A DNA stretch of 62,910 bases from Candidatus Hydrothermarchaeota archaeon. GTDB lineage: Archaea; CAYFZR01. Under the pieces are notes generated by a model, which saw only the letters and a list, made by a program, of their open reading frames with translations, was not told where the DNA came from and did no database searches. The stretch is taken from positions 1-62,910 of the forward strand of contig JBHIEG010000012.1 of the NCBI GenBank assembly GCA_046760505.1, in the 5' to 3' direction. Position 1 is the stretch's first letter; each line of letters starts with the position of its first letter. The position numbers and the translations under genes were made by a program. Shown piece by piece: positions 1 to 62,910 of the stretch.

Positions 1-96
1 TTATATTGGGCATATTCATCACCTCTAAATTTAACTTTAATTTATTTATCTATAAATTTTAAAAATGAATTGAAATCTATTTTTACGGGGGATTGA

Positions 97-855
97 ATGT
101 CAGATAAAAACTGGGAGGAAAAATCTATAATACTTAAAGATGTTTTTGGATTAAAAGGAAGTCCTGTAGCGATTAAATATTCTAACACTCCTGCAGGCAA
201 TGCTAGCAAGAGAAGATATAGGGTATGTGGGGCTATTCCTTCTTCTAGGAGCGGAGAAATAATAAATTTATCATCTGAGACTTGTTCGTGTCCTGGAGGA
301 ATATTTCACTTAGGATTAGGCTTACCGAGGGAAGGGCTTGAAAAATTTTTAGTTTACGGAGAAAAACTTTTCTCATCCATAGCAATTGCAAGAAGAATGA
401 GAGAAGCAGCGGATAAAGAGGCTAAACCTCCTTATGGACTTTCAAAATACGTTGTCTTCTCCCCTTTGGAGAAGACAGAATTCGAGCCAGATCTAGTACT
501 ATTTTTATGCAATGCAGAGCAGGCATGTAGGCTTGTTACATTGTTAGGATTCAGCGGAGAAGCCATGCCTAAGGCAAGGCTTGGAGGCTCTCTCTGTTGG
601 AGCACGATTACATATCCTCTTATTTCTGGAAACATAAACGTATCACTGGGAGACATTTCTGCTAGAAGAATAGAGAAGTACGATCCAAATGAATTGATCG
701 TGAGCGTTCCAATAAACAAAATTCCGTTAATTTTAGAAAGCATAGATCATTGCATAGCGGGAAAAGCAAAACCATCAAAAGAATTCGAGGAAATTATTCA
801 AAAAATAGAGGAAGGAAAAGCGTCTATTGAAGATTTAAGAGATCTTTTCGAGTAA
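97..855 (+). CDS. DUF169 family protein
   Basis: SPVAIK start, C..CPGG..HLGL, EPDLVLFLCNAEQA..L, GGSLC, SLGD.SAR and ELIVS.P segments match the DUF169 layout; GGGGA SD-like sequence upstream. Confidence 0.8.
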   Translation: MSDKNWEEKSIILKDVFGLKGSPVAIKYSNTPAGNASKRRYRVCGAIPSSRSGEIINLSSETCSCPGGIFHLGLGLPREGLEKFLVYGEKLFSSIAIARRMREAADKEAKPPYGLSKYVVFSPLEKTEFEPDLVLFLCNAEQACRLVTLLGFSGEAMPKARLGGSLCWSTITYPLISGNINVSLGDISARRIEKYDPNELIVSVPINKIPLILESIDHCIAGKAKPSKEFEEIIQKIEEGKASIEDLRDLFE

Positions 856-1083
856 ATGAGATTGAGACAGAATCAATAGGGTGCGATGGAATTTGAAGAA
901 AGAATATTCGAACTCTCGGATAATGCCAAACAAGTTGCAAATGAACTAAAGGGAGAAGTTCGGAACGGTTAAAACAGGGACCCAAACTTTTCAGCATTGA
1001 GACCTCTAAGGTATAGAACAAAGTATATAATTTCCAATCATTATTTTTTTAGAATGTCCTTATCGAGCGATAATAAATATTCT

Positions 1084-2175
1084 ATGCGTTTAAAAAATCA
1101 AAGGACAATATTCCATGTAGACATGGATAGTTTCTTCTCCTCCATAGAGGTTAGAGAAAATCCCAGTCTAAAAGGCTTGCCCGTAGTTGTTGGAGCAGAT
1201 CCAAAAGAAGGCAAGGGAAGAGGAGTAGTAAGCACCGCGTCATATGAGGCAAGAGAATATGGCATTTACTCAGGAATGCCAATATCGAAGGCATATAAGT
1301 TATGCCCGCACGCAAAGTTCCTACCTGTTAACATGCCTCTCTACCGAAAGGTTTCTTCTAAAGTAATGAGCATTCTGAGAAAATATGCTGACAAATTCGA
1401 GCAAGTAAGCGTAGATGAAGCCTATCTTGATGTTACTCACAAGATAAGAAGATACGAAAGCCAAATAGATCTCGCCTTGGAAATAAAGAAAGAGATATAC
1501 CACAAGGAGAAACTCACGTGCTCCATTGGCATAGGTCCAAATAAAACCATAGCAAAAATAGCATCAGATTTCAAAAAACCAGATGGCTTAACTCTAGTAG
1601 AACCTCATGAGGTAAAGGAATTTTTAAGACCATTGCCAGTTAGAAAATTGCCTGGAATCGGAAAGAAAACCGAAAAGATGTTGAATGAAATGGGAATCGA
1701 AAACATAGGTCAGCTCGCAGAGATTGATCTACAGAGTCTCATCAGGGTATTCGGGAATAAGTTAGGTTACCGCTTACACCTTTTGGCGAATGGCGTAGAT
1801 GAGAGTGACGTAGGAGAGATAAAAGAAGTCAAATCTTTAAGCAGGCAGATCACATTTGAAGAGGATACAAGCGATTCCTCTCTTTTGATTAAGACGATCG
1901 ACCATATTTCTGAGAAGTTGTACAGGGATCTAACGAAAGAAGGTTACGAATTCAGAACCGTATCTATAAAAGTAAGGCTAGAAGACTTTGAAACACACAC
2001 AAGGGCTAGAACATTTGATTCCTTCACAAAAGATCCTAATTTAATCAAAAAAATATCAAAAGAATTGTTGAAGGAGTTCTTGGGGAAAAAGAAAATAAGA
2101 ATGATCGGAATAAGACTATCAAACCTAGAAAGAATAGATGAGAAGCAGAGGTTCATAGAAGAATTCATTATTTAG
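1084..2175 (+). CDS. dinB: DNA polymerase IV (Y-family, DinB/Dpo4)
   Basis: HVDMDSFF, ASYEAR, SVDEAYLD, K..AKIASD..KPDG and LPGIG motifs; start moved to ATG 1084 just before the first motif; PIP-like C-terminus QRFIEEFI. Confidence 0.95.
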   Translation: MRLKNQRTIFHVDMDSFFSSIEVRENPSLKGLPVVVGADPKEGKGRGVVSTASYEAREYGIYSGMPISKAYKLCPHAKFLPVNMPLYRKVSSKVMSILRKYADKFEQVSVDEAYLDVTHKIRRYESQIDLALEIKKEIYHKEKLTCSIGIGPNKTIAKIASDFKKPDGLTLVEPHEVKEFLRPLPVRKLPGIGKKTEKMLNEMGIENIGQLAEIDLQSLIRVFGNKLGYRLHLLANGVDESDVGEIKEVKSLSRQITFEEDTSDSSLLIKTIDHISEKLYRDLTKEGYEFRTVSIKVRLEDFETHTRARTFDSFTKDPNLIKKISKELLKEFLGKKKIRMIGIRLSNLERIDEKQRFIEEFII

Positions 2176-2225
2176 TTAAATTACCAAACAGAAAAAAGTC
2201 TTTATAATAAAACCTTAATTTTTTT

Positions 2226-3179
2226 ATGCCTCTCAAAGATCTATTGGAAAGCAAAAAGCGCCTTATTCTCTTCGGCGGAAAAGGAGGGGTGGGAAAGACT
2301 ACATGTGCTGCTGCTACCGCTCTTCAATTTGCCTCTCATGGTAGAAGTACCCTTATAATATCTAGCGATCCCACCCCTTCTCTGTCAGATATATTCGAAA
2401 CACGCATAGGCGATAAAGAAAAGCGAATAAGAGATGTGAAAAATCTCCATGCAGTTGAGATAAGCTCAGATATTGTCTTGGAGAGATGGAAAAAGAAGTT
2501 TGGCCCTGAGATCCACGATGTGATATCTTCATTTATCCCTGTAGAATACGACTTCATAGAATACATAGGAAAGGCTCCAGGAATTGATGAAGAGTTCATG
2601 CTTGATTACATACTGGAGTTAGTTGAAAACGAGAAATATGATACAATCGTTTGGGATACTGCTCCTGCGGGTCACACCTTGCGATTGTTAACCTTACCTA
2701 CTATATTCATAGATCACCTAGAAGAGGCATCTAACGTTTATTTAAAATTACATGGATATTTTGAAAGAATAAGAAAAGTATTCGGATTAAATAGAGGAAA
2801 ACGATCACCTCTTGATATAATAGAAGGATGGAAAGGACTTGCTGAAGAAATCTTGAACCTGCTTAAAGACAAGAATAAAACCGAGTTCGTGATCGTTACA
2901 ATACCTGAAGCATTGGGAGTTTATCAAACTGAGAGGCTTATCGATGTAACAAGAGATTTTGGACTAAGGATCAATCACATGATAGTAAACAATGTTATTA
3001 AAGATGCTGACTGTGATTTTCATATCGCAAGAAAGGAGATGCAAAAGAAATACATAGAATTTCTGGAGGAAAAATACGGCGAATCCATGAGCATAGTATA
3101 TGTTTATCTGTATCCCCATGAGATAAAAGGCGTAGAGAGAATAATGGAGGTCTCACAGAGTTTATTCAGTAATCATTAG
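2226..3179 (+). CDS. ArsA/Get3-family ATPase (single domain)
   Basis: GKGGVGKT deviant Walker A, SSDP.PSLSD, APGIDE and DTAPAGH motifs. Confidence 0.9.
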   Translation: MPLKDLLESKKRLILFGGKGGVGKTTCAAATALQFASHGRSTLIISSDPTPSLSDIFETRIGDKEKRIRDVKNLHAVEISSDIVLERWKKKFGPEIHDVISSFIPVEYDFIEYIGKAPGIDEEFMLDYILELVENEKYDTIVWDTAPAGHTLRLLTLPTIFIDHLEEASNVYLKLHGYFERIRKVFGLNRGKRSPLDIIEGWKGLAEEILNLLKDKNKTEFVIVTIPEALGVYQTERLIDVTRDFGLRINHMIVNNVIKDADCDFHIARKEMQKKYIEFLEEKYGESMSIVYVYLYPHEIKGVERIMEVSQSLFSNH

Positions 3180-3194
3180 GAGATAAAGATAAAA

Positions 3195-3902
3195 ATGAAA
3201 AGCGAGACCGATATTTCAATCAAGGAGCGAGTGAAAAAATTTTACGATGAGCAATGGGGAAAGCTCACAACAAAAGAGGCTTTGGACAGGAAAATAAATC
3301 TAAACTCAATAATCAAGCCACTAATAGAGTTCAGCGGGATAAGGGACGGAGACAGAATAGTCGATTTGGGATGTGGAACCGGTACATTAGCGATTGCGAT
3401 CGCTGAATTAAACAAAAACACAAAAATTTATGGCATTGATATATCAAGGGAAAGTTTGAGAGTAGCGAAAAAGATAATTGTTGATCTTGGTTTAGAAAAC
3501 GCAATCAATCTCATAGAAGCAGATATTGATTTTATGCCCTTTTTAGATAATTTCTTTGATTTAGTTGTCAGTCAAGCCACAATAAACCTGTTACCTGATA
3601 AGATGAAGGCATTCAATGAAATTTCAAGAATAACAAGAAAAGGAGGAACTATTGTTATATCGGATTGCACAAGCAAAACTAAGGTCTGCGGCAGCGATGA
3701 ACTGTGGAACAAGTGTATAACAGGAGCTCCATCATTTGATGAATTCGTCAATTACGCTAGTGATGCTAATTTGAGTTTGGTTGATTATTTAAAACTCACT
3801 GATGAAGTAAGACATCTTGTAGAGGAAAACCTTTGGCATTGGCCCGAGTTTTTGGAGTTTGATATGGAATACTTCGTGTTTAAACTAAAAAAACAAAATT
3901 AA
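3195..3902 (+). CDS. Class I SAM-dependent methyltransferase, ArsM-like
   Basis: VDLGCGTG motif I, GIDIS, FDLVVS..INL.PDK and LWNKCITGA (ArsM-like C-terminal segment). Confidence 0.8.
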   Translation: MKSETDISIKERVKKFYDEQWGKLTTKEALDRKINLNSIIKPLIEFSGIRDGDRIVDLGCGTGTLAIAIAELNKNTKIYGIDISRESLRVAKKIIVDLGLENAINLIEADIDFMPFLDNFFDLVVSQATINLLPDKMKAFNEISRITRKGGTIVISDCTSKTKVCGSDELWNKCITGAPSFDEFVNYASDANLSLVDYLKLTDEVRHLVEENLWHWPEFLEFDMEYFVFKLKKQN

Positions 3903-3903
3903 A

Positions 3904-3931
3904 AGAACTATACTATTAGAACTATATTATT
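3904..3931. repeat. Tandem 14-bp repeat AGAACTATA(C/T)TATT x2
   Basis: AGAACTATACTATT followed immediately by AGAACTATATTATT in the intergenic region. Confidence 0.6.
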
Positions 3932-4018
3932 AAAAGATGTATTTAACTATTAAACTCATTTGTTTAAAAAAAGGTTTATCTTCTATTGGATCCTACTATT
4001 AAACAGGTTGGGGAGGCT

Positions 4019-4408
4019 TTGGAAGAGAGAGAATGTAGATGTATTAAATGTAATAACGAACTTTTCAGGGGTTATAGAGAAAAAATAGGCTTAAAATGGA
4101 ATATTCAAGGTTACAAAAACGATGCGATATATATTCCAAACGTTGGTTGGCTATGCCTAAATCATTTTACAAAGGAAGGATTAATTCATGATATATATGT
4201 GAAATACTACTCGTGCAGGGTCTATTTACTGAAAGATAAAGTTTACGTGGATGAAAAATTAACGTTTAGCGCCCGTGAAAATCTAAGGGTCTACAAACTT
4301 AAACCCTCTATGCCATTCAATCATTTCTGGGGAAACTACGAAGAAATCAGAGAAAATAAGATTTCAGAGAAGTCAGATGCTCCTACGAAAAAGGTGTGGG
4401 TCCCTTAG
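4019..4408 (+). CDS. Hypothetical protein with a putative Zn-binding motif (CxxC...CxxH)
   Basis: ORF 3986..4408; GGGGAGG precedes an in-frame TTG at 4019; CIKC and CLNH motifs. Confidence 0.55.
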   Translation: MEERECRCIKCNNELFRGYREKIGLKWNIQGYKNDAIYIPNVGWLCLNHFTKEGLIHDIYVKYYSCRVYLLKDKVYVDEKLTFSARENLRVYKLKPSMPFNHFWGNYEEIRENKISEKSDAPTKKVWVP

Positions 4409-4415
4409 GCTGTAT

Positions 4416-7256
4416 CTATTTCCTATGCTCTTTACGCTCTAAGAAATACTCTATGTAGTCTTCAGCTTTCATGCTAACTTCCTTAAGTCGTTCATTAAGT
4501 TTGTCGATCTGTGACTTTAGCAATGCGTTTTCTGATTCCAATGATTCAATCCTAGTTTGTAAATCTACTTTTTCTTGCTCTAATTTTTCTAACCTCTCTT
4601 TTCTTGCTATTTCTACCGAATAAAGACTGCTCTCCACCATTCCAAATACTTTAGATATTGAAATCTCTGTTTCCACTAGCGCATTCTTTGCCCTGTAAAG
4701 GTATTCTTTTGTAGCCTCTTTTCCAGTTACTACTCCTCTCCCGGTTATTAGCTCTAGTCCTTCCATTATGTAACCAAGATTTTTGTACGCGTATCTGCAG
4801 TTTTCAATCGACGAATTTATTTCCAATGAAAAATCCTCATTTGAAAATGGTTTAGCATCTTCTATCTCTAAATCTGCTTTTTCTACTATTGATGCACCAT
4901 ACGCTGATATATTTTCGATCAAATTCCTTATTGAATCTCTAATTGACTGAATTTTATCTAAATTTCCTAGATCAACTGAACCCATTTCTGCATTTATTTT
5001 CTTAATTTCGGATTTTATTGTATCTTTTAACTCTGATAACTCCTTAATCTCTCCTGGTATCGTATGATAAAGTTCTATTTGATTAGAAAGCCTTTCTATT
5101 TCTCTTCTCAAATTTTTCTCGATTGCTTCCTTTTGGTTTAGTTCACTCAATATTTTCTGTCTTTCTCTCTCTTTTTCATGGAGTGCATATCTAAGGCTCT
5201 CCAATTCTCCACTCAGATTTATATTTTCAGACTCAAGAAGATTTTTTTCTTCTACCATTACCTCTAACTCTTTTAATTTTTCTTTTAATTCTTCTATGAT
5301 GGCTGAATTTTTTCTTTCCAGCTCCTGATATTTTTTGAGCTTTATTAGCGTTTCTTTACGTTTTTCCTCAAGTTCAGATATTTCTCTTGATTTTTTATCC
5401 AAAATACCTTTTATCTTGGCTAATTTATCCTCAAAATCTTTTATCTTCAATTCATAATTGTTTAATTGTTCTTTTAATTCCTCAGATTTCTTTTCGAGTA
5501 TTTTCACCCTATTTTTTTCAGATAAAAGGTTTTTTGTTGCCTCAACAAGGGCAGTATTTTTCATTATTGCCTGGTTTGATAATTCGTTTATCTTCTTTGA
5601 TTGTTCTTCGATTGTTTCTTTGAGTTTTTTTGACTCTTCTTCGAATTTGATGCGAAGACCTTTCTCCTCTACAAGCGAATTCTTTGTAGAAGATAAATTT
5701 GCATACGCTTCTGTCAATTTTTCTTCTATTATGCTTATTTTTCTTTTTAACTCCATATTATCGATTTTTAAATATTCCTTCCCTTTTAATGCGGCTTCAA
5801 GTTTATTTATTTTGTTTTCAAGATCTACTATCTTCCTCTTCTGATCCTCCTTTATTTCTTTTAATTTACCTACTTCGACCTCCAATTCTTCCTTTAGAAT
5901 CGAATCTCTCTCTAGATTCTTTGCTTTCTCTCTTAGTTCTCTTATCTCCTTTGATTGTGTATCCAACTTTAATGACTTATCATGATTTTCTTCTTCAAGC
6001 TTTAGTAAATTTGCTCTTTCTATAGAAAGTTCTTCTTTTATTTTTTCCAATTCTATCTCTTTTTCCTCCAATTTCTTGTTTAAGATTTCTAATTCAGATT
6101 CCAATTCATTTTTCTCTTCTTTTAGATTTTCTAGGCGTTTTACTTTTGATTTAAGTTGATTTACAGTCTCTTCAAGCTCTTTTATCCTTTCTTTTCTCTC
6201 TTTTTCTAATTTTTCTTGTTTTCTTATCTCAATCATCAGATCTTCAATTTTCTGGGATTTTTCCTCAATTTGTTCTTTGAGATCTGAAGATTCAGATATT
6301 AACCTTTTATTGAAAGAAATTTCATCAGACAACCTTGAGTTAAGGTCTGCCAGTCTTAATCTTTCCTCTTCGAGGATTTTTTTCAGTTTATTAACTTCTC
6401 CCTTCAATTCTTTGTTTTCTTCAACAAAAGTTTCTTTCATCTTGATTTCGGATTCCAAATCGACTATTTTCTCTTTAAGTTTGTTTAGATCTTCTGTTTT
6501 TTCTTTTTCAAGTTTTTTTAGGCTCTTTATTTCTGATTCTAGCTCTTCTCTCTGTTTTCGGAATTCTTTTTCTTTCTCCTTCAATTTTTCTTTTAATTCG
6601 TCCCTCTGGGCTTCAACACTAGATCTAATCGTGCTCTCTTCAGACAATTTCTGGGTCAAAAATTTGATTTCTTCTTCTCTCTCTTTTAACAGTTTATTGA
6701 GCTTTTTTTGCTCTATTTTCAGCTGGTTTGATTCTTCCTTTATCTTCTCAAGTTTCTTTTTATCAGAAAGCAGTCTTTCTAGGTTTTCTTCAAGCTCTTT
6801 TATCCTTTCTTTTCTCTCTTTTTCTAATTTTTCCCTCAATGCTTTCTCGTTGGCAAGGTTTTCACTGAGTTTTTCCATTTCTCTTTCTCTCTCTGATAAA
6901 AGGCTCTTTACAGAATCTAATTCCCCCCTTAACTTGATGTTTTCTTCTTCGAAAAATTCAAGAGTTTTCAATTTAGATTTATAATCGAGTAAGGCTTTTT
7001 TAAGCCTCTCGTTTTCCTTAGATTTTTCTTCTAAAATTTTCTTGATTGATTCCACGTCGGAAACCAGCGTAATAGCGCTGGTAACGTATTTTTCTATCAA
7101 GTTTATGGGAATTTTTGATTTCTCTGATATCTCATAAGCATCCATTGATAAGAGGTCGTCGACAGATTTCACCCCTGCCATTTCCAATTGGCTCGCTCTT
7201 TTCTTCCCGATCCCTTTTATTTTTGATACTGGAATTTTTTCCTCCCTATGACTCAT
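4416..7256 (-). CDS. Large coiled-coil protein with N-terminal helix-hairpin-helix domain
   Basis: N-terminal IKGIGKKRASQLEMAGVKSVDDLL (HhH_5-like), then roughly 700 aa of E/K/L heptad-rich sequence; no Walker motifs seen. Confidence 0.85.
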   Translation of the reverse strand: MSHREEKIPVSKIKGIGKKRASQLEMAGVKSVDDLLSMDAYEISEKSKIPINLIEKYVTSAITLVSDVESIKKILEEKSKENERLKKALLDYKSKLKTLEFFEEENIKLRGELDSVKSLLSEREREMEKLSENLANEKALREKLEKERKERIKELEENLERLLSDKKKLEKIKEESNQLKIEQKKLNKLLKEREEEIKFLTQKLSEESTIRSSVEAQRDELKEKLKEKEKEFRKQREELESEIKSLKKLEKEKTEDLNKLKEKIVDLESEIKMKETFVEENKELKGEVNKLKKILEEERLRLADLNSRLSDEISFNKRLISESSDLKEQIEEKSQKIEDLMIEIRKQEKLEKERKERIKELEETVNQLKSKVKRLENLKEEKNELESELEILNKKLEEKEIELEKIKEELSIERANLLKLEEENHDKSLKLDTQSKEIRELREKAKNLERDSILKEELEVEVGKLKEIKEDQKRKIVDLENKINKLEAALKGKEYLKIDNMELKRKISIIEEKLTEAYANLSSTKNSLVEEKGLRIKFEEESKKLKETIEEQSKKINELSNQAIMKNTALVEATKNLLSEKNRVKILEKKSEELKEQLNNYELKIKDFEDKLAKIKGILDKKSREISELEEKRKETLIKLKKYQELERKNSAIIEELKEKLKELEVMVEEKNLLESENINLSGELESLRYALHEKERERQKILSELNQKEAIEKNLRREIERLSNQIELYHTIPGEIKELSELKDTIKSEIKKINAEMGSVDLGNLDKIQSIRDSIRNLIENISAYGASIVEKADLEIEDAKPFSNEDFSLEINSSIENCRYAYKNLGYIMEGLELITGRGVVTGKEATKEYLYRAKNALVETEISISKVFGMVESSLYSVEIARKERLEKLEQEKVDLQTRIESLESENALLKSQIDKLNERLKEVSMKAEDYIEYFLERKEHRK
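6169..6833. repeat. Exact 47-bp direct repeat (6169-6215 and 6787-6833) inside the coiled-coil gene
   Basis: tcttcaagctcttttatcctttcttttctctctttttctaatttttc occurs twice, 618 bp apart and in frame (EKLEKERKERIKELEE). Confidence 0.9.
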
Positions 7257-7326
7257 GCATATTAATTTGTACTCTGAACATAAAATAATTTTTGATTCGA
7301 ATTTGGTTATTTTTCCAACGAATCTG

Positions 7327-8355
7327 TTATTCTTGAATTTTAATATAATCTTCTACTTTTTTGGCTATTGCGTCAGACATCTCGCTTGTCTTGGCTTTGC
7401 CGCCAAGATCGTAAGTAACGGTTTTACTCTCTTTTATTATATCTTCTACCGCTTTTTCAATGATTTTTGAGTATTTCTCTTCTCCCAGATATTTTAACAT
7501 CATGGCGCCTGAGAGAATCGTTGCAGATGGATTTACCTTATTTTGACCTTTATATTTTGGTGCTGAACCATGAACAGGCTCAAACATCGCATAATCATCT
7601 CCTATGTTCGCACCTGGAGAGAGACCAATAGAGCCGGTCAATGCAGCCAGCTCATCGCTCAGAATATCCCCAAATAGATTTGTTGTAACGAGAACATCAT
7701 ACCACTCTGGTCTCCTTATGAGCCACATTGCGGTAGCATCTACATGAGAATCATCAAACTCTATATCTGGATACTCCTTAGAAACCTCTTTACAAATATT
7801 TAAGAACAAACCACAAGTTTCCTTGCATATATTCGCCTTGTGTACTGCTGTTACCTTCTTTCTTTTCTCTTTCCTTGCCAATTCAAACGCAAACCTTGAT
7901 ATTCTCTCACTTCCCTTTTTTGTGATTGTTCTTATCCCTATTGCAGTATCTTCATTTAATTTGAATTCCAATCCCTTGTACAATCCCTCAGTATTCTCTC
8001 TTACGAGAATAACATCCAACTTATCAACAGGAGCACTAACGCCCTCCCTTTTTTTAAAAGGTCTTACATTAGCATAGAGTTGGAATTCTTGTCTTATCGT
8101 TACAGCAACGCTCTTTGGAGAATCTGGCCCCTGAGGAGTTGTTGTAGGGCCTTTTAAGAGGGCATCAGTTTCTTTCAAAATCTCCATGGTTTCATCTGGC
8201 ACTAGAGAATTGGAATTGTGCTTTTTCCAGTATTCGTAGCCAGCATCAACAGATATAAACTCGAATTTTACTGGTATTTTTTCCAAAACATTTAGGCAGG
8301 CAGATACTACCTCAGGACCTATTCCATCTCCATGGATGATGCCAACCTTATACAT
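7327..8355 (-). CDS. Isocitrate/isopropylmalate dehydrogenase family protein (LeuB/AksF-like)
   Basis: GDGIGPEV, RENTEGLY, VHKANI, NLFGDILSD and EPVHGSAP motifs; start placed at ATG 8355. Confidence 0.92.
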   Translation of the reverse strand: MYKVGIIHGDGIGPEVVSACLNVLEKIPVKFEFISVDAGYEYWKKHNSNSLVPDETMEILKETDALLKGPTTTPQGPDSPKSVAVTIRQEFQLYANVRPFKKREGVSAPVDKLDVILVRENTEGLYKGLEFKLNEDTAIGIRTITKKGSERISRFAFELARKEKRKKVTAVHKANICKETCGLFLNICKEVSKEYPDIEFDDSHVDATAMWLIRRPEWYDVLVTTNLFGDILSDELAALTGSIGLSPGANIGDDYAMFEPVHGSAPKYKGQNKVNPSATILSGAMMLKYLGEEKYSKIIEKAVEDIIKESKTVTYDLGGKAKTSEMSDAIAKKVEDYIKIQE

Positions 8356-8363
8356 TAGAACAC

Positions 8364-8630
8364 CTAAAGACATCTGGAGAGATGCACAACATCTATTTCT
8401 CCTACTCCTTCAATTTTTTTAATTTCTTCTTCTACCTCGCTTATCCCACCTTCTTTGTCCTCAACAACAACTGAAACTTTGAGAGCCGTTAGTCCAAATG
8501 CTATGGGCTCTTCTTCGTATCCGACAATCCTTATTTTTGATAATCTTTCCTCTATTCTTTCTTTTAAATGTTCTGGTTTTATGTCTACGTTTTCAGGCAT
8601 TATTTTTAATATTGCTAAGACTTCTCCCAA
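8364..8630 (-). CDS. ef1b: Translation elongation factor aEF-1beta
   Basis: KIMPE...EEPIAFGL.AL...EE.I..IEGV signature; 88 aa. Confidence 0.95.
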   Translation of the reverse strand: MGEVLAILKIMPENVDIKPEHLKERIEERLSKIRIVGYEEEPIAFGLTALKVSVVVEDKEGGISEVEEEIKKIEGVGEIDVVHLSRCL

Positions 8631-8639
8631 TTAAACCAC

Positions 8640-8810
8640 CTATGGACCTTCAAAACCGCAATTGCTGCATTTATAAACGTTGCTCAGTCTCCTACAGTTA
8701 TGACACCTCTTTATTTCTACCTCTCCACAGTTTGGACACGGAAATATAGTATAGGATTCGTGGGGGAGCAGATATTCCCCGCATGTGGTGCAACTCTCAT
8801 ACTCTGGCAA
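8640..8810 (-). CDS. Small Zn-ribbon protein (HVO_2753/DUF1610 family), absent from the ORF track
   Basis: Manual translation MPEYESCTTCGEYLLPHESYTIFPCPNCGEVEIKRCHNCRRLSNVYKCSNCGFEGP; four CxxC motifs; GGAGG SD; lies directly upstream of ef1b, as is typical for this family. Confidence 0.92.
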   Translation of the reverse strand: MPEYESCTTCGEYLLPHESYTIFPCPNCGEVEIKRCHNCRRLSNVYKCSNCGFEGP

Positions 8811-9425
8811 TCAACCTCCTCCGATGATTTTCGTATATATTGAATCCTCTCTCTCGAGTATTTTCCTAATCCTATGAACTTTTTTCCCGTTAACCACGAA
8901 TGCATCCATCTTATTTTCTATCAAGAATTTTGGAAAGGCTTTATCAACACATGTTTCCTTTCCTAATATTTCCTCTGCCCTAATTTCTTTTTTGAGCTTG
9001 TTTTTTATGTATACTCCATCTACGTCGGTAGCGATTATCAACATCGAACCTGTTTTTTTTGCTACGAAGGCACTTATAGTATCTGATGTAACCTCCCAGC
9101 TTGGCTCAAATGGATCTTCCATGTGAGAGTAGAGTAATACCGAAAGTCTCTTTTTATTCATGGATTCCAAATCCTTTATGCATTTAATCTTTTCGCTCCA
9201 CTGGGAGATGAAATATGCATACTGATCCATGGCTAGAATCGCCATTCTATGGCTTATAGCAGGATCAAGACCGTATTTTTTGTCAATTTCCCTTACGAGA
9301 TTTGAAAAAGGTCCTGCACCCGGTACTATTAGGATTTCATGCTCCTCCGCCATCTCAGCTATCTTAGGTATATTCTTCTCAGAATAATCAATCAGGCTTC
9401 CCCCCCACTTTATCACTGCACGCAT
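8811..9425 (-). CDS. mfnE: [5-(aminomethyl)furan-3-yl]methyl phosphate kinase (amino-acid kinase family)
   Basis: VIKWGGSL, VPGAGPF, H.MAILAMDQ, SWEVTSD and TDVDG motifs; next to mfnF and ef1b, matching the MJ0458/MJ0459 arrangement. Confidence 0.88.
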   Translation of the reverse strand: MRAVIKWGGSLIDYSEKNIPKIAEMAEEHEILIVPGAGPFSNLVREIDKKYGLDPAISHRMAILAMDQYAYFISQWSEKIKCIKDLESMNKKRLSVLLYSHMEDPFEPSWEVTSDTISAFVAKKTGSMLIIATDVDGVYIKNKLKKEIRAEEILGKETCVDKAFPKFLIENKMDAFVVNGKKVHRIRKILEREDSIYTKIIGGG

Positions 9426-10414
9426 GTTCTCACCGCATATGCTACTCCTATGGCAGGAGCGATGGCAGATACTTCTCTTCCGTACTCGTCCTCTATTTTA
9501 TAGATATTTCCAACATTTTCACAAGCTTCTTCAAGAATCACGGAGCCTATTCCTGCTAGCACAAAATTTCTACTCATATTTTTTCTTTCTAATACATTTA
9601 ATATGGAAGATCTTATCATCTCAACTTGCTTTTCTTTCAAAAATCTTGCAACGCTTAGAATCTCGTTTTCAGCCAGTTCCTCTTTATCTGAACATAATAC
9701 TCTTGCAATTCTCCTCTTACAGTCTTCTTTCGATTTTCCTCGTTTATCAGGCGTCTCAACAACGTATTCCTCCTCTTCAATGTATCCTAATATCCTGTAT
9801 ATATCCGCGGTCTGGGCAAAGTACTCTGAGGAGATTCTGACCATTTTACCCCTCAGTGGAACTTTACCGGATAAAAAACAAAGATTTGTCCTAAGAAAGC
9901 CACAATATACCAGTTCTTCATTCATAAGCCTCTCCAAATCGTTTTTACCTGACAAATGCTTGCCTTTTTTGAATGGAATTATGTCTGTCGTAGTACTCCC
10001 CATATCTAACAATATGCCTTCTTCGACTATTCTGGAAGCAAGTATAACGGTAGCGGGAAAATTAGACCCTGCAAAATTTAAAGGGTTCTCCCTTAAGTAC
10101 TTTATATCATGGAGCACCCCTTCGTAGTCCATAAAGTAAACTTCATCGAAAGCGTTTTTTAAACTCTCTGCGATGAATAAAACTCCTTTTTTTCTCGTTT
10201 CAAAAGAATCAGCTAGCTCCCCTGTCATTACTACTCCAGTTTTATGAATTTTATCCTCTTTTTCCATTTCTCTTTTTAAAGAAAGAAAAAAATTTGGAAG
10301 ATTTCCGTGGAATTTCCAGAGTGGATAGTAATAGGATCTGCATGAAACGATTTCTTCGTCATCAATCAAACCAACCTTTATGTTTGCACCACCTACATCT
10401 AGTCCTAATATCAA
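9413..10414 (-). CDS. mfnF: Methanofuran biosynthesis protein MfnF (hydantoinase/oxoprolinase-like family)
   Basis: GLDVGGAN.K, MTGELADSF, DMGSTTTDIIP, ELVY.G..RT and EYFA..AD motifs. Confidence 0.9.
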   Translation of the reverse strand: MILGLDVGGANIKVGLIDDEEIVSCRSYYYPLWKFHGNLPNFFLSLKREMEKEDKIHKTGVVMTGELADSFETRKKGVLFIAESLKNAFDEVYFMDYEGVLHDIKYLRENPLNFAGSNFPATVILASRIVEEGILLDMGSTTTDIIPFKKGKHLSGKNDLERLMNEELVYCGFLRTNLCFLSGKVPLRGKMVRISSEYFAQTADIYRILGYIEEEEYVVETPDKRGKSKEDCKRRIARVLCSDKEELAENEILSVARFLKEKQVEMIRSSILNVLERKNMSRNFVLAGIGSVILEEACENVGNIYKIEDEYGREVSAIAPAIGVAYAVRTCVQ

Positions 10415-11406
10415 ATTTTTTCCACCTTTATTCCTATTGAATCCTTTAGAGGCGCTATTGTGGCATCCCTGCTCTTCTTAAACCTTACTCGACATTTAAA
10501 TTTTATAGGTCCGTACACTGTATTTTTAGCAATGAAATCTCCCATATCGTCTAATATCTCGCATAATCCTATTATTGGAGTGGTAATTCGCGGATTTATC
10601 TCTATCACATAAGGGACATCAGAGTAAACGATGTCAACTCCTACATATCCATTTGCGCCTTTAAAGCATTCTACGGCCTTTATTGCCTCTTCGAAAATTT
10701 CCTTCTTAAACTTGTGATCTACCGGTAATTCTCCTCCAAGATATTTAAAATCATTTAGATCTATGAGCTGTCTGTTCAGACTTATGGGATAAACATCTTC
10801 TCCAAAGATCATGCTAACGCTTAGATGTACGCCTTCTATATATTCTTGTACGATGAATTTTTCAAAATTGGATTCTTCTCTCACTTTTTTCAGTGCAGGC
10901 ATGTAGTCTCCTTCATCTCTCACTAGAGATACTCCTGCACAAGAAACTCCATCCAAGGGCTTAACTATAAATGGGGGGTCCAGAGTTATCTCTTTATTTT
11001 TAACTATCACCGTTTCCGGTATGTTTACATTTTTTAATTTCTTATACATTATAGATTTGTCTGTATTATCGTATATGAAATTACTTTTAGAGTTCAGTAA
11101 ATTTGAGTTGTTTTCTAGTATTTTAACAATATTATACAGTTCAAAATTGCTTTCTGGAGCTATTATCAGAGCTGAATCTACATTTTCTACTTCTTCTTCA
11201 AGAACTTCAATGTAATTTTCATTTTCCGGGTCTATTTTTAATGAAGAATGGAAATTAAGCCTTTTATCTACTGGAACTACAACTTCGTGTTTTCCGGAAA
11301 TAGATTTCACAAGAGAATAAAGCATTCCGTAGCCTTCTGCTAGGATATCCGTGTCCAATTCTTTCATTGCTCCCCCAGAAGCGTATTCCCAAAGGAGTAC
11401 TTTCAT
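10411..11406 (-). CDS. mfnD: Tyramine--L-glutamate ligase (ATP-grasp)
   Basis: EYASGG...EG..ML, IIAPE, KP.DG.SC.G, QEYIEG and GYVGVD...IEINPR.TT motifs; overlaps mfnF. Confidence 0.88.
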   Translation of the reverse strand: MKVLLWEYASGGAMKELDTDILAEGYGMLYSLVKSISGKHEVVVPVDKRLNFHSSLKIDPENENYIEVLEEEVENVDSALIIAPESNFELYNIVKILENNSNLLNSKSNFIYDNTDKSIMYKKLKNVNIPETVIVKNKEITLDPPFIVKPLDGVSCAGVSLVRDEGDYMPALKKVREESNFEKFIVQEYIEGVHLSVSMIFGEDVYPISLNRQLIDLNDFKYLGGELPVDHKFKKEIFEEAIKAVECFKGANGYVGVDIVYSDVPYVIEINPRITTPIIGLCEILDDMGDFIAKNTVYGPIKFKCRVRFKKSRDATIAPLKDSIGIKVEKI

Positions 11407-11422
11407 GGTATAAAGACCTGAT

Positions 11423-12028
11423 TTATTTATAGATAACTCTTGCTACCTCAAATGCCTCTGCTGCTTTTAAATTGGCCTGGAAACCTCTAAACTCTGCTAA
11501 ACCCTTTATTGCCTTTGCCCTCATGTAATACTTATTTTTCTGAGTACTATGGGATCTTAAGGCTTTTACCTTCAGATCCAATGTCCCTTCTATGTTTATG
11601 TATACTTGGGGGGAGAATTCAGCAAATGTAGCCGGAGTTTCATACATGAGTATCTCTGAAACATTTCTGCAAGCTGCCTGGGTTGCTATACTTGCTCCAA
11701 CGTGATCTTGGTGCCTGTCCTTGGTAGAATGGGTGTATACTCTGTCTGGACTAAATTTATCTACATAGTATTCGATCAAATCGATTGTCTGTTTGATGGA
11801 ATCATGAATGAATGTATCGCTGAGATTACCAAAGATTGGAGATTCTACTCCAAGCACTCTTATCGCTTCTTTAGATTCTTTGATCCTTATGCTTGGATCT
11901 CCTCCCACTTCCCCTTTCGTCAAGAATACTACACGTACCCTATCCCCTTCCTTTACGTGTCTTGCCAAGGTGCCTCCACAGCCGAGTTCTACATCATCAG
12001 GATGTGCGCCAATAGCAAGTATCTCCAT
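11423..12028 (-). CDS. PIG-L/LmbE family deacetylase
   Basis: GAHPDDVELGCGG, HQDH, H.TQ and AEAF motifs. Confidence 0.9.
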   Translation of the reverse strand: MEILAIGAHPDDVELGCGGTLARHVKEGDRVRVVFLTKGEVGGDPSIRIKESKEAIRVLGVESPIFGNLSDTFIHDSIKQTIDLIEYYVDKFSPDRVYTHSTKDRHQDHVGASIATQAACRNVSEILMYETPATFAEFSPQVYINIEGTLDLKVKALRSHSTQKNKYYMRAKAIKGLAEFRGFQANLKAAEAFEVARVIYK

Positions 12029-12032
12029 GAGA

Positions 12033-12665
12033 TCACTCTTCCCATTTTTTTATTATCCTCGCCACCTCAAAAGCCTCCGCAGATATAATCTTTTCTTCTC
12101 CCATGTATAAACCAGATTGGTACCCTCTAAATCTTGCAAGTCCTTCAATCGATGCTACCCTGGTATAGCTCTTGTGCATCTGGGACTTATGGGCCTTAAC
12201 AGCATTTATCTTTGCTTCAATGAATTTCGTTATGTCTACAAAGTACTGAGGCGAGAAGGTTTCCATTGTATTTGGGGTCTCATACATTAAGATTTCTGGC
12301 ACATATCTTCCAGCAGAAAGAGTTGCATATGCGGTATTCCTGTGATCCTGATGTTTTTCATGAATTGTGTGAGTATAGATCCTTTTTGGATTTACCTTCT
12401 CGATTACTTCTTCTATGACCCCTATAGTAGATGCATCATCGTGTATCATCGTCTCCGGGAGATCTGCAAAAAAAATTTCTTTGGCCCCAATTATTTTGGC
12501 TGCTTCCCTTGCTTCCTTTTTCCTGATATCTGGGTCATAGCTTTTTTCGCCACTGCTCAAAGATAATATATATACCTCATCTTTTGAGTAAACGTGTCTA
12601 GCTAAAGTTCCGAAACATCCGAGCTCGCAGTCATCTGGGTGGGCCTTGATAGCCAATATTTTCAT
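12033..12665 (-). CDS. PIG-L/LmbE family deacetylase (paralog)
   Basis: AHPDDCELGC.G, HQDH, HKSQ and AEAF motifs; clearly similar to the adjacent gene. Confidence 0.9.
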   Translation of the reverse strand: MKILAIKAHPDDCELGCFGTLARHVYSKDEVYILSLSSGEKSYDPDIRKKEAREAAKIIGAKEIFFADLPETMIHDDASTIGVIEEVIEKVNPKRIYTHTIHEKHQDHRNTAYATLSAGRYVPEILMYETPNTMETFSPQYFVDITKFIEAKINAVKAHKSQMHKSYTRVASIEGLARFRGYQSGLYMGEEKIISAEAFEVARIIKKWEE

Positions 12666-14005
12666 AAGAATACCTCTGATTTAAGTTTTGATACGAATTC
12701 GTTTATGGTAAGACCTGACTCTCTTGAGATTTTTTTAAGCAACTTATGAAGTCCTGTTCCGTATTGGATTGCCTTTTTTTCCTTTTTATAAACCTCTTTC
12801 GGCAATTTCATCTTTTTTGCAGCCTCTTTTAGTGGATATTTTCTTTCTCCATTTTTTATTTTTTGTGTACTTGGTATCTTGAAGGCGTATTCAACCACTT
12901 CATTGTCCAAGTATGGTAGTCTCAGTGATATGGAATTTGCCATGCTTGCCTTATCGTCTCTCTCAAGGTTGTTCTTGGATATATTTAAAAATTCTTCCCA
13001 CAGAATATCGTTTAAAGATTCTTTGTGCGCCAAATATTTGTGATAACCCCCAAACAACTCATCAGCTCCCTGTCCTGCAAGAACAACCTTTAATCCCAAT
13101 TCTTTGGCGATTTTAGTTGCCAAATACACGGGTAATCCAACTCCAAGGTTCAGCACGCTGATGTCCTCTATTGCATAACATACCTCTCGAAGAGATCTTT
13201 TTACCTCTTCGATTGTGAATTCTTGGACAACCAAATCTATATCTAGAAGGGAAGCTATCTTCTTAGCTTCTCTTATGTCGTAAGAATCTCTAAATCCGAC
13301 TGTAATGCATACTAAATCTTTTTCGCATAAACTTGCCAGTAATGTACTGTCTATTCCTCCAGAAAAAAGTATTCCGGTTTTTTTTACATCCATTAACCTT
13401 TTTTCGATCGCGAATACCAATTTTTCAATCAGAGTATTAACGTCAAAATTTGCTTCTTCAGGTCTTTTTCTATCCAAAGAATTTATTCTCAAGTTTCCAT
13501 CAAATTTTAATAGGGTATATGGTTCTAAAGTTTTAATTTTTTTATCAGAAAAACCGAGTTTGATCAATGCCTTCTTCTCGGATGCAAAGACAAAATCCGT
13601 GTCATTATCATCGTGTAAGTAATAAAGCGGTTTTGATCCCACGTAATCTCTTCCCAAAATTATCTCATCTTCGTTGAACAAGGCGAGTGAGAATTCTCCA
13701 TCCAAATTGAGAACCTTATCAGGCAATTTGTTCTTCATATCTGAATCATAGATCTGACCGTCTATGAAAATATATTTATCTTCTATGGATATTTCGTTTT
13801 TCTTTTCAGAAATTAAAAGCTTAGAATGGCCTAATGAAAAATTTGATCCTTCATTGACATCTAAATCTTCAATTTTAGGTGAACAGCTGATTTCTCCTGA
13901 TTGATAAAGAAAAAAAAGATCTTCACCTCTATGTCTCATTGAGTTTAACATCTCATATACTTTTATACTCGCTTTTTTCCCTACTGCTCCACATATAGCA
14001 GACAT
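12662..14005 (-). CDS. Asparagine synthetase B-like protein with degenerate glutaminase domain
   Basis: Intact synthetase domain (FSGGIDS, GQGADELFGGY, RDD...LRLPYLD, K.A.QYG.G); N-terminus is MSAICG with Ser in place of the catalytic Cys, and IDGQIYD replaces NGEIYN. Confidence 0.85.
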   Translation of the reverse strand: MSAICGAVGKKASIKVYEMLNSMRHRGEDLFFLYQSGEISCSPKIEDLDVNEGSNFSLGHSKLLISEKKNEISIEDKYIFIDGQIYDSDMKNKLPDKVLNLDGEFSLALFNEDEIILGRDYVGSKPLYYLHDDNDTDFVFASEKKALIKLGFSDKKIKTLEPYTLLKFDGNLRINSLDRKRPEEANFDVNTLIEKLVFAIEKRLMDVKKTGILFSGGIDSTLLASLCEKDLVCITVGFRDSYDIREAKKIASLLDIDLVVQEFTIEEVKRSLREVCYAIEDISVLNLGVGLPVYLATKIAKELGLKVVLAGQGADELFGGYHKYLAHKESLNDILWEEFLNISKNNLERDDKASMANSISLRLPYLDNEVVEYAFKIPSTQKIKNGERKYPLKEAAKKMKLPKEVYKKEKKAIQYGTGLHKLLKKISRESGLTINEFVSKLKSEVFL

Positions 14006-14081
14006 AATATCAATTTTGCTTTTTTTTCTTTATATTTGTCTAGCCAAATTATATATACTACGATAATTAATCCTTTTTGGG

Positions 14082-14267
14082 ATGGTAATGGAGGAGGGTG
14101 GCCAAGGATCTCTGGAATACATTATAATGATAGCCTTGGTGTTGGCTGCCCTAGGTCTCATGATAAAAATCCTTCCCGGGAAACCCAGTGCATCTACAGA
14201 AAAAGCAAAAAGAGCCTACAATATAACAAACACCAGCTTTGAAACAATTCTAAACGAGGCAAAATGA
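14082..14267 (+). CDS. Class III signal peptide-containing small protein (pilin-like)
   Basis: GGQGSLEY followed by a hydrophobic stretch IIMIALVLAALGLMI. Confidence 0.75.
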   Translation: MVMEEGGQGSLEYIIMIALVLAALGLMIKILPGKPSASTEKAKRAYNITNTSFETILNEAK

Positions 14268-14809
14268 AGGTTCTCGGTATCACTGGAATGCCTGGATCTG
14301 GTAAAACACAAGCATTGAAGGTTTTTTATAAAAAAGGTTTTTCAATAGTTTCTATGGGCGATGTTATCCGAGATCTAGCAAGAGAGAAAGGAATTAAAGA
14401 AGATCCAGAGTCGATTGGTAGAATTGCCATTGAAATAAGAAAAAATGAGGGAGAAGATGCAGTAGCGAAGAGATGCGTAAAAAAGATTTTAGGACTAAAG
14501 AAAAATGTTGTAATTGAGGGGATAAGAAGTTTACATGAAATTGACTGCTTTAAAAAATATTTCGATGATTTTGTAATAGTATCTATCCACGCATCACCAA
14601 AAACAAGATATGAAAGGTTAAAAAGAAGAGGAAGGCCAGATGATCCAAAAAATTTCAAAGAGTTTTTGGAAAGAGATAAGAGAGAACTGAATATAGGCAT
14701 GGGATCTGTAATTGCTAAGGCAGATTTTATGGTCGTGAATGAAAGTTCTCTGGAAAAACTATATGAGGAAATAGAGAAGATAGCAAGAATTTATGAGAGT
14801 GAGAGTTAG
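14264..14809 (+). CDS. UPF0200 P-loop nucleoside-monophosphate/dephospho-CoA kinase-like protein
   Basis: TGMPGSGKT, SMGD.IR, EGIRS..E and R.R.DD...RD.REL..G motifs. Confidence 0.85.
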   Translation: MKVLGITGMPGSGKTQALKVFYKKGFSIVSMGDVIRDLAREKGIKEDPESIGRIAIEIRKNEGEDAVAKRCVKKILGLKKNVVIEGIRSLHEIDCFKKYFDDFVIVSIHASPKTRYERLKRRGRPDDPKNFKEFLERDKRELNIGMGSVIAKADFMVVNESSLEKLYEEIEKIARIYESES

Positions 14810-15197
14810 TGCAAAGATCTATCCTAGCGAAGATATTGAAAAAGTCAAAAAAGCAGTAAAAAATCTTTTTCCAACCATAAATCTTGAGATTTTAGAAAAA
14901 GAGAAATTATTGGTTGGAGAAGGTGATAAAGAGGCAATAAACCATTTTAGATATCTCTTGCACAAGGAGAAAATTCTGGATGCTGCAAGAAAGGTAATAA
15001 AATCTGCTACAAAAAGAGAAGGAGATCTCTATCACTCGCAATTTGATGTAAACAAGCAGGTAGCATTTGTGGGTAAAATCAGCTTTTCAACAGAAGGTGA
15101 ATCTCCTCTAGGACCTATAACGATTGAGATTACTAGTAAAGAAGAATTTATAGATTGGCTGGCTCCAAGAACCATAGATGGAAAGCCGGTGAAGTGA
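14793..15197 (+). CDS. UPF0201/DUF54 family protein
   Basis: YPSED.EKV..A..N.FP, ILDAAR, NKQVA..G, SPLGPI and WLAP.T..G motifs. Confidence 0.88.
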   Translation: MRVRVSAKIYPSEDIEKVKKAVKNLFPTINLEILEKEKLLVGEGDKEAINHFRYLLHKEKILDAARKVIKSATKREGDLYHSQFDVNKQVAFVGKISFSTEGESPLGPITIEITSKEEFIDWLAPRTIDGKPVK

Positions 15198-15965
15198 ATG
15201 CAAATCGGGGCACCCTCATCGGCTTTTTACAATGAATTAGAATCCTCTATGAAAAAAGCAGTGGAAATTGGACTTGATACGATTGAGGTAGTTGGAGAAG
15301 GTCCTCATTTCCTTAACGAAACTAACATCAAAAAAATTAAAGAATTTAGAAATTCTTTTGATTTGGATTTGAAAATTCATGCACCTTTTTCAGACTTAAA
15401 TATTGCTAGTTTAAACGAAAAAATCAGAGAAGAGACTTTGAAACAGATATTATCATCTATAGAATGTTCTTGCGAAATCAAGGCAGATATCGTAAACATT
15501 CACCCGGGGCATTTATCTCCTTTGGGACTACGGTTTCCAGAAAAAGCATGGAGAAATAACATAGAGAGTATGAGAAAATGCGCCCAGACCGCAAAAGATA
15601 TCGGTGTAAAGCTTACATTTGAAAATTTACCTAAAAGAGAGGGAGTATTTTGCTCTACGGTAGAGGAAGTAAAGACAGTAATTGAGGAAGTTCCTGAAAT
15701 AGGATTTACCTTGGATATTGGACATGCATTCACAACAGATAATCCAATGGATTTTTTTGAGCTGAAATTTGATCACTTGCATCTCCATGATAATGATGAG
15801 AAGAAAGATCTCCATCTACCATTAGGATCTGGTAATATAGATATCTCAAAAGTATTAAAAATTATTGAAGACAAAAAATACAGCGGGTCTATTATATTGG
15901 AGGCAAAGAATTTATTAAATTTAAAGAAGAGTTTAGGATACCTGAGAAGGCTGGGGATGTTTTGA
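15198..15965 (+). CDS. Sugar phosphate isomerase/epimerase (AP endonuclease 2 TIM barrel)
   Basis: HAPF.DLNIAS, HPG, ENLP, DIGHA and HLHDN...D.HLPLG.G motifs. Confidence 0.88.
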   Translation: MQIGAPSSAFYNELESSMKKAVEIGLDTIEVVGEGPHFLNETNIKKIKEFRNSFDLDLKIHAPFSDLNIASLNEKIREETLKQILSSIECSCEIKADIVNIHPGHLSPLGLRFPEKAWRNNIESMRKCAQTAKDIGVKLTFENLPKREGVFCSTVEEVKTVIEEVPEIGFTLDIGHAFTTDNPMDFFELKFDHLHLHDNDEKKDLHLPLGSGNIDISKVLKIIEDKKYSGSIILEAKNLLNLKKSLGYLRRLGMF

Positions 15966-16588
15966 TAGCAATAATCGGAGGAACCGGCAAACAAGGAATG
16001 GGTCTGGCAATGAGATTCTGCATCGCAGGTGAAAGAGTTATAATTGGGTCAAGAAATGCCGAAAAAGCGAAAAAGGCGTCTGAAATTATAAAGGAAAAAA
16101 TAAAGGATGCTAACGTTATCGGACTTACAAATGAAGAAGCAACTGAGAGAGGAGATATAATAATCGTTTCAGTTCCATATAAAGCCCTAAAAAATATATT
16201 AAAAAGTATTAAGCCTTTTTTAAAGGAAGATCACGTAGTGGTTGATGTTACTGTACCTTTGGATGGAGATATTTCTGAATCAGCGAGTGAAATGGCAAGA
16301 AAAATTCTCCCGCATTACGTAAAACTGGTATCTGCTTTCAAGAATGCCAGTGCCAAATCCCTCTTGGATACGGAAAAGCCAGTTGACTCCGATATAATAG
16401 TGTGTGGAGATGATAAAAAGTCTAAAGAAAAGATAATGGAACTAGCAGAAAAAATCGATGGTGTGAGAGCCATAGATGGCGGTTCATTAAAAAATTCGAG
16501 AATAGTTGAGGGTATAACCTCTTTATTGATGGATATCAACAAAAGATATAAGGGTCATGCCGGCATCAGGATAACCGGCATACAATAA
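15962..16588 (+). CDS. fno: F420H2:NADP+ oxidoreductase
   Basis: IIGGTG.QG.GLA.R, GSR..KA, VSAF.N.SA, G.L.NSR.VE..T.LL..IN..Y and AGIRITG motifs. Confidence 0.9.
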   Translation: MIAIIGGTGKQGMGLAMRFCIAGERVIIGSRNAEKAKKASEIIKEKIKDANVIGLTNEEATERGDIIIVSVPYKALKNILKSIKPFLKEDHVVVDVTVPLDGDISESASEMARKILPHYVKLVSAFKNASAKSLLDTEKPVDSDIIVCGDDKKSKEKIMELAEKIDGVRAIDGGSLKNSRIVEGITSLLMDINKRYKGHAGIRITGIQ

Positions 16589-16631
16589 GGAGATTATACC
16601 TAAAAGAAGATCATGTGGAGAAAAAGATATA

Positions 16632-16973
16632 ATGATTTGGTTGCTGGTTGCTTTAACTTTAAGCATTACTGACCTACTTCACGAACATATTTTTTGGAAG
16701 AAGTTTGAGCCTTATTACTTTGTATTTGGAAGTCTATTGAGAATAAAGTTAAATCCCATTGGACTATGGTTCGTACACGAATTGATAGAGTCTATTTTCC
16801 ATCTTTTCCTGATTTCTATCATTTTCTTTTCGTTTACAATAGGATTCATCGCCGCAATGATTCATCTAGCCTTAGACATATATCATACACTGTTCATCCA
16901 CGAAATCTCGTCAAAAACTCACAGATTACTCCACTTTTCCTTAGAATCTATAATTCTTTATGTTCTCCTCTAG
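16632..16973 (+). CDS. Small His-rich membrane protein
   Basis: Several hydrophobic segments carrying HELIESIFH, HLALDIYH and HRLLHF. Confidence 0.7.
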   Translation: MIWLLVALTLSITDLLHEHIFWKKFEPYYFVFGSLLRIKLNPIGLWFVHELIESIFHLFLISIIFFSFTIGFIAAMIHLALDIYHTLFIHEISSKTHRLLHFSLESIILYVLL

Positions 16974-17621
16974 TTACTTAAAGATCTCACCAGTCGCCTC
17001 AGACCAGAGGAGCAAATCCAGTTCTTCCATAGGAATGTTTATTTCTTTAGAAAAATTTCTTAATTTATCTTCTATTCTTAGATAATCTGTTCTTTTCAAA
17101 TTTTTTGGAATCTCTTCTATGATATTCAGCATCTTTAAACTTCTAACAACATGAACATCTAATATCGCAAGATTTTCACCCAGACCTATGTTTCTTAGAA
17201 AGTGGCTGGCTTCTTTGAGGCCGATTCCTCTGATATACCCTACCAACCAATTTCGAATTTCAAAAGGATTCTCAAAATCATTTAACCTTTCTTTGATCCT
17301 TATTTTTCCGTTCACGCTGAAAAATTCTCTTGCTTCGTAGATATATCGTGCTTTATTGTTTGGAAATCTAACGCCATGCAAATGGACTCTTATTTCATTT
17401 AGATTGCCTTTAAAGAGAATTCCACTTTCCTCTAATGATCTAATTGCTCTATCCACAATTTTGGCCCTTGATTGCGGAGTGCATATACAGAAGCATAATT
17501 CTGCAAAGATTTTTTCGTCTGATTTTTTACCATTTTCTTTAAATTCTTCTAATTTCTTTTTTATTTCGTCTTTTTTAGCTTTGTATGAGGTTAGAATACT
17601 TTCAATATTCATGTGCATCAT
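16974..17621 (-). CDS. ogg: 8-oxoguanine DNA glycosylase/AP lyase (Ogg2 type)
   Basis: ELCFCI.TP, RF.N.KA.YI, GIG.KEASHFLRN, AILD.H and LDL.LW...TGE..K motifs. Confidence 0.93.
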   Translation of the reverse strand: MMHMNIESILTSYKAKKDEIKKKLEEFKENGKKSDEKIFAELCFCICTPQSRAKIVDRAIRSLEESGILFKGNLNEIRVHLHGVRFPNNKARYIYEAREFFSVNGKIRIKERLNDFENPFEIRNWLVGYIRGIGLKEASHFLRNIGLGENLAILDVHVVRSLKMLNIIEEIPKNLKRTDYLRIEDKLRNFSKEINIPMEELDLLLWSEATGEIFK

Positions 17622-18511
17622 ACTTTTAGCTTCATCAGATCTTGAGCAAGTAGAGTGTTTTTAAAAACCTCTTTTGACTCTTCCAACAACTCTTTTCCAT
17701 CATATCTTGGACTGATGTGCGTCAAAACAAGTTTTTTCGCTTTTGATTCAAGAGCAACTTCTCCAGAATCTCTGGCAGTTGAATGAAAGGTTTCTAATGC
17801 TCTCTCTTTTAACTCATGGCTGAATGTAGAATCATGGATGAGAACATCACATTCACTGGCAAGTCTTACTACGTTCCTGCAGGGTCTTGTATCTGAGGAG
17901 TAAACAATGCTCTTTCCCTTTCTACTCGGACCTACAACGTCTTCTAACGATATTACTTTCCCTCCCACCGTAATTTTCTCTCCTCTTTCCAGCCTTGAGA
18001 ACTCAGGGCCAGGTTTTAGACCGAGTTTATTTGCTTTATCGAGGTTGAACTTTCCTCTTTTGGTATACTCCTCAATTTTGCACGCAACTGTAGGTACAGA
18101 ATGATCTGTTTCAGCAAAGACGAGTTTTAACTTCTCTAGTTTTATTTCATCGTTTGATACCCCTTTTATATTAACAGGAAAATCCAGTGTGTAGTAACCT
18201 ACATCCAAGTAATCTTTAAGTTCTTTGGCGGAGTCTTTTGGAGTATAAATGTATACAGGCTCTTCTCTACCCAAAAAAGACATAGTTTGAACCAAACCAC
18301 TTAATCCTAAGAAGTGATCTCCATGTAAATGAGATATGACAATATTTTTTATGCGCATGTAACTCAGTTTAGAGAGCAAGAATTGTTTCTGAATTCCTTC
18401 TCCACAGTCTAGCAGAAATATCTCCCCATCTACCTTTATCGCAACTCCAGGTGGATTTCTTTTTGTAGTCGGAATGCTTCCGGAGGTACCGAGAAATGTG
18501 ATTTCCATCAA
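17618..18511 (-). CDS. rnz: Ribonuclease Z
   Basis: FLGT...PT..RN, DCGEG, SHLHGDH, flexible arm (GP...LE.G), DTRPC, HST and HISPRY motifs. Confidence 0.95.
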   Translation of the reverse strand: MMEITFLGTSGSIPTTKRNPPGVAIKVDGEIFLLDCGEGIQKQFLLSKLSYMRIKNIVISHLHGDHFLGLSGLVQTMSFLGREEPVYIYTPKDSAKELKDYLDVGYYTLDFPVNIKGVSNDEIKLEKLKLVFAETDHSVPTVACKIEEYTKRGKFNLDKANKLGLKPGPEFSRLERGEKITVGGKVISLEDVVGPSRKGKSIVYSSDTRPCRNVVRLASECDVLIHDSTFSHELKERALETFHSTARDSGEVALESKAKKLVLTHISPRYDGKELLEESKEVFKNTLLAQDLMKLKV

Positions 18512-19512
18512 CTTCTTAACACCGTAATTCTTCTCGTTAAACTTTTATGAACTCTATCCAAATAGTATTCAACCTCAGTAAGTCCTGTTTTGCTTATTAT
18601 ATCCTTCGTATCTACCTTTTCATATGGCAGAGATATAGCGATATAGGATCCTTTATCCAATACCCTTTCCATCTCACGCAATGATTCTAAGTAGAGATTC
18701 TCCAGCGTTAAACCCATCGTGCTTGCGGATATTCCATATGGAGGATCGGTTGCTATTGCCCTTATATCTTCAAATGGTATATCTCTTGCGTCTCCTATCT
18801 CGACTACGTATCTTTTGATTCCATAGAAATCGAGGTTTTTCTTAACCCCGGTTATTACCCTTTCATCCAAATCTAATCCGTATACCCTGCAGCCTACCAA
18901 TCCTGCTTCTATTAGTATTCCTCCCGCACCGCAAAAAGGATCTAGAAAACTTTCATTGGTTCTCGCCCTTGATAAGTTAACCAGACACCTTGCTGTTCTG
19001 GGCAAAATAGTTCCAGGGCGGAAATAAGGTCTAACCTGGGGCTTTCTCTTCTCGTATTGGGATCTATCTATATTTTTAATTACTCTGCAAAAAAATGCTC
19101 TATCTGAGCTCAAAATTAGCACAAAAGGATTTTTCGGATTTTCCAGATCTACATGGCTTTCTTTTGAAATTATCCTACTTGCTATTTCTTTTTCTAAATC
19201 CGGAGACTTGAATCCCAGTCCGCTCCCCCTTACTCTTTTTATTCTAACCGAAAAAGAGCCTTCACATGAAACTTCTCCTGCTCTTCTCAGGATTTCCATT
19301 TTTTCTTGATCGCATACAAATTCTAGTTGACCATAGAAGTGAGCGTATGCCAATCTATTTGATAAATCTGGGCAATCTAATGCCTCAAACACAAAGACCT
19401 GATCTGCTTTATCAATCTCAGTGTACCTTACTGAAAGGGCTTCTAGAGTCGCTTTTACCTCTGCTTGAGGTAACTTAGGATGCTCACCTGAGAGCAATAC
19501 CAAGTATTTCAT
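18508..19512 (-). CDS. trmG10: tRNA (guanine(10)-N2)-methyltransferase (THUMP + MTase)
   Basis: LSGEHP.LP.AE, RPYF.PG, AR..VNL, LDPFCG.GG.L.EA, TDPPYG and VHKSL.R motifs; start placed at ATG 19512. Confidence 0.9.
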   Translation of the reverse strand: MKYLVLLSGEHPKLPQAEVKATLEALSVRYTEIDKADQVFVFEALDCPDLSNRLAYAHFYGQLEFVCDQEKMEILRRAGEVSCEGSFSVRIKRVRGSGLGFKSPDLEKEIASRIISKESHVDLENPKNPFVLILSSDRAFFCRVIKNIDRSQYEKRKPQVRPYFRPGTILPRTARCLVNLSRARTNESFLDPFCGAGGILIEAGLVGCRVYGLDLDERVITGVKKNLDFYGIKRYVVEIGDARDIPFEDIRAIATDPPYGISASTMGLTLENLYLESLREMERVLDKGSYIAISLPYEKVDTKDIISKTGLTEVEYYLDRVHKSLTRRITVLRS

Positions 19513-19528
19513 GATATCTGAAAAATTG

Positions 19529-20404
19529 TTAGGAAATTTCATTTGCTATTAGGGGAGCAAGAGACACTTTGCTCACCTCTCTTTCTATGGAATTTGTTGC
19601 TATTAAATCCGAGACATTGCATGCTAAAATTTTTGAAAGTGCATTTCTACTCAGAACAGGATGTATACAGGATGCAATTATTTTTTTTGCTCCCCTTTTA
19701 AATAAAAATTCACTGGCCTCGATTATTGTACCTCCGCTATCGATAATATCGTCTATTAAAACGATGTTCTTCTCCTTCACATTTAGATCTTTTTCCTTCA
19801 TTTTTACGATTCCGGGAGCCACTCTTTCCTTCTCAAGATAGTCAAAATCAATTTCTAAAATGCTGGCAAGATCTCTTGCCTTTTTCAGGGCTCCCCTATC
19901 TGGGGCAATCACCATAAGATCTTTTATATTCAAATCTTTTATGTAGGATGCTAAAAGAGATATTGCACTTAGTTCTTTAACTGGAACATTAAAAAAATCG
20001 ATTATGTGCGGTTTATGGACATCAAATAGGTATAGAAGATCAATATCGAAATGACTGATCATTTTCGCAACCGCCTTAACACTTATAACTTCTCCTTCTT
20101 CGAATCTCTTGTCTTGCCTTGAAAACCCAAGATAAGGTATAAAAACTCTCATAGAGTTTGGCTCATAGTCAGATAAAAGATCTAATAAAAAAATAAGTTC
20201 CATTGTATTTTCTACCTGGGGATAATGGGTAGACTGTATCAGGATTACATCCTCATCTTTTACTCCTCTCTCTATCTTTATGTACAATTCTCCGTCTGGA
20301 AAATGCTTTTTTTTAACCCTCAAAATATCGCAAGACAAGAGGCTTGCTACCTCCGCACTCAAGCGTTGGGATGCGGTTCCTCCTATTACAATAATCTCAA
20401 ACAC
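19529..20404 (-). CDS. prs: Ribose-phosphate pyrophosphokinase
   Basis: FPDGE, PY...RQDK.F..GE, APD.GA and LIDDIIDSGGT motifs. Confidence 0.95.
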   Translation of the reverse strand: MFEIIVIGGTASQRLSAEVASLLSCDILRVKKKHFPDGELYIKIERGVKDEDVILIQSTHYPQVENTMELIFLLDLLSDYEPNSMRVFIPYLGFSRQDKRFEEGEVISVKAVAKMISHFDIDLLYLFDVHKPHIIDFFNVPVKELSAISLLASYIKDLNIKDLMVIAPDRGALKKARDLASILEIDFDYLEKERVAPGIVKMKEKDLNVKEKNIVLIDDIIDSGGTIIEASEFLFKRGAKKIIASCIHPVLSRNALSKILACNVSDLIATNSIEREVSKVSLAPLIANEIS

Positions 20405-20484
20405 CCGAAAATTAACTCTACCAAGGGCTTAATATTTTTTTGGATTTCCAAAAATATATATACCGTTCTAGTTTAGATCCCTTC

Positions 20485-21819
20485 ATGAAGTTAGTGATAA
20501 TTGGAGCAGGTGGAGCAGGTCTTCCTGCTGCTTCTACCGCGAGAGATCTGAGTAAGGATGTTGATATAAAGGTAATAACTAATAGAAATTACATTGCCTA
20601 CTCCCCATGCAGTATTCCATTCGTATTGGGGGGAGAAATAGAAAGTTTTGAAGCGGTAATCATGCACGACCCTGTTTTTTATAAAAGAGAAAGAAACATA
20701 GACATCTTAAAGGAAACTGTTGTAGAGATAGATAGAGAAAACAAGTTGGTGGTAACCAATAAAAAAGAAAAAATACCCTACGACAAACTTATAATTGCCA
20801 CAGGAGCAAAAAATATCATTCCTAATGTGCCTGGAACAAATTTAAATGGGGTATTCCCAATAAACACAGATTTAGAGGGTTCTATTCACCTGAAAAATTA
20901 TATGCAAGGCAAAAAAAATGTGGTAGTGATAGGTGCAGGTGCGATAGGATTAGAACTAGCCTATGCGTTTGCTAAAAGAAGTTTCAAGACTTCTCTTGTA
21001 GAAATAATGCCTCAAATACTGCCAAACGTGTTGGACAAAGATATGGCTAAAATGGTTGAGAATGAGGTAACCAAAAAGATTAATCTACATCTCTCATCAA
21101 CCTTAGAAGAAATAAAAGGTGAAAATAAGGTAGAATCTGTGAAGATAAATGGTAAAATTATCAAATCCGATATAATTATTCTAGCAACTGGAATGAAACC
21201 AAACATTGATCTTGCAGAAAAATGTGGCATAAATATAGGAGAATTAGGAGGTATTGTAGTAGACGAATACATGCGAACGAATGATGAAGATATATTTGCT
21301 GCCGGAGACTGTTGTGAGACAAAATTCCTGCTGACAAATTCTCCAGTACTGAGTCTATTTGGCACTACAGCGATAAGACAAGGTAGAGTTGCCGGGACAA
21401 ATGCGGTTAATCTGTCAAAAAAATTTCCTGGAGTCTTGAACTCAATGGTAACTTTGTTTGGAGAACTAGAAATTGGTGCAACAGGTCTATCCGAATCTTT
21501 AGCAAAGAAAGAAGGGTTTAAACCTTTAGTAGCCAAGATATCTTCCTTCTCCAAGGCTAGGTTTATGCATGGAACGCCTATTCATGCTAAACTGATATTC
21601 GATAAACGAGAGGAGAGGCTAATTGGTGGACAAGTAGTTGGATATGAAGGTGTTTCACATATCGTAGACAGAATAACCATGGGAATATGGAAAGGTGTTA
21701 CCATAGAAGATTTAGAGAATATAGAAACTTGCTATGCACCTCCAGTAGCATGCGTTGAGGACATTCTTACCAAAGCTATAAGGAAGGTTGAGGGAAGAAG
21801 GACTATAAGTTGTATGTAG
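20485..21819 (+). CDS. NADH oxidase / CoA-disulfide reductase family flavoprotein
   Basis: GAGGAG, redox Cys in YSPCSIP, ATG, GAGAIGLE, AAGDC and YAPP motifs; start placed at ATG 20485. Confidence 0.9.
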   Translation: MKLVIIGAGGAGLPAASTARDLSKDVDIKVITNRNYIAYSPCSIPFVLGGEIESFEAVIMHDPVFYKRERNIDILKETVVEIDRENKLVVTNKKEKIPYDKLIIATGAKNIIPNVPGTNLNGVFPINTDLEGSIHLKNYMQGKKNVVVIGAGAIGLELAYAFAKRSFKTSLVEIMPQILPNVLDKDMAKMVENEVTKKINLHLSSTLEEIKGENKVESVKINGKIIKSDIIILATGMKPNIDLAEKCGINIGELGGIVVDEYMRTNDEDIFAAGDCCETKFLLTNSPVLSLFGTTAIRQGRVAGTNAVNLSKKFPGVLNSMVTLFGELEIGATGLSESLAKKEGFKPLVAKISSFSKARFMHGTPIHAKLIFDKREERLIGGQVVGYEGVSHIVDRITMGIWKGVTIEDLENIETCYAPPVACVEDILTKAIRKVEGRRTISCM

Positions 21820-21917
21820 GTCTGCCCAAAAGCATAAAAATATTGGCTTATAGATATAGGTGTGAGCAGTTGTTTAACGTTATGTTAACTCGATACCTAC
21901 TTCTCGGGTGATGAATA

Positions 21918-23792
21918 GTGGATGAAGCACACATCAACGAAACCACCGAAAAAATAGATGTCCCTAAGAAGTTGATAGATCAGGTAATAGGACAGGATGA
22001 GGCTGTAGAAATCGTTAAAAAAGCAGCACAGCAGAAAAGACATGTAATCCTAATTGGGGAACCCGGAACTGGGAAATCATTGTTAGCCCAGGCGATGAGT
22101 GAGTTGCTTCCAAAGGAAGAACTCCAAGATATAGTTATTTTTCCAAACTTTGAAGACAAAAATATGCCGAAGGTCCGTGTTTTTCCAGCGGGAAAAGGAA
22201 AGGAGATAGTCGATGAATACAAAAAACAGGCAAGAGCAAATGAAGAAAGAAGAAAGATGTGGACGCTTCTGCTCATTTTTGGGATAGTTGGACTAGGAAT
22301 AGTCATGAAGCAATTTTTGGTTGGAATAATAGCAGCGGCCCTTGTATTTTTACTCATCCAAAATATAAGGTACAGAGACGAGGTGATGATACCTAAGTTA
22401 CTGGTTCATAATCAACCAGATGGCAAACCCCCCTTTGTAGATGCTACAGGGGCTCATGCAGGTGCTTTATTCGGAGACGTCAGGCATGATCCCTTCCAGT
22501 CTGGGGGCCTGGAAACTCCTGCGCATGAAAGAGTGGAAAGCGGAGCGATTCATAAGGCGCACAAGGGGGTTCTTTTCATAGACGAGATAGCAACATTAGA
22601 TCCCAAGAGTCAGGTGGATCTCCTGACATCGATGCAAGAAAAAAAGATGTCTATAACAGGACAGAGTGAAAGAAGTTCTGGAGCGATGGTAAAAACAGAA
22701 CCTGTTCCATCCGACTTCATACTTGTAGCAGCAGGTAATTTGGACGTTGTTGGAAGAATGCATCCAGCATTACGGTCTAGAATAAGGGGCTCAGGCTATG
22801 AGGTATACATGAACGATACCATGCCTGATACCCCAGAAAACAGGGAGAAACTGATAAGATTCATAGCTCAAGAAGTCGTCAAGGATGGAAGAATACCTCA
22901 CTTCGATCAAGAGGCTACTGAGGAAATAATAAGGGAGGCAAAGAGAAGGTCAGGTAGAAGAGGGCACCTAACCCTCAAACTAAGGGATCTCGGAGGGCTT
23001 ATTAGGGTAGCCGGGGACATAGCGAGAGCAGAAAGAAGTCCTTTTGTCACAGGCAGACATGTAATAGCTGCAAAAGAAATGGCTAGAAGCCTAGAACAAC
23101 AGGTAGCGGACAGAGTTATAGAGAGAAAGAAAGAGTACAGAGTGTTTAAGACTGAGGGGGAAGAAATCGGAAGAGTAAATGGCTTAGCGGTAATAGGGAG
23201 TGATAGTGGGATAATACTTCCCATAGCTGCTGAAGTTGTTCCTGCTCAAAGCAGAGACGAGGGAAAGGTAATAGCAACGGGCAAACTAGGCAGGATAGCC
23301 AAAGAGGCGGTACAAAATGTTAGCGCCTTAGTAAAAAAGTATACAGGACGCGACATACGTAATTTTGATATTCACGTCCAATTCGTTTTGACCCATGAAG
23401 GTGTGGAGGGAGATAGTGCATCCATATCGGTTGCTACCGCAGTTATTTCAGCTCTGGAAAACATTCCCGTGGATCAATCAATTGGAATGACCGGTTCTCT
23501 GAGTGTAAGAGGAGACGTTTTACCAGTTGGAGGGATTTCGGCTAAAATAGAGGCAGCAATAGATGCAGGTCTAAAAAAAGTGCTCATACCAAAGGCCAAT
23601 GAGAAAGATGTAATCCTAGACGATAAATATAGAGGCAAAATCGAGATAGCAACCGTGGAGAATATAGGGGATGTTCTAAAGTATGCGTTGATTCAAACCC
23701 CAAGAAAAAATGAATTGTTAACAAAGATAAAGGATCTTGCTGAAATTCTCCCAGAAAGTATTGCTAAGGTTCCCGGACCCAAACCTGCTTAG
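21918..23792 (+). CDS. lonB: Archaeal ATP-dependent Lon protease LonB
   Basis: GEPGTGKS, transmembrane insert, GDVRHDPFQSGG, FIDEI, EGDSAS (catalytic Ser) and PVGG..AK (catalytic Lys). Confidence 0.97.
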   Translation: MDEAHINETTEKIDVPKKLIDQVIGQDEAVEIVKKAAQQKRHVILIGEPGTGKSLLAQAMSELLPKEELQDIVIFPNFEDKNMPKVRVFPAGKGKEIVDEYKKQARANEERRKMWTLLLIFGIVGLGIVMKQFLVGIIAAALVFLLIQNIRYRDEVMIPKLLVHNQPDGKPPFVDATGAHAGALFGDVRHDPFQSGGLETPAHERVESGAIHKAHKGVLFIDEIATLDPKSQVDLLTSMQEKKMSITGQSERSSGAMVKTEPVPSDFILVAAGNLDVVGRMHPALRSRIRGSGYEVYMNDTMPDTPENREKLIRFIAQEVVKDGRIPHFDQEATEEIIREAKRRSGRRGHLTLKLRDLGGLIRVAGDIARAERSPFVTGRHVIAAKEMARSLEQQVADRVIERKKEYRVFKTEGEEIGRVNGLAVIGSDSGIILPIAAEVVPAQSRDEGKVIATGKLGRIAKEAVQNVSALVKKYTGRDIRNFDIHVQFVLTHEGVEGDSASISVATAVISALENIPVDQSIGMTGSLSVRGDVLPVGGISAKIEAAIDAGLKKVLIPKANEKDVILDDKYRGKIEIATVENIGDVLKYALIQTPRKNELLTKIKDLAEILPESIAKVPGPKPA

Positions 23793-23803
23793 GAGGCGTC
23801 TTA

Positions 23804-25171
23804 TTGGACGACCTTCTTATTTCTTTGATAGATAAAATTCAAGATAGATTAGAATACGTGGACATTAGATACGAAAAAACAATTTTTACAAATATAACAA
23901 TAAAGGACGACGAAGAAAAAATAACAAATGGAATTGAATCAGGAATAGGCATTAGAACCTTCAACAAGGGAAATTGGGGTTTTTCCTCCACGAACGATAT
24001 CTCAAATATAGAAGAAATAGCAGAGAATGCAGTCAAGCTAGCTCTCCATGGTAGAAATAAAAGAAAAACACATCTAGCTGAGGCTGAAGTAAACAGAAAA
24101 GTATTGTTCATGAAACCTAAGATAGATCCAAGAGAAATAGATATTTCCGAGAAAGTAGACTGCCTTAAAATGGTAATTGATACCACAAAAGAATTTTCAG
24201 AAATTGTAAACTCAAATGCAAGTTACCTAGACAGATTTACCGAAAGAATGTTTGTAAACTCAGAAAATTCCTTCATTAAAACTTCTCATTTTAGCGTATC
24301 TCTTTATACTTCTGTAGTAGCGAGAGATGGAGAAAAAGTACAGGTCGGAACTGAAAAAATCGGACATACAGGGGGTTTTGAATTATTGAAAGAAGAAAAC
24401 CTAAAGGAACTTGGAAAAAGAGCATCAAAAAAAGCGATAAACATGTTGTACGCAGATCATGTGTCAGGTGGAAAGTATCCTATCGTGATGAGTGGTAAGT
24501 TAACTGGTGTATTCATTCACGAGGCTTTAGGACATGCATGCGAGGCAGATTTGGTGTTGCAGGATAACTCGGTACTAAAGGGCAGAATAGGCGAAAGAAT
24601 TGCAGATGATTCTGTAACCATATATGATGATCCAACATTAGAAAACAAATTCGGATCTTTTTACTATGATAGCGAAGGTGTTAAGGCCAGAAAAACGTAT
24701 GTTGTAAAGGACGGAATACTAAAGGAATTTTTACATTCTAGAGAAACAGCTTTTTTGATGCAAAGAGAGCCAAATGGAAAAGCAAGATCTCAGGGATATT
24801 CACATCCTCCGCTGGTTAGAATGAGTAATATGTGTTTAGAGCCAAAAGACTGGAAATTTGATGAAATAATTGAAGAAACGAAATTTGGCATATACGTAGA
24901 TGGATCTAGAGGGGGGCAGGTTGATACTGGATCTGGAATTTTCCAATTCAATGCTGAAGAAGCATTCTTGATTGAAAAAGGAGAGATTAAACAACCCTTA
25001 AGAGATGTTTCTTTCTCTGGAAACGTTCTTGACACACTGAAGAACATAGATGCAATTGGAGATACGATAGAATTCTCAATCGGGGTCTGTGGAAAATCTG
25101 GTCAGGGCGTACCCGTAGGGGATGGAGGCCCCAAAACTAGGCTTAGTTCTGTATTGATAGGTGGAAGGTGA
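23804..25171 (+). CDS. tldD: TldD metalloprotease subunit
   Basis: HEALGHACEAD, RMSN and CGK.GQ.VPVG.GGP motifs. Confidence 0.93.
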   Translation: MDDLLISLIDKIQDRLEYVDIRYEKTIFTNITIKDDEEKITNGIESGIGIRTFNKGNWGFSSTNDISNIEEIAENAVKLALHGRNKRKTHLAEAEVNRKVLFMKPKIDPREIDISEKVDCLKMVIDTTKEFSEIVNSNASYLDRFTERMFVNSENSFIKTSHFSVSLYTSVVARDGEKVQVGTEKIGHTGGFELLKEENLKELGKRASKKAINMLYADHVSGGKYPIVMSGKLTGVFIHEALGHACEADLVLQDNSVLKGRIGERIADDSVTIYDDPTLENKFGSFYYDSEGVKARKTYVVKDGILKEFLHSRETAFLMQREPNGKARSQGYSHPPLVRMSNMCLEPKDWKFDEIIEETKFGIYVDGSRGGQVDTGSGIFQFNAEEAFLIEKGEIKQPLRDVSFSGNVLDTLKNIDAIGDTIEFSIGVCGKSGQGVPVGDGGPKTRLSSVLIGGR

Positions 25172-26478
25172 TGTTTGATCTAGCTGAAAGAGCGGTTGAT
25201 CTAACGATTAAAGAAGGAGCATCATATGCGGAAGCATACATATCTAGATCCAAGAAAATTGAGGTGAAAATCGAAAAAGATGAGATATCTTTATCCAAAG
25301 AAAAAATTTCTAAAGGCATTGGAATCAGAGCAATAACAAAAAATAGAGTGGGATTTGCCTATACCACCGATTTTGAAAAAATTGAGGATGCTTGCAGGAT
25401 TGCTTACAAATCATCTACAAAAACAAGACCTGACCCAGATTTTAAAAAATTACCTGGTCCTGAGGCACCTTCAAAAATAAAAGGCACCTACGATAAAAGA
25501 TTAAGAGACTTAGAAGTTGAAGAGTGCATAGATTTTTCACTAAAAATGCTTGAAGGATGTAAAATCAATCCAAATATCTCATTAACCAGCGGAACAGCCA
25601 CATTTGCCTTAGATGAGTTTGCTATCGTGAATTCTGAGGGAATAAACTGTGGAGAGAAGGGCACATTTACCTCCGCATATATAACATGCTCTTACATAAG
25701 AGAGCCAGTAACAGGAGACGAATACAAGGCGAGCAGGTTTCTGGATATCGAGTACGAAGATGTAGGGAATCGGTGTGGAAGACTTGTTTTGGATTCTTTG
25801 AATCCAAGAAAGGTGGAAAGTGGAGTGTACAATGTTGTACTGAGTCCGTTTGCCGTGGAAGATATATTTTCATTTACTCTGATACCTAGTTTGAATTCTG
25901 AGGCTGTTTATAGGAAAAGATCAAGATTGAGGGGAAAAATCAATGAAGAGATTGCAGTAAAAGAACTAAATATTATGGATGACGGAACTTTGGCAAAGGG
26001 TCTTAATACAAGTTCAATCGATTCTGAAGGACTACCTACAAAATCTACGGAGATAATCAAAAAAGGAGTTTTGAGGTCTTATTTTTATGATAGTTATAAT
26101 GCGTATCGAGATGGTGTAGAAAGTACAGGAAATTCTGTTCGCGATTCATTTAGATCTGTGCCCGGAGTCGGACCTACAAATTTCTTGATTGAGGAAGGAA
26201 AATCCGAGCCAATCGAAGAATTGAAAGAAGGACTCTTAATAAAAGGAATCATCGGAGCCCACACTTCTAATCCAATCACTTGCGATTTCTCTCTGGAAAC
26301 CAAGAACGCATTTTATATAAAAGATGGGTCAATAGAATACCCAGTAAAGCATGCTATGCTGGTCGGAAATGCACTGGACATACTGAAGAATATAATATCA
26401 ATAGGCAAAGATTCTGAACAGGTTGGTTCAGTATTTTCTCCAAGTATACTTGTTGAGAAAATGAGGGTAGTTGCATGA
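25168..26478 (+). CDS. tldE: TldE/PmbA protein
   Basis: TldD/PmbA fold motifs (D.EG, STGN..R, GAH.SNP) without HExxH; overlaps tldD. Confidence 0.9.
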   Translation: MMFDLAERAVDLTIKEGASYAEAYISRSKKIEVKIEKDEISLSKEKISKGIGIRAITKNRVGFAYTTDFEKIEDACRIAYKSSTKTRPDPDFKKLPGPEAPSKIKGTYDKRLRDLEVEECIDFSLKMLEGCKINPNISLTSGTATFALDEFAIVNSEGINCGEKGTFTSAYITCSYIREPVTGDEYKASRFLDIEYEDVGNRCGRLVLDSLNPRKVESGVYNVVLSPFAVEDIFSFTLIPSLNSEAVYRKRSRLRGKINEEIAVKELNIMDDGTLAKGLNTSSIDSEGLPTKSTEIIKKGVLRSYFYDSYNAYRDGVESTGNSVRDSFRSVPGVGPTNFLIEEGKSEPIEELKEGLLIKGIIGAHTSNPITCDFSLETKNAFYIKDGSIEYPVKHAMLVGNALDILKNIISIGKDSEQVGSVFSPSILVEKMRVVA

Positions 26479-27527
26479 GGTGGTTTAGGCCGGATTCAAA
26501 TTTGGTACTTAGGGATCCTATTGTAAAGAACTCATTAAAAAGATACTTCGCTGTTATGAATGACGAACAGGAGAGTTATTTTATCCGATCAAAGTATGTC
26601 ACGGTAGATGTTGACCTCTCTGATGATTTAGATGCTCTCTTAAAAGAACACGATAAAAAAGTGAATGAGGTCAAGAAGGTTTCAGGTGAAGAGATACCTA
26701 AAATTTCTCTCTTAGATCTAAAAATTGAAATTGCGAGAAGAATACTGCATGAATGTGAATTCTGCGAAAGAAAATGCAAGAAAAATAGATACGAAAAGAA
26801 AGGCTTCTGTAAGGTTGGAGTCAAACCGATTGTCTCGTCAATATTTGACCACTGGGGAGAAGAGCCAGAGTTGGTTCCAAGTGGAACTGTTTTTTTCTGT
26901 GGGTGCACCTTCTTCTGTGTTTACTGCCAGAACTGGACAATTGCCAGGATAAAAGAAGGAGGTAGAAGTATAAACGCAGAAGACCTTGCTCTCCGATTAG
27001 AGCAGATGAGATCTCAGGGTATAAGGAACGTCAATTGGGTTGGAGGAGATCCTACACCTCATTTACACTATATTTTGGAAACTATGCATCACTTGGACGT
27101 AAACATACCGTCTGTTTGGAATTCGAACATGTACCTTAGCCAATTAGGTATGAATCTGTTGAACGGCGTGGTGGATGTTTACTTAACTGATTTCAAGTAC
27201 GGTAACAATGAGTGCGCAAGGAGGCTTTCAAAGGTTAAAAACTACTGGGAAATCATAACAAGGAACCACCTGATTGCTAGCGAACAATGCGAACTAATCA
27301 TAAGGCATCTTGTTCTACCGAACCATGTAGAATGCTGTACATATCCGATTTTGGATTGGATAAGCAAAAATCTCAGAAAAGATGTTAGACTGAACATAAT
27401 GCCCCAGTACAGACCGGAGTTCATCGCTTACAAGTACGATGAATTGGTTAGAAGAGTCACAGGAGAAGAAATGAGAAGAGCCAAGGAAAGAGCAATAGAA
27501 CTTGGATTGAACAACCTAGTCAGATAG
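26475..27527 (+). CDS. PflX-like radical SAM protein
   Basis: CTFFCVYCQN (CxxxCxxC), extra CEFCERKC..R, H.GEE, NVNWVGG.PTP, DFKYG, RHLVLP and M.QYRP motifs. Confidence 0.9.
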   Translation: MRWFRPDSNLVLRDPIVKNSLKRYFAVMNDEQESYFIRSKYVTVDVDLSDDLDALLKEHDKKVNEVKKVSGEEIPKISLLDLKIEIARRILHECEFCERKCKKNRYEKKGFCKVGVKPIVSSIFDHWGEEPELVPSGTVFFCGCTFFCVYCQNWTIARIKEGGRSINAEDLALRLEQMRSQGIRNVNWVGGDPTPHLHYILETMHHLDVNIPSVWNSNMYLSQLGMNLLNGVVDVYLTDFKYGNNECARRLSKVKNYWEIITRNHLIASEQCELIIRHLVLPNHVECCTYPILDWISKNLRKDVRLNIMPQYRPEFIAYKYDELVRRVTGEEMRRAKERAIELGLNNLVR

Positions 27528-27561
27528 AAACGTCAGTATAAATTTGATGGCTAAAAACTGT

Positions 27562-28170
27562 TTATTTTTTTTCCTTAATTCCAAAATCAAAACCAGCTTG
27601 CTCAAGTATTCTATCTATAAATTTTTCTTCGGGTAGTTTTAAACGATACTTCTTCAAAAGCTCGCTTCTGCTAAGATTTTTGCTCACATTCTCAGGCATC
27701 TTGTAGGGAGAGAGATCCACATCCACGTAGGGTGTTACATTTTCAATAAGATTGGAAATCGTGTAAAATTCTGCTTGACTGGAAACTCTTTCAAGGAAAT
27801 AATCTATTTTCTCGTTTATTTTCATGTCAGTTTCATATATCTTTATTTCAATTAGCTCACTTGACAGTATATCTCCCAAAGCACTGAAAGGCTCCCTGAA
27901 TTCATCTACAGGGTATTCCTTCATAAACTCTAGGATGTCCCCTTCTTCATACCCCTTTTTGACCGCTATAACTTCAAGTATGACTCCATTCCGAAAGATC
28001 ATCCAGGTTTCTAGGTCTGATTTTGGAGAAGTTACCTTTAGATGTCCAGAATAAGAATTTTCCACCATTACTCTTAAAATTTTGAAAAAATTATCCACAT
28101 CTAAGTCATATATCTCATTTGTCACCTTTGATTTACATAACACCCTAGCAATCAGTCCTAACTTTTGCAT
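27562..28170 (-). CDS. DUF2226-like protein (PATAN/DUF4388-like N-terminus)
   Basis: YSGHLKV...MIFRNG.I pattern and C-terminal SR.ELLKKY.LK.P.E..ID.IL helix; start placed at ATG 28170. Confidence 0.6.
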   Translation of the reverse strand: MQKLGLIARVLCKSKVTNEIYDLDVDNFFKILRVMVENSYSGHLKVTSPKSDLETWMIFRNGVILEVIAVKKGYEEGDILEFMKEYPVDEFREPFSALGDILSSELIEIKIYETDMKINEKIDYFLERVSSQAEFYTISNLIENVTPYVDVDLSPYKMPENVSKNLSRSELLKKYRLKLPEEKFIDRILEQAGFDFGIKEKK

Positions 28171-28280
28171 GAAATTATTATGTTCTCTAATATATATAAT
28201 CAATTTGTAATAATTCGCGTTTCGAAATCAGGATTGACAAAATTTTCTTATGTGGCTGAATAAAAAGGTTACAACTCAAA

Positions 28281-29117
28281 TCATTGCATAAGATTTCCGA
28301 TGTAAACCAGTTCTGCGTCTCCTTCCATGTAACTTCTGACTGGAAATTCATTTTCGTATACTGTCCTTATTGTTAGTTCTCCTCCAATTAAACTTACATT
28401 TACGATCCTATCTGTTTTCTTCAGAAAACTAGAGATTATCGCACTTGCTGTTGCCCCAGTTCCACATGAAAAAGTCTCTTCCTCCACCCCTCTCTCGTAC
28501 ACCCTAACCGATATCCTATCTTTTCCTTCTATCTTAACGAAGTCAACATTCGTCCCTTCAGGAAATATCGGATTGTATCTGATTTCCCTTCCAACCTTCT
28601 TAACATCTACATCTAGGCTATCAACGAACACTATGGAATGAGGTACGCCTGTATTAATGGAATATACCTCAAATCCTCCCACATTCTCACCTAAAAAAAG
28701 ATTTTCTGGATCTCCTTTTACTGGAATCTCTTTTCTTAACATCTTTGGAGTACCCATATCAACAACTATCCTATAGCCCTTATCTCCTTTCAGCATGCTT
28801 CCGTGAATAATACCTGAGAGAGTCTCAACCTTACACTCTTTTTTCATAGAGTAGTTTTCTAAGTAATGTTTTATCGCGCACCTAACCCCGTTACCGCACA
28901 TGTTTGCTTCGGTTCCATCCGGATTAAATATTCTCATTCTTAGATCGGCCTTATCTGATTTTTCTAGAAACAATACTCCATCTCCGCCTACAGAATATCT
29001 CCTTCTACAAACTTTTTTTGCGAAAACCGCTTTTTCTTCTTCTGGTACGATATTCCCTTTAAGCTCATCTATCAGAATAAAATCGTTTCCGGTAGCCTGA
29101 TACTTAAAGAACTTCAT
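28281..29117 (-). CDS. dapF: Diaminopimelate epimerase
   Basis: KYQATGNDF, MCGNG.RC, GVPH, GTNV and ERGVEEET.SCGTGA motifs. Confidence 0.96.
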   Translation of the reverse strand: MKFFKYQATGNDFILIDELKGNIVPEEEKAVFAKKVCRRRYSVGGDGVLFLEKSDKADLRMRIFNPDGTEANMCGNGVRCAIKHYLENYSMKKECKVETLSGIIHGSMLKGDKGYRIVVDMGTPKMLRKEIPVKGDPENLFLGENVGGFEVYSINTGVPHSIVFVDSLDVDVKKVGREIRYNPIFPEGTNVDFVKIEGKDRISVRVYERGVEEETFSCGTGATASAIISSFLKKTDRIVNVSLIGGELTIRTVYENEFPVRSYMEGDAELVYIGNLMQ

Positions 29118-29121
29118 CCAA

Positions 29122-29889
29122 TCACTTCAGATATACCACGTTCTCCTTTTTTATACCTGTAATTTCTTTTGCATGTTCAATAGCATCGTTCATGTTACCT
29201 AAATCATCAACAAGTCCGAGATTTTTGGCTGTTTCTCCTGTGAACAATGTTCCGTCTGCGATCTTCCTGACTTCTTCGATGTCCATGTTTCTGTTTTCCG
29301 CTATGGTGGAAATCATTTGATCGTTTATATCGTTGACCAGTTCTGTTAAAAGTTCTAATTCTTCGTTTTTAGGAGGTCGATAGTCAGCGCCAAGATCTTT
29401 ATAATCGGTAGATTTTATCACATGAAACTTCACTCCTTCCTTTTCGTATTTCTCCGACCTATCCTCTAAAACTATTATTGCACCTAAGCCGCCAGTAAGG
29501 GTTCCTGGCTCCGCAAATATCCAATCTCCGGCGCATGAAATTATGTAGGCTCCGGATGTTGCTATGTCCCCCATAGATACGATAACTGGCTTTTTTTTCT
29601 TGGTTTTGTAAATTTCCCTGATTATATCTTGGATTGCAGCGGGAGTTCCTCCAGGGCTGTCTATCCTTATTATAATCGCCTTGATTCCATCATCTTCTCT
29701 TGCCTTTTCTAAAAGATTTGCAATCTCTAAAGAATTGGCTGGTGCATCAGAAGTTGCTATCATGCCTTCTATCTTGATTACTCCTATTTTGTTTTCTGAT
29801 CTCTGATATAACAAGTATCCGAGGTATGAAGACGAAACTATAAATGATATTAAGAGAACTGATAAAAATACCAGCAAGTATTTCCTCAA
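29122..29889 (-). CDS. sppA: Signal peptide peptidase SppA (S49)
   Basis: N-terminal TM segment, DSPGG, ATSGAY, K residue in YKD, and GLVD.LG; AAGGTGA SD before TTG 29889. Confidence 0.9.
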   Translation of the reverse strand: MRKYLLVFLSVLLISFIVSSSYLGYLLYQRSENKIGVIKIEGMIATSDAPANSLEIANLLEKAREDDGIKAIIIRIDSPGGTPAAIQDIIREIYKTKKKKPVIVSMGDIATSGAYIISCAGDWIFAEPGTLTGGLGAIIVLEDRSEKYEKEGVKFHVIKSTDYKDLGADYRPPKNEELELLTELVNDINDQMISTIAENRNMDIEEVRKIADGTLFTGETAKNLGLVDDLGNMNDAIEHAKEITGIKKENVVYLK

Positions 29890-29893
29890 TAAA

Positions 29894-30661
29894 TCACCTT
29901 CCGGTAATTGTAAGTTTGTTTGAGTCCAGAGATTCTTCTCCAATTCTGAGTTCTGCAGGGGGTAACTCTATCTTCTCGCCACTTCTTACGAAAAGAGCGA
30001 TCTTGTAAAATATAATCCTCTCCTCCAATGGTTCAATATCAAACTTCCAAGTGATGATACTTCCTTCTTCAGAAACAGTGGTTTCTTTTGGTTTTATTGT
30101 AAGAAATTCTCCGAGCAATTCAATTGATGCTGGAATCCATTCTCTTATCTCTAGAGGTAATTTTTCCTCGGTGTAGTTTGATACGGTCAATTTGATTAAG
30201 ATTTCGTTTCTTTTATTAGATACTACGTCTCTTGTGGTAGATTTTTTTATTGTGACTTTTTTTGTGAGAAGTCTCCTTTTTTCCTTTAAAACGGGTTTCT
30301 TTTCCTCTTTCTTTTCTAAAGTCTGGAACAATTTCTCACGTTCGTTTTCCAATTCTTCTATCCTTTTTTTCATGGATTCTATGAGTTTGTTGCTCTTTTG
30401 GAGTTTATAGCTATCAGTCTCTTCAAAAACGCTTTTTTTTATATAAATCAGACCCAAAGCATATAAAAATCCATAACCAATACCTGTAAGTATCAAGGAA
30501 GCGAGAAAAGCCAAAGGAATGATTATTTTTAGAGAAGAAACAGTTCCAGAGAGTATCTCCGTAGAGAATGAGGAAAAAAGCACTATGGAAATAGTTATCC
30601 CGATAAATACCATCGCAAATGTTACCAGTAACCCCTCAATCTCGTAAGATATGTCATTCAA
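29894..30661 (-). CDS. Membrane protein: two TM helices, coiled coil and C-terminal Ig-like (DUF4139/DUF11-like) domain
   Basis: Two hydrophobic helices, a K/E-rich helix, then TVSN...LEIREWIP...ITWKFDIEP.EERIIFYKI. Confidence 0.65.
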   Translation of the reverse strand: MNDISYEIEGLLVTFAMVFIGITISIVLFSSFSTEILSGTVSSLKIIIPLAFLASLILTGIGYGFLYALGLIYIKKSVFEETDSYKLQKSNKLIESMKKRIEELENEREKLFQTLEKKEEKKPVLKEKRRLLTKKVTIKKSTTRDVVSNKRNEILIKLTVSNYTEEKLPLEIREWIPASIELLGEFLTIKPKETTVSEEGSIITWKFDIEPLEERIIFYKIALFVRSGEKIELPPAELRIGEESLDSNKLTITGR

Positions 30662-30802
30662 TTTGCTTCACTCATTCCATGATCTACTATCTTGTAAATA
30701 TAATTTGTGCACCAGTCTAAATTTATATTGATTTTAAATTATATGTTAATGGAAACAATTTAACTATATCGTTCACAAAAATATTTGATCGGGAGGGCTA
30801 CC

Positions 30803-30934
30803 TTGGATATCGCTTACAAAAGAATAACAATTAAAGATATTTTTGATGCTATTTGGTTTATTCTGGTCTTTTCTGCTGTCATGGCAATCATAATCTTTTC
30901 TTTAGTGATAATCTGGAGCATACTAGTTGGTTGA
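30803..30934 (+). CDS. Putative 43-aa single-pass membrane microprotein (absent from the ORF track)
   Basis: GGGAGG SD then TTG; MDIAYKRITIKDIFDAIWFILVFSAVMAIIIFSLVIIWSILVG; fills the gap before DUF429. Confidence 0.55.
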   Translation: MDIAYKRITIKDIFDAIWFILVFSAVMAIIIFSLVIIWSILVG

Positions 30935-30960
30935 ATGTAGAGGAAAACTGAGGGGTTCAT

Positions 30961-31560
30961 ATGATATATGGCGGGGTTGATCTATCTGTAAGCCCTAAAA
31001 ATCCTTCAGGTATCGCACTTCTTAAGAAAAAAGAAGTTAGATCTTACCATTTATACTCAAATGAGGATATAATAAATGAGTTTAAACATGTAGATGTAGT
31101 TGCAATAGATGCTCCGCTAACTCTTCCTAAGGGGAGATGTTGTTTTGATGAGAGTTGCGTATGCAAAGAAGGTAAAAATTTAAGAAAAGCAGATATAGAG
31201 CTTATATCTAGAGGTTACAGGGTATTTCCACCAGGCTTTGGTTTCATGAAACTTCTTACAATTAGAGGCATTGATATAGCGAAAAAACTGAGAAAAATGA
31301 ACGTAAATGTTATAGAAACTCACCCTAGGACAAGCAGACTCGTACTTGGATTAAGCGATAATGATTTTATCAATGAAGTTAGAGATATCTTCAGAAAAGT
31401 TAGCATGGAAAACAATTCTCATCATGAAAGAGATGCCATAACGTCATCCATAGTATCCTTTTTATACTCTAAGAATCTATGCGAAATGGTGGGGGATGAG
31501 GGTGAGGGTGTGCTCTATATTCCAAAAGAGGGTCTCTCCCTACGTGAGGTTTTAATGTGA
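30961..31560 (+). CDS. DUF429 family predicted nuclease (RNase H fold)
   Basis: GVDLS, VAIDAPL, R.AD.EL, IETHP and H..DA motifs. Confidence 0.85.
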   Translation: MIYGGVDLSVSPKNPSGIALLKKKEVRSYHLYSNEDIINEFKHVDVVAIDAPLTLPKGRCCFDESCVCKEGKNLRKADIELISRGYRVFPPGFGFMKLLTIRGIDIAKKLRKMNVNVIETHPRTSRLVLGLSDNDFINEVRDIFRKVSMENNSHHERDAITSSIVSFLYSKNLCEMVGDEGEGVLYIPKEGLSLREVLM

Positions 31561-31739
31561 AGAGAGGATTCTGCATAAAATGTGGTAGCGGGAGATTAAT
31601 ATTCGGCGTTCTTGGGACTACGGCTCAAATATACGAGTGTAAGGACTGCGGATATAGAGGTCCTATTATAATTGAAAACGGAGAATTAGCTGAAGAACTC
31701 AGGAAGATATACGAGGAGAAAAAGAAGGAACAATCCTAA
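31557..31739 (+). CDS. Small Zn-ribbon protein
   Basis: CIKCGS...YECKDCGYRGP; overlaps the DUF429 stop (GTGA). Confidence 0.8.
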   Translation: MKRGFCIKCGSGRLIFGVLGTTAQIYECKDCGYRGPIIIENGELAEELRKIYEEKKKEQS

Positions 31740-31878
31740 TTCTTTATTTAAGTTGAAGTAATACTTTCCCTTAGGAGAGTTATATTGAAAGTGTGTGGTA
31801 AGAGTTAAAAATAACTCAATTATAAATATATCATCATCCAATACTAAACTAATAATATCAAAACTCAAAGTGAAGAAA

Positions 31879-32073
31879 ATGAAGTTTGAATGCAAAATTT
31901 GTAACCATGAATTCAGCGTATCAGAAGGTGCATTCATTTTGATTTGCGATTCATGCCTGAGATGTCCTGAGTGTGCCAGCAACAAACTAGTTAGAAAACC
32001 AGAAGAACGCCTACAAGGCATACGATTGGGATCTTTAAGAAATTTTTTCAAGATACGCTCTGAAAAAATATAA
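31879..32073 (+). CDS. Small Zn-ribbon protein (FmdB-like)
   Basis: MKFECKICNHEF...CDSC..CPECAS.KL; start placed at ATG 31879. Confidence 0.7.
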   Translation: MKFECKICNHEFSVSEGAFILICDSCLRCPECASNKLVRKPEERLQGIRLGSLRNFFKIRSEKI

Positions 32074-32074
32074 A

Positions 32075-33325
32075 CTATCCGAAATTTATTCCTATCATAT
32101 CATCTACCATTATTTTTTCTAAATTTTCCTCTTCGAGAATTTTTAAGGTATTTTCTATTCCTTCTGGTTTTTCTGATAAAATTATCAGGATGAATCTTCC
32201 AGCATCTTCATTTAAATAAACCACGGTTGTGTTTTTTCTCCCAAAGTTTCCTACTCCCTTAATCTTTATTTCATCTTCTCCTATTGAAACACCTTTGAGA
32301 TAGTGAGAGACCTCTGAATATGAATCGTAGAGTCCAAGATAGATCATATCATTTTTTGTTGTTTGATAGTTTGTTATTTTAGAGGAGATTCCTCTAACCT
32401 CCAAGAAATTTCTTAGATTTATTCCATACTTCATTAAATCCTTATTAGTCAGTGCAATATGAGTATTTTCCTTTAAAAAATAGGGAAAGTCTGATAAATG
32501 GTATCTTCTCATTGATTTTATTAAAAAATCTACAAGGTTTGATATGAATTGATTGTTTTGTGCTACGTCGTTGTATGGCTGTTTTAAAAATGTGGCATCA
32601 CCAATCGCGAGTACAGGGCCTCTCATCAGCACTGGAGAATATCTACCCGTTTCTTCTCTCTTTGAAGAATAAGTATCGTTGCTGGTGAAAATCAATCCAT
32701 ATTTCTTTGGATCAAGGGAGCAGGCAGAGAAAAAAACTATTTTTTTAAGATTTGAAGTCAAGTTGCTTGGATAAAAATCTCTCAAGAATATATTTCTGAA
32801 GTTTCCCTCATTCTCTCTCAAGTTGTACAGGTAATCATCTCTGTATAATATTCCGAAGAGTGTAGATACATCATTTATGTCGCTTTTCTTGTCTGGGTCA
32901 CCGATTAACAATATTTTTCCTTTCTTTTGGACAAAATATTTCAAAATTTCTTTTTCTTCGGCAGTAAACCTCTTTCTTGGTGATATTATTACAAAAGAGT
33001 CCGCATATTTTAATTTTTTTCTGAAATTACTTGGATCCTTTAGATATTCAACCTTCCCCCCTGAGGAAACTATTTTAGAGACCAGAACATTAACGTCTTT
33101 GGGTTCGAAGTTGTTTTCATGTGAGAGATCAAATAAAACTGTTCCTTTACCCTTTATTTCCTCCATTGTGGGAAATTCACCGGTAGGAAGCACTTCTATT
33201 TGGCTCACATTATATGGACCTTTGTCAGGAGGAGAATAAACCCCTCTGTAGTAATAAAGCGTGCGAAAAGATAGGACGAGCAGGAATATGAGTATAAATA
33301 TAAAGACTCTGCGCAAATCACTCAC
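32075..33325 (-). CDS. Membrane-anchored DUF4350/GldG-like (class I GATase-like fold) protein
   Basis: N-terminal TM segment, VLFDLSHEN, FV.K.GKILLIGD and LAIGDATF...N.QF..NL motifs. Confidence 0.7.
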   Translation of the reverse strand: MSDLRRVFIFILIFLLVLSFRTLYYYRGVYSPPDKGPYNVSQIEVLPTGEFPTMEEIKGKGTVLFDLSHENNFEPKDVNVLVSKIVSSGGKVEYLKDPSNFRKKLKYADSFVIISPRKRFTAEEKEILKYFVQKKGKILLIGDPDKKSDINDVSTLFGILYRDDYLYNLRENEGNFRNIFLRDFYPSNLTSNLKKIVFFSACSLDPKKYGLIFTSNDTYSSKREETGRYSPVLMRGPVLAIGDATFLKQPYNDVAQNNQFISNLVDFLIKSMRRYHLSDFPYFLKENTHIALTNKDLMKYGINLRNFLEVRGISSKITNYQTTKNDMIYLGLYDSYSEVSHYLKGVSIGEDEIKIKGVGNFGRKNTTVVYLNEDAGRFILIILSEKPEGIENTLKILEEENLEKIMVDDMIGINFG

Positions 33326-34184
33326 CCTGTTCTATGTATAGAAAGTGTACCGATGGTATGGTATTTGTTGGTTTCAATACGGTTTCGTTTACGTGTAAAT
33401 GGAATCGAAGGCTGCCTATATTAAGTTCCTTGTTTATATCAATGACATCGTAGTTCGATATGCGGGCATAATGAGCAGCCTTCTCTATGGCATCTTCTCT
33501 AGAACCTATCTCGTCTACAAGGCCTACTTTCAGTGCGTCGACTCCTACATAAGAGTTTGCCATTGAGAGTTCTTCTCTCCCTATCTTCAGTTTTTCTTCC
33601 CTTTGTTTAATTACATTGCTCAGAAAGACTTCTTTTATCGTTTCTACTTCATATATGAATTCTTTTCTTGAAATAGCTCTTTTAAATGGACCTGTAACTA
33701 TTAAATTTTCGTCGAGTTCAGTCGGTTCAGGAAGAACAGCCACCACACCTATACTTCCAATGAAAGAAGCAGGCTTTGCAAATATGTAGTTACTTGCGGT
33801 TGCTATATAGTAAGCGCCGGATAAACCTCCTCCATCAACACATGCTACCACAGGTTTTTCATTTCTCAGTTTAATCACTTCCATGAAGATCTCTTCGCAA
33901 GCAAAAGCGCTTCCCCCAGGACTGTCAATTTCCAAAACAACTGCCCTTATGCTTTTATTATCCTCCGCGTATCTTAACATCCTGTTTATATCATCCAAGT
34001 AGTTAGTACTCTCGATTGGACCATAGATCTTTATCAATCCCACATAAGGTTTTGGTATGATTAAGTGGGAAAACAATACACCAAGGGCCAGTGCTACTAT
34101 GGTGATGAACCACAGTGGGTCTTTCAATCTCTTTATATATCCCTTCATATAATCTATCTTATCCAATTTCAACACTTCCTTCAA
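33318..34184 (-). CDS. Second S49 peptidase (SppA-like)
   Basis: TM segment, DSPGG, SGAYY.A, GSIGV, GPFK and GLVDEIG motifs. Confidence 0.88.
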   Translation of the reverse strand: MKEVLKLDKIDYMKGYIKRLKDPLWFITIVALALGVLFSHLIIPKPYVGLIKIYGPIESTNYLDDINRMLRYAEDNKSIRAVVLEIDSPGGSAFACEEIFMEVIKLRNEKPVVACVDGGGLSGAYYIATASNYIFAKPASFIGSIGVVAVLPEPTELDENLIVTGPFKRAISRKEFIYEVETIKEVFLSNVIKQREEKLKIGREELSMANSYVGVDALKVGLVDEIGSREDAIEKAAHYARISNYDVIDINKELNIGSLRFHLHVNETVLKPTNTIPSVHFLYIEQGE

Positions 34185-34253
34185 AATAAGTGATCATCAC
34201 AATAAAAATCTTTGGAACAGTTCACCAAAATGTAAATATCGAGGATGTTAAAA

Positions 34254-34406
34254 ATGGAAAAATGTCCGTTAAGTGATAGATTCCATGATTACCTAAAAAA
34301 AATTAAAAAATTTGAAGAATACGACAGAAATTACATGGATTTGCTAAAAAACTGTACCGTGAATTGCAGTTCATGCGATCAAAAGAAGAGGCAAGATATG
34401 TTTTAG
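34254..34406 (+). CDS. Putative 50-aa Cys-containing microprotein (absent from the ORF track)
   Basis: GAGG upstream; MEKCPLSDRFHDYLKKIKKFEEYDRNYMDLLKNCTVNCSSCDQKKRQDMF. Confidence 0.45.
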   Translation: MEKCPLSDRFHDYLKKIKKFEEYDRNYMDLLKNCTVNCSSCDQKKRQDMF

Positions 34407-34483
34407 CATGCCATATTTATAAAAGGAAAGTTAGATCTATCCAAGTACTTCGATACGATTGAAAACTTAATGAGCGATGTATT

Positions 34484-35344
34484 ATGGCTGAAATTGCACA
34501 GTTGATGGTCAACGGCATTATCTATGGAAGCATCATTTCACTCTCAGCGATAGGTCTTTCTTTGGTCTATGGAATCTTAAATCTAGCTAACTTTGCACAT
34601 GGTGAATATCTAACCTTAGGGGCTTATGGAGCATTCTTTGTAAGTGTAACTCTCGGATTTAATCTAATTTTTGGAATTTTAGCAGGTATAGCGGTTACTG
34701 TCGTGATTGGTTTGCTTCTTGACAGATTCATCTGGAAACCTATGAGGGAGAAGAAGGCAGGACTGGTAACGCTTCTCATAATTGCGATTGGTGTCTCTTA
34801 TTTGCTGAGGTATTCTATCCAAGCGTTATGGGGGGCGCGAATAAGGACCTTTGGTCTCCCAATAAAAGAGGGAATACCTTTGCTTGGAGCAAAGATCACC
34901 TACGTACAGATAGCAATTATTCTGCTAGCATTTTCGCTTATGTTCCTCGTCCATTATTTACTTAGGTACACGAAGATAGGTAAGGCGATGCGAGCCTGCT
35001 CAGACGATATAGACTTGGCTAGAGTCTCTGGAATAGATGTTGACAAAGTTATCCTCTGGATGTGGGTCATTGCATGCTCCCTATCTGCAATCGCAGGAAT
35101 AATGCTAGGTCTTGACACACACATAAGGCCGACCATGGGATGGAATCTACTACTCCCATTATTTGCAGCGGTTATTCTGGGAGGCATAGGAAGTGCCTAT
35201 GGAGCAATAGCCGGTGGAATGATAATAGGATTCTCTCAAGAACTCAGCGTTGCAGTGATTCCATCTCAGTATAAGCCAGCGGTTTCATTTGCAATAATGA
35301 TAGCCGTAATCCTCGTTAGACCAACAGGCATTTTTAGGAGGTAA
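34484..35344 (+). CDS. livH: Branched-chain amino acid ABC transporter permease
   Basis: GLSLVYGILNLANFAHGE, T..GKAMRA and AVILGGIGS motifs. Confidence 0.93.
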   Translation: MAEIAQLMVNGIIYGSIISLSAIGLSLVYGILNLANFAHGEYLTLGAYGAFFVSVTLGFNLIFGILAGIAVTVVIGLLLDRFIWKPMREKKAGLVTLLIIAIGVSYLLRYSIQALWGARIRTFGLPIKEGIPLLGAKITYVQIAIILLAFSLMFLVHYLLRYTKIGKAMRACSDDIDLARVSGIDVDKVILWMWVIACSLSAIAGIMLGLDTHIRPTMGWNLLLPLFAAVILGGIGSAYGAIAGGMIIGFSQELSVAVIPSQYKPAVSFAIMIAVILVRPTGIFRR

Positions 35345-35347
35345 AAT

Positions 35348-36274
35348 ATGCCCTTTCTTGAATATTTCCTGGTTATCTTGACCGTGGCGTGCATATACGC
35401 AATATTCTGCTTTGGACTTAACCTGCAGTGGGGATACACCGGGCTTATAAATATAGGACATGTAGCCTTTTTAGCGGTTGGTGCATATACATCTGCTCGT
35501 TTAACCCTTCCAGCGCCCTGGGGTTTAGGAGCTCCATTTCCTGTCGGTCTGCTCGCAGGAATGGTACTCGCTGGTATATTCGCATACCTTATAGGCATAC
35601 CTACTCTCAGACTAAGAAAGGATTATCTAGCAATTGTAACATTGGGATTCGCAGAAATTCTCCGTTTAATAATACTAAACGAAATGTGGCTTACCAACGG
35701 TCCAATAGGTCTTCCTGGAATTCCACAGCCTCTCAGAGGATTGATACCAAGATATGATGTATTTTACTTTATTCTCGTGCTTTCAGCGCTTATAATCATA
35801 TATTTATTCTTGGAAAGAATCACAAACTCACCGTGGGGGAGGGTTTTAAAGGCTATAAGGGAAGATGAAGACGTGGCAAAGGCACTTGGAAAGGATGTAA
35901 CAGGATACAAAATGCAATCCCTTGTTTTAGGCTCTGCAATTGCAGGAGGAGCAGGTTCGCTTTTGGCTCATTTCTTTACTTATATAAGCCCGGATCTCTT
36001 CGATCACATGCAAACTTTCTACGCATGGATAGTGGTTGTACTAGGAGGGAGTGGTAACAATAAGGGCACTGTTCTAGGTGCATTCTTAATTACCGCATTT
36101 CTTGAAGGGACGCGCTTCTTGAAGGACTTTTTCCCCATAGCAATAGGTCCCGACAGGATTGCTGCTATTCGCCTGGTAGTGGTGGGCATATTGCTCATAG
36201 TTTTGATGATGCGAAGACCTGAAGGAATACTGGGAGAGAAGAAGTTTGTTTCAGAGCTGTTAGAGATGAAATAA
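35348..36274 (+). CDS. livM: Branched-chain amino acid ABC transporter permease
   Basis: GYTGL.N.GH.AF, LRLR.DYLAIVTLGF, SP.GR.LKAIREDE and RPEG..G motifs. Confidence 0.93.
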   Translation: MPFLEYFLVILTVACIYAIFCFGLNLQWGYTGLINIGHVAFLAVGAYTSARLTLPAPWGLGAPFPVGLLAGMVLAGIFAYLIGIPTLRLRKDYLAIVTLGFAEILRLIILNEMWLTNGPIGLPGIPQPLRGLIPRYDVFYFILVLSALIIIYLFLERITNSPWGRVLKAIREDEDVAKALGKDVTGYKMQSLVLGSAIAGGAGSLLAHFFTYISPDLFDHMQTFYAWIVVVLGGSGNNKGTVLGAFLITAFLEGTRFLKDFFPIAIGPDRIAAIRLVVVGILLIVLMMRRPEGILGEKKFVSELLEMK

Positions 36275-36287
36275 CCTAGGTGAGGCT

Positions 36288-37037
36288 ATGTTAAGCATAA
36301 TTAATGTATCAAAGAGCTTTGGAGGCATCAAAGCAGTAAATGATTGCAGCCTCGAAATAAAGGAAAATTCAATTACAGGTCTTATAGGTCCAAATGGCGC
36401 AGGAAAAAGCACGCTCTTCGATCTAATTACAGGCTTTCAAAGGGCTGACAAAGGGGAAATATACTTCAAGAATGAGTTAATATCAGGTCTCGATCCCCAC
36501 ATAATAGCTCTAAAAGGCATTGTGAAGACCTTTCAAATACCAAGACCCTTCCCTAAGATGACTGTACTTGAAAACATGTTGCTCTCTCCAAAGAAACAAA
36601 TAGGAGAAAATATATTTGGAGTGTTGCTAAGATCTTCTGTTGTAAAAGAGCAAGAAACAAAAAATCTGGAAAAGGCATTAAAACTTCTGAAATTTATGAA
36701 TCTTATTGATTTGAAGGATGAATATGCTGGAAATCTTTCAACGGGACAGATGAAACTCCTTGAACTGGCAAGAGCTCTAATGGTAGATCCAGAGTTATTA
36801 TTGTTAGATGAGCCCGTAGCTGGAGTAAATCCAGTTCTCACAAAAGAGCTTCTCGATCACATAAGGGAGCTCCAGAAGAATGGAAAAACTTTCTTTATAG
36901 TGGAGCACAACATGGAGGTTATGATGGAGCTCTGCGAACACATTTTCGTCATGCACAATGGAAAAGTAATATCCTCAGGAAGCCCTGAAGAAATAAGAAA
37001 TGATGAAAGGGTTTTGGACGCTTATCTTGGTGAGTGA
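36288..37037 (+). CDS. livG: ABC transporter ATP-binding protein
   Basis: GPNGAGKST, LSTGQ.KLLELARAL, LDEP.AG and V..AYLG motifs. Confidence 0.93.
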   Translation: MLSIINVSKSFGGIKAVNDCSLEIKENSITGLIGPNGAGKSTLFDLITGFQRADKGEIYFKNELISGLDPHIIALKGIVKTFQIPRPFPKMTVLENMLLSPKKQIGENIFGVLLRSSVVKEQETKNLEKALKLLKFMNLIDLKDEYAGNLSTGQMKLLELARALMVDPELLLLDEPVAGVNPVLTKELLDHIRELQKNGKTFFIVEHNMEVMMELCEHIFVMHNGKVISSGSPEEIRNDERVLDAYLGE

Positions 37038-37744
37038 AGGAAATGCTGGAAGTAAAGAATCTCGTCTCAGGCTATGGTGATCTGGACATACTAAGGGGAG
37101 TTTCACTAGCAATAGAAAGCGATGAGATAATTGCAATAATCGGTCCAAATGGCGCAGGAAAAAGCACCTTGATGAAGACAATATTTGGACTTTTAAAACC
37201 AAGAAAAGGTGAAATAAAGTTCGAAGGAGAGAGCATAGTTGGTCTTAGACCTGATGAAATAGTGAAAAAAGGAGTTTGCTACGTGCCTCAATCAAAGAAC
37301 ATCTTCCCTTCTTTAAGAGTGGAGGAAAATCTTGAGATGGGCGCATTTATACTTGAGGATGAAAAGGTTGAAGAAGCTCTAGAAAACGTTTACTCTCTTT
37401 TTCCCTTATTGAAGGAAAGAAAAAGTCAAAGAGCAGGAAGCTTAAGCGGAGGAGAACAACAGATGCTTGCAATAGGTAGGGCACTCATGCTCAGTCCAAA
37501 ACTTTTGCTCTTAGACGAACCATCTGGAGGTCTTGCTCCAAAGCTTGTGAGAGGAGTATTTGAAAAAATAAAGGAAATAAATCAACTTGGAGTGGCAGTT
37601 ATAATAGTAGAACAAAATGCAAAGAAGGCTCTTGAGATAGCTCACAGGGGATATGTCCTAGACATGGGAAGAAACAGAATAGAGGGCTACGGAAAGGATC
37701 TTCTAAAAAATGAAGAGGTGAAGAGGCTGTACCTAGGAGGTTAA
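37034..37744 (+). CDS. livF: ABC transporter ATP-binding protein
   Basis: GPNGAGKST, LSGGEQQMLA, LDEPS.GLAP, VEQNA and YLGG motifs. Confidence 0.94.
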   Translation: MKEMLEVKNLVSGYGDLDILRGVSLAIESDEIIAIIGPNGAGKSTLMKTIFGLLKPRKGEIKFEGESIVGLRPDEIVKKGVCYVPQSKNIFPSLRVEENLEMGAFILEDEKVEEALENVYSLFPLLKERKSQRAGSLSGGEQQMLAIGRALMLSPKLLLLDEPSGGLAPKLVRGVFEKIKEINQLGVAVIIVEQNAKKALEIAHRGYVLDMGRNRIEGYGKDLLKNEEVKRLYLGG

Positions 37745-38901
37745 ATCTCCACCTTCTTCACGTGTACGATTTTTCCGCCCTTGAACTTCCAGAGCTCAAA
37801 GTCTCCGGCAACGTCTCCATTCTCATCAAATGTACAAGGTCCTGAGGCTCCATTGTATTCCTTACTTACTTCTATCAGAACATCCCTTATTGCTCTTCCT
37901 TTTGTGTCCTTCGCCTTCTCCATGGCAAGCGCAATGAGCCAGGTAGCGTCGTAGGCATTAGCAGCATATATACCGGGTGGTGCACCAAATTCCTTTTCGA
38001 AAGCGCTTGCAAATGACTCGTACTGTGGGCTCGCAGGTGGCAATGGAGCGGTTCCAACCATACCTTCGACTAGATCTGCTCCTAAATTTTTTGCGAGAGT
38101 CTCGTCTTTGAGACCTTCCGCGAGGATCCACTGAGCGGTAATTCCCATTTCTTTAGCCTGCTTCAGTATCACAGACCCGTATTCTGGATATCCCGTAAAG
38201 ATTAGAGCCTCTGGATTGCCAGATATGAGTTTCTCTAATTCTGATCTGTAGGATGCCTGACCAGGATTGTATGCAACTCCGATTAAAAACTCTAAGTTAT
38301 ACATGGGCGCATTTTCTTTGATAACATCGTTCATTGCCACTCCATAATCGTTGTTTATGTAAATATGCGCTACCTTCTTGTATCCCATGTCAGAGGCAAC
38401 TTTTGCGAGAACCTTGCCCTGGAAAGCATCAGAGGCGCATGTTCTGAAGAAGTATCCGCCATCGTCAGCGGTCGTTATCAGAGGTGATGTAGAAGATGGC
38501 GAAATCATTACTACCTCGTTATCCCTGCCAATCGGGATTATTGCTAGAGATTCACTGCTAGCCATGGCGCCTACAACAGCCGGTACTTTATTTACATTCA
38601 CGAGCTTATTCATTGCCTTTACAGCGCCTTCCGGAGTTGTTCCAGCATCTTCATGTATTAGCTCAAAGGTTTTTCCAAGAACTCCTCCCTTCTCATTTAT
38701 CTGCTTGGCTGCTAAATCAGTGCCTTGCTGTATAGGTAAACCTAAAGTACCAAGATCTCCGGTTAAATCTAATATGGTGCCCACTTGTATGGTCTCTGGT
38801 TTGGTAGGCTGGATACAGCCTAGGTTTAGAGCGGTTACGTAAGCGCCAGCCAGAACTGTGTACCTCAAAAATGTACGCCTATCCATCCACTCCCCATTCA
38901 T
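37741..38901 (-). CDS. Liv-type ABC substrate-binding lipoprotein (Tat signal)
   Basis: DRRTFL twin-arginine motif, LGC lipobox, INEKGGVLG, FFRT..SD..QG and AYDA motifs; convergent with livF, stops overlapping. Confidence 0.92.
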   Translation of the reverse strand: MNGEWMDRRTFLRYTVLAGAYVTALNLGCIQPTKPETIQVGTILDLTGDLGTLGLPIQQGTDLAAKQINEKGGVLGKTFELIHEDAGTTPEGAVKAMNKLVNVNKVPAVVGAMASSESLAIIPIGRDNEVVMISPSSTSPLITTADDGGYFFRTCASDAFQGKVLAKVASDMGYKKVAHIYINNDYGVAMNDVIKENAPMYNLEFLIGVAYNPGQASYRSELEKLISGNPEALIFTGYPEYGSVILKQAKEMGITAQWILAEGLKDETLAKNLGADLVEGMVGTAPLPPASPQYESFASAFEKEFGAPPGIYAANAYDATWLIALAMEKAKDTKGRAIRDVLIEVSKEYNGASGPCTFDENGDVAGDFELWKFKGGKIVHVKKVEI

Positions 38902-38959
38902 AAAATCACCAAAAGATCTGTAATGAATAAAATATATAATTCTTTTGTAATCTTAACAA

Positions 38960-39604
38960 CTATCTCAACTTCTCAAATTGAATTTTCCCGCTTCTTAAAT
39001 TAATGGTAGCAAACTGAAATCCTACCATAGGTCCTGGATTTATGATTAGGGTATCTTTAATCTCATCTTTCCCTCTGGATTCATGTATGTGTCCACAGAA
39101 ATTATAGGAAGGGGATAATCTCTCTATATACTTCCTTATTGCGATACTTCCTACGTGAAGGCCGCTCCAAGTCTTATCCACTTTAGTATCTCTGGGAGGT
39201 GCATGAGTTACGAGGATGAAGTTTTCTTTTTTATCCAAGAGAGATTCCAATCTTATTTCTATCTCGCTTTCATCCATCTCAAATGGAGTTGAAAAGGGAG
39301 TTAAGTTAGAGCCTCCCAGGCCCAAAAATTTTATGTCGTCTATTTCAACTATTTTTTCATGCAGATTTACTCCCAGTTTTTCTAAAATATTTACGGATTC
39401 TACTGGATCGCAATTTCCGGGAATTGCAAGTATATTGTCGTTTACCTCCATTAGGTTACGAACGTATCTCTCAACCTCCACTGGTCTGCCAAAGTCCGTT
39501 ATGTCTCCCAAGATTAATATTAAATCAAATTCTCCCAACCTTGATTTGATGAGATCATAGGCTCTTTTTTTAGCGTGAAGGTCCGCAAGCAATAAAACAT
39601 TCAT
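38960..39604 (-). CDS. Metallophosphoesterase (Icc-related, calcineurin-like)
   Basis: DLH, GDITDFG, PGNCD, THAPP and CGHIHE motifs. Confidence 0.9.
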   Translation of the reverse strand: MNVLLLADLHAKKRAYDLIKSRLGEFDLILILGDITDFGRPVEVERYVRNLMEVNDNILAIPGNCDPVESVNILEKLGVNLHEKIVEIDDIKFLGLGGSNLTPFSTPFEMDESEIEIRLESLLDKKENFILVTHAPPRDTKVDKTWSGLHVGSIAIRKYIERLSPSYNFCGHIHESRGKDEIKDTLIINPGPMVGFQFATINLRSGKIQFEKLR

Positions 39605-39643
39605 GATGTCATTGTTTTTTTCTTACATTAAATTTTTATGCTG

Positions 39644-39686
39644 GGTAAAGGTTAAATACATGTAAATTACATGTAAAAAACATGAA
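39644..39686 (+). promoter_or_regulatory. BRE/TATA promoter overlapped by phased TACATGTA palindromes (putative RHH operator)
   Basis: GGTAAAG-GTTAAATA, then TACATGTA at 39657 and 39668 and AACATGAA at 39679; exact 11-bp period; the last copy covers the ATG. Confidence 0.65.
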
Positions 39687-40401
39687 ATACATTCAGGCAG
39701 TACTCTCGGACGAGGAATACGAAGAATTTGTTTATATGGCCAAGAATTTAGGCTTAAATATAAAGGATGCGGTAAAAGAATCCATAAAAGCATGGATAGA
39801 GCAGAGAGGAAAGGTTTTCATAAGAGGAGTTGGAGAGGAAGTATTCTCTCATCCAGCATTTGAAGAATGGCACGAATTTTTTATCAAGGAATACAAACCT
39901 CCCGCAAGGAAAATTCTTCTATTTCACAACTGCACATGGGGGAAGCCATACCATGAAGCTTGGATATTCAGAGAAATGGAAAAATCAGTATACGAGGTTC
40001 TTGATCCAAATGAGGTTCATTTCGTTGTTTTAAGTTCAGCAGGTGTAATACCAAGAGAATATTGGGATTACTGGCCTTTTTGCTCGTATGATTCAGATCC
40101 CTGGCAGTTCACCCCCGAGGACCGTAAGGCCTTCATAAGAATAAACTCAAAAAGAGTGGAGAACTACCTTTCAAAGCATTCTGAGAGTTACAAATGCATG
40201 GTAGCATACTTCCCTCTAGGAGACTGTGCAAGAGAAAGCGTAAGAATAGGTCTGGAAAGGTCGAGATGTAAACTCCCTTTTTACGAGGTTCCTGATATCC
40301 ATCCATTCGAAGATAGAAGGGACGAAGATTATTACGCTTGTCTTGCATCAGAAGAGGCCTTGCTACAACTAAAGAACATTTTGAGGAAATTAAATGATTG
40401 A
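39682..40401 (+). CDS. RHH DNA-binding domain fused to an ArcS-like DUF5591 domain
   Basis: N-terminal MKYIQAVLSDEEYEEF...AK..G.NIKDAVKESIKAWI (RHH pattern); HP.FEEW, ILLFHNCTWGKPY and VHFVVLSSAGVIPRE...P...YD as in archaeosine synthase. Confidence 0.78.
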   Translation: MKYIQAVLSDEEYEEFVYMAKNLGLNIKDAVKESIKAWIEQRGKVFIRGVGEEVFSHPAFEEWHEFFIKEYKPPARKILLFHNCTWGKPYHEAWIFREMEKSVYEVLDPNEVHFVVLSSAGVIPREYWDYWPFCSYDSDPWQFTPEDRKAFIRINSKRVENYLSKHSESYKCMVAYFPLGDCARESVRIGLERSRCKLPFYEVPDIHPFEDRRDEDYYACLASEEALLQLKNILRKLND

Positions 40402-41086
40402 GAATCTGATTTCATGGATACTTTTAACCTTGGGAGTTGTAGCCATATCAGCCATCTTTGCTGAAATTTACGGTGTAGAGATAGCCATAGGGGTTTTTGC
40501 AGCCCTAACCGTTATAGCAAATGTATTGGCCTTTAAGATAGTAAATTTTGCAATTTTTTCCGTTCCTTCAGCAGTAATAATCTATGCCTCAACGTTTCTC
40601 ATGACAGATATAGTGGGAGAAAGATTTGGGAAAAAATACGCGAGAAATGCTGTATGGTCAGGATTTATTGCCAATTTAATATACGTTTTAGCGGCTACAA
40701 TAGCAGTAAAATGGGAGCCTGCTCCTTTTATGTCGGCCGATAGCGTTTTAGCCTTTGACAAAGTTTTAGGATTTGCTCCAAGAGTTGTTTTTGCTTCTAT
40801 GGTTGCATACTTAATAAGCCAGCATCATGATGTTTTTGCATTTCACTGGTGGAAGGAGAAAACGAAGGGAAAGCACCTGTGGCTTAGAAATAACGCATCT
40901 ACCATGGTTTCTCAAGCAATAGATACAACAATTTTTATTACCCTTGCATTCTATGGCTCCATGCCCTTGTTACCCATGATAATTGGACAATATACGGTAA
41001 AGGTTCTCATAGCAATGATAGATACGCCATTCATTTATGCCGTCAATTTTCTCGCTGATTATGCGGTAAGGAGTGCAAAAGTATAA
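40394..41086 (+). CDS. yhhQ: Queuosine/7-deazaguanine precursor transporter (YhhQ/VUT family)
   Basis: ANVLA.K, TFL.TD...E.FG, RV..AS..AYL.SQ..DV, LWLRNN.ST..SQ.IDT.IF and DTPF.Y motifs. Confidence 0.93.
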   Translation: MIENLISWILLTLGVVAISAIFAEIYGVEIAIGVFAALTVIANVLAFKIVNFAIFSVPSAVIIYASTFLMTDIVGERFGKKYARNAVWSGFIANLIYVLAATIAVKWEPAPFMSADSVLAFDKVLGFAPRVVFASMVAYLISQHHDVFAFHWWKEKTKGKHLWLRNNASTMVSQAIDTTIFITLAFYGSMPLLPMIIGQYTVKVLIAMIDTPFIYAVNFLADYAVRSAKV

Positions 41087-41123
41087 AGGACTTGAGATTT
41101 TAACTTATACTCCTGAAATTAAT

Positions 41124-41264
41124 TTATGCTCCCTGAAATCTTTCGAAAGTCTTCTTTCTCATGAAAGGTTCTCTCAATATGTTCAATATATTTGGCCAGA
41201 GTTCTTTGTTTTTATGTTTAACTCTCCTCACCCTATATAAACCGTATTTTCTCCTTCTAAACAA
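41124..41264 (-). CDS. Putative 46-aa highly basic microprotein (absent from the ORF track)
   Basis: GGTGA SD then TTG; MFRRRKYGLYRVRRVKHKNKELWPNILNILREPFMRKKTFERFQGA. Confidence 0.35.
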   Translation of the reverse strand: MFRRRKYGLYRVRRVKHKNKELWPNILNILREPFMRKKTFERFQGA

Positions 41265-41424
41265 ATCTTCACCCAAACAAAATTAATTTTGGAACTATTA
41301 TTTAATTATTTCCTTTAATATCTGATTTTTTATGACGTGCGTCTGACAGAATTGGCTAATTAAAAAAATTAAAGTTTTGAAATCTTGCAAAAGATTTTTG
41401 TTAGGAGAACGATTTATTTTTTAC

Positions 41425-42165
41425 ATGGAAGTGAATGTACTTTCACCGGATGAAAGGAAAGTGTTAAAAAAAATATTGTTGTTGAGGCGCATTGAAGAGT
41501 ACCTGACAAAGAATTTTCCAGATCTTGCATTGGACGAGAAAAAAGAGAAAGTTATGGAACTTTTTCTTTCTATAGAGGCACTATATCCTGAACTTGAGAT
41601 TCAACTAAGTTGTGAGTCGTCTTTAGATCTCCATAGATCATATGTGCAGCTTGAAATGTATTCTAGGATATACACTGACATGATAAGTCCTGCGGACGAA
41701 AAAACGGTTGAATCCCTGTTGAAAAAGATTAAAGAATACACATGCCTGCCAGAGTTTAAAGATCTTGGAGATATCATAAAAAACTTAGACAAGATCTCAG
41801 GCAGGGAAGTAGTTGTGGAAGAAAAGGAAATAAAGGTTCCTGTGAAAGAGGAGATTTTCCTACTTCCGGAAACTAAAAAGAGCTTGGAAGAATTTTTTCA
41901 TAATGAAATCATAAGAAAGGAGTTCTTATTAGAAATTGACCCTAAAATCAAAATTACTTTAAGCAAAATAATTGAGGAATACCTTGACAGATTCATAGAG
42001 GTTAGTGAAGAAGCCGCAATAAAATCAATTGAATATGGGCATCTTCAAGGTACAAATAAGGCTTACAACAAGCACATCGAGGAAAAGGTAAGGTCAAGCA
42101 TAAGCTGGTTGGTTAGGAACGATATAATAATTGAAGAAATTCTAGAAAGATTAAATAAAAAATAA
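41425..42165 (+). CDS. Hypothetical helical protein (possible histone-fold-like C-terminal part)
   Basis: Long ORF with typical composition; start placed at ATG 41425 downstream of AGGAG. Confidence 0.7.
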   Translation: MEVNVLSPDERKVLKKILLLRRIEEYLTKNFPDLALDEKKEKVMELFLSIEALYPELEIQLSCESSLDLHRSYVQLEMYSRIYTDMISPADEKTVESLLKKIKEYTCLPEFKDLGDIIKNLDKISGREVVVEEKEIKVPVKEEIFLLPETKKSLEEFFHNEIIRKEFLLEIDPKIKITLSKIIEEYLDRFIEVSEEAAIKSIEYGHLQGTNKAYNKHIEEKVRSSISWLVRNDIIIEEILERLNKK

Positions 42166-42176
42166 AGAAATGTCCC

Positions 42177-43196
42177 TTAAGAAATAATCCCCATGGATCT
42201 GTCAGTTTTTTCTATGGATTTTTTTCCATCTTTTTCTATTTCTAACATTGCTCTTATTGCATCTATGTTTTCAGGAACTACGTCTGATTCTTGGTGAACT
42301 GCCTGATAGAAGTAGATTGTATCGTCTTTTATATGCACACTGTCTCTCCAGATCGGTATCTCATATAAATCATACCTAGGTCTACCCAAATCTCTTGAGA
42401 ACTCATGGATCTGAGAAGTACTTGTTATGCCGGATTTTCCATCTACCAGAATTATCCTTGGTGTTCTTTCGAATGCTTCTATTATTTCTTCTTCTCCTAC
42501 TTTACCTTTAATGTCAACCATTACGCAATGCAAGTGCATTATAGTTGTTGGAACCGCAACTGCCATGGTGGATATATTGATGTGGGGCATTACAGTTTGC
42601 ACGTCTGGACCATGGTGAGATGGAACATGAAGCACAGGGACTATTGCATTTATAGGGCCTTTTTTAGAGTCCCATGGATCTGTTGCTCTTCTAACCATCA
42701 CCGCCTTAACCTTATCAATCTCCACTACTTTTTCTATTGCATAGAGACTTCTGCACAGACCAGTTGTATTGCATGAAACCACCCTGACGAAATCCCTTCC
42801 AATTGCCCCATCGTAGTTACATAGGGCATTGAAAGAAAATCCTGCGACTTCATGCTCTTCTCCTCCTTGAAAAATAGCCTTTATTCCTGCTTTCTCATAC
42901 ATCGGCTTATTTTTAGCCCCTATACCGCCTGGTGTACAGTCCACGATGAGATCTACCTCATTTACCAAGTCTTCAACCAATCCTCCAACCTCAATTCCTG
43001 CATCCTTGAATAATTTTTCGTTTTCTTTTGAATCCGCGTACAGGGCATAGCCCTTATTGATTGCAAATCGAGCGCTAAAATCTGGTTTTCTTTTAGCAAC
43101 GCCGATTACTTCCATATCATCTTGAATTGCAACTGCATCCGCGACTCTTTTGCCTATGGTTCCGTATCCATTAACGCCTATCTTCACTTTAGCCAT
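42177..43196 (-). CDS. gap: Archaeal (type II) glyceraldehyde-3-phosphate dehydrogenase
   Basis: [29 protein letters not shown] and [12 protein letters not shown] motifs. Confidence 0.97.
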
Positions 43197-43208
43197 TATA
43201 TCACCTCT

Positions 43209-44429
43209 CTAAATTTTTTTTGCGGATTCTTTAAGAACTTCCAACGCAGGGAGTTTATCTCCAATTAAAAAAGAAATTAATGCCTTCCCCCCTGTACTCA
43301 TGTAGTCAACCTTATCAGCGAAACCAAACTTTTCAATGGCTGAGATGAGATGGCCTCCTCCAACTATTGAGAAACTTTGTGATTTTGAAATAACCTCGAG
43401 TAACCTCTTGGTTCCTATATCAGATCCTTGGTGCTCAAAAACTCCGGCCGGACCATTCCATACTGTTATTTTTGCATCTCTTACAATTTCTGAGTATTTC
43501 TCAATGGTAATAGACCCTATGTCATATATGGGATATGATACTGGGCATTCCTCCAATGTAACTTCTTCTCTCACCCCATTTTTAAATATTGCAAAATCTA
43601 ATGGGACTTTTATCTTTTCTCCATAGCGAAGAAGAAGTTTTTTAGTTTGATTTACCAGTTCAGGAGAAGTTTTATCTTGAATTAATTTTACACATGGATC
43701 GCCCAGTTCATGTCCTTTCAGATGATTTAAGAAAATTCCAACCAAGCCTAGAGTGAGGACCTGATCAACCACATCTTGCTTTAAAAGGCTTTCAATCAAT
43801 CTTATGGAGTCTTCTACCTTTATTCCCCCGAGAAGAAATATCGCTGGTCTTTCCCCCTTCACTTTACTTAACGTCTTAATTTCCATTTCCATAACTCTTC
43901 CTATGCAAGAGGGCAATACAAGCGGAAATCCAACCAGAGAAGGATGAGATCTATGTGCAGATGCGAATGCATCGTTTATGAAACAGTCTGCAAGCGGAAA
44001 GAGCCTTTGAACCAAGTATGTCCTTGCTTGATCTTCAGGGGGTTTATCCAAAACTTCTTCGGAGCAAAATCTGAGATTTTCAAGAAGAAGAATATCACCT
44101 TCTTTTAACTTTTTAATTGCTTCTCTCGAAGAAGATCCCATAACTTCGTCTACAAATTTCACCTCTCTTCCAAGAATTTCACTAAGTCTCTCTGAATGTT
44201 CTTCCAAGGATAAGAATTCTGGATCGCCTGGTCTCCCTTGATGCGACATTACAACCAATTTTGTGTCATCAAGATCGGAAATTGTCTTAGAATGATTTTT
44301 TATCCGTCTATCATCTGCTATTTTCTTTGATTTAACATCTATGGGGCAGTTTATATCTACCCTACAATATACTGTCTTGCCCTTAAGATCGAAATCATCT
44401 ATCGTCAAAAATTCAGATATCAAACTCAA
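43209..44429 (-). CDS. pgk: Phosphoglycerate kinase
   Basis: RVD.N.P, SHQGRPG, LLENLRF, NDAF..AHR, NGP.GVFE, GGGH and STGG motifs. Confidence 0.96.
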   Translation of the reverse strand: MSLISEFLTIDDFDLKGKTVYCRVDINCPIDVKSKKIADDRRIKNHSKTISDLDDTKLVVMSHQGRPGDPEFLSLEEHSERLSEILGREVKFVDEVMGSSSREAIKKLKEGDILLLENLRFCSEEVLDKPPEDQARTYLVQRLFPLADCFINDAFASAHRSHPSLVGFPLVLPSCIGRVMEMEIKTLSKVKGERPAIFLLGGIKVEDSIRLIESLLKQDVVDQVLTLGLVGIFLNHLKGHELGDPCVKLIQDKTSPELVNQTKKLLLRYGEKIKVPLDFAIFKNGVREEVTLEECPVSYPIYDIGSITIEKYSEIVRDAKITVWNGPAGVFEHQGSDIGTKRLLEVISKSQSFSIVGGGHLISAIEKFGFADKVDYMSTGGKALISFLIGDKLPALEVLKESAKKI

Positions 44430-44437
44430 GCCTCAAT

Positions 44438-44662
44438 CTACTCTGTCTCACCTTTTGATTCTTCTTTCTCAGGTTTAGATATCTTGTAATCTTCATAGCT
44501 TAGCCAGGCAAAACCCAATCCAGCGAATATCAATATTAAACCAAAGGTTCCAGCAAAAACAACCCATAATGACTTAAAAAAGCGGATGTACCAAATTATA
44601 CCAGCCAAGAAAACCAAAACTCCGACAGCGGTTTTAACTAGATTCTTTGTCTCCTCCTTCAA
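44438..44662 (-). CDS. Small membrane protein (2 TM)
   Basis: GGAGGTGG SD; two hydrophobic helices; first gene of the pgk-gap run. Confidence 0.75.
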   Translation of the reverse strand: MKEETKNLVKTAVGVLVFLAGIIWYIRFFKSLWVVFAGTFGLILIFAGLGFAWLSYEDYKISKPEKEESKGETE

Positions 44663-44987
44663 ACCACCACCTCCTTACAATAACTCGAAGTTGAGCAGAT
44701 AAATTTTTCTCCTGAACTATGATGTCAAGCAGTAACTCTCTCTTGGAATTGTTTTAATGAACAATAGCCGAAAAGATATCTAAATAGATCCGGCTATGCT
44801 ATATTATAGTCCTATCGTTATTAGAATCCTTTTAAATTCGCTAGACAAATTTGGTAAAATCGCATCAAATATGTACTCCAGTTTATTTGTAGTTTTCACC
44901 ATAATAACAGAAAATATAGCCGCAAATTTGTATACAGAGATTATATCTAGTTTTATTAACATAAATTTTATTGTAACAGGAATTCAA

Positions 44988-45812
44988 ATGAAGGATAAAA
45001 CTTTGAGTCTAGAGCAACTTCAATTAATAGAAGAGTATGCAAACTGTTTTGATGTAGTAGTGAATTTGCCTGAGTTCCTTTACGCTAAATATCAACTGAA
45101 AGACTTAAATACTCTTATCAGAAAAATCGGAAAAGATCTAAGAATCCATTTATCTACTGGTAGAAATTCAAAAGAGATAGAAAAAAGAATTTCAGAAGCA
45201 ATAGAAGATGTTAGATTGAGAAGAGAAGATTTTGGAGCATATGAGGTTGTTCCTTATTTCAGCAGAAAAATTCTATTCAAGTTATTGAAACTTCATAGGA
45301 AGGCTTTAGACACTGCTATAATTTCAGTATTGTGCAGAGAAGGAATTTTGAAGATATTTAAAGAGGATGCAGACTCTATAAAAAGTAAAATATGGTTGGG
45401 TCTAGAGTTGGACATGTTCTCTATGTTAGGCGGTATACAGGTAATCAACGACGAAATATTTACCAGAGAGATAATAGAGAAGATATCAAAAGAATGCGTC
45501 CATGCATTGTACCAAAAGATTCAAAGAGGTTCTTTCATAAAAAAAGAGAAGGAACGACTACTGAGACAAATTCTAGGCATGTATGATTTTAAACACAAGG
45601 TCGGTTTTTATGGCTTAGATCAAGATCTCTGGCGCTTTTTTACCGTAATAGAAGCGAAACGATTGCTTGGTGTTAATGGAGAATTCGTACACGATTTAAT
45701 AGAACTCTCTGTGTTATTGAGGAAGTTAGAGATATTGAGAAGAACCGAATACTTTCCTCCAGATTACGAAGAATATGCTTCTGAATGGGCAGGAAAAATC
45801 ACTTCTTCTTGA
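44988..45812 (+). CDS. Hypothetical protein
   Basis: Long ORF; the first 64 codons in the ORF track look non-coding, so the start is placed at ATG 44988 after AGGA. Confidence 0.7.
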
Positions 45813-46236
45813 AGAATAACCAATTTTTCTCTCCTTTGAATCTAATCAGAACATATCTGCCTTTCATCTTTTTACCTTTCAATTTAAAGATTATCCTGTC
45901 CTTCAGTTTTTCCTCTAGTTCGTATGTACCGGTATCCCAAATTTCAACGGATCCTGCTCCGTAATGACCTTCAGGTATTTTACCCTCGAATTCAGCATAG
46001 GAAACAGGATGATCCTCTGTTTCAATGGCTAATCTCTTTACTCCCGGATCGTTAGGTGGTTCTTTGGGTAATGCCCAGCTTTTTAACACTCCATCGATCT
46101 CTAATCTAAGATCGTAATGCGATTTGCGTGCATCATGTTTTTGAATAACGAATATTCTATCCCGAGTTAGATTTCCCTCTTTAGGCTCTGGAGTCATAGA
46201 AAAATCTCTTTTTCTCCAGTATTCATTCAATTTCAT
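45799..46236 (-). CDS. Stand-alone LigD 3'-phosphoesterase (PE) domain protein
   Basis: Y..KRDF..TPEP, FVIQKH.AR..HYDLRLE, LKSWA.PK, RLA..TEDHP..Y..FEG and YGAG.V.IWD motifs. Confidence 0.93.
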
Positions 46237-46322
46237 CTAATCTCCTCTCTTAAAGAATCTGCCCAACATATATTTACGTATTGACCAATAGTTCTTTTGA
46301 ACCAACTTAAAGAGATGCTAAT

Positions 46323-47180
46323 ATGTTCTTAAGAAAACACTCAGAAGAAAGTCATGAGGAGCCAATTGAATCAAAGATTCGTGAAAATCTGAAAAATATC
46401 AAACACAAGCTTTTGGTTATGAGTGGAAAAGGAGGTGTAGGAAAAAGCACCGTAGCAGCCAATCTCTCTTTTATTCTTTCATTGAAAGGATATGAAGTAG
46501 GTTTACTTGACGTAGATATCCATGGACCAAGCATACCCAAGATGCTGGGAATAGAAGAAGAATCCCTTCTTCCTACTGAATCTGGTCTTGTCCCTGTTTT
46601 AATTCCTCCTAAACTAAAGGTAGTCTCCATGGGTCTTTTGGTTCACGATAGAGATGCTCCTTTCGTTTGGAGGGGAGCTGCAAAGATGGAGATGATAAAA
46701 CAATTTCTGGGAGAGATTCACTGGGGAAAACTGGATTACATGATAATTGATCTTCCACCGGGGACTGGAGATGAGCCAATAAGCATAGCACAACTGATAC
46801 CAAGATGCGACGGAGTGATAGTGGTTACTACTCCTCAAGAAGTCGCATTACTAAGCGTGAGAAAATCAATAAACTTCGCTAAGAGATTAAAGTTTCCGAT
46901 CATTGGAATAATAGAGAATATGAGCGGTTTTGTTTGCCCCCACTGTTCTGAGAATATAGATCTCTTTAAAAGTGGAGGAGCAGAAAAAGCAGCGAAAGAT
47001 TTCAACATACCTTTCTTGGGAAAAATTCCTTTCGATCCAAAGATCGTTGAAACAGGAGATGAAGGGAATCCTTTCGTTCTAGAATACAAAGATTCCCAAG
47101 TTACAAAATCTTTTGAAGATGTAGTTGAAAAAATAGAGAATATCGTTACGAGAAAAAAGTACATGAAGTTCTGGAAGTAA
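46323..47180 (+). CDS. mrp: Mrp/ApbC/NBP35 Fe-S cluster carrier ATPase
   Basis: SGKGGVGKST, DIHGPSIP, DLPPGTGD, TTPQ and ENMS...CPHC motifs. Confidence 0.95.
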   Translation: MFLRKHSEESHEEPIESKIRENLKNIKHKLLVMSGKGGVGKSTVAANLSFILSLKGYEVGLLDVDIHGPSIPKMLGIEEESLLPTESGLVPVLIPPKLKVVSMGLLVHDRDAPFVWRGAAKMEMIKQFLGEIHWGKLDYMIIDLPPGTGDEPISIAQLIPRCDGVIVVTTPQEVALLSVRKSINFAKRLKFPIIGIIENMSGFVCPHCSENIDLFKSGGAEKAAKDFNIPFLGKIPFDPKIVETGDEGNPFVLEYKDSQVTKSFEDVVEKIENIVTRKKYMKFWK

Positions 47181-47260
47181 GATTGAATTATTTTTCCCGA
47201 AAATAGACTTTTTCTACTTTCTCCTGCTCTAAATCTATCACTTCTCCATCCACTTTTTTA

Positions 47261-47395
47261 TCCGTTCTATTTTATAAGGGATTTAGAAAGAGTGTAATAA
47301 AATGTATAATATAATTTTGGACTAAAATTATCTTTACCGTCTCCGTTTCTTATAAGGGGGTGTAGAGAGGGGGTGATAAGGTAAGATAGTGTAAA
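47261..47395. repeat. Imperfect direct repeats flanking an AT-rich palindrome in a convergent intergenic region
   Basis: TCCGTT...TTATAAGGG...TAGARAG at 47261 and 47342; ATAATTTTGG-A-CTAAAATTAT at 47311-47331. Confidence 0.5.
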
Positions 47396-47423
47396 TTCAG
47401 TATAAAATAATGTAGAACACCTT

Positions 47424-48233
47424 CTAACCGAATAAAAAGGCAATTACTGCGATTATCATTCCTAATTTAAGATAACTAGATACTTTTCCAGCGGTCTCTG
47501 GTCCACCTGTTAACAATATTAGAATAGAATAGAGGAAAACTAAATCGGCGATAAAGACCAAAATCAGGTATCTTATCCCAAATATATTCAAGAAGTAGGG
47601 TAGCGGACTAAGCAAAACCGAAAAGGCTAAAAAGAGAGAAGCGATCAGCGATGTCTTCTCCTCTCCTATGAGCAGAGGCAAAGTACTTGCAAAGCATCTA
47701 TCTCCATGGATGTCTTCTATATCTTTTATTAGTTCCCTGCTTAATGTGGAGAAAAAAGCGAGCAAGGAGAGTATGAAAGGAACTGTAAATTTTTCTACGC
47801 TTGCTCCTCCAAATATTAAGGTAGAGGCTCCCAGATAACTGATGCTTAAGTTTCCGATGAATCCTTTTCTTTTTAATTTGTATGAGTAAAATATCAGGAG
47901 AGCAGAATTGAAAACCGCGATTATAATGCAGATAAAAGTTAACTTCAAACTAATTCCTATCCCTGCTAGGAAGAGTAAAATAGCAAGCATCAATGCATGT
48001 TTCTCTTTTATTTCCCCAGATGGTATTGGTCTCTCTGGATTGTTTATTTTATCTATTTCAATGTCAAAATAATCGTTAATTGTATTTCCCGCACCGGTTA
48101 TCAAAAATGCGACTGAGAAAGCAATTGTCATGGTAACCGTATCCAGTTTGCCTGTTATTATTATTCCAATAACAACCAATGTTCCTGCTAAAAAACAATT
48201 CAGAGGCCTTATTATCCTAATATATCCTTGCAT
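47424..48233 (-). CDS. Digeranylgeranylglyceryl phosphate synthase (UbiA family)
   Basis: IIRP.N, GN.INDYFDIEIDKIN.P.RPIPSG, YS..LK..G..GN and RELIKDIED..GD motifs. Confidence 0.9.
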   Translation of the reverse strand: MQGYIRIIRPLNCFLAGTLVVIGIIITGKLDTVTMTIAFSVAFLITGAGNTINDYFDIEIDKINNPERPIPSGEIKEKHALMLAILLFLAGIGISLKLTFICIIIAVFNSALLIFYSYKLKRKGFIGNLSISYLGASTLIFGGASVEKFTVPFILSLLAFFSTLSRELIKDIEDIHGDRCFASTLPLLIGEEKTSLIASLFLAFSVLLSPLPYFLNIFGIRYLILVFIADLVFLYSILILLTGGPETAGKVSSYLKLGMIIAVIAFLFG

Positions 48234-48237
48234 GAAA

Positions 48238-50085
48238 TCACACAAAGAATTTTCTTATCTCATACCCAATGTCTCTCGCTGGAGAAATCATGAACCATTC
48301 AGGAAGATGGGTTCTAAGGTTTCTGACCCTTTTATCCAAAATTACAACGATTCCTCTATCTTCATCAGACCTTATCAATCTACCTGCACTCTGCAATAAT
48401 CTTTGAATCGCTGGAGTAGTGTAAGCGTAAAGAAATCCTCTTCCGTTAAATTTTCTATTCAGATATCTCTCAAGTGCTTGCTGACTTATCGTGGGTCTAG
48501 GATAAGGTATTCCCACTATGATAGTACATATCAACTCCTCTCCTGGAAAATCCAGCCCCTCTGATATTCTTCCTCCCATAACTGCCAGTAATACTGAATT
48601 TTTGTTTTCCTTAAAATCTTCGATCAATTTCACCAGTTCTATTTGGCTAAGTCCTTGCTCCTCTATGTATATTCTCTTTTCTATTTCATCAAAAATTTTG
48701 TAACTCATCAATCTGTTCATAAGTTCAAAACTAGGGAAGAAAACTATAATATTTCCAGGAACAGAATTGCATGCATCTCTGATATTCTTTGCCAAGAGCC
48801 TGTACAAATTTGGATTTTTCCTTAGATCTTTGAATCTCGTTGTTACATTGAGAGAGTATATGATCTTTCTATTCTCTGGAGGAAATGGAGAGGGGAAACT
48901 TTTCATTACTGAATCTTCGTTTAAACCTACAAGATCTCTGTATGCTATCAAGGGAGTTAGTGTACCAGACATGCTAATTGAAGAAAAAACCTTTTCAAAA
49001 ACATCTTTCGTGGATAAACTTGCATCTAAACAGTTTATTTCTAGTACAGGGTATTCATCCTTCCTATACATCTTTATGAAATCCTCTCTATTGACGAGAA
49101 GCCAGTCCTGAATAAAACTGCCAATAGAGTAAATATAGGATATTGGTGGATCGCCTCTTTCTTCTTTAGCATCCTTTATGTATTCTCCTTCTGAAACAAG
49201 TATCTCAGATATTTCTAAAAGTTCTTCCAGGGATATTCCTAGGGTCTCGCAGAAAATATTTTCGTATTCATTTTTAAGGAGAATTTCATCCTCTTCAAAC
49301 TCATGCATTACATCCCCAAGATGATTGAAAAATTCATCATGCGTTATTTCTCCATACAACGGTTCTTCCAACCCTTTTGACTCGTTCAAAGCTCTTCTAA
49401 TTCCCCAGATGCTCAGTCTTCTACTTAAAAGGTTTCTTGCAAAATCAGGAAGGTTATGCGCCTCATCAACAATTAATATTATGTCAGAAATTCTCTTCTC
49501 TGTCCATTTAAGCAGGAGTTTTCTTATACTTGGATCGAACATGTAGTGGTAAGGACCAACTACAACTCTTGCATTTGGCGCTAGTATTTTGTTCATCTCG
49601 TAAGGACATATCTTCAAATTCTGACAGGTCTCTACAAGTTCCTCTGCAGTAAAACACCTCAACTTTTTAGAGAGATCATCTTTTATAGTATCTTGCATGT
49701 TTTCATAGAACTCGCATGTATGATCTTTTTTCCTTTTTTTGCATAGTCTTGAGAGTTCTTCTGAGCCTAAAGTAATATCTTTAAAAAGGAGACACATGTG
49801 CTTTCTTCCCTGAAAGGCTATTGAAGTTATTTCGGCATTTTTTTTCTCTATAATTGCCTTTAATTCATCTATAACTTGCTTTTGCTGCGAGTTCGTCCTT
49901 GTAACGTATACTATGACCTTCTCATTTTCGATAGCATACTCAAGACAAGGAGCAAGAGCACATATAGTTTTGCCTGTTCCGGTTCCGGATTCAAGGATCA
50001 AATTACCTCCGTTTTTTAAGGTGCTCGATATGAGCTCCATTATTTCGACTTGGTATCTCCTAGGTTCGTATGGAAATAAATCCAA
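48238..50085 (-). CDS. xpd: XPD/Rad3-family Fe-S DNA helicase
   Basis: Q motif, GTGTGKT, four Cys (C..C..C..CPY), DEAHN, MSGT, SEG.DF and Q.AGRLIR motifs. Confidence 0.93.
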   Translation of the reverse strand: MDLFPYEPRRYQVEIMELISSTLKNGGNLILESGTGTGKTICALAPCLEYAIENEKVIVYVTRTNSQQKQVIDELKAIIEKKNAEITSIAFQGRKHMCLLFKDITLGSEELSRLCKKRKKDHTCEFYENMQDTIKDDLSKKLRCFTAEELVETCQNLKICPYEMNKILAPNARVVVGPYHYMFDPSIRKLLLKWTEKRISDIILIVDEAHNLPDFARNLLSRRLSIWGIRRALNESKGLEEPLYGEITHDEFFNHLGDVMHEFEEDEILLKNEYENIFCETLGISLEELLEISEILVSEGEYIKDAKEERGDPPISYIYSIGSFIQDWLLVNREDFIKMYRKDEYPVLEINCLDASLSTKDVFEKVFSSISMSGTLTPLIAYRDLVGLNEDSVMKSFPSPFPPENRKIIYSLNVTTRFKDLRKNPNLYRLLAKNIRDACNSVPGNIIVFFPSFELMNRLMSYKIFDEIEKRIYIEEQGLSQIELVKLIEDFKENKNSVLLAVMGGRISEGLDFPGEELICTIIVGIPYPRPTISQQALERYLNRKFNGRGFLYAYTTPAIQRLLQSAGRLIRSDEDRGIVVILDKRVRNLRTHLPEWFMISPARDIGYEIRKFFV

Positions 50086-50270
50086 GTTACCACCTATATT
50101 ATCAGTATACTATCAGATGTTTAACACATCAAATCCCCAATCTATCAAAGTTAAATATAGAGTTAATGAAATAGATGTTTAACTCTGATTTTAGTTCTTT
50201 CCTTACAATTTTTATTTTTCGTAAAAAATTTTAAATACGAAAAAAGAGGAGAGAGAAAAAAGGTTTGGGG

Positions 50271-51407
50271 ATGGAGCAAAGAATATTCGCTGTTTTGTTT
50301 CTAACCGTATTTGCAGCCATGCTTGGCGTTGCCATAATAGGACCTCTCATGCCAATTTATTCCAAAAGTTTGGGTGCAACAGGAATTTGGCTTGGTGTAA
50401 TATTCGCCATGTTTCCGATAGCAAGGACTATTTTTATGCCCATAATCGGGAAACATTCTGATAAGAAAGGGAGAAAGCGCTACATATGGATGGGTCTTTT
50501 TGCCTACTTCATAATGTCTCTCGGATATGCTTGGTCTCAAAATGTCTATGAGTTAACAATAGTGAGGTTCTTGCATGGTGTTGCATCAGCCATGGTCCTT
50601 CCAATTGCCATGGCGTACGTAGCAGAGATAGCGCCAAAGGGCAAGGAAGGTCAGCACATGGGTACATTCAACATGTCTCTGCTTTTAGGCTTGGCCATTG
50701 GTCCCCTAATAGGCGGCTTGCTTACCGAAAAATTTGGTATTTCTTCTTCATTTTACTTGATGGGTTTTTTGGCAGGAATCGCAATGATAATGGTCTTGAT
50801 ATCACTTCCTGACCATAATCCCTCGGTAAAGAGAGAATATGATGTTTCATTTAAAGATATGCTCAAAGATAAAAGAATGCGGGGAATATTCACCTTTAGA
50901 ACTGTCAATGCATTTGGAACGGGAGCAGTTTTCGTATTTCTTCCAATATTCGCGATAGGCGTTCACGTGAGTATCTCGCAAATAGGTTTTTTACTGTCTT
51001 TGGTTTATTTATTGATGACCGTATTGCAAAGACCTTCCGGAAAGTTGGCTGATAAATTCGATAAGGCAGGAATAATCCTTTTTGGGAGTCTAGGATTATC
51101 TACTGCTATCATTTTTGTTCCAAAATCCCATGGTTTTCTAGGTCTGCTAAGTATTAGCTTATTGATGGCTCTGTTCGGATCTCTTTCATTGCCTGCGGCC
51201 ACTGCTTTCGTTTCTGAACTGGGTAGAATCCATGGAATGGGCGCCACAATGGGAATATTCAACGTAGCCATGAGTGTTGGTTTTGCTACAGGTCCTCTGG
51301 TATCAGGAGCGATCATGGATATTTTAGGTCTACCCTATGTCTTTTACTTCGGCGGTGCACTGGGAGTACTCGGTAGCATCGTTTTTTACTGGATGGTTAA
51401 ATCTTAA
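50271..51407 (+). CDS. MFS transporter (DHA1-like)
   Basis: About 12 TM segments; GKHSDKKGRK motif A, RFLHG and GPLIGG. Confidence 0.92.
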   Translation: MEQRIFAVLFLTVFAAMLGVAIIGPLMPIYSKSLGATGIWLGVIFAMFPIARTIFMPIIGKHSDKKGRKRYIWMGLFAYFIMSLGYAWSQNVYELTIVRFLHGVASAMVLPIAMAYVAEIAPKGKEGQHMGTFNMSLLLGLAIGPLIGGLLTEKFGISSSFYLMGFLAGIAMIMVLISLPDHNPSVKREYDVSFKDMLKDKRMRGIFTFRTVNAFGTGAVFVFLPIFAIGVHVSISQIGFLLSLVYLLMTVLQRPSGKLADKFDKAGIILFGSLGLSTAIIFVPKSHGFLGLLSISLLMALFGSLSLPAATAFVSELGRIHGMGATMGIFNVAMSVGFATGPLVSGAIMDILGLPYVFYFGGALGVLGSIVFYWMVKS

Positions 51408-51478
51408 TTCCAGATAAAAATGCCAATAAAGTCTTATCTAATAAAATTTTTATAAGAAAAGATTTTAAAAGAAATTCC

Positions 51479-52297
51479 ATGTCAGTTGAACTTGTTTTTC
51501 TGGGTACAGGAGGAGGAAGATTCGCCACAATAACTCAGAGAAGAATGACCGGAGGTATTTTGCTAAATTGCGAAAAAAGAATACACATTGATCCTGGTCC
51601 TGGAGCCCTTATAAGAGCCATACAGTTTGGATACAATCCCATAGGGATAGATGGGATAATCGTTTCTCATTGTCATCCAGATCACTACACGGATGCTGAA
51701 GTTATGATAGAGGCAATGACAAGAGGCATGACTAAGAGGCACGGCTTTTTAATCGGATCTAAAAGCGTTATCGAAGGATACAAAAATTTTGGACCCTCTA
51801 TATCAAAGTATCACCAGAAACAGGTTGAAGAAATATATACTGTCGAGCCAGACCAGACCCTGGATTTAGGTAACATGACCATAGAGGTTACCCCTACCAT
51901 TCACAGTGATCCTTCAGGAGTGGGTTTTAAATTCTTTACCGAAAATGGTATTATATCCTACATTGGAGATACGGAGTACTTCGATGATATATCAAAATAT
52001 CACGAAGGTGCCCGTGTATTGATAGTTCCAAACACAAGACCTTCCAATGATAGAATAAAATATCATCTCTGTAGCGAGGACACAATCAAATTGTTAAGGG
52101 AAATAAAGCCAGAAAAAGCGTTTTTAATCCATCTGGGAATGAAGATAATGGATATTGCTAGTAAGGAGGCAAAAATCATAACCGAGAAGAGCGGCGTTGA
52201 AACAATAGCCCCAAACGACGGGGCTAAGATCTCTGTAGAGGAAGTGATTAAGGTAGATGCCTCAAGACAGGGCAGCTTGGATTCATTCTTAAGGTGA
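51479..52297 (+). CDS. Metallo-beta-lactamase-fold hydrolase with C-terminal PIP-like motif
   Basis: [26 protein letters not shown] and HL motifs; ends QGSLDSFLR. Confidence 0.88.
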
Positions 52298-52301
52298 GCG
52301 T

Positions 52302-54935
52302 ATGGAGATTCCCAAAAACTATCATCCAAAAGAAGTAGAAGAAAAATGGCAGAAGGAATGGGAAAAATCTAATATTTACAGATTTAAGCCAAGTTTAACG
52401 CCAAAATACTTTATAGATACACCTCCTCCATATCCCACTGGAGAACTGCATCTAGGTCACACACTCAACTGGGTGTATATAGACTTAGTAGCGAGATATA
52501 AGCGTATGAGGGGCTATAACGTATTGTTTCCTCAGGGATGGGATTGTCATGGCTTACCTACTGAAGTAAAGGTAGAGGAAACCTATGGAATAAGGAAGAG
52601 AGATATCCCAAGAGGTGAATTTAGAAATCTTTGCGTAAAATTCACCAAAGAGAACATAGCAAAGATGAAAGATCAGATGAAGAAACTTGGTCTTTCCATA
52701 GACTGGAACTACGAGTACATAACCATGAATCCGGAGTATGTAAAAAAGAGTCAGCTTTCTTTTATTAAATTATACAAAAAGGGTCTTATTTACCGTGGTA
52801 ATCATCCAGTAAACTGGTGTCCAAGGTGTGAGACCGCAATTGCTTATGCAGAAGTGGAATACGAAGAAAAAGAAGGTTTTTTAAGCTATATAAGATTTTT
52901 AAAAGAAAATGGAGAGTACGTCACAATCGCCACAACAAGACCAGAATTGCTCTCTTCTTGCGTTGCAGTGGCCGTAAATCCACTTGATGAAAGATACAAG
53001 GAATTAGTGGGTAAAAATCTAATAGTACCCAAGTTTGGGCATAAAGTAAGGGTAATAGAGGATGAAGACGTGGATCCAGATTTCGGTACTGGAATAGTTA
53101 TGATATGTACCTTCGGAGACAAGGCGGATGTTAGATGGGTGAAGAGGCATAAACTTGAGGTGATAATGTCTATAGACGAGCAGGGAAGAATGACTCAACA
53201 AGCAAAGGAATATCAGGGAATGAGTATTGAGGAGTGTAAGAAAAAAATCATAGAGGATTTAGAAAATATGGGTCTTTTGGAAAGAAAAGAGAAAATACAG
53301 CAAAGCGTCGGAGTTTGCTGGAGATGTAAAACTCCTGTAGAGATATTAGCAAGGGAGCAATGGTTTGCCAATATCTCTAAACTCAAGAAAAGGATGATAG
53401 AAATTACGAATTCTGTAATCTGGGTACCAGATCATATGCGGTACAGGCTTATTGAGTGGATAGAGTCAATGGAATGGGACTGGGTGATATCAAGGCAGAG
53501 AATATTTGCCACACCGATACCTGCGTGGCTTTGTAAAGACTGCGGCTACGTGCTGATCGCATTAGAGGAGAGCCTTCCCGTTGATCCCATTCAAGATAAG
53601 CCCCATATAGAAAGTTGTCCAAACTGCAACTCAAAGTTGGTTCCTGATGAAGATGTTCTTGATACTTGGTGGGACTCATCCCAGAGTGCGTTAAATGTTG
53701 CTGGATGGCCTGAAATTGATGAAAAATTCAAAATTTTATATCCTGCGGATTTACAACCAAACGGACACGATATAATAAGGACTTGGGATTTCTACCTGAT
53801 GTGGAAGAGCATTGCATTGCTTGACATGACACAGTACGAGACCGTGCTTATCAACGGCATGATATACGGAGAAGATGGAAGAAAGATGTCTAAGAGCAGG
53901 GGAAATATAGTGCTTCCAGATGACATAATGAATGAAATGGGAGCAGACGTAGTCAGGCACTGGGCATCTAATAGCATTCCTGGCTCTGATATACAGTTCA
54001 TGTGGAAAGATGCTCACTATGCCTTTCGTTTTCTACAAAAGATGTGGAACGTGTTTAGATTTGCCTTGTTACACCTAAAAGACTACGCACCCAGAGAAAA
54101 TGTACATTACAGAACCGTTGATAAATGGATACTACACCAGATGAACTTGCTCATAAAAAAAGTTACAGAAGAGATGGAGTCCTTCAGATTCGGTCCAGCG
54201 TTACAAGAGATTGTAAAATTTGCCTGGCATGTATTCGCCGACCATTACATCGAGATGATAAAGTACAGGCTATATTCTGAGAACGAGTACAAGACCTCGG
54301 CACAGAATACCCTGTACTTAGTTTTGATAAATATTCTCAAACTATTATCTCCATTTATCCCTCATTTTACGGAAGAGGTATATCATCACCTCCCGAATAC
54401 AAAAGGGTACATACATGAAGAGAAATGGCCTGAATACGAAGAAATAGATGAAAAGATCATCGAAGAAGGGAACATGATAAAAGAAGTAATTGCTTCTCTG
54501 AGAAGATACAAATCAGAAAATGGAATACCCCTAAACATGGCTCTAAAAAAAGCAACCGTCTTTACAAAAAATGAGAGTTACCATGACATAATATCAAAGA
54601 GCGCTCAAGACATTGTGGGAACGATAAAAATAAAAGAATTCTCCGTGATATTGGGAGAACCACGTTTTGAGATTTTTCCCAAAGAAGTAAATCCGGTGAT
54701 ATCAAAAATTGGTCCTAAATACAAGGGAAAGACAAAAGAAATCATTGATCACATAAAAAGAATGGATCCAATTTTCATAAAGAATGAAATAGACAAAAAG
54801 GGTTATGTGGAGATTTCAGGCGAAAAAATCACTCCTGATCTCTTAGAATTCGATATGAAAAAGAGAACAAAGGAAGAAGATTTAGAAGAAGTAGAGTGCG
54901 ATGTGAAAGATCTACTAGTCTACGTGGAAAGATAA
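52302..54935 (+). CDS. valS: Valine--tRNA ligase
   Basis: DTPPP..TG.LHLGH (HIGH), [20 protein letters not shown] and KMSKS motifs. Confidence 0.97.
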
Positions 54936-54938
54936 AGA

Positions 54939-55880
54939 CTAGAGTTTTTTCGTTTTACTTAAAATCTCCCTTATAAAATCATCCTTCTTGTCAGTAGGGA
55001 TAGTTGCACCAGCCGCTTCAGCATGTCCTCCACCAGAGCCCTTTACTTTCTTCGCAACCTGTTGTATAAGCAGTCCAAGGTTGAGATCTGAGTTGAGTGG
55101 TCTTCTTGCGCTAACTCTAAAGGTATTTTTTTCTTTCCTCATTGCGAAAGCAATTTTTCCTGTAAGTCCACTTGCAAATGTGGCTGCTTTTCCTAAATAT
55201 CCTTCATAAGGTATTTCGACAAAAACAGATGAGTTAAATTCTTCTAATTTTTCTCTAACCATCTCATAAACAGATTCTTCAAACTTACTTGCCTTTATCG
55301 CTCTATCCACCACGCCTTCGATGTCTCTGGGGTGTTCTCCCTGAGATAGTCTCAGTATCAATTCCAATCTGAATTTCTTGTCCTTTGCATCGTAGGCAAG
55401 GGCTTGAGTAAGTAGGCAAGCATCCATGTAAATCAATCTCTTATCGTACCTAGATACTATCTCTGACACAAGCTTGGTATCATCCATGTAGTCTCCTACT
55501 GCACCATATACAACCAATCTCTCTAATTTTTGATTAGGAAAGGCTTTGAATGCTATTTCCGTGGTGCAGGCATCGATTTCATGGAGCACATTACCTGCAA
55601 TATCATCTTTCGATATTCCAATCAACTGGTGATGATCTATGTATATAACTTCGGCTTCCCTGCTTATCTGGCGAAGTAAATTCAATACTTCATTCCTTAT
55701 AAGATAATCAATGGCTAAATCGCATATAACAAGTCTCCCATATCCCTTTATTAATACATTCTCCAATTCTTCATCCAGATGTCTGGGCTGGGTAAGCACG
55801 ATATCAGAATATGGATTCGCACTCACCACCAGAGAAGCAGCGCATATGCCATCTGCATCTGTATGAGATATGATTATCAT
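54939..55880 (-). CDS. DHH/DHHA1 family phosphoesterase
   Basis: HTDADG, DLA, IDHH, GD, SAR and GGGH..AAG motifs. Confidence 0.9.
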   Translation of the reverse strand: MIIISHTDADGICAASLVVSANPYSDIVLTQPRHLDEELENVLIKGYGRLVICDLAIDYLIRNEVLNLLRQISREAEVIYIDHHQLIGISKDDIAGNVLHEIDACTTEIAFKAFPNQKLERLVVYGAVGDYMDDTKLVSEIVSRYDKRLIYMDACLLTQALAYDAKDKKFRLELILRLSQGEHPRDIEGVVDRAIKASKFEESVYEMVREKLEEFNSSVFVEIPYEGYLGKAATFASGLTGKIAFAMRKEKNTFRVSARRPLNSDLNLGLLIQQVAKKVKGSGGGHAEAAGATIPTDKKDDFIREILSKTKKL

Positions 55881-55915
55881 ATCCTGAAGATTTAATACCT
55901 ACCATTTAAATATTA

Positions 55916-56206
55916 GTGTCAAAAATCTGGGAGGTAGATTCCTTGGAAAGGAAAATCCCCTTCTTCATGGGAATACTTTTCATCCTGTTCATATTCATCT
56001 CTTTGATCTCTGGCTATGAAATGGTAAAGACAAGGAAGGAAATAAGAGAGATTAAAAAAAGCATAGATAAATTGGAAAAAAACGACCAAAGAACTTTAGA
56101 AGAAATTAAGGGGCTAAGCAAGAGTTGTTCAAAATGTCATTGCGTATGTGAGGAACTCATAAAACCTATTGAAAACGTGACGAAGAACCTAGGAGGTGAA
56201 GCCTGA
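55916..56206 (+). CDS. Small membrane-anchored coiled-coil protein with a CxxCH motif
   Basis: TM segment, K/E-rich helix and CSKCHCVC; stop abuts the next convergent gene. Confidence 0.6.
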   Translation: MSKIWEVDSLERKIPFFMGILFILFIFISLISGYEMVKTRKEIREIKKSIDKLEKNDQRTLEEIKGLSKSCSKCHCVCEELIKPIENVTKNLGGEA

Positions 56207-57595
56207 TTACCTGAACCTGTACCTGTATTTCTCCCTCCTCCTTACCGAATATAAGCCACTTTTTCTGGATTTTCTTTTGAATGTTATTAAAAAAAAGAAT
56301 ATCGCAGAAAATAGAATAGATACCATGATGAATTTTAAATTTCTTTCGCTTTTGGGCTTTTCTTCGTTTATCCTGTTTTTTTCATTTGTTTTATACTCCC
56401 TATTTCCATATTCTATTTTATATTCTTCTACTTTATGTTCTTCATCAATTTTAGGCTCAAATTCCTTTTCTGCTTCAGTAGGAGCCACACTGTATGTAAA
56501 GTTGACGATTTCTTTTATTATTCTACCATCGATTGCCCTGCACTCTATCTTTAGGTAACCGCTGTGATTGCCCGGTGGAGCATACCAACTCGTGTTGTAA
56601 CTTTTTATTTCATCTGGTGCTAGAATTGTGCTCCAGTTGCGATAAAATTCATGTGTATTCAGAACTACTTTGGCTTCTTCAATAACAAAAGAATTCGGAT
56701 TTTTTATGTAAAACATGAGATAATTTGGCTTGCTTTCATTGACGGTTTTTTTTAAGTCATAATCAAACTCTATGCTAAATTTTTCGATCGACAAAGGCCT
56801 TCTCGCTAGCCATTTGAATACATTCAGGGCAAAACGCTCATTCTCATAAAGTTCCTTCTCATACCTATGCCTTAATTCTGCGACGTATAAGCAGGTATTT
56901 TCAAAAAGATATCCTCCTCCTATAACCATCACTCTTCCCACATCATCATAAATAGCCACGACAGGAAAAGGTCCATAATCCTCGTCTGGATCATGCAGGA
57001 AGTTATAAGAGGCACTTCCATTGTTTTCCAAATTATCTGCCCAACTTGATTCGCTTGTCCATGCAAGAATCTCTGCACTGCCACTTACATTCAGAGGAGA
57101 TCCACAGTCCAGTATAATTTTGTATAAGTCTCTTGTAAGTAAATGATCTGAAAAATTCTTTACCTCAACGATTACTTTTGGATCTAAAATGAGATTTGGC
57201 TTAATTCTGATTCCGTAGGGTTCTGTGATATCTCCATAGAGTTCAGGAGCCTTTCCAAAAGCGTCTGCTAAAACGAGTAAGCTTCCTCCATTTTCAACAA
57301 AATTTCTGATTGCATGGATTTCACTCTCATTAAAATTTATTCCAGCGCCGATACTAGGCAGAACCAATATGTCAAAATCCTTCAAGAGTTCTTCTGTAAT
57401 TGTTTCGCGGTTCTCAACTACGGTAAAGCCGTTTTTCTCTAAACTCTCAACCAATCTGGACATTCCGTACATGCTCGAGTCAATGGAATGCTGTCCATGA
57501 GAAGCATCTATCAGTACCTTTGTGGATACTGCAGGAAATACTATGAGTACGATTAAAACTATCAGGATTCTCAATGGTAACCCTCTCTCTGCCAT
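56207..57595 (-). CDS. Secreted/membrane-anchored DUF4350-like (GATase-like fold) protein with Ig-like domain
   Basis: Signal peptide, VLIDASHG, FVENGGSLL and N.RFALN.F.WL motifs, beta-rich domain, and C-terminal TM with basic tail. Confidence 0.75.
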   Translation of the reverse strand: MAERGLPLRILIVLIVLIVFPAVSTKVLIDASHGQHSIDSSMYGMSRLVESLEKNGFTVVENRETITEELLKDFDILVLPSIGAGINFNESEIHAIRNFVENGGSLLVLADAFGKAPELYGDITEPYGIRIKPNLILDPKVIVEVKNFSDHLLTRDLYKIILDCGSPLNVSGSAEILAWTSESSWADNLENNGSASYNFLHDPDEDYGPFPVVAIYDDVGRVMVIGGGYLFENTCLYVAELRHRYEKELYENERFALNVFKWLARRPLSIEKFSIEFDYDLKKTVNESKPNYLMFYIKNPNSFVIEEAKVVLNTHEFYRNWSTILAPDEIKSYNTSWYAPPGNHSGYLKIECRAIDGRIIKEIVNFTYSVAPTEAEKEFEPKIDEEHKVEEYKIEYGNREYKTNEKNRINEEKPKSERNLKFIMVSILFSAIFFFLITFKRKSRKSGLYSVRRREKYRYRFR

Positions 57596-58809
57596 GGATT
57601 TTTATAGTGCACAAACATCCTAGATAATGGTCTCGCCAAATGCCTTCTTGCGGAAGGGCAAACCTCATAATACCCTTTCTCGATTTTTCTTGGTAACTTT
57701 ATTATCGCTCGTTCATCCTCTGCTTTTTTCTTCTTGCATACTTTACATTGAAAACCTTTTCCTCTACCCTCAGACTTCATTCTTTTACCGCAGCAAATTG
57801 GGTTTTTCCTTTCCAAAATTTCTACTAGATCTATAATTTCGATTTTCTCAAGGTTTATTGTTCCTTTTTTTACTCCACCGAAGACTCTTACCTTATCTCC
57901 CTCTTTCAGATGTCTTATTTTTTTCCTAAAGTCTCCAGTAGGTTCAAAAGCGCTGCATAATATTCCATCGACCTCAAAAAAGGTGTGACCTTTCTTTATC
58001 ACCCAGGGATCTTTGGTAACAAAGCCTGTAAGCTCGACAGAATCATATTCATTTATATTATGGTTTTTTGCTTTCCTTATATGGGCATCAGTTGCTTGAT
58101 TCGTTAGGAAAACCTCATAAAAATCGTAGTCTTCACATTTAATGGTCTCAAGGCTCTTTCTCAAACTCCATAGATCTTCTCCTCTAATTCCGAATAGAAC
58201 CGGATCAGGTCCATTCGGAGCGATTACTATCTTATCGCTCTCATAATCATAGTTATCAAATGTAAAATGATTCAGCCGCTTTACGCTTTCTCTGTCGATA
58301 TATCTTCTTGAATTCCAATTCTCCGCCTTTCTATAGGCGAGCAACTCATAGGTGTAATCATATAAGGGAAAAGCAATTGAAGCTAAGGCGCCTATAATGC
58401 CTCTTTTATTTTTGTATCCAAACGATTCGCATTTACTATTTTTTATAATCTTCAATGCTTCTTTTAGCGAAATAACCTCGTGTAACGCCCTAACAGAAAA
58501 TCTTACCATATTTTCTTGAATCTTATTGCAAAATACGATGCCGGGATTGGTGTTTGGATCATCAAAATCAGAGAATTCTTCCAATGTTTTGATAGAAATC
58601 TCTATTATCTCATCGTTCATGTCTCCTTTTATTTCCAAAGACACCGCTCCATTTCCCCTTGTTTTAAATGGTATATTTGGATTCAATCTTATTAATCTCG
58701 GAATAGAGACTTCGTATCCTTCTTTTTTCAATCTACTCTTTAATATCGAGCAGAGATACGTTGTACAGAATCTTGAGAGCGAGTCGGTATCGTCTATACC
58801 TATGAACAT
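57571..58809 (-). CDS. tiaS: tRNA(Ile2) 2-agmatinylcytidine synthetase
   Basis: IGIDDTDS...CTTY, LIRLNP..P.KTRGN, RG.IGA.A, TNQ.TD.H, Zn ribbon and ARRHL.RP motifs. Confidence 0.96.
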   Translation of the reverse strand: MFIGIDDTDSLSRFCTTYLCSILKSRLKKEGYEVSIPRLIRLNPNIPFKTRGNGAVSLEIKGDMNDEIIEISIKTLEEFSDFDDPNTNPGIVFCNKIQENMVRFSVRALHEVISLKEALKIIKNSKCESFGYKNKRGIIGALASIAFPLYDYTYELLAYRKAENWNSRRYIDRESVKRLNHFTFDNYDYESDKIVIAPNGPDPVLFGIRGEDLWSLRKSLETIKCEDYDFYEVFLTNQATDAHIRKAKNHNINEYDSVELTGFVTKDPWVIKKGHTFFEVDGILCSAFEPTGDFRKKIRHLKEGDKVRVFGGVKKGTINLEKIEIIDLVEILERKNPICCGKRMKSEGRGKGFQCKVCKKKKAEDERAIIKLPRKIEKGYYEVCPSARRHLARPLSRMFVHYKNPWQREGYH

Positions 58810-59119
58810 CTTTTCACCCTGTACACCTTGATGAGATTCTTGTTTAATGTTTAGAATAGATGCTCACGCTTTCTCAAGGTAAAAATATATGTTGATACTT
58901 AAATCTTCCATCTGCATTCGAGACGATTTCACGAAAAGGTTAATAACTTTACAAGCTTTAAGGTTCGTAGGTAACTCGAGGAGCTCTGTTTGCAGAATGG
59001 CATAAGAGAGGAGAAGCGATCGAGGTACTACATAAGGAGGAAGTCCCTACTTCTGCTCTTGAAAAATATGCTGGTAAGGATTCTGCGCTGGGTGGACTCT
59101 AAGCATCATACGATGACTA

Positions 59120-60022
59120 TCAATGCTCTCCTACGTAACCTTCAAGATAGTGGGCGTATTCTGATCTTATGAAATCTCTGTGGGACATCGGAGGAATTTT
59201 AACAAATTCTTCCATCGGTATCATGTTCTTCTCTTTCCATTCGCCTGTTAGCACCTTAACATACGCCTCCTCTAAGTTTCTCGATTCATCATTGATCCGG
59301 ATAATGTTATAACTGTTATACCTGAATCCTCTCAAGGTGTTCATGGTTGGAGATCCGCATGTTAAAACGGTTGCGCAATGCATTTCATTGATTCCAGAAG
59401 AATGCCTGCAAGCCCAAGGATGATGTTGATGTCCAGTTAAAACTAAATCTATAGAGCAATCGGAAATCATTCTTATTATATCACCCACATCTTTTATTAT
59501 ATTATTTTCCAAGCCTCCAATGGGGATTGGTAGCAGGTGATGATGCATTACCAAAATCTTGTATTTTTCATTTCCATATTTTTTAAATAAGCTCTCTGTC
59601 ACTATATGCTGACCGTGTCCGATTACTCCCCCTGACTCATCTCTCCTTGCTGTGCAAATGCCGATTAACATGTAGTTGTCGCTAATGAACAGAGGTTTTT
59701 TAAATTTTTTCCCTCGAACATGTATACCATCTATGTCCAGTGCTGTTTGAAGATCATAAAAGTAAGAGGAAAAGGGTACATTTCCTCCATAATAAAAATC
59801 GTGGTTTCCGGGAACCAAGATGGTTTCTATGTTTATTTTGCCCAGCACTTCTGAGGCTTTCTCATAGTTTTTCTCAATTCCTGTCTCCACAATGTCTCCT
59901 GCAATGACTAACAGATCAGCATCGGATTTTTCAATCTCATTGAGAAAGCACTTGAGTCTGTATTCTTTCTCTTCATTCATGTTATAGCTTATGTCTAAAT
60001 CTCCGGTGTGAATTATTTTCAT
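59120..60022 (-). CDS. Metallophosphoesterase (CpdA/Icc-like)
   Basis: HTGDLD, AGD, PGNHD, MHHH and GHQH motifs. Confidence 0.85.
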   Translation of the reverse strand: MKIIHTGDLDISYNMNEEKEYRLKCFLNEIEKSDADLLVIAGDIVETGIEKNYEKASEVLGKINIETILVPGNHDFYYGGNVPFSSYFYDLQTALDIDGIHVRGKKFKKPLFISDNYMLIGICTARRDESGGVIGHGQHIVTESLFKKYGNEKYKILVMHHHLLPIPIGGLENNIIKDVGDIIRMISDCSIDLVLTGHQHHPWACRHSSGINEMHCATVLTCGSPTMNTLRGFRYNSYNIIRINDESRNLEEAYVKVLTGEWKEKNMIPMEEFVKIPPMSHRDFIRSEYAHYLEGYVGEH

Positions 60023-60192
60023 GATAAATCATATCCATTTTGACGTGAAACTCATGTTGTGTACACTCTTTGTACTTATATCATTCGGTTGTGATATCTC
60101 AGAGAGAAATAGATGAAAATTACGGTTTTCAAATTCTTTAGAGCCTGCTCTCTCGTCCGGCTTCGTGCCAAATGAATACTTAGCTTTATAAC

Positions 60193-60591
60193 CTAATTTA
60201 TTTCGTAGATTTTTTCTATTTCATTCAATATCTTCTCTGCAGTAGCATCTTTGCCTAAGACTTTGTAAGTCTTATCTGACTCCAAGATCAAAGCGGGTAC
60301 ATCTTTTATTCCGTATTTTCTCTTGAAATACTTGTACTCCAAGGATTTATACCATCTATAATATTTGTTATCTCGAAGATACCATTTATGACTTGCCTCG
60401 CCCGGAATTTTAAGTTCAACGACTTTTCCTCCTCTCTTAGCCCTTTCTAAAGCCAATTTTGCTTCTCGTTCCAATTTTCTGCTATCTTTTGACTGTTCAA
60501 CGGTGAATGTATCTAGAAATGTATCTGCATCTATATACTTGTCAAATACATTGAACACAACTACAGGTTTCTTGAATAAGATTAGTTTCAT
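60193..60591 (-). CDS. Hypothetical protein, possibly thioredoxin-like fold without CxxC
   Basis: KYGIKDVPALIL resembles the cis-Pro loop of thioredoxin folds; AGGA SD. Confidence 0.55.
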   Translation of the reverse strand: MKLILFKKPVVVFNVFDKYIDADTFLDTFTVEQSKDSRKLEREAKLALERAKRGGKVVELKIPGEASHKWYLRDNKYYRWYKSLEYKYFKRKYGIKDVPALILESDKTYKVLGKDATAEKILNEIEKIYEIN

Positions 60592-60734
60592 ACTTATCCT
60601 TTTTAAAGATCTCTTCAGAATATTTAGATAGTTCTACGATATTTGTATTTTGCGCTTTTAGAATGGAAAACTACCTATATTTTTTTAAAATTAGGCGTAA
60701 GATTTTTAAGATTATATATATTCCCTGAAATGAT

Positions 60735-61433
60735 ATGAACGAGTCATTAAAGTTCGGTGTCCTCATCTTGTTTATCGGATTGACGTTCATTCTGGGTTGC
60801 ATATCTACTGAAGTTCCCAAAGCAAATCTTTTGATAAATGCTGAGCCAGTTAAAAGTAAAGTACAGGCTGGCTCGCCGGTGGAGGTGAAACTTTCGATTA
60901 AAAACAACGGCTCTTATCCTATAAATGATGTTTTCATTTATATCAACAAATTGGACATAGTAAAAGAAGTTGGAAATCTAAATGCTGGAGAAGAGATTTC
61001 TCTAAGCGTTATTGGAGATTCTCCAAAAGAAAAAGGCAATTTCTACATCAACGTAACAGGATCATTCAAAGACAAATACGGTAAAAGATATTCCCATGCA
61101 AAGTTCAAGATAGAGACTTGGCTTCCTGCCTTAAATGTGACAAGAAGAATTTTAAAACTCTCGGAGGGAGATTTTCTGATAAACATTTCGGTTAAGAACT
61201 TGGAGAATGTGAGTGTAAAGGAACTCTTTTTGAATATTGAAACACCTAGAGGTACAGTATATCCAGATGTTGCTAAGATTTTGAGGCTGGATCCAAGAGA
61301 TACATGCGGATGCGAGGGTAGAACTGATATTAAACAAGTTAAATTTCATGTTAGCAAAGCAGATAAAATTGAGATCGTCGTATCAAATATGTACGGAGCA
61401 CCAATATATCGTGAAACAGTAAATTTAACTTAA
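60735..61433 (+). CDS. Putative lipoprotein with Ig-like (CARDB-like) domains
   Basis: Signal peptide with ILGC lipobox; V.LSIKNNG...VG.L.AGEE beta-sandwich pattern. Confidence 0.7.
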   Translation: MNESLKFGVLILFIGLTFILGCISTEVPKANLLINAEPVKSKVQAGSPVEVKLSIKNNGSYPINDVFIYINKLDIVKEVGNLNAGEEISLSVIGDSPKEKGNFYINVTGSFKDKYGKRYSHAKFKIETWLPALNVTRRILKLSEGDFLINISVKNLENVSVKELFLNIETPRGTVYPDVAKILRLDPRDTCGCEGRTDIKQVKFHVSKADKIEIVVSNMYGAPIYRETVNLT

Positions 61434-62910
61434 AATTCGAGAAATAGTCAATGCAGCCACGATGTATATAGTGCCTGCAAAAAAAAGTACGGTAGAAAAA
61501 CCAAATGACATTGCAAGCATTATAGAAAGAACAGATCCTAATACGGATGCACAAGCATTTGCACTCCATGCCCAAGGAATTAAGGGCTGCTCTATTTCTT
61601 TTAGCAGGCTAATACCTCTTGGGAAAGGTATTCCCATCAACACCCCTGGAATCATTAAAACAGATATGGAAGAAAGAAAGCGAACGAGAATCCTTTTTCC
61701 GAGCAGATGGTAAAAGAAATCTGACAAAAACAGCGTATAGAGAAAGACAACAATGCTTATACTGAATATAACAGGTACCAGATATCTCATTTCAATTCTA
61801 TCTGAGAAATAACTTCCTATTCCAGAAAATAAGAGAAGTGAAAAAACAACAACAGAAAAAGCATATATGGGATGTCCTAGAAATAATATAAACCTCTGTA
61901 TCAAGGCAATCTCAATTAACATGTATCCCAGACCCAAAGAAATAAAGTAGGCAAGTATTCTCCACTTTTTGAAATTACTTTTTTTCGTTGTATTTAATTT
62001 ATTTGATTTATTTTCAGTTCTTTTTAGTTTATACAAAGGGAGAAGTATGAAAAAAATTGAGAGTATCAGGGCTTGGAAGAATACAACTGGAATAAGATAG
62101 CCACCCTCTATGAAAGGTTGCCACTTCTCTCCCATGCTCTTGTAGAGGGGTACTATCTTTTTCCACCTAAAAAAATGGAAAAAGTATGGTTTATCGTCGT
62201 TTACTGGAGATACATCAAAGAGATATTCCTCGTAGAAACTTGAGCCCTCTGATAGAATTCTTCGAACAGCCTCATAGTATATAGGCTCACTGAATTTGTT
62301 GTAGATGTTCACCTCCGAAATCTCGACTCCTGGATAATAAACAATATCAAATCTTCTTTTTTTACAAAATTCTTTTATTTCTCTGATTTCTTCTTTGTTA
62401 AACTCGCTTTTGCTCATCAGAAAAGTAAATGTGCCCCAGCTCCTTATGATGGCTATGTGGTTCTCAGGTTCTGATACCCCTTGGTTATTTAAGGCTGAAA
62501 TAGCTAGAGACAAAAGACGTATGTCCTCTCTTGGTGGCGGAAGTAGCCATCTGGTAATACTAAGTAACCCATCTTCAGATAAATGAGTGTAGTAATCTTC
62601 AAACGCCTCAGTGGTGAATATGTAATTTTCAGATAAACTATAAACACCCGTAGACGATGCGCCGAAGCTATCGGTCAGAGGTATTTCGATTAAATCATAT
62701 GACTCTTTGCTCCTTCTCACATAACTCCTTCCCTCTTCGACGTATACGTTTACCCTTTCATCATTGTACAACTCCCCTGTGAATTCATCGTATCTATTTT
62801 TTAAAATATCAACAACGATTGGATTTATCTCTACAGCATCTATATGGCTAAAATTGTAGTATATAGCCGTAAGAACGCTTAATCCTCCAGTAGGATTTAT
62901 AATGAGTACT
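61425..62910 (-). CDS. Spermidine-synthase-like SAM-binding domain fused to a multi-TM domain (5' end beyond the window)
   Basis: Frame stays open to the window edge (VLIINPTGGL...AVEINP); EGRSY, ENY.FT.EAF, P..DD.P.FF and YF..LG.G.M..E...WAW..N..ASV.G motifs. Confidence 0.85.
   Translation of the reverse strand, partial: VLIINPTGGLSVLTAIYYNFSHIDAVEINPIVVDILKNRYDEFTGELYNDERVNVYVEEGRSYVRRSKESYDLIEIPLTDSFGASSTGVYSLSENYIFTTEAFEDYYTHLSEDGLLSITRWLLPPPREDIRLLSLAISALNNQGVSEPENHIAIIRSWGTFTFLMSKSEFNKEEIREIKEFCKKRRFDIVYYPGVEISEVNIYNKFSEPIYYEAVRRILSEGSSFYEEYLFDVSPVNDDKPYFFHFFRWKKIVPLYKSMGEKWQPFIEGGYLIPVVFFQALILSIFFILLPLYKLKRTENKSNKLNTTKKSNFKKWRILAYFISLGLGYMLIEIALIQRFILFLGHPIYAFSVVVFSLLLFSGIGSYFSDRIEMRYLVPVIFSISIVVFLYTLFLSDFFYHLLGKRILVRFLSSISVLMIPGVLMGIPFPRGISLLKEIEQPLIPWAWSANACASVLGSVLSIMLAMSFGFSTVLFFAGTIYIVAALTISRILS

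Follow-up and report, generated by a model that had tools for sequence, protein, structure and literature searches.

Bacterial yhhQ and queT genes are controlled by preQ1 riboswitches. Archaea, which do not use the corresponding bacterial riboswitch, have regulators of the RbkR and ThiR type, and ThiR, a ThiN-domain regulator of archaeal thiamine genes, is designed like RbkR. The latter is described in PMC8305020 as a fusion of an archaeal enzyme (riboflavin kinase) with a DNA-binding domain. Among the proteins of 7-deazaguanine metabolism, ArcS (NF040592) works with RaSEA and carries the motif PC-x3-KPY-x2-S-x2-H, as given in passages of PMC10516641 and PMC5699537. Canonical ArcS is inactive on the free preQ0 base according to PMC11298593.

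The window, a stretch of 62,910 nt from the 2.17-Mb genome (G000) of a Candidatus Hydrothermarchaeota archaeon, contains a gene pair in which an ArcS-type domain is joined to a short N-terminal domain resembling the ribbon-helix-helix (RHH) fold and is followed by a transporter gene:

39682..40401, + strand: fusion gene with ATG start, encoding an RHH-like/ArcS-C1 protein of 239 aa (ORF, Pfam/NCBIfam and AF2 model)
39682..39807, + strand: RHH-like domain, residues 1-42, with a strand-like MKYIQAVL and helices 10-22 and 27-41 (AF2, Foldseek, Atlas)
39817..40398, + strand: C1-type (DUF5591) domain of the archaeosine synthase family, residues 46-239 (Pfam, PDB 2q07, AF2)
39928..39969, + strand: counterpart of the ArcS motif, NCTWGKPYHEAWIF, residues 83-96 (translation, alignment to the genome's own ArcS, column counts)
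40383..40387, + strand: Shine-Dalgarno-like GAGGA, 6 nt 5' of the yhhQ start and within the fusion gene (sequence; putative role)
40394..41086, + strand: yhhQ (COG1738/Vut_1), 7-deazaguanine precursor transporter of 230 aa (Pfam, NCBIfam)

Both ORFs, and their overlap of 8 nt, are present as an earlier note on this DNA had claimed, and the strings that it had singled out (HP.FEEW, NCTWGKPY and VHFVVLSSAGVIPRE...YD) were all found in the translation of the fusion protein. Its identification of the neighbour as a YhhQ-type importer was borne out by scores above the cut-off against both Vut_1 (182.2 bits, cut-off 27.2) and TIGR00697, 'queuosine precursor transporter' (173 bits, equivalog cut-off 50.95). 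The yhhQ gene is present in a single copy in the genome.

The assignment of the C-terminal part to the PF17884/ArcS domain also held. Pfam DUF5591 (PF17884) matched residues 62-176 with 35.3 bits, above the gathering cut-off of 26, and the fusion protein scored 35.9 bits in a genome-wide scan. The only NCBIfam matches were two ArcS alpha models, each over its C1 part, at scores far below their cut-offs (NF040592, 28 bits versus 440; NF053620, 24.3 bits versus 600). PDB entry 2q07 (AF0587) was matched by the C1 part both in a sequence search (E 0.0014) and by Foldseek (E 3.2e-5), with an AF2 model whose pLDDT was mostly 84-94; the structure search of the C1 part returned 2q07 alone, and no structure of ArcS with a substrate was found. 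The fusion protein and ArcS have in common the C1/DUF5591 domain, the Cys-x3-Lys-Pro-Tyr core and a place in 7-deazaguanine metabolism. However, the full ArcS architecture comprises a TGT-like N-terminal domain, C1, C2 and PUA, whereas the 239-aa fusion protein matches C1 alone; neither a TGT nor a PUA domain was found in it with Pfam and NCBIfam, in keeping with the absence claimed previously. Instead, it has a domain of DNA-binding type, and the gene to which it is coupled encodes a transporter, not RaSEA. Its identity to the genome's own ArcS is 26% over 85 residues.

Compared with PC-x3-KPY-x2-S-x2-H, the motif of the fusion protein (NC-TWG-KPY-HE-A-WI-F) keeps Cys, Lys, Pro and Tyr, and replaces the first Pro by Asn, Ser by Ala and His by Phe. 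The change of His to Phe is found in all seven members of the fused clade, while 108 of 174 family members outside this clade have His; Ser is kept in five of the seven and lost in two. Column counts showed C84, K88, P89, Y/F90, E126, Y136, D137 and R158 to be conserved in 7/7 fused proteins, and Cys196 and Cys220 to be invariant solely inside the fused clade.

Residues 1-42 had been read as an RHH domain, and this reading was upheld in part. In a Foldseek search with a 46-aa model, about 30 of 38 rows were RHH proteins (ParG, CopG-DNA, NikR, Arc, the RHH domain of PutA and others), in which the two helices superpose with a TMq of 0.6-0.74 and an rmsd of ~1 Å; all E-values were at least 0.43, with none at E ≤ 0.001. 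Seven of ten Atlas structural neighbours were clusters carrying RHH families, and the strand segment has M1, K2, Q5 and L8 in all five N-termini compared. By contrast, the sequence models stayed below the cut-off: Pfam RHH_1 (PF01402) gave 12.4 bits (E 0.17; cut-off 20.5), a NikA-like Pfam model gave E 0.06-0.07 in the N-termini of two orthologues, and the best Pfam match for two of three N-termini was RepA_N. A profile search of the PDB, based on the aligned N-termini, gave chance-level rows alone (calmodulin and VPg, for example), and the homologue search yielded no candidate among shorter proteins resembling region 1-46. Moreover, residues 2-7 appear as helix, not strand, in both AF2 monomer models. 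The complex prediction for two copies of residues 1-46, with a score of 0.31 (mark, 0.42), weighs neither for nor against a dimer. Together, these results suggest that residues 1-42 are RHH-like at the level of the modelled fold, with sequence scores below threshold. An antitoxin, as an RHH protein with a toxin neighbour, was also considered and was rejected, the adjoining gene being that of a membrane transporter.

The region around the start of the fusion gene contains the following features:

39652..39658, + strand: TATA-like box TTAAATA, centred ~27 nt 5' of the ATG (sequence; putative promoter, from the usual archaeal TATA-to-start distance)
39657..39686, + strand: operator-like site at -25 to +5, three boxes 11 bp apart with an ACATG core (sequence, shuffles, conservation)
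39657-39664, + strand: box 1 of this site, TACATGTA
39668-39675, + strand: box 2, TACATGTA
39679-39686, + strand: box 3, AACATGAA, which includes the start codon

The distance from the TATA-like box to the ATG implies that the transcript of the operon would be leaderless, and no Shine-Dalgarno-like run was found 5' of the ATG of the fusion gene. A counterpart of the TATA-like box, TTTATAATA, lies at an equal offset in a distant orthologue (L051). The three boxes span the region from the TATA-like box through the start codon; boxes 1 and 2 together make a perfect palindrome of 19 bp, with arms (39657-39665 and 39667-39675) that are 100% complementary, and the observed number of boxes was reached in none of 100 shuffles. 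The pattern ACATG-N6-ACATG occurs at this site only in the genome of the window and at the orthologous site only in a related genome (G001), where a reversed-pattern control gave two matches, and it occurs twice in L051 versus 0.04 expected; by itself, a double box is no rarity, as we estimate ~5 per genome by chance from the base composition, and what counts is therefore the presence of three boxes, together with their location and conservation. The triple boxes are kept in L009 and in L051. The latter, whose protein is 49% identical to the fusion protein, has the identical 14-mer ATGTAAATTACATG 22 nt 5' of its ATG and the three boxes at equal offset, the remaining upstream region being unconserved between the two. 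As judged from the DNA sequence, the conserved boxes suggest a candidate operator, repeated and palindromic, beside the gene's own promoter and with a putative binder. No riboswitch, including preQ1, was matched by Rfam in 38900-41500 at E ≤ 1, where the one exception among its models was a sub-threshold snoRNA model.

Linkage of homologues to yhhQ or other deazaguanine genes had been named as a test of the idea, and it was found in the fused clade but not in the wider C1 family. A transporter lies beside the gene at 3/3 loci of the fused clade, representing two independent lineages, and the fusion gene is translationally coupled to it in both. The 8-nt overlap with yhhQ is shared by the window locus and L009/L050; in L051, the place of YhhQ is taken by QueT (PF06177, 79.5 bits), a precursor transporter not related to it, which overlaps the fusion gene by 4 nt in an operon that also includes a GTP cyclohydrolase. 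Among C1 relatives without the N-terminal domain, YhhQ or QueT was adjacent at 0/47 loci. One C1-only relative (L053) adjoins a TGT-like gene. The nearest relatives among the genome representatives are single-chain RaSEA-C1 fusions (Altiarchaeota, DPANN archaea), with 28-41% identity over the C1 part. These share C1 with the fusion protein but have a radical-SAM (RaSEA-like) N-terminus of 235-251 residues instead of an RHH-like one of 45, and they are flanked by housekeeping genes and no transporter, whereas the fusion gene adjoins one. In a sample of ten relatives that carry extensions, at the N-terminus or elsewhere, Pfam identified Radical_SAM alone and no DNA-binding fusion. The fused form is rare.

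On balance, we lean towards the reading that the fusion protein is an autoregulated, 7-deazaguanine-responsive repressor, built like archaeal RbkR and equivalent, in protein form, to the preQ1 riboswitch. We infer DNA binding by the fusion protein, the identity of its ligand and the direction of control. Under this model, the RHH-like N-terminus would dimerise and bind the three ACATG boxes at their 11-bp spacing, with neighbouring dimers probably sitting on one face of the DNA, and the boxes would extend from the TATA box to where the leaderless operon of fusion gene and importer begins. The C-terminal domain would have descended from free-standing enzymes of the ArcS-C1 type acting on the preQ0 nitrile and, with the near-universal residues kept, would be the ligand-binding module, its ligand being preQ0 or a close derivative, possibly held through Cys84. 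The ligand-loaded protein would then occupy the operator and block TBP, TFB and RNA polymerase, switching import off by a logic that would parallel that of the bacterial preQ1 riboswitch. Catalysis may also have been retained, which would make the protein bifunctional, like RbkR, BirA or PutA. Several points count against the repressor model, besides the RHH scores below threshold and a genomic context from only two independent lineages: the near-universal family residues are equally consistent with a working enzyme, another factor could bind the repeats, and the sensing of a free base by C1 would be a new property that needs a change of specificity, because canonical ArcS lacks activity on free preQ0 (PMC11298593).

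The physiology of the host, together with the single yhhQ gene and the negative Rfam search, speaks for the repressor model. Both the genome of the window and G001 contain arcTGT, canonical ArcS and RaSEA, and the former has a separate, adjacent ArcS-RaSEA pair (contig C15), so a role of the fusion paralogue in tRNA modification is unnecessary, though possible. Profile searches found no QueD in either genome and no QueC (best match 29.7 bits versus a cut-off of 150.3), from which it follows that the organism must import preQ0; absence of QueE is not claimable, as TIGR03365 passes its cut-off in only one of 14 control genomes. As a rival reading, C1 could convert or covalently capture imported 7-deazaguanine inside the cell for a carrier without energy coupling, driving net uptake or passing preQ0 to arcTGT, with the N-terminal 45 residues serving dimerisation or docking and some other factor binding the repeats. 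The retention of C84, K88, P89, Y90, Y136, D137 and R158 in 7/7 proteins is consistent with such an enzyme or trap, as are the translational coupling to a transporter in two lineages, the RHH call below the sequence threshold and the activity of the phage C1-only ArcS2 without other ArcS domains, reported in passages of PMC10516641. Against it stands the full ArcS-RaSEA pair already in the genome. In addition, the free G+ base reportedly deamidates to preQ0 spontaneously (PMC5699537), and with arcTGT using preQ0 directly no conversion step is obviously missing. Finally, no transporter adjoins any of the 47 C1 relatives that lack the N-terminal domain, and that domain co-occurs with a unique, conserved operator-like site. 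We regard a role restricted to salvage or trapping as rather unlikely.

Phylogenetic analysis placed the fused proteins in one clade (SH-aLRT 100), with a stem of 0.94, nested among C1-only proteins and with the C1-only protein P0008 as its sister. We count this clade structure and the residues conserved in 7/7 among the evidence for the repressor. The long stem, together with the loss of the motif His in 7/7 and of Ser in 2/7 and with the clade-specific Cys196 and Cys220, would also fit an RHH autoregulator whose C1 no longer recognises 7-deazaguanine and serves oligomerisation or another signal. We judge this improbable: both lineages have a 7-deazaguanine transporter as the partner, although from different families, and pocket-type residues found across the family are retained.

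The fusion protein and C1-only proteins of the ArcS2 type both match phrog_34505. Like ArcS2 (phage and viral, C1 only) and the free-standing archaeal C1 proteins, the fusion protein has the single catalytic-core domain; ArcS2 works with DpdA on DNA, as described in sections of PMC10516641, whereas the fusion has no DpdA, an added RHH-like domain and a transporter neighbour. An ArcS2-like enzyme in which RHH, in place of PUA, brings C1 to DNA for the conversion of dPreQ0 to dG+ would recall the phage pair, ArcS2 and DpdA making dG+ in DNA according to the same source, and the TGT-like gene beside L053 would be in line with it. However, no DpdA candidate was found in the genome, where the only two TGT-family (PF01702) matches are arcTGT and the N-terminus of ArcS; the neighbours are transporters and not DNA-modification genes; and an RHH domain reading one unique site would be poor targeting for genome-wide modification. 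Such a DNA-directed enzyme is, in our view, highly improbable.

The repressor that we favour would resemble RbkR in combining a domain of a pathway enzyme with a small DNA-binding domain to control transport or synthesis in that pathway (PMC8305020), but the DNA-binding fold (HTH in RbkR, RHH-like here), the enzyme family and the metabolite differ. The likeness consists of architecture and gene linkage, and ligand-dependent DNA binding is predicted by analogy. With NikR, MetJ and PutA it shares an RHH-type N-terminus ahead of a domain that binds a ligand or acts as an enzyme, as well as tandem or palindromic operators; their C-terminal domains, by contrast, are unrelated and the sequence similarity is not significant. 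The preQ1 riboswitch has the same kind of target, transporters of 7-deazaguanine precursors, and presumably equal feedback logic, but it is an RNA, while the sensor proposed here is a protein exerting control at transcription initiation. In a bolder version, which we entertain only as a doubtful possibility, a reversible Cys84-preQ0 thioimide would both drive uptake via an importer without energy coupling and turn the RHH dimers operator-binding, thus switching the operon off; it would then be the first sensor of a 7-deazaguanine to be a protein and would do in archaea the job of bacterial preQ1 riboswitches.

The earlier note had proposed an enzyme domain repurposed as the sensor of a regulator and knew of no such system. 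The conserved triple-repeat site, the RHH-like fold and the swap of YhhQ for QueT speak for a regulator, but joining an enzyme to a DNA-binding domain is not a categorically new concept, RbkR being a precedent (PMC8305020). Our search of the Creative Commons PMC and bioRxiv literature found neither a published description of a fusion-type system nor a protein that regulates the salvage of queuosine or archaeosine precursors.

With the fusion protein, the binding partner of the ArcS C1 domain on its own can be addressed directly by experiment. If the protein is a preQ0 sensor, it would reveal the way in which archaea control a nutrient for tRNA modification that they are unable to synthesise, and would add to RbkR a further enzyme core turned sensor, here built on RHH and perhaps using covalent chemistry. 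As a compact part, a 239-aa protein and a 30-bp operator, it would also be a candidate preQ0 biosensor.

The gene pair consists of two open reading frames that share 8 nt, with GAGGA lying 6 nt ahead of the yhhQ start codon:

39682..40401, + strand, ORF of 239 aa, RHH-like/ArcS-C1 fusion gene
40394..41086, + strand, ORF of 230 aa, YhhQ/COG1738 transporter gene

The 230-aa protein scored 182.2 bits against Vut_1 and 173 bits against TIGR00697 'queuosine precursor transporter' (cut-off 50.95), and yhhQ is the sole such gene in the genome of the window (G000). The 239-aa protein belongs to DUF5591 by Pfam (residues 62-176, 35.3 bits, cut-off 26) and matches two NCBIfam ArcS-alpha models in its C1 part only (28 and 24 bits, cut-offs 440 and 600). 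Its sole solved relative is AF0587 (2q07; sequence E 0.0014, Foldseek E 3.2e-5). The domain matches, the overlap and the similarity to 2q07 therefore bear out the earlier description of the ORFs, their overlap, the C1 domain and the transporter. The AF2 model averages pLDDT 80.7, with good confidence in the C1 part and low confidence over residues 1-45. After 2q07, a Foldseek search with the whole model (39682-40398) returned several SMUG1-type uracil-DNA glycosylases below significance (E 0.02-0.06, TMq 0.34-0.44), a hint that the C1 part may be similar in fold to base-flipping glycosylases. Downstream of yhhQ, after ∼290 nt with T-rich runs, lies a 262-aa Glu/Lys-rich ORF (41377-42165, + strand) with no significant match in Pfam or NCBIfam.

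The 77-bp gap 5' of the 239-aa gene closes with TTAAATA followed by three repeats with an ACATG core, an operator-like site that is a new observation beyond the earlier note:

39657-39664, box 1, TACATGTA
39668-39675, box 2, TACATGTA
39679-39686, box 3, AACATGAA, holding the start codon

The boxes are spaced by 11 bp, and the first two together make a 19-bp palindrome without a mismatch. The same-genus copy carries TACATGTA, TACATGCA and AACATGAA at the same positions. At L051, the locus of a distant fused orthologue, the boxes read TATATGTA, TACATGAA and TACATGAA, again with 11-bp spacing and with the third over the ATG; TTTATAATA stands there at the same offset as the TATA-like box of the window, and the 14-mer ATGTAAATTACATG is identical in both, 22 nt before the ATG. 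Farther upstream, the window, the same-genus copy and L051 hardly align. The L051 protein is only 49% identical, and its gene has a different upstream neighbour (DUF354), because of which the calcineurin-like metallophosphoesterase diverging from the 77-bp gap in the window (38960-39604, − strand; PF00149, 59.9 bits) probably lies outside the system.

ACATG-N6-ACATG occurs in G000 at this site only and in G001, the other genome of the genus, at the orthologous site only (2 matches for the reversed-pattern control); L051 has two occurrences, both at this site, versus 0.04 expected. With up to 2 mismatches allowed, none of 100 window shuffles reached the observed count. By chance, base composition would give an estimated 5 or so double boxes per genome, so what counts is that the box is tripled, where it lies and that it is conserved. 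The TATA-like box is centred near −27 of the 239-aa gene and no Shine-Dalgarno-like run precedes that gene; thus, judging from sequence, the transcript is probably leaderless and the boxes would span the interval from TATA to start. A protein bound there would block initiation.

The fused gene of L051 (5001..5705) overlaps by 4 nt a gene for a QueT transporter (PF06177, 79.5 bits, cut-off 33.7), which is followed by a GTP cyclohydrolase of the FolE2/MptA/GCH-IV group, under all three equivalog cut-offs. As passages in PMC11130926 and PMC5699537 have it, QueT and YhhQ are unrelated families with the same substrate class; thus, between the window and L051, the transporter partner is swapped and the function kept. 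A 7-deazaguanine transporter adjoins the fused gene in all three loci with visible context, from two independent lineages, but YhhQ or QueT was found beside none of the relatives without the RHH-like domain in 47 loci (35 from genomes and 12 from metagenomes, some short; tblastn, E ≤ 1e-3). The linkage of homologues to a transporter, named earlier as a check, holds for these fused loci and not for the C1 relatives at large. What adjoins the C1 gene in the 47 is housekeeping genes, nucleotide-kinase/aminotransferase genes in phage-like clusters, or a TGT-like gene. Four distant C1-like proteins (L059:4986-5606, L060:3577-4215, L061:4974-5699 and L063:1669-2550) abut thymidylate-kinase/deoxynucleoside-kinase-like genes, two of these loci also having class I/II aminotransferase genes; the clusters are tightly packed on one strand, include SbcC/Rad50-like ATPases, and may be viral nucleotide-modification modules.

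Few proteins share the N-terminal 45 residues, and the fused form is rare (one 50%-identity cluster).

Relatives carrying the N-terminal region, with identity to the 239-aa protein
L009/L046/L050: same-genus copy, 85%; N-terminal 45 residues
P0002: 66%; N-terminal domain, N-terminus cut
P0003: 56%; N-terminal 45 residues; Candidatus Methanofastidiosia MAG by NCBI name
P0004: 50%; N-terminal 45 residues
P0006/L051: 49-50%; N-terminal 45 residues

A profile search of 1.84 billion representatives gave 517 proteins at E ≤ 0.001; among the 150 matches listed, P0006 alone covers profile positions 1-237. The other relatives are of three kinds: C1-only proteins (roughly 200-240 aa), proteins whose N-terminal extension is unassigned and, among genome representatives, single-chain fusions. 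Twenty-eight of the 35 genome loci without the RHH-like domain encode an extension of 235-251 residues, giving proteins of 401-444 aa; the protein of a further locus has 492 aa. For L011:5290-6603 and L012:5278-6585, a domain scan showed this extension to be radical-SAM and RaSEA-like (TIGR01210, 118-119 bits, cut-off 212), and 26 further loci among L013-L044 were judged by length and C1 similarity. These fusions, from Altiarchaeota and DPANN-type MAGs, lack the TGT-like, C2 and PUA parts and have the look of an archaeosine synthase pared down to one protein.

We built a maximum-likelihood tree from 181 C1 domains by a quick method, with SH-aLRT as its sole support measure, dropping the duplicates L045, L046 and L050 and any row that matched fewer than 130 profile positions. 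In it, the 7 fused proteins form one clade (support 100, stem 0.94 substitutions per column). C1-only P0008 is sister to this clade (support 90), which is distant from both the radical-SAM fusions and G000's own ArcS. Elsewhere, the C1-only protein of L053 (1695-2299) directly follows a 355-aa TGT-family protein (594-1658, 59 bits), the pair being either a split ArcS or of DpdA-ArcS2 type. In two Helarchaeota MAGs (L033:6609-7334, L042:6603-7337), a C1-only gene abuts or overlaps, stop to start, a gene whose 241-244-aa product belongs to no Pfam family.

The N-terminus matched no RHH model significantly (RHH_1, E 0.17; NikA-like, E 0.06-0.07 in two orthologues; VirD1, E 0.055 in one N-terminus), and RepA_N, not itself an RHH family, matched as well or better. 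Modelled on their own by AF2, residues 1-46 (pLDDT 82; helices 10-22 and 27-42) gave zero PDB rows at E ≤ 0.001 in Foldseek. About 30 of the 38 printed rows are proteins that we take to be RHH, in part from their titles (TMq 0.6-0.74, rmsd about 1 Å, 34-39 columns), including ParG, CopG with DNA, ORF56, FitA, NikR, Arc, the PutA RHH domain, NikA, AmrZ and several antitoxins. Seven of 10 ESM Atlas rows are clusters with RHH families, all under the tool's naming bar. Residues 2-7 are drawn as a short helix, not a strand, in both monomer models; the RHH ribbon can form in a dimer only. The RHH assignment proposed earlier thus finds fold-level neighbours but neither significant sequence models nor the strand; overall, residues 1-45 are probably a ribbon-helix-helix.

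Residues of the C1 pocket in the 7 fused proteins and in the 174 others of the family, which lack the RHH-like domain
C84: others 171/174; fused clade 7/7
K88: others 152/174 (Arg in 20); fused clade 7/7
P89: others 172/174; fused clade 7/7
Y90: others 168/174; fused clade Y or F in 7/7
S93: others 158/174; fused clade Ser 5/7, Ala in window and L009
H96: others 108/174; fused clade Phe 7/7
E126: others 124/174; fused clade 7/7
Y136: others 174/174; fused clade 7/7
D137: others 144/174; fused clade 7/7
R158: others 150/174; fused clade 7/7

Phe96 occurs in just 9/174 members outside the fused clade. The pattern fits a fused C1 domain that still binds the same type of ligand, whether or not it turns substrate over. 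The ArcS motif is, in the wording of a passage in PMC5699537, 'proposed to be involved in catalytic activity'; canonical ArcS, as a section of PMC11298593 describes it, refuses the free preQ0 base, takes the nucleoside as minimal substrate and is accelerated by a 5'-phosphate. The main rival, in which the protein acts purely in salvage, as an enzyme or as a trap inside the cell, and some other factor binds the repeats, appears rather unlikely. That the C1 domain no longer recognises a 7-deazaguanine is distinctly improbable.

The 239-aa protein is not an ArcS, because its architecture fails the test for one, and the pair is not an ArcS2 system, because DpdA is missing; a DNA-directed ArcS2-like enzyme is most improbable, G000 having no DpdA candidate. 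G000 (2.17 Mb; estimated 100% complete, 5.67% contamination) encodes arcTGT (C18:12456-13433, 295 bits), a full-length ArcS covering all 575 positions of NF040592 (354 bits, under the cut-off of 440) and, directly after it, RaSEA (343 bits, cut-off 212; ArcS-RaSEA, C15:40737-43320). G001 likewise retains all three. In searches of these two genomes, the only ones of the phylum in the set, QueD was absent from both and QueC reached its cut-off in neither (best score in G000 29.7 bits versus 150.3, first 60 profile positions only). Both organisms therefore appear to be auxotrophic for preQ0 and dependent on its import, with archaeosine synthesis seemingly intact. For QueE, the control was weak, the model TIGR03365 passing its cut-off in just 1 of 14 control genomes. 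The yhhQ operon holds their only recognisable importer; the 239-aa protein comes on top of the full-length ArcS as a further paralogue, one that the tRNA pathway does not need.

No regulator of this kind was found in the Creative Commons PMC and bioRxiv literature, nor any paper there joining YhhQ with ribbon-helix-helix; the alignments of PMC10516641 could still list the fused form. The simplest account, towards which we lean, is an autoregulated repressor with an exapted C1 domain as sensor, with or without added catalysis. The protein resembles NikR, MetJ and PutA, RHH repressors with ligand or enzyme domains, and would fill the same part as preQ1 riboswitches in bacteria. The fused form is rare yet directly testable; such a repressor would govern uptake of the 7-deazaguanine precursor and might, at L051, also act on the first step of its synthesis.
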